A stretch of DNA of 27,224 nt. Origin: Bacillota bacterium (GTDB lineage: Bacteria; Bacillota; Bacilli; Thermoactinomycetales; Thermoactinomycetaceae). Made by a program: the position numbers and the translations under genes. The notes under the pieces were generated by a model that saw nothing but the letters and a program-made list of their open reading frames with translations, had not been told where the DNA came from and made no database searches. The stretch's first letter is position 1. Each line of letters opens with the position of its first letter. The DNA lies in contig JBDKGC010000112.1 in NCBI GenBank assembly GCA_039798385.1, positions 1 to 27,224 of the forward strand, in the 5' to 3' direction. Shown here in pieces: positions 1 through 27,224 of this stretch.

Positions 1-77
1 AGCTTGAACTGCGGAGTGATTTTTTTTTTTATATTATTAACAAAGTTTATTATTTTAGATAACACATTTGATAACAT
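1..77 (-). CDS. Partial ORF (5' end only, runs off the window edge), MLSNVLSKIINFVNNIKKKITPQFK..., product unknown
   Basis: ATG at 77-75 preceded by SD GAGGTG (~86-93), 25 bp downstream of the minD stop; frame stays open to position 1. Confidence 0.45.
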   Translation of the reverse strand, partial: MLSNVLSKIINFVNNIKKKITPQFK

Positions 78-101
78 CGCTTTGCTCACCTCGCCCTTAT
101 T

Positions 102-905
102 TTAAGCCGTGCGGAAAAATAATTTCTTAATCTTCATCATTAATGAAGTTTCATCTACATTACGAATTGGTATTTGCTCACCCGCTATTCTTCGTGCTAT
201 ATCAGCATATGCAGCGCCAGCGCTAGACTTTTGATCTAGAATAATTGGTTCTCCTGTGTTAGAGGATCTAATGATACGTTTGTCTTCAGGGATAACGCCT
301 AATAATTCAATTGCTAGATGTTCTTGAATTCTTTTAACGCTTAACATGTCACCTTTACGGACCATATCAGGCTGTAATCTATTTACGATAAGGTCTATCT
401 GCTCAAGGTGTGCTGACTCTAATAGACCTATCACACGGTCTGAGTCACGGACCGAGGGAATTTCAGGGTTGACCACCACAATGGCACGATCAGCGGCCGC
501 TATTGAGTTTCTAAAGCCGCCTTCAATCCCTGCTGGAGAATCAATAAGTATATAATCAAACTCCCGCTTTAGCTCTTCGATTACGCGTTTAACTTCTGCC
601 GGTGTAATCTCCTCTTTATACCTAGTTTGAGCTGCTGGGAGAAGCGCTAAGTTAGGATAGTCTCGATGTCTGACCAACGCTTGCCGCAACCTACAGATAC
701 CTTCAATTACATCGACAATGTCATATACAATTCTATTTTCTACACCTAGCATTAAGTCGAGTTTTCGTAGACCAATATCTGTATCGACTAAACAGACTTT
801 ATTACCAAGTTGAGCTAAACCTATGCCAAGTGAAGCTACTGTTGTAGATTTACCAACACCACCTTTTCCGCTAGTGATGGTTAGTGCTAACGGACCAAAC
901 GTCAT
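102..905 (-). CDS. minD: Septum site-determining ATPase MinD
   Basis: Deviant Walker A SGKGGVGKST, DTDIGLRKLD, IDSPAGIE, VRDSDRVIGLL, C-terminal amphipathic helix (LMMKIKKLFF); SD AAAGGAG upstream. Confidence 0.96.
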   Translation of the reverse strand: MTFGPLALTITSGKGGVGKSTTVASLGIGLAQLGNKVCLVDTDIGLRKLDLMLGVENRIVYDIVDVIEGICRLRQALVRHRDYPNLALLPAAQTRYKEEITPAEVKRVIEELKREFDYILIDSPAGIEGGFRNSIAAADRAIVVVNPEIPSVRDSDRVIGLLESAHLEQIDLIVNRLQPDMVRKGDMLSVKRIQEHLAIELLGVIPEDKRIIRSSNTGEPIILDQKSSAGAAYADIARRIAGEQIPIRNVDETSLMMKIKKLFFRTA

Positions 906-1052
906 AACAACTTGCTCCTTTCGCCAAACCCTAGTGTATCAAAAGCTTAACAAAATATTCGACAAACTAGGCGAAACATCCCCCCTAAACTCAGGTTTTT
1001 CTCCAAATTAAGACAGCAGGCCAGACTAGAGCGAGAAAAATATGTAAAAAAA

Positions 1053-1129
1053 TGGCGTCCCAGGGACGATTCGAACGCCCGACCGACGGCTTAGAAGGCC
1101 GCTGCTCTATCCTGCTGAGCTACTGGGAC
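1053..1129 (-). tRNA. tRNA-Arg (anticodon UCU)
   Basis: Reverse complement GTCCCAGTAGCTCAGCAGGATAGAGCAGCGGCCTTCTAAGCCGTCGGTCGGGCGTTCGAATCGTCCCTGGGACGCCA: acceptor stem GTCCCAG/CTGGGAC, anticodon loop CT-TCT-AA, TTCGAAT T-loop, encoded CCA. Confidence 0.97.
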
Positions 1130-1140
1130 AATTTTATTCA

Positions 1141-1169
1141 ATTTTATCATTAAATGGGTAAATCGTCAA
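1141..1169 (-). promoter_or_regulatory. sigmaA-type promoter of tRNA-Arg
   Basis: TTGACG-N17-TAAAAT with TG extension, about 11 nt upstream of the tRNA. Confidence 0.75.
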
Positions 1170-1275
1170 ATGGGTTAAAGAGAATTGGGCAGCTAACCGT
1201 TGCCATTTGTCAAGTAGTGCATAAGCTTATTAATGTGAATGTTTAAGTATCTAAAAATAGAAATGAGGTAAAAAA

Positions 1276-2391
1276 TTGTACGATCCCTATTTTCATATAA
1301 ATGTTACCCCTTTTTATCAAACATTACTTACCCGGTGGGAGGGTGAGATAAGTGGAGCTGACTATAATTCTAGAGATACAGCTAAAGAACGAACTGAAAA
1401 ACTTACTCTGTTACAGAATGCTTTAAGAAATGCTCAAAGAAGTACCCTTAGTGCTCAATTTGCAAAGACAGAGGCAGATAGAGCTGCCTATAATCTTTTT
1501 TTGCAAAGTCTAAGTGATAAAATAGCAAGTTTTGAGGTCGCCAATATACCCGTAGCTGGATTAAGATCTGGCGTTGAAAGTCTTCTTGAAAAGTCAAGAG
1601 AGCAAACACCGGTAACTTTAGTACCGACACCAAGTCTAACAGAAGGGTCTGCGCTATTGCTACCGCTAACACCAGCCGCGCCTCCAGCCTTTGGTGCTGA
1701 GCCTTTTATACCACCTGTAGGGCCTAGTATGGGAGCCCCAAGCTTTGTGGAGCCTTTCATGCCACCTGGATTACCCCTGCCATTATCTCCAGTTGAAGCA
1801 GAAACCCAGCCCTTTCCGATGGTAGAGCCTAGTATGGGAGCCCCAACCTTTGGTGTTGAGCCTTTCATACCACCTGACTTACCTCTACCATTATCTCCAG
1901 TTGAAGCAGCAACCCAGCCCTTTCCGATGGTAGAGCCTGGTATGGGAGCTCCAAGCTTTGGTGCGGAACCTTTTGTACCATCTGACATACCTCTGCCATT
2001 ATCTCCAGTTGAAGGAGAAAACCAGCCCTTTCCAGCAATTTTTGGGGCGGAAGAAGAGATGCGTGAGTTTCCCGCTACAAGTTTTACCGAGTTTACTGCA
2101 GCTGGCAGAACTCCTTTTACCCCTCCTGTTCTCCAGCCGATAACTTATCCAGCTGTTACGCCACTGCCAGCAAATTTAACCACAGCCGAGTTGCGCGATT
2201 TGCTTAATGAAGCCGCAACTCTGGCCAAAGAAAAAGAGTTAGAAGCAGCCCAGAAGTTAGTTGATTTAGTAAATTATATTCTAAGATTCAACCAAAATGT
2301 TTGGGTAGACGTTAATTATGCTGCGCTTAAAGCACAAGCCAATTCTGTACAAGAAATGATTAAATACCGAAGCAAGCCTAGTATAAAGTAG
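1276..2391 (+). CDS. Hypothetical protein with helical termini and a central Pro-rich tandem-repeat region (possibly spore coat/morphogenetic)
   Basis: 371-aa ORF, TTG start with GAGG SD; no signal peptide or TM segment evident; three ~36-aa repeats. Confidence 0.8.
   Translation: MYDPYFHINVTPFYQTLLTRWEGEISGADYNSRDTAKERTEKLTLLQNALRNAQRSTLSAQFAKTEADRAAYNLFLQSLSDKIASFEVANIPVAGLRSGVESLLEKSREQTPVTLVPTPSLTEGSALLLPLTPAAPPAFGAEPFIPPVGPSMGAPSFVEPFMPPGLPLPLSPVEAETQPFPMVEPSMGAPTFGVEPFIPPDLPLPLSPVEAATQPFPMVEPGMGAPSFGAEPFVPSDIPLPLSPVEGENQPFPAIFGAEEEMREFPATSFTEFTAAGRTPFTPPVLQPITYPAVTPLPANLTTAELRDLLNEAATLAKEKELEAAQKLVDLVNYILRFNQNVWVDVNYAALKAQANSVQEMIKYRSKPSIK
1720..2040 (+). repeat. Intragenic tandem repeat, 3 copies of a 105-108 bp unit
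   Basis: Units start at 1720, 1825 and 1933 (GxGCCT[A/G]GTATGGGAGC..); peptide unit EPSMGAPTFGVEPFIPPDLPLPLSPVEAATQPFPMV; a partial earlier copy (AFGAEPFIPP) lies at ~1687. Confidence 0.9.
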
Positions 2392-2398
2392 CTGTACC

Positions 2399-3586
2399 TT
2401 AAGGCCGTGCCGCGCCAGTTTCTTTGGCAGCGCTTGCGACGGCCTGAGGTATTTTTTTTAAGAGCCGGGGATCAAATGGTTTGGGCAAGATATAGGTTGG
2501 TCCAAATTTGAGCGCTAACTCATCATTTTGATGCACTAAAGTTCGCAGAGCTTCTGTTGCTGCAATTAACATTGTTTGAGTAATTTGGCACGCTCGTGCA
2601 TCCAATGCACCGCGGAAGAGATAGGGGAAGCATAAAACATTATTGACTTGGTTTGGATAGTCGTTTCGACCTGTGGCTACGATAATATCAGGTCGAAGTG
2701 CATGCACAAGTTCTGGGTCAATCTCAGGTTCTGGATTAGAGAGCGCAAAGAGAATAGCCCGCTCATTCATAGTGCGTAGCAACTCTGCTGTTAAAAGGTT
2801 AGGACCGGAAAGGCCAATAAAGAGATCAGCCCCTTTGATGGCTTCTTTTAAGGTGCGCATGTCGGTGTTAGTGGCAAACTCAGCTTTATATGAATTTAAA
2901 CCTTGACGCCTGTTATGAATAATCCCTTGGCGATCCACCATTGTGATCGCTTCGCGCGGCAGCCCTAAAGCTACAAGTAATCGCATGGTGGCGATGGCGG
3001 CGGCACCAGCGCCTAAACAGACTGTTTGAATATTAGTAAGTGTTTTGTTTTGCAACTCTAGGGCATTAAGTAAGGCTGCAGCGACAACTACGGCTGTGCC
3101 GTGTTGATCATCATGAAAAACTGGGATTGGCAGACGTTCAGTTAATTCTCGTTCAATTATAAAGCAATCCGGACTTTTAATATCTTCTAAATTTATACCG
3201 CCAAATGTTGGGGAGATGTTTGCAACTGTTTCGATAAAAGAAGCTGTAGTTGGGGCGTCGATTTCAATATCAAAGGCATCAACACCTGCGCAGCGTTTAA
3301 ATAGAGCGGCTTTCCCTTCCATGACAGGCTTGCTGGCTAAGGGTCCCAAGTTACCTAAGCCTAAGATGGCAGAACCATTGGTAATCACGGCCACTAAATT
3401 ACCTTTGGCGGTGTATTTATAGACATCGGCAGGATTATTTGCAATAGAGCGAACAGGCTCAGCGACGCCTGGTGTATAGGCCAGCAAAAGATCTTGTTCG
3501 GTCTCCATCGCTTTTGTTAAATTAATGCTAAGCTTTCCTGGAGTAGGTAGTTCGTGATAATCTAAAGCGTTTAATTTTAGTGTCAC
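2399..3586 (-). CDS. NAD(P)-dependent malic enzyme (short MaeB type, no PTA domain)
   Basis: AYTPGVAEP, NLVAVITNGSAILGLGNLG, SKPVMEGK, FGGINLEDI, PVFHDDQHGTA, GAGAA, FALSNPEPEI, YPNQVNNVLCFP. Confidence 0.95.
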   Translation of the reverse strand: MTLKLNALDYHELPTPGKLSINLTKAMETEQDLLLAYTPGVAEPVRSIANNPADVYKYTAKGNLVAVITNGSAILGLGNLGPLASKPVMEGKAALFKRCAGVDAFDIEIDAPTTASFIETVANISPTFGGINLEDIKSPDCFIIERELTERLPIPVFHDDQHGTAVVVAAALLNALELQNKTLTNIQTVCLGAGAAAIATMRLLVALGLPREAITMVDRQGIIHNRRQGLNSYKAEFATNTDMRTLKEAIKGADLFIGLSGPNLLTAELLRTMNERAILFALSNPEPEIDPELVHALRPDIIVATGRNDYPNQVNNVLCFPYLFRGALDARACQITQTMLIAATEALRTLVHQNDELALKFGPTYILPKPFDPRLLKKIPQAVASAAKETGAARP

Positions 3587-3711
3587 GTTTTTTCAGACCT
3601 TAATTTAAATTAGCGTGCATAGCCGGCTTGAAAATTAGCTGCATGTGCCGTGCATTACTTACTTATTATTTTATTATAAAGTAAATGTTAATACAATTTA
3701 GCCACTTTTTC

Positions 3712-4422
3712 TTAGATGTTGTTTTTGTGTGGTAGGTGTTCTAAACCAGCTTTATGCGGGTCACCTTGAAAATAATAACGCGGTACTTCACCGACAATAA
3801 TTGTCTGTGCTAGCGGAAACTCTTGCACAATTGGTAATTTTTCTTCCATGAACGGGACGATTACACCTATTTGATGTGAGACTTGTGCCGTTAGTTTTAT
3901 CGCAACCATATTTATCCCTTGGGCTTCTAATTTTGGCAGCAGTGTAATTTTAACTGCACCTTCAGGTCTGATGGTTAAGGAGATGGTAGGCCCGTAATGT
4001 GATAGTGTATTACTTTGGAGGATTTCTCCAAGACTAAGTTTAATGGTCGCATTGTTCAATTTATTTAATGATTCTTGCACTTTTGTTGTTAACTGTGTAT
4101 AGACCTCTGTTTCAAGAGCTGAATTAAGTTTAACATCAGTGATTTTTTCGTGAAAATTTTTGTTAATAATTAAGATATTGTTTAAACGTGGCCCAAGTTG
4201 TTTGCGGGCCTCTTCGATACCTTGTGAGGTGGCGGTCTGTGTTGTTTTAATAACTTCCGTTTTAGCAACAGCAATTAAGATCTTTTCTATTTTTTGTTCT
4301 GCAATCCAGAATAAAAGGCCAAAAAAAGATAATATCATAATAAAAAGTGTTAATTTATTTAGTTTTAATTTTTTTATCCGTAAGCGGTTATTGCTTTTGG
4401 TATGGAATACGTTGCGTTTCAT
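3712..4422 (-). CDS. yunB: Sporulation protein YunB
   Basis: Basic N-terminus plus one TM helix, then LSLGEILQSNTLSHYGPTI, GIN, and C-terminal PLAQTIIVGEVPRYY, typical of YunB. Confidence 0.88.
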   Translation of the reverse strand: MKRNVFHTKSNNRLRIKKLKLNKLTLFIMILSFFGLLFWIAEQKIEKILIAVAKTEVIKTTQTATSQGIEEARKQLGPRLNNILIINKNFHEKITDVKLNSALETEVYTQLTTKVQESLNKLNNATIKLSLGEILQSNTLSHYGPTISLTIRPEGAVKITLLPKLEAQGINMVAIKLTAQVSHQIGVIVPFMEEKLPIVQEFPLAQTIIVGEVPRYYFQGDPHKAGLEHLPHKNNI

Positions 4423-4604
4423 TAAATAGTGGCACCGGTCCTTCTTATAAAAAAACTAAAGTTTATTTCTGTGTATATATATGTGGCAATCAGAAAAGTG
4501 ATTACATATATAGTAAGTGTAGATGTTTAATTAATATTATTTAGTTATACATTTGCATAAGGCTTTACTATCTTCTATGTGACAGTAGTACGGGGGTTTT
4601 TAGC

Positions 4605-4973
4605 TTGATTAGGGAGCACTACCACCCTGGCTTTAATGAAGATTTAAAGTATTTAAGTATGTTTTTTCCACATGGTTTATTCCCAAAGTTTTTGCTACAA
4701 TTAGATCGGACGGTTGATCAAATTATAGCTAATCCTTATAGGGGAGCCCGACTAAAGTATCCACCCCTAGATGGTTTTTATAAGAGAAAGTTTTTTTCAA
4801 TGTCACGACCTAAAAGTTACGATAGGCCCGATATGCGTCTTATTTATTGGTGGGATGCCAAGAAGCGGTTATTCAAGTTTTTATGTGTCGGCCGGCGTGT
4901 TATAGATAAACCATACCATCAGTATGATGTTTATCAGCAAGCGAAACTTCGTGACTTGTACAATTGGCAGTAA
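4605..4973 (+). CDS. RelE/ParE-fold protein (putative toxin), no adjacent antitoxin
   Basis: 122 aa, basic; YHPGFNEDLK, I..NPYRGARLK..L.GFYKRK, DMRLIY, hydrophobic strand followed by VG.R; TTG start with GGGGG SD. Confidence 0.65.
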   Translation: MIREHYHPGFNEDLKYLSMFFPHGLFPKFLLQLDRTVDQIIANPYRGARLKYPPLDGFYKRKFFSMSRPKSYDRPDMRLIYWWDAKKRLFKFLCVGRRVIDKPYHQYDVYQQAKLRDLYNWQ

Positions 4974-5002
4974 ATTTTTTCACTAGTTTTTCGGGAGTCC
5001 CC

Positions 5003-5031
5003 TTGAAAAAATTTTCAAAACATGGTATCAT
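5003..5031 (+). promoter_or_regulatory. sigmaA-type extended -10 promoter of the cold-shock gene
   Basis: TTGAAA-N17-TATCAT preceded by TG; implies a ~100-nt 5' UTR. Confidence 0.7.
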
Positions 5032-5139
5032 ACGTCTATCTTGTTAAAAAGCGTTTTTAGGTTACAGATCCACTCTGAGCAATTGGTTCATGTGTTGGGG
5101 ATGCAGGTTCGCTTTTTAATTAAATAAGGAGGCCCCAAC

Positions 5140-5379
5140 TTGAAGGGTAGAGTAAAGTGGTTTAATGCAGAAAAAGGTTATGGTTTTATTGAGCGTGAGG
5201 ATGGTGGAGACGTATTTGTGCATTTCTCTGCAATCAAGGTCGATGGTTTTAAGACCCTTGATGAGGGAGAGGAAGTAGAATTTGAAATAGTGGATGGTGA
5301 TCGTGGTCCGCAAGCGTCAGACGTTAAACGTTGTGCCCAGGGACAACAGTCAATGGATGATGGAAGAAGACCAGAATAG
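5140..5379 (+). CDS. csp: Cold-shock protein (CspA family)
   Basis: [16 protein letters not shown] (RNP1), DVFVHFSAI (RNP2), GPQASDV; SD AAGGAGG. Confidence 0.97.
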
Positions 5380-5399
5380 ATAATTTTTGCAAATGTTTG

Positions 5400-5430
5400 A
5401 GCAGCTAGTTTTTTTAAGACTAGCTGTTTT
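5400..5430 (+). terminator. Intrinsic terminator after csp
   Basis: Stem AGCAGCTAGT / ACTAGCTGTT followed by a T run. Confidence 0.75.
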
Positions 5431-5463
5431 ACATATATATTTTGGTAACAAGGAGAGTTTTTT

Positions 5464-6492
5464 TTGAGAGCCATTATAAAATGTGATCGAGCACGCGGAG
5501 CTTTGCTTAAGTCGGTAAATGAGCCAGTGCTTGCTGAAAATGAGGTCTTAATTGCTATTAAGTATGCTAGTTTATGTGGTACTGATTTGCACATTTATAA
5601 GTGGGATGCCTGGGCTGCTGGTCGGACAAGGCCGCCCTATATTGTTGGGCATGAAATGGGCGGGGAGGTTGTTGCTGTTGGCAAGCAGGTAAGCTCTGTT
5701 TGTGTGGGGGACTTTGTTGCTGCTGAGACTCATATCGTTTGTAATAAATGTTTAGCCTGTCGGACTGGTAATGGCCATTTGTGTCATGAGACAAAGATTA
5801 TTGGTGTAGACTGTGCTGGTTGTTTTGCGGAATATATTAAATTACCCGAGGCCAATCTTTGGCGACTTGATGAAAAGATACCATTAACTTGGGCGCCACT
5901 AATGGAGCCAATGGGTAATGCCGTTCATGCCTTGTTTTCCCAACAAGTTGCAGGGAGAACAGTAGCGGTAATTGGTTGTGGTCCATTAGGCTTGCTTTCG
6001 ATTTTAGTTGCGAGGGCTATGGGTGCACAGTCGATTATTGCTGTGGAGCCACATCCGGAACGTTTAGAGCTAGCACGTAAGATGGGTGCCAATTTTACTA
6101 TTTCGCCTGGAGAGTGTAATCCGGAGCGTGAAATAGCTGATTTAACAGCAGGGCTTGGGGTTGATATCTTGCTGGAGATGTCTGGCAATGACCGGGTGAT
6201 AGCGGAGATCGGCAAGTATGTCCGTCCTGGCGGAAAAATTTTACTGGTGGGTTTACCGGTTAAACCGGTTACAATCGACTTAACAAATGATATTATTTTT
6301 AAAGGGATAGTAGTGCAAGGAATCATTGGTCGTTTGATGTATAAAACATGGGAGCAGACGTCAAATTTATTAAAGAGTGGTCTGGTTGATTTAGATAAAG
6401 TTATTACACATAGGTTTACTTGGGATAGATATGAAGAGGCGTTTGCTTTAATGGAAAAAGGTAATTGTGGTAAAATATTGTTAGAATTTTAA
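5464..6492 (+). CDS. tdh: L-threonine 3-dehydrogenase
   Basis: Zn-MDR: LCGTDLHIY.W..W, GHE.GGEV, CNKC..C...HLC, GCGPLG; directly upstream of kbl. Confidence 0.94.
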   Translation: MRAIIKCDRARGALLKSVNEPVLAENEVLIAIKYASLCGTDLHIYKWDAWAAGRTRPPYIVGHEMGGEVVAVGKQVSSVCVGDFVAAETHIVCNKCLACRTGNGHLCHETKIIGVDCAGCFAEYIKLPEANLWRLDEKIPLTWAPLMEPMGNAVHALFSQQVAGRTVAVIGCGPLGLLSILVARAMGAQSIIAVEPHPERLELARKMGANFTISPGECNPEREIADLTAGLGVDILLEMSGNDRVIAEIGKYVRPGGKILLVGLPVKPVTIDLTNDIIFKGIVVQGIIGRLMYKTWEQTSNLLKSGLVDLDKVITHRFTWDRYEEAFALMEKGNCGKILLEF

Positions 6493-6512
6493 AAAGAATA
6501 GGGGGATTATGC

Positions 6513-7688
6513 GTGTCCTTTTTTGCGCGGCTAAATGATGAAATAGAAAAGTGGCACAATGAAAAGGCTTATCGTCCTTTAACAGTAATAAGTTCAGCAC
6601 AATCTTCGCGTGTAAGCATTGGTGGTCGGGAGGTAGTACAATTATCTTCTAACAACTACTTGGGTTTAACAAGTCATCCCCGATTAAAAAAAGCAGCAGC
6701 AGTAGCGACAGCTAAGTGGGGAGTTGGAACAGGTTCAGTACGAACTATTGCTGGCAACTTAGCGTTGCATAAAGCGTATGAGCAAAGGTTAGCAGCGTTT
6801 AAGGAGACTGAAGCGGCTTTAACTTTTCAATCGGGTTTTACAGCAAACTTAGCAGTTTTAACTTCGCTGCTCACAAAAGATGATGCTGTGTTTAGTGATG
6901 AATTAAATCATGCTAGCATTATTGATGGGATACGTTTGACGAAAGCAAAACGCTATATTTACAAACATAGTGATATGAAAGCACTTGAAGAAGCCTTAGC
7001 CGATAGTACAGAAAGTGACGGCAGGTTAATTGTGACTGATGGTGTTTTTAGTATGGATGGTGACATTGCTTTATTACCCGAGATAGTAAAATTAGCAAAA
7101 AAATATAAGGCTACTGTGATGGTTGATGATGCCCATGCTAGTGGTGTGTTGGGTAGGAATGGTAGGGGTTCTGTTGATTATTTTTCTTTACATGGTCAGG
7201 TGCCGATTCAAGTAGGTACGCTTTCAAAGGCGATTGGTGTGGTAGGTGGTTATGTTGCTGGACCAAAGGTTTTAATAGATTATTTAAGTCAACGTGCGCG
7301 TCCGTTTCTTTTTAGTACATCGCAGCCTCCAGGAGTTATTGCTGCATGTGATGCAGCTTTAGATGTCTTGTTGCAGGAGCCGCAATTAATTGATCAGTTA
7401 TGGAAAAATACTAATTTTTTTAAATCGGGATTAAAAAATTTAGGTTTTAATATTGGGCCGGGCCAAACACCGATTACGCCTATTATGTTAGAGGAAGATT
7501 CGTTAGCAATGCAGTTTTCGGATCTACTGCTAGGGGCAGGAGTTTATGCGCAAGGTATTTACTTCCCCACGGTGCCGAAGGGTCGAGCGCGGATCCGCAC
7601 GATTGTTACAGCGCTGCATTCAAAGGAAGATTTAGCTTTTTGTTTACATGTATTTGAGCGAACGGGACAAGCCTTGGGGATTATCTAA
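6513..7688 (+). CDS. kbl: Glycine C-acetyltransferase (2-amino-3-ketobutyrate CoA ligase)
   Basis: SSNNYLGL, SDELNHASIIDG, DGVFSMDGD, VDDAHASG, GTLSKA (PLP Lys), VPKGRARIR; paired with tdh. Confidence 0.92.
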   Translation: MSFFARLNDEIEKWHNEKAYRPLTVISSAQSSRVSIGGREVVQLSSNNYLGLTSHPRLKKAAAVATAKWGVGTGSVRTIAGNLALHKAYEQRLAAFKETEAALTFQSGFTANLAVLTSLLTKDDAVFSDELNHASIIDGIRLTKAKRYIYKHSDMKALEEALADSTESDGRLIVTDGVFSMDGDIALLPEIVKLAKKYKATVMVDDAHASGVLGRNGRGSVDYFSLHGQVPIQVGTLSKAIGVVGGYVAGPKVLIDYLSQRARPFLFSTSQPPGVIAACDAALDVLLQEPQLIDQLWKNTNFFKSGLKNLGFNIGPGQTPITPIMLEEDSLAMQFSDLLLGAGVYAQGIYFPTVPKGRARIRTIVTALHSKEDLAFCLHVFERTGQALGII

Positions 7689-7704
7689 AGTTTAGGAGTA
7701 AAAA

Positions 7705-8517
7705 GTGGCTAAAGAAAGAGTAGATCTATTGCTGGTTCAACGTGGTCTTTGTGAAAGCCGCGAGCAAGCAGCCCGTTCAATTATGGCCGGTTTGGTTTAC
7801 ACAGAGGAGAAACGGATTGATAAGCCTGGCACGAGAGTAGGGACCGAAGTTCCACTTGAGCTAAGAAGACAGCTGCATCCCTATGTTAGTCGTGGGGGTC
7901 TTAAACTAGAAAAAGCTTTAAAAGTTTTTAATCGGAATGTTAATGGTGCCATTGGTCTCGATATAGGTGCATCTACTGGGGGGTTTACTGATTGTCTGCT
8001 GCAGCATGGAGCACAGTTAGTCTATGCAGTGGAAATAGGTTATGCCCAGCTAGCCTGGAAGTTAAGACAGGATAAACGCGTTATAGCAATGGAACGGTGC
8101 AACTTTTTACAGCTTTCAGCACAGCAGTTAACATTTGGTCTACCAAATGTAGTGGTTTTAGATCTGTCGTTTGTATCTGTCTGTAAAATGTTTGAGCATG
8201 TGAAGTCCCTGTTAGCACCACAGGGCTTTAGTATTGTTTTAATAAAACCACAGTTCGAAGCTGGTCGCAGTGAAATAGGAAAGCGTGGGGTCGTTAAGTG
8301 CCCTGAGGTTCATAAGACCGTTTTAGAGAAGGTGTTAAATATAGCTAGAGTGGCCAAATTAGCTTGCAGCGCTATTGATTACTCACCTATTCGTGGTGGT
8401 CGCAGAGGAAATATAGAGTTTATTGCGCTTTTTTTTCATGCGGAAGAGTCAAATTTTTGGCCAGTACTTGATATTGAGCAAACGGTATGCGAGGCACATC
8501 GCTATTTTTCAAAATGA
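7705..8517 (+). CDS. tlyA: TlyA-family rRNA 2'-O-methyltransferase
   Basis: S4 domain KERVDLLLVQRGL, YVSRGGLKL, DIGASTGGFTD, DLSFVS, IKPQFE, GNIEF (K-D-K-E tetrad). Confidence 0.95.
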   Translation: MAKERVDLLLVQRGLCESREQAARSIMAGLVYTEEKRIDKPGTRVGTEVPLELRRQLHPYVSRGGLKLEKALKVFNRNVNGAIGLDIGASTGGFTDCLLQHGAQLVYAVEIGYAQLAWKLRQDKRVIAMERCNFLQLSAQQLTFGLPNVVVLDLSFVSVCKMFEHVKSLLAPQGFSIVLIKPQFEAGRSEIGKRGVVKCPEVHKTVLEKVLNIARVAKLACSAIDYSPIRGGRRGNIEFIALFFHAEESNFWPVLDIEQTVCEAHRYFSK

Positions 8518-8532
8518 GGGTGGGTATGAAAG

Positions 8533-9081
8533 TTGCCAAGTAGAGCGGAAAATTTAGTAACCGGATTAGTCAGTCTTTTAGTAGGTGGCTTGGTGCTTAA
8601 TAAATGGATTTCATTTACCAAATTTTTTCGTTGGCTACTTAAAAAACCCCAAAAACAAATAAAAGTGAAAGGTTCGATTGCAAAATACTTAAAAGGGGAA
8701 GGGTATCATTTTATAGCCGAGAAGTGCAAGGTACCATTGACCATTACTAGTGATGAGGATGAGTATAAAAGCCGCCTGTACACGGATTATGTTGTAAAGA
8801 AAGAGGGTAAGGTATACCTGGTCTTTATAGCTCGAGAGCAGCGGCAGATTAAGTATTCAGGAGCATTTTTACGTGATTTTTTGTTGGCGCATTACTTAAC
8901 ATATCGTCCGGAGGGCATTATATATATAAGCCGTGATTTATCACTGCGCCTTTTTAAGATAAAGATGAATCCAACTGGATTAGAAGGGTCAGGCTATAAA
9001 AAAGAGTGGAGCTTTTTTTTAGCTGGTTTGGCGGTAGGAGTGCTCATTTTAATTATTTCATGGCAGCAACGTTTGTCGTAA
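8533..9081 (+). CDS. Hypothetical membrane protein with two terminal TM helices and a PD-(D/E)XK-like soluble core
   Basis: Hydrophobic residues ~8-26 and ~160-177; core YLKGEGY...YTDYVVKKEGKVYLVFIA. Confidence 0.75.
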   Translation: MPSRAENLVTGLVSLLVGGLVLNKWISFTKFFRWLLKKPQKQIKVKGSIAKYLKGEGYHFIAEKCKVPLTITSDEDEYKSRLYTDYVVKKEGKVYLVFIAREQRQIKYSGAFLRDFLLAHYLTYRPEGIIYISRDLSLRLFKIKMNPTGLEGSGYKKEWSFFLAGLAVGVLILIISWQQRLS

Positions 9082-9116
9082 TAAATTGTAATATCTGTAA
9101 TAAGGGGGCTTAGCAC

Positions 9117-9980
9117 TTGGTTGGGATTCTTTATAATAAATATAAAACTAGCGCCAAAAAAACAGCAGCTATCTTCATAAATAAATTAAAAATGAGCGGT
9201 GTACGATATACGAAATTAAATGAGCATACCTCTAAAGAGGTAATGGTAGAGATTAAAATTATTTGTGTTTTTGGGGGTGATGGGACGCTACTTTATGCGG
9301 CAAGGCATTTTGCTCAATATGAAGTCCCGATGATAGCAATTAATCTCGGCCAGGTAGGTTTTTTAGCAGCTGCGGAACCGGCTCAATTAGACAGTCTCCT
9401 AGCAGATTTGATTCTTAAACGTAAATTTTCGTTAGAGCGACGTATGATGCTTACAGGTAAAATAGAACGTAATGGTGGTGAGGCTCTTTTACTTCCAGCA
9501 GCTTTAAACGATATATGTTTAGTTAAAGGCCCTTTAGGCCGGATGACTAAGTGTAAAGTGATAGTGGACCAGGAGCAGCTAGGTGAATATGCAGGCGATG
9601 GAGTTATTATTGCAACCCCGACTGGTTCTACAGCATACTCGCTCTCTTGTAATGGCCCTTTAATCGCACCGGAACTTGACTTGTTCTTGCTGACACCGAT
9701 ATCCTCACAAGTTTTAGCGCTGCGGCCCATAGTTTTGCCAAGTGAAGTGTTGATTATGCTGCAGATTGGAAATGCTAGTCATAATTTATTTCTTGTAGTG
9801 GATGGTCAGGTGGAGTACCCTGTTTATCCTGGGGATAAGATCGTTATTTTTCGTAGTAAATATCGAACGCTACTTGCAAAACCAAACGAAGGTCATTTTT
9901 TTAAGACTGTTAAAAAAAAATTATATAATATAAAAGAAGTGCAGGCGCGCAACATAATTAAGCCAAGTAAGGTTACATAA
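9117..9980 (+). CDS. nadK: NAD kinase
   Basis: GGDGT, INLGQVGFL, LND, GDGVIIATPTGSTAYSLS. Confidence 0.95.
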   Translation: MVGILYNKYKTSAKKTAAIFINKLKMSGVRYTKLNEHTSKEVMVEIKIICVFGGDGTLLYAARHFAQYEVPMIAINLGQVGFLAAAEPAQLDSLLADLILKRKFSLERRMMLTGKIERNGGEALLLPAALNDICLVKGPLGRMTKCKVIVDQEQLGEYAGDGVIIATPTGSTAYSLSCNGPLIAPELDLFLLTPISSQVLALRPIVLPSEVLIMLQIGNASHNLFLVVDGQVEYPVYPGDKIVIFRSKYRTLLAKPNEGHFFKTVKKKLYNIKEVQARNIIKPSKVT

Positions 9981-11751
9981 CTAAATTGCGGTAGAGTTGG
10001 GAGCTGTGTTCGAGTTCGGAGTGGGTACCGCTCGCGGCAATTACTCCCTGGTGTAGTAAGACTATTTTGTCCAATTTTTGTAGTAATGATGTTTGATTTG
10101 TAATGATAAAGGCTGTTGTAGGATGCTTTTTAAAATAAAGATCAAGGTTTTTTTCTAGCAATTGCACCGTTTCGTAATCAATGGCCGAATAAAATTCGTC
10201 TAATATTAAAATAGGAGCCTGTTTTAGAAAAGCACAAGCTAAGGCTAAACGTTGTTTTTGGCCACTACTTAAGCAGGCGCCATGTTGGCCTAAAGTGGTA
10301 TCATAGCCCTGTGGTAATCTAATTAAGCTGGAGTGAATACAGGCAAGCTTGCAAGCATCATAAATTTCGGTGCGTGAGGCAGTTGGTTTAATTAATTGCA
10401 GCGTTTGATAAACGCTTAATTGTAGAAATCTAATATTTTGGGGGACTAGTGCAATTTGTTGGCGCACTGAATCTGGATTGACACTGTTTAGGTCCTGCTT
10501 GTCAATCAAAATCTTTCCAGTTACAAGTGGAAAGTAGTGTAATAAAGCACGTGTAATTGTTGTTTTACCTGTACCTGAGGAACCTATCAGCCCTACTTTT
10601 TCATAAGCTTTAATGGTTAAGGAGAAGTTTTTTAAGATAGGAGGACCATTTAGATAGCGACAAGTCACATTTTGATAAATAATTTCTCCGCGCGGCACAA
10701 ATAAGTTTGGTGCTGTATAATCAGGGAACTCAATCGGGGCCGTAGTTACATAATGAAAACTGCTTTTTGCAATTGCTAATTGTGGAAAAAAGAATATAAA
10801 CAAATTAAAATAGATTAATTTTAATTGCGCAGGAATGTGATGCGCCGCAAAGATGATAATGAGGAATTTATCGATACTTAGTTCTTGTCTGCTAAAGAGA
10901 TAAGCAGCTAAAACTATTTGAGGGATGAAGTAAATCGCTAGTGCGAGTAGTTCGGTAACATAGATGCTAAAGCTTTGCCAATAGTTAGCTTTTTTCATAC
11001 TGTGTTGCCAGTTTTTTAAAGCTGGCGTAAAGTTTTGAGTTAAATGTGTATCGATGCTGCTACTTATTTTTAGCTGAAAGATATTAGTTAAGGCATCAGT
11101 AATCAGGCCACCAATGTTTTGCCGGAGTAAAGCTGCTTTTTGCTCTAGTGGAAATTGCTTATGTAAAAAAAACCATGTAATCAAAGCGTAGAAAGCGAAA
11201 GTAATCAATCCGGTATAGCCAACGAGCCCACTAACTAGCGTTATATAACCAAGATAGAATAAAATTTTAAAGAGTGGCGTTAACAGCCGTGGGAACTGAA
11301 TAAGCAAGGTGTAAATTGCATTTTGTAAATCAGTTAGCTTTACAGCTTGTTGGCCCGCTAAATGTTGGTCAAACCACTCTAACCAACATCTGGCCAAATT
11401 TTTATAGGTGGCTAGTACGACCGCGGTGCGCAGGCGCGGTGTAAAATACGCGTTTAGCATTGCCTGAGTAAAAGGTAAGCCGTCGTGGAGAAAGCTTAGT
11501 AGCAAAAAGAGCCCTAATTGTGCACCAAATGTCTCAGTAATCTTGGGTAAACTTTGGAGTAAGCGCCGTAAGGATTCGAGATAAGAGATGTCAATTATGG
11601 CAAACACGATTGCTAAAATTAAGTAGCTTAGGATATACCAGTGAAACCTTGTGTGCAGTAAACTGAAAAGGAAAGTAGTTAAAGAGTGCTTCGTAGTGTT
11701 AGTTTTGTTGAAGAGAGGGGGCCTCCTTTTAAAAATTATAGCACCTCTCAC
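9973..11751 (-). CDS. ABC exporter (fused TMD + NBD), start uncertain
   Basis: Six hydrophobic segments; Walker A GSSGTGKTT, Q-loop VPQ, signature LSSGQKQ, Walker B ILILDE; the H-loop reads ITNQ. Confidence 0.88.
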   Translation of the reverse strand: MRGAIIFKRRPPLFNKTNTTKHSLTTFLFSLLHTRFHWYILSYLILAIVFAIIDISYLESLRRLLQSLPKITETFGAQLGLFLLLSFLHDGLPFTQAMLNAYFTPRLRTAVVLATYKNLARCWLEWFDQHLAGQQAVKLTDLQNAIYTLLIQFPRLLTPLFKILFYLGYITLVSGLVGYTGLITFAFYALITWFFLHKQFPLEQKAALLRQNIGGLITDALTNIFQLKISSSIDTHLTQNFTPALKNWQHSMKKANYWQSFSIYVTELLALAIYFIPQIVLAAYLFSRQELSIDKFLIIIFAAHHIPAQLKLIYFNLFIFFFPQLAIAKSSFHYVTTAPIEFPDYTAPNLFVPRGEIIYQNVTCRYLNGPPILKNFSLTIKAYEKVGLIGSSGTGKTTITRALLHYFPLVTGKILIDKQDLNSVNPDSVRQQIALVPQNIRFLQLSVYQTLQLIKPTASRTEIYDACKLACIHSSLIRLPQGYDTTLGQHGACLSSGQKQRLALACAFLKQAPILILDEFYSAIDYETVQLLEKNLDLYFKKHPTTAFIITNQTSLLQKLDKIVLLHQGVIAASGTHSELEHSSQLYRNLVM

Positions 11752-11779
11752 TATAGTATAGCAGCTGCAAACGTGTCAA
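11750..11779 (-). promoter_or_regulatory. sigmaA-type promoter of the ABC exporter
   Basis: TTGACA-N18-TATAGT. Confidence 0.6.
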
Positions 11780-11800
11780 ATAATGTTCGGACTCTAATTT

Positions 11801-12334
11801 TTAAAATATAGATTTCTCTTGTTGTTTTGCTAATACTTTCCCGAGCATCCTTTGGACCAAAGGAGTTTGTAACATTTTAAGCACAGTGCTAATGTTAATA
11901 GTTTTCAAAAGTGGCAATAAAAAATTTTTCTTAGCTGGTGCAGTTGTTTTAGCAATATTAGACAGGATACTCTCGTCACCTTGTGCTGCTAATTTAACTT
12001 TACCTTTGGCATTTTTGGCTACTAATTGTGCTATTTGAAACATATTGTAACTATTATCTAACCACTTTTCTACTTGTTGGACTGACGAACTCATCTGTCT
12101 GATGGCTGATCTTAAATTCACAAATTTACTCATTAACTTAGCTATTTTGCTCGAGGACATATTGAGAACTGGAGCTGACATATTTAATGCTTTATTTAAA
12201 CCTAATTCTCTAATAAGGTTTTTTTCAGAGGCAATAATTTTTCTGCGAGGTTTCTTTACTTTTGGTTTAGTTATTTTTGACGGGTTTAATTTATCTGTTG
12301 AACTTAGATAAAGACCTTTTGGGCGTTCTTTCAT
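11801..12334 (-). CDS. Hypothetical basic (Lys-rich) helical protein
   Basis: 177-aa ORF with SD AGGAAGG; no recognisable family motif. Confidence 0.72.
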   Translation of the reverse strand: MKERPKGLYLSSTDKLNPSKITKPKVKKPRRKIIASEKNLIRELGLNKALNMSAPVLNMSSSKIAKLMSKFVNLRSAIRQMSSSVQQVEKWLDNSYNMFQIAQLVAKNAKGKVKLAAQGDESILSNIAKTTAPAKKNFLLPLLKTINISTVLKMLQTPLVQRMLGKVLAKQQEKSIF

Positions 12335-12366
12335 TTTTAGTCGTTTGTCCTTCCTGATAAAAATAA

Positions 12367-12398
12367 TATATAGCTTTAGCGTATGCTAAGGCTATATA
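12367..12398 (-). terminator. Probable intrinsic terminator of ileS
   Basis: 14-bp stem (TATATAGC.TTAGC / GCTAA.GCTATATA, one mismatch) with a 4-nt loop, followed on the - strand by TTATTTTT, 70 nt after the ileS stop. Confidence 0.55.
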
Positions 12399-12468
12399 CG
12401 TTGGTAATGGTTGTTCGGGTGGCTTATTAAAAAAACAAGTAAAGCACCTACCTAAAAGAGCAGACGCT

Positions 12469-15400
12469 TTATAAAATAGCAATGCGACAACTGTGCGTAT
12501 CATTTAAAGCGATTTCTTTCATTTCAACATGCTGCTCAAATAAAAGATCTTTTAAAAGGACATTGCTAGCAATTAATGATTGGAAATTTGTCAGTGCCGT
12601 TTTAAGCTCTTGTTTGGCATCGATTACTAAGGTGATCCGTTTATCAATTGGCAGGTTGAGTTCTTTGCGATAGTTTTGAATGATGCGAATTGCTTCGCGA
12701 GCTAAACCTTCCTCTTGTAAAGCAGGACTAAGCTTGGTATCAAGTACAAGTACAAGTTGATCTGCTTCTGTTAAGACATATCCCTGTTTTGGTTGATGTG
12801 TTAATAAGACCACGTCGTTAGTAAGTGTTAGCGTGGCTCCTGTTTTAGATGTAAACTCCAATTGTTTGCTGAGTGCTAACGTTTTTCCAGCTTCTTTGTT
12901 ATCTTTTAAAAATGTTTTTAGTTCTTGTATCTGTGCACCAAATTTTGGTCCCGCTACTTTAAGGTTTAAATTAGCAGAGTAGTCAACCAGGTGATGAAAA
13001 TCTTTAGTAAGTGTGATCTTTTTTACATTCAACTCTTCCTTAATTAGTGTAAAGTAAGGGCTAATGGCTAGAGATGGTGTAGCAATTATTAGCTCAGCTA
13101 ATGGTTGGCGAGTGCGAATGCCCGTTTGATTGCGAAGCTTATGGCCTAATTCTACTATTTGCCGTACTAGAGCCATCTCTGTCTCTAATTGTTTATCAAT
13201 TAATGTTTCTTTAGCTTCAGGATAGTTAGTTAAGTGCACACTAGCACCTTTTTTCAAATTAGCATAGATGTCTTCAGTTAGAAAGGGAATGAAAGGGGCT
13301 GCCAGTTGACAGACGGTAGTTAAGACGTGGTACAAGGTGTCATAAGCCTCTTGTTTATCTTGAGATTGGTCGTTACCCCAAAAGCGGTCACGTGAACGTC
13401 GTACATACCAGTTGCTTAGTTCGTCTACAAATGTTTGTAAGTTACGAGTTGGTTTCGAAAAATTATAGGTAGCACTTTCTTTCTGGACAGCAATGATCGT
13501 GCTGGTTAGCCGGGAAAGTATCCATTGATCAAGAAGATTATTTGGGGTAGATGTGAGTGGAGTAGGTTGGTAATTATCTAACAGCGCGTACATGACAAAA
13601 AAGGCGTGTACATTTTGCAATGTATCAATCATTTTTGATTTTGCTTCACTTACCATAGTAGCGCTAAAAGGTTTACTACGCCAGGGTGCGCTATCGACTA
13701 ATAAGGCCCAACGTAAGGCGTCAGCTCCGTATTTTTTAAGCAGTTCTTCAGGATCAATTATGTTACCTTTACTCTTAGACATCTTCTGTCCTTTTGGATC
13801 TAAAATATGCCCGGTAGCTAGCGCTTGTTTAAAGGAGGTCTTACCTGTATAGAGGGTTGCGATGACAAGTAAGGTGTAGAACCAGCCGCGCGTTTGATCA
13901 ATCCCTTCACAGATTATGTCGGCTGGGAAAGTGGCGCTTAGGGGCTTGGGTGTTGTATTGTAATGCTGGGCAAAGGGCATGGAGCCGGCATCAAACCAAA
14001 CGTCAATTACCTCTTTGGTCCGAATCATTTTTCCTCTGCACTCCTGGCAGGTTAAATAGACATCATCAATATATGGTTTATGCAAATCAAGCTTATCTAA
14101 GGTCGAGATTGCCCGGCTTTTTAAGTCGTTTAGGTTTTTAGGTGTATACTCAGCTTTACATTCTTCACAGATCCAGACGTTCAGTGGTGTGCCAAAGTAC
14201 CGATTGCGGCTGATATTCCAATCAATAACGTTTTCTAAAAAATTACCAAAGCGTCCATCTCGTAGATGGTCGGGGTGCCAGGTTATAAGCTTATTATTAG
14301 CTAGCAGCTCTTTTTTAAAGGCCGTTGTTTTAATAAACCAACTTTCAATGGCATAGTAAAGCAGCGGAGAACTGCAACGCCAGCAAAAGGGATAACTATG
14401 CGTAAAGCGTTCTTTGCTAAATAATAACTTGCGGTGTGCTAGGTCTTTAATAATATCGACGTCACACTCTTTAACGAAACGACCGGCCCAGGGTGTTACC
14501 TCTTTGGTATAACAGCCTTTAGTATCTACTAAGTTTAAGAGTGATAAGTTAAACAGTTTAGCGGTTTGATAATCATCCTCCCCATGATTAGGTGCCAGGT
14601 GTACAATTCCAGTACCTTCATCGGCGCTTACAAAGTCGGCGCCGACAATATAATACCCATTTGTGATCGGTTTAAAAGAAAAGAGCGGCTGATATTTTTG
14701 GCCCACCAATTCTTTACCACTATGCAGCGAAAGGACGTCAAAACTACCTTTAAAGATTTTTGGCGCCAGTTCTTTTGCCACAATATAGGTTTGATTTTCA
14801 AAGCGAAGGCGGGCATAGGTTAGGCTAGGATTAACAGCAAGCGCTACATTGGCCGGTAGCGTCCAAGGTGTAGTGGTCCAGGCCAAAAAGATCTCATGAT
14901 TTTCGGGATTAATAAATTTAGCGATCAGGCTTAGGTCTGTCACCTCTTTATATCCCTGTGCTACTTCATGTGAACTAAGGGTAGTTTCACAACTGGGGCA
15001 ATAGGGGCTGATGCGATGTCCGCGGGTAAGTAAACCTTTTTCATGGGCATGTGCTAAGATTTGCCACACTTTTTCAATATAACCATTATCAAATGTTAGA
15101 TATGGGGTTTCTAGATCAATCCAGTATCCTATTTTTTCAGTCATCAGGCGCCACTTTTGCTCATACCGAAAGACGCTTTCGCGGCATTTTTTAATAAAAC
15201 TGGCAACACCATAGGCTTCAATCTCTTTGGTGCCCTGTAGTCCAAGTTCTTTCGCGACGCCAAGCTCAATCGGCAAGCCATGTGTATCCCATCCAGCCTT
15301 ACGCGGGACGTAATAGCCGGCCATGGTCTTGGAGCGGCAGATAACATCTTTTAGGACTCGACCTAAGAGATGACCAATATGTGGTTCGCCATTTGGTCCA

Positions 15401-15540
15401 GGAGGACCATCATAAAAAATAAATGGCTGCTGGTCTTTGCGGTTTGCAGTTGATTTGGCAAAGGTCTGGTCCGTGTGCCATTTAAGAAGCACACGTTCTT
15501 CACGTTTGGTTGGCTCTTCTTTAATGTTTACTTTCTGCAT
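12469..15540 (-). CDS. ileS: Isoleucine--tRNA ligase, type 2
   Basis: FYDGPPGPNGEPHIGH, GWDTHGLP, WTTTPWTLPAN, DWNISRNRY, KMSKSKGN; type-2 C-terminus (EGLAREAIRIIQNYRK) without the C-terminal Cys finger. Start set at ATG 15540 from SD AAGGGGA and the promoter position. Confidence 0.96.
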   Translation of the reverse strand: MQKVNIKEEPTKREERVLLKWHTDQTFAKSTANRKDQQPFIFYDGPPGPNGEPHIGHLLGRVLKDVICRSKTMAGYYVPRKAGWDTHGLPIELGVAKELGLQGTKEIEAYGVASFIKKCRESVFRYEQKWRLMTEKIGYWIDLETPYLTFDNGYIEKVWQILAHAHEKGLLTRGHRISPYCPSCETTLSSHEVAQGYKEVTDLSLIAKFINPENHEIFLAWTTTPWTLPANVALAVNPSLTYARLRFENQTYIVAKELAPKIFKGSFDVLSLHSGKELVGQKYQPLFSFKPITNGYYIVGADFVSADEGTGIVHLAPNHGEDDYQTAKLFNLSLLNLVDTKGCYTKEVTPWAGRFVKECDVDIIKDLAHRKLLFSKERFTHSYPFCWRCSSPLLYYAIESWFIKTTAFKKELLANNKLITWHPDHLRDGRFGNFLENVIDWNISRNRYFGTPLNVWICEECKAEYTPKNLNDLKSRAISTLDKLDLHKPYIDDVYLTCQECRGKMIRTKEVIDVWFDAGSMPFAQHYNTTPKPLSATFPADIICEGIDQTRGWFYTLLVIATLYTGKTSFKQALATGHILDPKGQKMSKSKGNIIDPEELLKKYGADALRWALLVDSAPWRSKPFSATMVSEAKSKMIDTLQNVHAFFVMYALLDNYQPTPLTSTPNNLLDQWILSRLTSTIIAVQKESATYNFSKPTRNLQTFVDELSNWYVRRSRDRFWGNDQSQDKQEAYDTLYHVLTTVCQLAAPFIPFLTEDIYANLKKGASVHLTNYPEAKETLIDKQLETEMALVRQIVELGHKLRNQTGIRTRQPLAELIIATPSLAISPYFTLIKEELNVKKITLTKDFHHLVDYSANLNLKVAGPKFGAQIQELKTFLKDNKEAGKTLALSKQLEFTSKTGATLTLTNDVVLLTHQPKQGYVLTEADQLVLVLDTKLSPALQEEGLAREAIRIIQNYRKELNLPIDKRITLVIDAKQELKTALTNFQSLIASNVLLKDLLFEQHVEMKEIALNDTHSCRIAIL

Positions 15541-15576
15541 TAGATACGTCCCCTTAAAAACTACTTCTTTTAATCT

Positions 15577-15606
15577 ATTATAGTCCTGGCTGTGATAGAT
15601 GGGCAA
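15577..15606 (-). promoter_or_regulatory. sigmaA-type promoter of ileS
   Basis: TTGCCC-N18-TATAAT, giving a ~30-nt leader. Confidence 0.6.
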
Positions 15607-15632
15607 GTGGTTAAAAATAGGCTGGGATCTAT

Positions 15633-15661
15633 AACCTTTAGCCCACCAGTGACATATGCTA
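15633..15661 (+). promoter_or_regulatory. sigmaK-type (late mother-cell) promoter
   Basis: AACC-N16-CATATGCTA matches the B. subtilis sigmaK consensus mACm-N16-CATAnnnTA; 40 nt upstream of the ATG at 15701. Confidence 0.7.
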
Positions 15662-15700
15662 CAGTATAATATTTGCCCTAGGTTGAGAGGTGTTTTAAAA

Positions 15701-17305
15701 ATGCCAGTTTTATCAAAAAGTATAATGGGGGGCAATGCTCCTACCTTCACATCGTCACCAGTTGCAGGTTATACAAAATGTATTGCGGTATCGGCTACTA
15801 ATATGAGCAATGCTTACTTATTAGCCACTACTGACCAAAAGGTTTTTCTTTATTATTATTATACTAATTCAAGTACACCTGGGTGGTTCAATGCGACATG
15901 GGGTGCAACTACTACAAATGAGGCTCCAAGACTTATTACGCGTGAGACTACTAATACCATAAATACTGTGGCTGTTGGTGGTGCTTATTTTGCTTTAGCT
16001 ACGATCAGCGGGGTTGAAGTTTATCTATCTAATGGTGTCAATACCGATGTTACATATATTGATACAATTGCGGTGGCAGGTGGTGCTAGCGCCGTCGATA
16101 TTGCATTTGAGGCAACTAATTTCACTGTGGCATATGCTTCTAAAACATCTCCGTATTTTTATGTTGCTCAATATAATAATCCAACGACTGAGACCAGTCC
16201 TGTTAGTACCAAAAGGTTTCTTACTAATTCATTAGAGGCTGGGGTTCAGGATCTTAGTTTAAGTAAGACAGCGCTTACTGCGGTGTCAGGTTCAGGATAT
16301 GTTTATCTTTACAATAAAAACTATTGGGCTACTGCTTCCCAACCAACAAATGGATATCAGCCAAATACGACAATTACCATCAGCGGAAAGTGGAGCGCTG
16401 TAGCGGTAGATATGTCGTCTAGTTCAGCTGGGTTATTAATTATTGGCGATCCGACAGCAAAAAAAGCCAAGTTATATACTTTAACTGTAGGTTCGAGTAC
16501 TGCTTCATCATCGACGATAACGTATAGTACTGCGACCGATCTTATTCCTGCTACTGTGCCTACGCAATATGGTGTAAGCGTTGATGTTAATACGGCCAAT
16601 GCTACAGCTCTTGTTGGTTCGGTTAGTTCCGTACCCCAGGTTATATTGTTCCGCATTAGTGCAACGGGTATTTCGTCGGAGTCTTTGAAAATTAATCCTA
16701 CCGGTGTAGCAACAAATTCGTATGGAGCACAGGTTGCGCTTAGTGGTCAATATATGGCCGTTAGTGATATAACTAACAAGCAGCCAAATCTTTATTTAAA
16801 TTGCCCTGTCTGTTCTTCTACTACACAAACAACAGGGTTAGAGACTGTGTCTGTTACCTTATATGCCTTTGCCAGTGATAACATAACCTGCGCAACTGGT
16901 GTGGTGCAGGTCTATCTTTGGGATCAGATAACCGGTGATTGTTTTTATCAAACACAAGGTGTCACATGTATTACTACTCCAATGTCAAAGTTAGCAGCAG
17001 CTGAAAATGAAGTAGCTGGCAACTATGTGGTGGTTGGCAGCGCTACTATCAATATTAAAAATGTTCCTATCTCAAACCAAACTTATGCCACGGCGGTCTA
17101 TACTGATGATCCTAATTATACTGCTCCGAGCCAAACCATTAAGTTAAACCCTTTGGCACCGGGACCGGAAGCGTCTGCTTTACAGAAGCTATGCGGTGAG
17201 CCGCAGGTGGTTAAAGTTAAGCGTGTTGTTGATTGGGTGACCTATACGACGCGCAATGAAATACAAATTATCTTAACAGCTAAAGATAAACAGAATGAAA
17301 GCTAA
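15701..17305 (+). CDS. Ser/Thr-rich beta-propeller + Ig-like (Big_3-like) protein without signal peptide; putative spore-surface adhesin
   Basis: Seven blade-like repeats (e.g. INTVAVGGAYFALAT, YGVSVDVN..ALVG, YGAQVALSGQYMAVS), CPVC linker, Ig-like end ATAVYTDDPNY; SD GAGAGG before ATG 15701. Confidence 0.7.
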   Translation: MPVLSKSIMGGNAPTFTSSPVAGYTKCIAVSATNMSNAYLLATTDQKVFLYYYYTNSSTPGWFNATWGATTTNEAPRLITRETTNTINTVAVGGAYFALATISGVEVYLSNGVNTDVTYIDTIAVAGGASAVDIAFEATNFTVAYASKTSPYFYVAQYNNPTTETSPVSTKRFLTNSLEAGVQDLSLSKTALTAVSGSGYVYLYNKNYWATASQPTNGYQPNTTITISGKWSAVAVDMSSSSAGLLIIGDPTAKKAKLYTLTVGSSTASSSTITYSTATDLIPATVPTQYGVSVDVNTANATALVGSVSSVPQVILFRISATGISSESLKINPTGVATNSYGAQVALSGQYMAVSDITNKQPNLYLNCPVCSSTTQTTGLETVSVTLYAFASDNITCATGVVQVYLWDQITGDCFYQTQGVTCITTPMSKLAAAENEVAGNYVVVGSATINIKNVPISNQTYATAVYTDDPNYTAPSQTIKLNPLAPGPEASALQKLCGEPQVVKVKRVVDWVTYTTRNEIQIILTAKDKQNES

Positions 17306-17400
17306 GACTTTAGTCATAATCTTACACTTAGAGTAATATGCTAAAAAGTAAGGTTTTTAAAATATGATAAGTGCTTATAGGTTAGAGAGGGAAAGCTTAT

Positions 17401-17832
17401 ATGTCATTAGCTGTTTTTAAGACAGGGGATATTTGGCCTAATTCTACCACTGAGTTTGCGGGATGGTTTACCTTGACAGGGCGCGAAACTAAAACCATTT
17501 TTACTAGTTGTTGCGGAGCATCTGATCAAGCTATTTTGGCAAGATGTAGTTCTTTTTGCCGGTTAAAAATTTATTGTGGCTTATTGGCATTAACTCTTGA
17601 AGAAGCTGACGGTCCAATTGAGTGCAGAATACGTTTTTTTTATAATGGGCAACCAATTCGGCTGGACTGTACACAGAATAATCTGTCAGTTTTACCAGCA
17701 CAAGCAAAAATAGTAACGTTATCAATGCCCTTTGACAAAATTGAATTTTATTCTTATATTCCCGCGACTAAAGATACTCCTACTACAGTCAAAGGGCGTT
17801 ATCATATTACTGTTGCTGTAGGTACATCTTAA
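17401..17832 (+). CDS. Cys-rich beta-strand protein, putative Ena/DUF3992-like spore appendage subunit A
   Basis: 143 aa, 7 Cys, no signal peptide; paralog of the next gene; SD GAGAGGG. Confidence 0.6.
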   Translation: MSLAVFKTGDIWPNSTTEFAGWFTLTGRETKTIFTSCCGASDQAILARCSSFCRLKIYCGLLALTLEEADGPIECRIRFFYNGQPIRLDCTQNNLSVLPAQAKIVTLSMPFDKIEFYSYIPATKDTPTTVKGRYHITVAVGTS

Positions 17833-17854
17833 AGTAAGTAAGGAGGAACTATTA

Positions 17855-18289
17855 ATGTCGGAGTTGGTGGTTTTTAGAACGCCATATGATGCAGATGCCG
17901 GTTTTTTTGAATTACCTTTAGGGGCAACTAAGACAATTTTTGAAAATTGTTGTTTAAGTACTGTGAAAAATTTTAGTCAGCAGCAGCAATCACCATCTAC
18001 AAGTTGTAATTTTAAAGTTTATTGTGGCGTAATTACTATAAACCACGAATATGAACGCGATAATAATAGTCGTATTTTGATGGCACTTTTTTATCTTGGT
18101 ACACCAGTACAACTTGATTGTGCACCAGATGGAATTACAATTCAAAATGGTCACGCTCATACTTTTTTAATCTCAAGCCCATTTGATAAAATTACACTTA
18201 CTGCCATCGCATCAGACTCTGGTGGGGAATCTGCAGCTGTTAAAGGAAATTTTTTCTACTCCTTAGGTATTAGCACTTCTGGTTGTTAA
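17855..18289 (+). CDS. Cys-rich beta-strand protein, putative Ena/DUF3992-like spore appendage subunit B
   Basis: 144 aa, 6 Cys; shares TKTIFxxCC, K[IV]YCG, FYxGxPxxLDC, SxPFDKI and VKG with 17401..17832; SD AAGGAGG. Confidence 0.6.
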   Translation: MSELVVFRTPYDADAGFFELPLGATKTIFENCCLSTVKNFSQQQQSPSTSCNFKVYCGVITINHEYERDNNSRILMALFYLGTPVQLDCAPDGITIQNGHAHTFLISSPFDKITLTAIASDSGGESAAVKGNFFYSLGISTSGC

Positions 18290-18312
18290 ATAAAAATAAA
18301 AAAATTAACGAT

Positions 18313-18342
18313 GAATAAAAACGCTCCTGATCGAACAAACTA
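18313..18342 (+). promoter_or_regulatory. sigmaG (possibly also sigmaF)-type forespore promoter of spoIVB
   Basis: GAATA-N18-CAAACTA fits GHATR-N18-CAWAHTA; spoIVB is sigmaF/sigmaG-transcribed in B. subtilis. Confidence 0.72.
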
Positions 18343-18361
18343 TTTTTGAAAGGAGCGTTTT
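18318..18361 (+). promoter_or_regulatory. RBS-sequestering / terminator-like hairpin
   Basis: Perfect 11-bp inverted repeat AAAACGCTCCT (18318-18328) / AGGAGCGTTTT (18351-18361), plus inner stem TCGAA/TTTGA; the right arm contains the spoIVB SD. Confidence 0.7.
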
Positions 18362-19414
18362 ATGTTAAAAAAAAATAAAAAATCAAGGCTGCTGTGGCTA
18401 AAGTTGGTTTTAAATCTTTGTTTTTTTCTGATTCTAAATAAAACAATTTTAGCGGCAGCATACGTTGTTCCGGGTGGTCAATCGATTGGGGTTAAGATGC
18501 GTTCCGAAGGGTTAATGGTTGTCGGTTATCATCGACTTGATACTGATAAAGGTCATGTTTCTCCGGTGGTTAACTCGATTAAGGTTGGCGATACATTAAT
18601 TAAAATAGATGATAAACCCTTAAAAAGTATTCAAGAATTCCTTTTAGCTGTAAATAAAGCTGGTAAGGAACAAGCTAGCTTAAAAATCACGTTTATCCGG
18701 AATCAAGCAGTGTATGAAGTGGTAGTTCAACCTGTTTATAATCTTGTGGACCATGCGCATCAACTAGGGCTTTATTTACGGAATACGGCCATGGGAATTG
18801 GTACACTAACTTTTATTGATAACGAACATGAAATTTTTGGTGCTTTAGGACATGATGTCAAGGATGTCTCAACGAATAAAACTTTAACGGTTGGTGAAGG
18901 ACAGATCGTTCGTTCTAATATTAATGAGATTGAAAAGAGTAAAATTGGCGATCCTGGCGAAAAAAAGGGGTTGTTTGTAGAGGAAGGTAAAACAGTTGGC
19001 TCAATTACCAAAAATACACCCTTTGGTATTTTTGGATCGATTCGAAGTAATTGTTTTGATCAGGATGAGCAACAGCCATTACCAATTGGTAGTACTAAGG
19101 ATGTAAAGGTCGGACCAGCCATAATTCGAACCGTAGTGGAAGGGAATAAAGTAGAGGAGTTTGATATAGAAATAGTTGAAACGTCACCCGCCAAAAAAAT
19201 GACTTCCAAAGGTTTAACAATTAAAGTGACTGATCCCATACTGCTTAAAAAGACGGGTGGGATTGTGCAGGGGATGAGTGGTAGTCCTATTATCCAAAAT
19301 GGGCATTTAATAGGTGCCGTAACACATGTTTTAGTAAATGATCCGACCCAAGGGTTCGGGGCTTATATTGAATGCATGTTAAAAGAAGCTGGCTTATGGG
19401 AGCAACATCAATAA
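18362..19414 (+). CDS. spoIVB: SpoIVB signalling peptidase (S55)
   Basis: N-terminal hydrophobic segment, VVPGGQSIGVK, PDZ (IKVGDTLIKID), GIGTLTF, ALGHD, GGIVQGMSGSPIIQNG, GAVTHV. Confidence 0.96.
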   Translation: MLKKNKKSRLLWLKLVLNLCFFLILNKTILAAAYVVPGGQSIGVKMRSEGLMVVGYHRLDTDKGHVSPVVNSIKVGDTLIKIDDKPLKSIQEFLLAVNKAGKEQASLKITFIRNQAVYEVVVQPVYNLVDHAHQLGLYLRNTAMGIGTLTFIDNEHEIFGALGHDVKDVSTNKTLTVGEGQIVRSNINEIEKSKIGDPGEKKGLFVEEGKTVGSITKNTPFGIFGSIRSNCFDQDEQQPLPIGSTKDVKVGPAIIRTVVEGNKVEEFDIEIVETSPAKKMTSKGLTIKVTDPILLKKTGGIVQGMSGSPIIQNGHLIGAVTHVLVNDPTQGFGAYIECMLKEAGLWEQHQ

Positions 19415-19420
19415 TAAAAG

Positions 19421-20758
19421 GTGGGATGGGGAAAGGTGCTTTCAAAAGAATTGTTAAAAATTTTAAATAGTGTGTTAGCAGCTCTGAAACTTGATTTGGC
19501 TGACTGTACGGAACAGGAACGGGATAAGTGGAAAATATATTGGCAGGCCTGTATTAAATATATGGAAGGTGAGCAGCTGCAAAAAAAAGAAGCAACAAAA
19601 CTAGCAGGAAACAAAATAGAGGAAATTAGTTTATCAGTGCTAGAATTTAATAAATTTAGAAGCGGTATGGGGTATTTAACACTTGGGTTATGGCCCCAGG
19701 CGGCGGAACAGTTAAGGGACTTATTACACAGAAACCCTGGTTTTTATTTGGGCCGCATATATTTAGCATTAGCTTTATTTTATCAGGTGAAATATTTAGA
19801 AGCAAAAAAAGAACTAAATTTTTTATTATCAACCAAGTTTGAACCTGTTGCGTACCATCTATTGGGGTGCATCGCGCTAAATGAAAAAAACTATAGTCAA
19901 GCAAAAGCATGTTTTAGCAAAGAGCTACAGCTTGTTAGAGTGCCATCAAAAGAAGCTCTATTTAATTTGGCACTCTCACATTATATTCTAAATGAATATA
20001 ACGAAGCCGATAAATATTTTAGACTTGTTTTGCAGAAAGAAGCCGGTTGTTTTGAGACAATGAATTTTTTGGCCGAGATTGCTCGGCTGCAGGCTAAGTG
20101 GGAAGGCGTGAAGAGATGGCGAAAAGCTGCTTATGACAGGCAGTTTAGTTTGCAAATAATTGAGCAATTAGCCTATGACTATGAAGAGATGGGCAACTTT
20201 GAACAAGCTTATTATTGGTATCGATTTTTGCTAGATTTAGATGTTAACAATTTAAAGGCTTATCATGGATTAATCTGGACCTTAGTTCAACTCAATCAGA
20301 TAGACATGGCTAAAGAGTGGTTAAGAAAAGCACGTGATATACATGGTAATGTGCCGCGCTTACGATTTTTATCAGCTTGGATTATGTTATTAACCGGGGA
20401 GTTAAGCATAGCCGAACGATTTATTATGCAAGGTTTACAAGAAGAAGAGCGCCCTATCTGGCTGGCTCTTGAAAGTAGATTGTGGTCTATGAAGGGCTAT
20501 GTGAATTTTGGCTTACAGCTTGATAAATGCGAACACAATTTTTTGCGGGCCTTTGCTAGGTATCAAGCTGGTTGGCAAGCTTTAAATGCTTATAGTTTAG
20601 ACGAAGCAATTCTGAACTTTAGACAAGCAAATGTTCTAATGCCTTTATGGCGCGATCCATTACACTTAGAAGGCGCAGTCCACCTTATTAATGGTGATTT
20701 ACTCCTTTCTAATCAGTGTTTTCAGGCAATTGGTTTCAACAGTAAACATATAACTTAA
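19421..20758 (+). CDS. Tetratricopeptide-repeat protein (start may be GTG 19436)
   Basis: Several TPR-like units: AYHLLGCIALNEKNYSQAKACF, ALFNLALSHYILNEYNEADKYF, IIEQLAYDYEEMGNFEQAYYWY, AYHGLIWTLVQLNQIDMAKEWL. Confidence 0.85.
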   Translation: MGWGKVLSKELLKILNSVLAALKLDLADCTEQERDKWKIYWQACIKYMEGEQLQKKEATKLAGNKIEEISLSVLEFNKFRSGMGYLTLGLWPQAAEQLRDLLHRNPGFYLGRIYLALALFYQVKYLEAKKELNFLLSTKFEPVAYHLLGCIALNEKNYSQAKACFSKELQLVRVPSKEALFNLALSHYILNEYNEADKYFRLVLQKEAGCFETMNFLAEIARLQAKWEGVKRWRKAAYDRQFSLQIIEQLAYDYEEMGNFEQAYYWYRFLLDLDVNNLKAYHGLIWTLVQLNQIDMAKEWLRKARDIHGNVPRLRFLSAWIMLLTGELSIAERFIMQGLQEEERPIWLALESRLWSMKGYVNFGLQLDKCEHNFLRAFARYQAGWQALNAYSLDEAILNFRQANVLMPLWRDPLHLEGAVHLINGDLLLSNQCFQAIGFNSKHIT

Positions 20759-20760
20759 TC

Positions 20761-21534
20761 TTAAACTTGGCAAGTTAGAGGAACAGGATTTTGTGTAAAC
20801 CAGAGGGTTAAGATTCTAGCAATGCTGTATACGGCATTGCTCATTGCTAGCTGAAGAGGAACTGCAACTATTGAGTGCCATGTTTCTGGCTGATTGTTGG
20901 AGTAAGCCTGTTTTGATGCTGGAGTTAAAATTTGGGGTCCTAAGTCATGAGAAGACCAGGCAAGGTTCAGCACCTCGTCTTGTATGTTGGTATTAAGTGG
21001 TGGTTTGATAAAGCTATTAACATCAGGTGCAAGTCGCGAATGAAGTTGCTTTACAAACGTTTCGATTGCGGGGTGAAAGCCTATTGGTAATGAGATCGCT
21101 GTAAAATTTACGGCATGTAGGGGTATGCCTATATCAGCTAAAAAATGCAAGGCTAAGCCGAGGTAATACGTAGCTTGTGTAAAATCACAATTATTCCAGT
21201 AGGTGGTTGCTAAATTAAGTAGATAAAAAAAGTAGTCCTTAGCGGTGTCAACAAAAGGTATATAAGAACGCCCTGTTTCGGGGTTATAGAAATGGCCCGT
21301 ATAAGTTCCTAGTTGTTTATATTGCATTTTTTCATCAGCATCACGTGAGCCTGCTGCGAGCTGATCCCAATTCTTTTGAATAACCGTTAAGGCTTGCTGT
21401 ACTAGAGGTGAGGGGGAGCTTAAGCGTAGTAAGTCAATAGCCTTATAAATTAAAAACAGATGTGTGTTAGTCTGTAATTCCGTAGCAATAGGCCCGGCAT
21501 CCCAGCTCACATATAATAACGGATTATAGTACAT
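20761..21534 (-). CDS. Zinc-dependent phospholipase C family protein (B. cereus PC-PLC-like), no signal peptide
   Basis: W...NTH, ADE, GHFYNPETGRSYIPF, YYLGLALHFLADIGIPLHAVNFT, GFHPAIE correspond to PC-PLC W1, H14, D55, H69, H118, D122, H128, H142, E146. Confidence 0.9.
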   Translation of the reverse strand: MYYNPLLYVSWDAGPIATELQTNTHLFLIYKAIDLLRLSSPSPLVQQALTVIQKNWDQLAAGSRDADEKMQYKQLGTYTGHFYNPETGRSYIPFVDTAKDYFFYLLNLATTYWNNCDFTQATYYLGLALHFLADIGIPLHAVNFTAISLPIGFHPAIETFVKQLHSRLAPDVNSFIKPPLNTNIQDEVLNLAWSSHDLGPQILTPASKQAYSNNQPETWHSIVAVPLQLAMSNAVYSIARILTLWFTQNPVPLTCQV

Positions 21535-21595
21535 TTTGGTGGACTCCCTTTAAAAAAGATTAATTAATGTAATAGCCTAAGAAGCTATCTTAGCT

Positions 21596-21624
21596 AGTTA
21601 TATGCTTCAGAAAAATGAATTGTG
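21596..21624 (-). promoter_or_regulatory. Possible sigmaK-type promoter of the PLC gene
   Basis: CACA-N16-CATATAAC; the -35 and CATA match, but the conserved distal T of the -10 is displaced by 1 nt. Confidence 0.4.
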
Positions 21625-21770
21625 ACAAAAACTTGTTGGTAAAATGAGAACAAAGACTAAAGTTTTTGTAAATATTTTTATGAGGTAGCTCTCTAAGAAG
21701 GAGGGTTTATCACTTAGGGTGTGGTAGGTTTATAAATAAAGTTTGTCTTTAATCTAATAGGGTGAGAAAA

Positions 21771-23957
21771 ATGTCTAAAAAAAAGCTTAAACAAGAAGTT
21801 TGGTATCAGTTATATGGTGTTAGTTTATTAGCATTTTCGCTAATTACGATAGCGCACTGTGGTGCACTTGGACGTAGTCTGTTGTTTTTAACGCGTGTTT
21901 TTTTAGGTGTTTTTGATATTGCTCTGCCTTGTTTAGGTGTAGTTGTGGCGGTTTATCTCTTAATCTGGCAAAAGTGGCCTACCCTATGGTCTGATCGCTA
22001 TGCTGGCTATACCTGTTTGTTTTCAATGATTCTTACGTTCAATCATTACTTGTTTTGGCAAAAGATTTCTCAAGTAGGAGAACGGCGGGGTATCTTAGAT
22101 ACAACATGGCAGCTATTGTTTTCTGAACGGAGTAGCGGCGAACAACTTGAGGTTGGTAGTGGTATGCTAGGGGCTGCAATGTATGCTTCTATGCGGTTTT
22201 TATTTGATGATGTTGGGACCATTGTTATTTTAGTTGCAGTGGGTTTTATCGGCTTGTTACTTATTACTGGTGTTTCTTATGGTGATATACTAAGCTGGTT
22301 ACGAGGCGTTGTCCCCCCTTTATATACTGAAAAATGGCAAGAACATTATAAGGCGCTGCGCAGAAAAGTAGGTAAAGAGAGTGCCGCGACACTTAATGAT
22401 GAAGATGAGGACCAGGAATTAAAGTCTCAGAGTTTCACTGCACCTGTTATTCACGACTTTGCAGAGTGTATAGAAAAGGAGGTGTCAAATGATTTTAAGG
22501 GGGAGCAACCCTTAGGAAATATGGTGTCGCTTCCTGAGATCCCACAGCATGACGTTTATCATTTGCCTTCGTTAAAATTGTTAACAGTGCAAAAGAAAGT
22601 AAATTTACATAAGGAAGATGTTGCAGATAAGGCAGTAGTTTTGGCTAAGACATTAAAAAGCTTTGGGGTACAGGTGAAAGTAACTGATATTCATCGTGGT
22701 CCTGCTGTAACACGTTATGAAGTACAGCCGGAAACAGGTGTTAAGGTTAGTCGGATTGTTGGCTTGGCTGATGATCTTGCTCTAGCGCTAGCAGCAAAAG
22801 ACATTCGAATTGAGGCTCCTATTCCTGGGAAATCGGTCCTTGGTATTGAAGTACCAAGTTTGCAGGTTGCAACAGTTGGTTTGCGTGAACTATTAGAGGA
22901 TGATACCTTTCAACGAGCCTCTTCAAAGTTAAGTATATCTTTAGGACGTTCCATCTCTGGCGAACCTATCATTGCTAATTTGGTGAAGATGCCACATCTG
23001 TTAGTGGCAGGTGCTACTGGTTCAGGTAAGAGTGTCTGTATAAATAGTATGATTATGAGTCTATTATATAAGGCTACACCTAGTGAGCTTAGGTTAATTA
23101 TGATCGATCCCAAAATGGTTGAACTAAGTATGTACAATGGTATCCCTCATTTATTAGCACCAGTTGTAACTGATCCGCGTAAGGCTGCTTTAGTTTTAAA
23201 AAAGATTGTGAAGGAGATGGAAAAGCGCTATGAAATGTTTGCCAAACAAGGCGTGCGTGACATTGAGCGGTTTAATGAATTTAATCAACAGGAGAAGTTG
23301 CCTTATATTGTAGTAATTGTAGATGAACTTGCGGACTTAATGTTACTAGCCGCCCAAGAGGTAGAAGATACAATTTGTAGATTGGCACAGATGGCTAGAG
23401 CGGCGGGTATTCACTTGGTAATTGCCACACAACGACCCTCGGTAGATATTATTACAGGTGTTATTAAAGCTAATATTCCTTCACGCATTGCTTTTTCGGT
23501 CTCTTCGCAGGTTGATTCCCGAACTATCTTAGATATGGGCGGAGCAGAAAAATTACTGGGACAAGGAGATATGTTGTTTTTCCCAGTAGGGGCAGCTAAA
23601 CCACTGCGTGTACAGGGGGCCTTTGTAGCTGATAACGATGTAGAAGCTGTAATTGCTAATATCTGCCAGCAGCAGACTGCAAATTATCAAGAGGAGATGA
23701 TACCTAAGGCTAGTGAAACTTTGCCTTTGGCGCATGAGCAAACTGATGAGCTGTATGATCAAGCAGTTCGTTTAGTCTTAGACAACGAAATTGCATCAGT
23801 CTCTTTTTTGCAGCGGAAATTACGGATTGGTTATGCTCGAGCTGCACGGCTGATAGATTTAATGGAGGAGTCAGCTATTATAGGTGGCTACTCTAATGGT
23901 AAACCGCGGGAAATTTTAATCACATTAGCTGAGTATGAAGCAAAAGTTGAGTGTTAA
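21771..23957 (+). CDS. spoIIIE: FtsK/SpoIIIE DNA translocase
   Basis: N-terminal 4TM region, GPAVTRYE, PHLLVAGATGSGKS, IDPKMVEL, IVDELADL, ATQRPS, gamma domain LQRKLRIGYARAARLID; ATG 21771 preferred over GTG 21762 on SD spacing. Confidence 0.96.
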   Translation: MSKKKLKQEVWYQLYGVSLLAFSLITIAHCGALGRSLLFLTRVFLGVFDIALPCLGVVVAVYLLIWQKWPTLWSDRYAGYTCLFSMILTFNHYLFWQKISQVGERRGILDTTWQLLFSERSSGEQLEVGSGMLGAAMYASMRFLFDDVGTIVILVAVGFIGLLLITGVSYGDILSWLRGVVPPLYTEKWQEHYKALRRKVGKESAATLNDEDEDQELKSQSFTAPVIHDFAECIEKEVSNDFKGEQPLGNMVSLPEIPQHDVYHLPSLKLLTVQKKVNLHKEDVADKAVVLAKTLKSFGVQVKVTDIHRGPAVTRYEVQPETGVKVSRIVGLADDLALALAAKDIRIEAPIPGKSVLGIEVPSLQVATVGLRELLEDDTFQRASSKLSISLGRSISGEPIIANLVKMPHLLVAGATGSGKSVCINSMIMSLLYKATPSELRLIMIDPKMVELSMYNGIPHLLAPVVTDPRKAALVLKKIVKEMEKRYEMFAKQGVRDIERFNEFNQQEKLPYIVVIVDELADLMLLAAQEVEDTICRLAQMARAAGIHLVIATQRPSVDIITGVIKANIPSRIAFSVSSQVDSRTILDMGGAEKLLGQGDMLFFPVGAAKPLRVQGAFVADNDVEAVIANICQQQTANYQEEMIPKASETLPLAHEQTDELYDQAVRLVLDNEIASVSFLQRKLRIGYARAARLIDLMEESAIIGGYSNGKPREILITLAEYEAKVEC

Positions 23958-23982
23958 GTATACAAGTAGTTTTATTTCCAAT

Positions 23983-24012
23983 TTGACACTAGAGCGCAAC
24001 CTACGTTACACT
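23983..24012 (+). promoter_or_regulatory. sigmaA-type promoter upstream of pgsA
   Basis: TTGACA-N18-TACACT; implies a ~160-nt leader. Confidence 0.6.
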
Positions 24013-24177
24013 AGTAGGCAGGTTGAAATAACTTAAAGCTATAATTTTTTTAGTTCTCGTGGTATAAAAGGTTAGAAGCTTGTTATATTACCCTAGAAAA
24101 TAGTTGTGCTATCTCGATATATAATGGTTTAAAAAGCCAATTATGAATACGAGTGATTCCTCTAGGAGTGGGTTTGC

Positions 24178-24768
24178 TTGAATCTAGCTAATCAAATAAC
24201 ACTGGTACGAATTTTTTTAGCTCCTGTGGTCATGATTTTCTTGTTGGGCAAGTTTGGCATGGATAAGGTGTCCATTGGTTTAAATCATCCTCCTACTTTA
24301 GGCCAGGTTATTGCCACACTTGTTTTTGTGATAGCGGCTATTACGGATGGTCTAGATGGCTATATCGCCAGGCGGAATAGAATTGTTACCAAGCTTGGCA
24401 AATTGCTCGATCCCTTGGCTGACAAGCTGTTAATTACCGCGGCATTGATTTCACTTGTTGATATGCATCTCTTAGCAGCATGGGTTGCGATTGTTATTAT
24501 AAGTCGAGAATTTGCTGTTACTGGTATCAGACTTATTGCTGCGGTAGAAGGACGCTTAATTGCGGCTAGCACGTTAGGAAAGGTCAAGACTATTGTACAG
24601 ATTCTGGCTATCGCTTCTAGTATGTTAAATAATTTTCCCTTCGCTTATTTAAGCGAACCGTTGGCAAATCTATTTGCTGGAATCGTAACTTGGATAGCGG
24701 TTTTAATCACCATTTGGTCGGGGTTAGATTATTTTTATAAAAACAGAAGTATAGTATTCTCTGTATAA
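24178..24768 (+). CDS. pgsA: CDP-diacylglycerol--glycerol-3-phosphate 3-phosphatidyltransferase
   Basis: NLANQITLVR, CDP-alcohol motif DGLDGYIARR...GKLLDPLAD, SREFAVTG. Confidence 0.96.
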   Translation: MNLANQITLVRIFLAPVVMIFLLGKFGMDKVSIGLNHPPTLGQVIATLVFVIAAITDGLDGYIARRNRIVTKLGKLLDPLADKLLITAALISLVDMHLLAAWVAIVIISREFAVTGIRLIAAVEGRLIAASTLGKVKTIVQILAIASSMLNNFPFAYLSEPLANLFAGIVTWIAVLITIWSGLDYFYKNRSIVFSV

Positions 24769-24867
24769 ACAAGGCTTTTTAGAGGAATAATAATAATTGT
24801 TGCACGATACGGACGGGGCAAAAGTTGAGAATGTTTTAGGCATTCTAAAGAAGGGTGTAAGTATTTT

Positions 24868-26457
24868 ATGTGTAGTTTTAAGCAAATGAGTTTAAGTAAA
24901 GAAGTATTAAAGGCTTTGGATGAGGAGGGGTTTAAAGCTCCTACGCCGATTCAGCTGCAATGTATACCCCAGGCTATGGATAGTCTAGATTTAATAGGGC
25001 AAGCTCAGACGGGCACAGGTAAAACAGCGGCTTTTGGTATTCCTATAATAGAAAAATTGGATATAGCAAATAAAAATGTGCAGGCGATAATTTTAACACC
25101 GACACGGGAGTTAGCTTTGCAGGTGACAAACGATTTAGTGTCTTTATCTAAGTACAAAAAGCTTAGTATTTTACCTGTGTATGGTGGGCAAAATATTGTC
25201 CTGCAAATACAGAAGTTAAAAAAAGGTGTACAATTAGTTGTAGGTACTCCTGGTCGTGTCTTAGATCATTTAAAGAGACGCACGATTCGCACAAGTGATG
25301 TTACTTGTTTTGTTTTAGATGAGGCGGACGAAATGCTCGATATGGGCTTTATTGACGATATTGTAACAATTTTGCGTCAACTACCAAGTGAGCGACAAAT
25401 GTTACTTTTTTCAGCAACTATGCCTGTTGCCATCAGAAATATTGCTCAGCGGTATATGCATAAGCCTAAATATATTTCAGTTAATCGGGGCGAAGTAACA
25501 ATACCCAAAATAGAGCAACTATATTATCGTGTGCCTTCAGCTGGTTTAAAAATGAATGCGCTCTGTAAGCTTGTCGAGCATGAGCAGATATCACTTGGTA
25601 TAATATTTTGTCGGACGAAGAAAAATGTGGATGATTTAGCTGAAGCATTGCAACGAAGAGGTTATTTAGCTAGTGGTTTGCATGGAGATTTGCTTCAAAA
25701 ACAGCGCGATCGCGTTATGAACTCTTTCCGTCAGGAGAAGACTACCTTGCTTATTGCTACGGATGTAGCTTCTCGGGGCTTAGATGTTGAAGGGATCTCA
25801 CATGTTATTAACTTTGATATTCCGCAAGAGTCCGAAAGTTATGTCCATCGAATTGGTAGAACTGGTCGTGCTGGTAAAACTGGTAAGGCTTTAACTTTAG
25901 TTACCCCACAAGAGATGAGACGTCTTAAACAGATTGAAAAGGAGCTTAGCCTAAAAATTAAGGCGGCTGTTTTACCTACTCTAGAAGATGTAGCGCAAAA
26001 ACAAAAAAGTTATTGGCAGAATAAAGTAAGAGAATTTTTAGCTAATAATAAGCAAAAAAAGTTTTTTAAAGAAGTAGTGGAAAGCCTAAGTAAAGATTAT
26101 ACCGGGGAAGAGATAGCGAGTGCCGTTTTGCAGTTAACCTTTTCAGAAAAGTTTGGGACGGTTTTTTCATCTACCCCTGAATATGATGATACTGGTGCAA
26201 GACCTGGTATGGTACGTTTTTTCATAAGTATTGGTAGAAATCAAAAAATATCCTTGCAAGATATTGTTAATGCTTTTGAAGAACAAGCAGGTGTTGCTAA
26301 GCATGATATAGGTCGGATAAACGTGTATGACCGTTTTGTTTTTGTTGAGGTTAAAGAGGCAAGTGCTTTGTTTATCTACGAGGTCTTTAAAAGAGGTATT
26401 ATAAATGGTGTGCGGATGCGGCTCGATTATGCCAAGCCGCGTAAGGTTAATAAATAG
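24868..26457 (+). CDS. DEAD-box RNA helicase (CshA/DeaD type) with C-terminal DbpA-type RNA-binding domain
   Basis: PTPIQ, AQTGTGKT, PTRELA, TPGR, DEAD, SAT, HRIGRTGRAG; C-terminal MVRFFISIGRNQKI. Confidence 0.95.
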   Translation: MCSFKQMSLSKEVLKALDEEGFKAPTPIQLQCIPQAMDSLDLIGQAQTGTGKTAAFGIPIIEKLDIANKNVQAIILTPTRELALQVTNDLVSLSKYKKLSILPVYGGQNIVLQIQKLKKGVQLVVGTPGRVLDHLKRRTIRTSDVTCFVLDEADEMLDMGFIDDIVTILRQLPSERQMLLFSATMPVAIRNIAQRYMHKPKYISVNRGEVTIPKIEQLYYRVPSAGLKMNALCKLVEHEQISLGIIFCRTKKNVDDLAEALQRRGYLASGLHGDLLQKQRDRVMNSFRQEKTTLLIATDVASRGLDVEGISHVINFDIPQESESYVHRIGRTGRAGKTGKALTLVTPQEMRRLKQIEKELSLKIKAAVLPTLEDVAQKQKSYWQNKVREFLANNKQKKFFKEVVESLSKDYTGEEIASAVLQLTFSEKFGTVFSSTPEYDDTGARPGMVRFFISIGRNQKISLQDIVNAFEEQAGVAKHDIGRINVYDRFVFVEVKEASALFIYEVFKRGIINGVRMRLDYAKPRKVNK

Positions 26458-26468
26458 ACTACCAGTCT

Positions 26469-27188
26469 ATGCATAAGATAATGCGGCTGCAAAAGTTTTT
26501 GGCCCAGGCAGGGGTAGGATCAAGGCGTTATTGTGAAACCTTGATTACTACAAGTTCTGTTACTGTAAATGGAGTTTTAGTATGTGAATTAGGAACGAGT
26601 GTTGATCCGAAACGGGATGTTGTTCGGTTAAATGGGAAGATTGTGTCATTAGAAAAAATTCGAGTTTTTTTATTTTATAAACCACTAAAAACACTTACTA
26701 GTATGGCAGATGGTTATGGCAGGCGTACTGTTGCTGACTATTTTGCTGAGATTAAAGAACGGGTTTATCCTGTGGGCCGCTTAGATTATAATACCGAAGG
26801 TTTATTAATTATGACTAACAAGGGCTCCTTAGCTTATAAATTGACGCATCCTTCCCATAAAGTACTTAAGCAATATGTAGTTGCCATAAATGGGGCTATT
26901 AGCTCTTGTCAGCTTAACCAATTACGAATGGGTCTTGAGCTGGATGATGGCATTACGGCGCCAGCGATAGTGAAATTGTTAGTTAAGCAAAGGTATTCTT
27001 CTACCATAAAAATAGGTATAATAGAAGGGCGCAAGCGACAAATTAGGCGGATGTTTGCTAAAATAGGTTATGAAGTTATCCATTTAAAACGTTTTCAAAT
27101 AGGTAACTTAAGCTTAGGCAGCCTACAAACGGGGCAATATAGAGAGTTATGTCAGCATGAGGTGTGGAAATTACTTCAGAAAGTTTAA
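26469..27188 (+). CDS. rluB: rRNA pseudouridine synthase, RsuA/RluB family
   Basis: S4 domain RLQKFLAQAGVGSRR, YKP, VYPVGRLDYNTEGLL, EGRKRQIRRM. Confidence 0.9.
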   Translation: MHKIMRLQKFLAQAGVGSRRYCETLITTSSVTVNGVLVCELGTSVDPKRDVVRLNGKIVSLEKIRVFLFYKPLKTLTSMADGYGRRTVADYFAEIKERVYPVGRLDYNTEGLLIMTNKGSLAYKLTHPSHKVLKQYVVAINGAISSCQLNQLRMGLELDDGITAPAIVKLLVKQRYSSTIKIGIIEGRKRQIRRMFAKIGYEVIHLKRFQIGNLSLGSLQTGQYRELCQHEVWKLLQKV

Positions 27189-27224
27189 AGTATATTAGTT
27201 CTATAATTTGCTTTAGTTTAATAT

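Follow-up and report, generated by a model that had tools for sequence, protein, structure and literature searches.

Two small adjacent genes of an uncultured freshwater spore-former (genome ~1 Mb, 39% GC) are best explained overall, on a judgement slightly better than even, as encoding the subunits (here A and B) of a spore-surface polymer, these subunits representing a very divergent and lineage-restricted branch of the Ena (DUF3992) jellyroll proteins. Ena pili are recently discovered, extremely robust protein fibers, known so far from the DUF3992 and DUF4183 families. According to the mechanism envisaged here, A and B would be produced in the mother cell at a late stage, under a sigmaK/sigmaE-type promoter, and would self-assemble via β-sheet contacts on the spore surface to yield a fiber, a ring or a layer, the assembly being presumably locked by disulfides after lysis of the mother cell.

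The two genes are preceded by that of a 534-aa protein, and all three sit between ileS and spoIVB in the window, i.e., the whole stretch of 27,224 nucleotides that was analyzed (Table 1). The first-pass annotation had described three co-oriented genes with good SDs and products lacking signal peptides and transmembrane helices, a description with which the ORF, SD and hydropathy checks fully agree. The SD sequences are GAGAGGTG (8 nt ahead of 15701), GAGAGGGA (ahead of 17401) and AAGGAGGA (ahead of 17855), an alternative ATG of the first ORF at 15656 being without SD; the intergenic gaps at the locus are 95, 22 and 72 nt, and terminator-like sites are absent from 15300-19600. None of the three proteins has a 19-residue window above a Kyte-Doolittle value of 1.43 or an N-terminal hydrophobic core, and signal peptides and membrane helices are absent from all of them. 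The flanking genes are ileS, spoIVB, yunB and ftsK-type genes, with spoIVB directly downstream of the A–B pair, and no phage genes are found among them. The two small genes had also been regarded as paralogs, which they are; they lie side by side in a sporulation neighborhood, their products sharing 30% identity over 128 residues (BLASTP E 3e-20).

Table 1. Features of the three-gene locus (positions are those of the window)
Feature	Position	Strand	Evidence
sigmaK-type promoter-like motif AC-N17-CATATGCTA	15634..15661	+	read directly; pattern scan and shuffles
orphan 534-aa protein	15701..17305	+	ORF and SD; Pfam/NCBIfam negative
subunit A, 143 aa, type II clade	17401..17832	+	AlphaFold2, VIA-align, Foldseek, ESM Atlas, hhalign
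subunit B, 144 aa, paralog of A	17855..18289	+	BLASTP, ESM Atlas model, family tree

Structure prediction indicates that the fold of A and B is an Ena-like jellyroll, as had been supposed for both small proteins, AlphaFold2, VIA-align, Foldseek and the ESM Atlas all pointing in this direction. The AlphaFold2 model of subunit A (pLDDT 77.8) is an eight-stranded single-domain jellyroll superposable on the solved Ena subunits, and its best VIA-align matches are Ena1B (Z 11.5), Ena2A (11.4), Ena3A (11.0) and Ena1C (10.2), the chains in question (7a02, 9i0y, 8pdz and 9t3p) being the top four of the 48,161 representative PDB chains; 101-104 of ~110 residues are aligned with an rmsd of 2.2-2.9 Å. Foldseek likewise returns Ena1C, Ena2A and Ena3A among the top PDB matches of A and a DUF3992 protein as the best AFDB cluster, and in the ESM Atlas independent models of A and B are both nearest to a PF13157 cluster, that of B (pTM 0.68) with a TM of 0.60/0.74. 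Prediction of an A+B complex yielded a score of 0.13 vs a mark of 0.32, a result that speaks in favor of binding as little as it speaks against it.

The relation to DUF3992 claimed in the first-pass annotation holds as remote profile homology but not as membership of that family by HMM. Indeed, no Pfam or NCBIfam model matches A or B (Pfam at E ≤ 1) and the PF13157 HMM (cut-off 22 bits), when run at E ≤ 10, retrieves not one of the 19 sequences of the family; the same HMM detects two other gene pairs in the same genome. On the other side, hhalign comparison of the family profile (19 sequences) with DUF3992 (14 sequences) gave a probability of 90.9% (score 42.7, E 1.2e-6) in an alignment of 68 columns that covers only the C-terminal two thirds, from strand D to strand I, whereas reversing the alignment gave 0.2% and none of 30 block shuffles exceeded 18%. 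When compared singly with the family profile, the canonical Ena-like proteins of the same genome scored 17.7% (in the same register) and 0.1%, and the profile matched no PDB sequence, including any Ena chain. We read the A/B family as a new variant within the Ena superfamily. A branch that retains the jellyroll while shifting its covalent cross-linking motif would illustrate how a principle of assembly can be altered and, since the family escapes current HMMs entirely, would enlarge the sequence space to be searched for spore appendages.

The genome contains nine family paralogs, two at the locus described here and seven in a tandem array divergent from spoIVA, so that together with the canonical proteins its Ena-like genes number 9 + 4. 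In half of its members the C-terminus is a Cys-Pro/Thr tail, and the family tree displays two conserved subtypes, with A and B in the same clade (support 98/97). Elsewhere the family is very sparse: word-indexed homolog search with A retrieved only A itself, a related-locus search with A gave no match, only ~6 related clusters were found among 1.84 billion representative proteins, and the family was found neither in 400 genomes of the class nor in 60 relatives, with the exception of one weak match broken by stops; no family match derived from a named NCBI genome. A metagenomic relative of 752 aa, P0017, is an Ig-repeat protein carrying the family domain at its C-terminus, an architecture known from the Ena anchors ExsL (PMC11362473) and F-Anchor (PMC12357932), which by analogy may be taken as a precedent for a polymer; its N-terminal repeats scored 17% against DUF3992, a hint only. 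Of the genes in this very small genome, about 1% belong to the family, which suggests a central place for the spore surface in the life of the organism. The IleRS of the latter is at best 54% identical to that of a Paenibacillus, and an assignment to Pasteuria found no confirmation, P. ramosa having 1.8 Mb and 31% GC and P. penetrans 46% GC (PMC13233619) vs the 39% GC of the present genome, where a single collagen-like ORF was found.

As to the sporulation link, the B. subtilis sigmaK consensus is AC-N16/17-CATAnnnTA, and a sigmaK-type motif had been noted ahead of the first gene. The motif is there, AC-N17-CATATGCTA fitting the consensus and ending 39 nt ahead of the ATG at 15701. The pattern is not rarer than chance (3 matches in the window vs 3.4 ± 2.0 in shuffles; genome-wide density 0.099 per kb, both strands), and its weight lies in its position only, the chance of its falling on the right strand in the 160-nt intergenic space being roughly 1%; a sigmaK dependence of the locus would thus be suggested by a single consensus match. 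The CATAnnnTA element is located 25-45 nt upstream of four of the seven leading family genes vs 11% of the leading ORFs genome-wide (binomial P 0.004, in a post hoc test), and an intact sigmaK gene (sigK) is encoded in the genome. Eight of the ten genes downstream of other sigmaK motifs are without Pfam family, and the remaining two have sub-threshold matches only. A T-box leader of ileS overlapping the promoter was considered and rejected in view of the lack of an Rfam match, and none of the stretch was found in the metatranscriptome of the same study. [quoted passage not shown]

The 534-aa protein is an orphan. Its ESM Atlas model (pTM 0.64, pLDDT 0.61) is nearest to FG-GAP_2 propellers (TM 0.54-0.60 over residues 8-370, up to 453) and seven blade-like segments, seen by eye only, recur about every 50 residues, suggesting that the N-terminal ~370 residues probably constitute a 7-bladed FG-GAP-like β-propeller. 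The fold is not established because the AlphaFold2 model, made from the single sequence, failed (pLDDT 33.9, unusable), and neither BLASTP nor hhalign self-comparison revealed internal repeats. Compared to the FG-GAP_2/integrin-alpha-like propellers (PF14312), most bacterial representatives of which are exported, the 534-aa protein is without signal peptide. Cysteines are frequent in its C-terminal ~165 residues (C368, C371, C397, C414, C423 and C498). No Pfam or NCBIfam model matches it, Pfam even at E 1, its gene is single copy in its own genome, and searches of 5.8 billion proteins and of the 60 relatives returned only the protein itself; whether taken whole or as its C-terminal 155 or 105 residues, it gave at most 0.4% in hhalign against the family and DUF3992. 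The adhesin role assigned to it in the first-pass annotation, in place of a collagen-type tip or anchor, found no backing in the gene-neighborhood survey, the gene being absent from the vicinity of family members elsewhere. Since neither homologs nor an Ena-type domain could be detected for the protein, the case for a tip or anchor is therefore one of adjacency.

Its gene is probably co-transcribed with those of A and B, and the protein may be accessory, e.g., an adhesin or anchor, this being the weakest step of the whole reading. Somewhat short of an even chance, but clearly to be reckoned with, is the possibility that the 534-aa gene has no functional connection with A and B and encodes an independent protein, perhaps of the spore, that happens to lie upstream; the appendage-like unit would then consist of the A–B pair only, which may have a promoter of its own in the 95-nt gap. 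The near-match AATATGCTA inside this gap and the orphan status of the protein, for which no homolog was found anywhere and no Ena-like domain by hhalign, speak for such independence, whereas the shared strand, the lack of a terminator-like site, the Cys-rich C-terminal part and the existence of an Ena–propeller fusion in a relative argue against it. This fusion (L019:523-1809, 428 aa), from an organism of the same order, consists of a canonical PF13157 domain (E 4e-11) with N-terminal Cys-Cys and a 7-bladed propeller of YVTN/lactonase type and would resemble the present locus in combining an Ena-type domain and a seven-bladed propeller in one system; at the locus, on the other hand, the putative propeller is of a different type and encoded by a separate gene. 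There was only one instance of this fusion, no PF13157 domain being present among the best 120 matches of a search dominated by ordinary YVTN propellers.

Like A and B, the subunits Ena1A, Ena1B, Ena2A, Ena3A and Ena1C of the B. cereus group have an eight-stranded jellyroll core, a length of ~110-145 aa and no signal peptide, are encoded by adjacent paralogous genes of an endospore-former and carry a Cys-Cys pair and two single Cys. It is in the placement of the cysteines that the two differ. In Ena a flexible N-terminal connector of ~15 residues carries the Cys-Cys motif (Pradhan et al., 10.1101/2020.08.21.260141). Unlike Ena, the A/B family has no such connector and starts on the first strand, the conserved opening being M-[GS]-L-[TA]-V-[LF], with residue 1 of the model of A being aligned with residue 15 of Ena1B, so that the first Cys is that of an invariant internal Cys-Cys after the third strand. 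This pair and two conserved single Cys make up the family set, at residues 37-38, 53 and 90 in A and 32-33, 51 and 89 in B, the latter having an additional C-terminal Cys at 144; the conserved motifs are TIFxSCC, CxF, GxPxxLDC and FDxI. Concerning the acceptor cysteines of strands B and I, the strand-I Cys, which follows a conserved Tyr/Phe, is kept in only 1 of the 19 sequences in the hhalign register, and strand B lies outside the alignment. In the preferred reading the internal Cys-Cys would stand in for the N-terminal connector of Ena1/Ena3, the number of cysteines being equal.

From secondary structure and alignment, the conserved cysteines are all located within or beside the loops C-D and E-F, at the same end of the sandwich, and with this topology intramolecular disulfides could therefore form. 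This raises the question of whether A and B are Ena-superfamily spore proteins that build no appendage and form instead a ring, a cap, a layer of the coat or exosporium or another parasporal structure, their cysteines being joined within the same molecule as stabilizers. We consider this unlikely, yet by no means negligible: the fold evidence is identical in the two cases, the Ena-specific connector is missing, the four conserved Cys cluster at one sandwich end and Ena1C, which forms nonameric rings, is among the best matches of A. Against it, the many tandem paralogs in two subtypes resemble the major and minor subunits of a fiber, and the Ig-repeat fusion of P0017 resembles the anchor of a fiber system.

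Generic jellyrolls are only ~2 Z units under the Ena chains in the comparison with subunit A (satellite-virus capsids Z 9.5; PirA Z 9.0-9.4), Foldseek E values against viral capsids (~1e-4) are comparable to the Ena ones, although TM and rmsd are poorer, and phage hypothetical proteins occur among the ESM Atlas neighbors of A and B. That the two proteins are unrelated to spores, being generic jellyrolls such as PirA-like toxin parts, lectins or domesticated viral capsid-like proteins, is nevertheless very improbable, for by Z the first four places are all taken by Ena chains, which also have the best TM and rmsd, the homology seen in profiles is specifically to DUF3992, there are neither a PirB-like partner nor phage genes, and the second array lies beside spoIVA. 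A PirA-like binary toxin in particular was rejected, the Z of PirA being below that of all four Ena chains and the neighbors being a propeller-like gene and spoIVB, with no PirB-like gene.

The most ambitious form of the polymer reading, to which we assign a low probability, would see in the locus a third Ena-type pilus architecture, with cross-links through the internal-loop Cys-Cys, two subunit types distinguished by the presence or absence of the C-terminal Cys-Pro tail and a signal-less propeller adhesin replacing the collagen-like tip. If this were true, the apparatus, with 9 + 4 Ena-like genes in a streamlined genome, would make spore attachment or transmission an area of major investment for a bacterium that is probably host-dependent. 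In the cases of Ena1B, Ena3A and F-ENA the decisive evidence came from recombinant self-assembly in E. coli, an approach directly feasible for A and B as well despite the uncultured state of the organism.

The F-ENA system (DUF4183; PMC12357932) shares with A and B small signal-less subunits whose N-terminal segment is short, conserved and hydrophobic, and its anchors are multidomain proteins with a subunit-like domain, as is also the case of P0017. The A/B family differs in that it has no DUF4183 match and an N-terminal motif that is not M-P-ψ-ψ-x-P-ψ, and the F-ENA entries 9HZE, 9I65 and 9N0B are outside the 50 best fold matches of A. Unlike the Ena loci, that of A and B has no adjoining gene for a collagen-like tip.

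The first-pass annotation had described the two small proteins, hereafter A and its paralog B, as subunits resembling those of the endospore appendages (Ena), and this is borne out as far as fold and remote homology are concerned. Modelling of A by AlphaFold2 with an alignment of nine paralogs yielded a nine-stranded structure (pLDDT 77.8, pTM 0.73) for which, among 48,161 PDB representatives, the first four ranks are occupied by Ena1B (7a02, Z 11.5), Ena2A (9i0y, Z 11.4), Ena3A (8pdz, Z 11.0) and Ena1C (9t3p, Z 10.2), these superpositions covering 101–104 residues at 2.2–2.9 Å, with generic jellyrolls such as satellite panicum mosaic virus (9.5) and PirA (9.4) ranking below. When the same model was compared with the PDB by Foldseek, Ena1C came first and Ena2A gave the best TM (0.61/0.74); viral capsids reached E-values similar to those of Ena, with poor TM and rmsd. 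The best AlphaFold-DB cluster for A is a DUF3992 (PF13157) protein and, for the independent models of the ESM Atlas, the nearest structural cluster is the “Endospore appendages core domain” (TM 0.65/0.79 for A and 0.60/0.74 for B).

No Pfam or NCBIfam model matches A or B, and the family profile found nothing among the PDB sequences. An hhalign comparison of this profile with 14 DUF3992 sequences (the PF13157 matches from the genome to which the window belongs and from three relatives) gave a probability of 90.9% (E 1.2e-6, score 42.7) over 68 columns corresponding to strands D to I, the N-terminal third being unaligned; in the controls, the reversed alignment reached 0.2% and 30 block shuffles at most 18%, with scores not exceeding 25. 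From these sequence comparisons we conclude that the family of A and B belongs to the Ena superfamily as a remote branch, outside PF13157 as now defined.

A and B are paralogs with 30% identity (E 3e-20), and a further tandem array, divergent from spoIVA, brings the family genes of this ~1-Mb genome to nine; in the array, a Cys-Pro end is found in five of the seven proteins and is absent from the other two. Of the 19 matches returned when 1.84 billion representative proteins were searched exhaustively with an HMM of the nine paralogs, four are repeat proteins matched spuriously and nine correspond to the query paralogs, which leaves six true relatives, every one derived from a metagenome or an unlabelled run. 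Neither 60 relatives nor 400 genomes sampled across the class yielded a member of the family. The premise that the system is undescribed thus holds, since no HMM finds A or B and the family is extremely rare. In the tree, A, B, two genes of the array and four metagenomic proteins form a clade (support 98/97) devoid of a C-terminal cysteine tail, the remaining proteins ending in Cys-Pro/Thr. The tailed and tail-less types occur together in this genome and on one metagenomic contig, a co-occurrence that recalls, by analogy, the pairing of major and minor, or of A and B, subunits.

Invariant or nearly so in the 19-sequence alignment are the Cys-Cys of TIFxSCC (residues 37–38 of A), CxF before the next strand (Cys 53), GxPxxLDC (Cys 90) and FDxI. 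In Ena1B, a 15-residue N-terminal connector bears Cys10-Cys11, which bond Cys24 of strand B and Cys109 of strand I in two subunits of the previous helical turn (10.1101/2020.08.21.260141). Proteins of the new family lack this connector and open with a hydrophobic strand that is conserved, M-[GS]-L-[TA]-V-[LF]; residue 15 of Ena1B aligns with residue 1 of the A model. The strand-I cysteine of Ena is kept in only one of 19 sequences. The Cys-Cys pair is internal and opens a loop (residues 36–54 of A) that is variable and modelled with low confidence; of the two conserved single cysteines, one closes this loop and the other is in the following loop, at the same end of the sandwich. The cysteine count is that of Ena, namely one Cys-Cys pair and two single cysteines, but the geometry must differ, and these cysteines may pair within a subunit or between subunits.

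Features of the three-gene locus and of related loci
Feature	Location	Strand	Remarks
ileS	real start ~15540	minus	upstream flank of the three ORFs
534-aa gene	15701-17305	plus	ORF
A, 143 aa	17401-17832	plus	ORF
B, 144 aa	17855-18289	plus	ORF
spoIVB	18362-19414		downstream of B; PF05580 E 3e-78, TIGR02860 388 bits
Seven paralogs of A/B, 125-148 aa	contig C98:392-3534 (L006, L009), same genome	minus	one tandem array, divergent from spoIVA
Canonical DUF3992-like pair	L010:1306-1764 and 2050-2520 (contig C17, same genome)		Cys-rich N-terminal connectors
Canonical DUF3992-like pair	L011:513-1019 and 1192-1620 (contig C29, same genome)		Cys-rich N-terminal connectors
Ena-propeller fusion, 428 aa	L019:523-1809, genome of the same order	minus	

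Reading of the ORFs confirmed three co-oriented genes, each preceded by a Shine-Dalgarno sequence at the usual distance and followed by gaps of 95, 22 and 72 nt, whose products contain neither a hydrophobic N-terminal core nor a membrane-helix-like stretch; a search of 15300-19600 revealed no terminator-like hairpin. An 11-nt inverted repeat at 18319-18352 (AAAACGCTCCT ... AGGAGCGTTTT), with the spoIVB ribosome-binding site inside its right arm, could act on read-through transcripts of the upstream genes. The ileS frame (12469-15750, minus) stays open for 70 codons upstream of its likely start. The extension, which runs over the promoter region and the initial codons of the 534-aa gene, is an open-frame artefact and not a longer protein. 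The surroundings are ordinary chromosomal (ParA-like ATPase, malic enzyme, YunB, NAD kinase, ABC exporter, ileS, spoIVB, FtsK/SpoIIIE-type translocase, DEAD-box helicase), without phage or mobile-element genes, and the GC content of the window is that of the genome.

As to the sigmaK-type promoter that had been proposed, the motif is present and well placed, AC-N17-CATATGCTA at 15634-15661 fitting the B. subtilis sigmaK consensus, but shuffling yields the pattern just as often (3 matches in the window against 3.4 in shuffles; 98 in the 0.99-Mb genome). Because the pattern is no rarer than in shuffles, the site is a well-placed consensus match and no proof of a promoter. No T-box or other Rfam element overlaps it, and a search for a T-box leader upstream of ileS was negative. 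An intact sigK, scoring above the cut-off at 306 bits, is present together with a sigE-like gene, and tandem family paralogs adjoin both spoIVB and spoIVA. Furthermore, four of the seven leading family genes, one of them in another organism, have CATAnnnTA 25–45 nt upstream, as compared to 11% of the leading ORFs of this genome (binomial P 0.004, in a post hoc test).

The 534-aa protein, encoded by a single-copy gene, matched itself alone in a word-indexed search of 5.8 billion proteins and in the 60 relatives, and has neither a Pfam match nor, by self-comparison, internal repeats. The closest matches of its ESM Atlas model (pTM 0.64, pLDDT 0.61) are seven-bladed propellers of the FG-GAP_2 type, aligned over residues 8–370 (TM 0.54–0.60), and seven blade-like segments can be recognized by eye (27–53, 87–111, 120–158, 182–206, 231–261, 290–319 and 341–367). 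The C-terminal 165 residues hold six of its seven cysteines, including CPVC at 368–371, and resemble neither the new family nor DUF3992. A precedent for the association of an Ena domain with a propeller is offered by the fusion listed in the table, seen once and not described in the Ena literature cited here, in which PF13157 (residues 6–103, E 4e-11) is followed by a seven-bladed YVTN/lactonase-type beta-propeller. No propeller gene accompanies family members on three other contigs, and a function of the 534-aa protein as tip adhesin or anchor, suggested by adjacency, is possible, though less likely than not.

Ena proteins are made in the mother cell (PMC12921279) and, like them, A and B lack export signals. 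One gene of each canonical DUF3992-like pair exceeds the PF13157 cut-off of 22 bits (25.3 and 23.7), and a perfect sigmaK-type motif precedes the second gene of the C17 pair by 175 nt. The large gene after the C29 pair resembles, by eye, a family-2 glycosyltransferase. P0017, a 752-aa metagenomic relative from an unlabelled public run (L014:8001-10259), begins with two repeats of ~105 aa that bear a weak DUF3992-like signal (17%), continues with four Ig-like repeats (PF13927) and ends in a domain of the new family. Such an arrangement suggests an anchor or tip adaptor and is shared with known appendage anchors, namely ExsL, composed of CotZ and an Ena core (PMC11362473), and the F-Anchor proteins, which carry DUF4183 domains (PMC12357932). 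The support for A and B as a spore polymer is indirect, consisting of fold and homology, tandem paralogs, lack of export signals, sigK and the sigE-like gene, CATAnnnTA, P0017 and the canonical pairs, and a sigmaK-controlled appendage system bearing a propeller adhesin is advanced as a hypothesis.

The assembly (987 kb, 127 contigs, 39% GC, 86% complete by marker genes) encodes spoIVA, spoIVB and yunB besides the sigma factors, its family relatives having 2.5–4.2 Mb; if real, this size would place it among the smallest genomes of endospore formers and suggest host dependence. The stretch was found in two freshwater metagenome runs, its likely source, and three identical 151-nt contigs occur in a freshwater-sediment metagenome of a separate study; no RNA runs containing it were found.

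Twenty-two intergenic sigmaK-type motifs of this genome have a downstream ORF, for instance at C40:5277-5732, C88:1565-2599 and C114:3535-3927 (L044-L054). Of the ten ORFs compared with Pfam, eight lack an assigned family and two gave sub-threshold matches only. Some are rich in Cys or Tyr and hence candidate lineage-specific coat proteins. A Zn-dependent phospholipase C without signal peptide is encoded in the window at 20761-21534 (minus; PF00882, E 1.8e-9), and the product of C89:818-1570 (L049), which has no Pfam match at E <= 0.01, resembles it at the N-terminus; since the latter gene sits behind a perfect sigmaK-type motif, both may be mother-cell or spore-associated enzymes.
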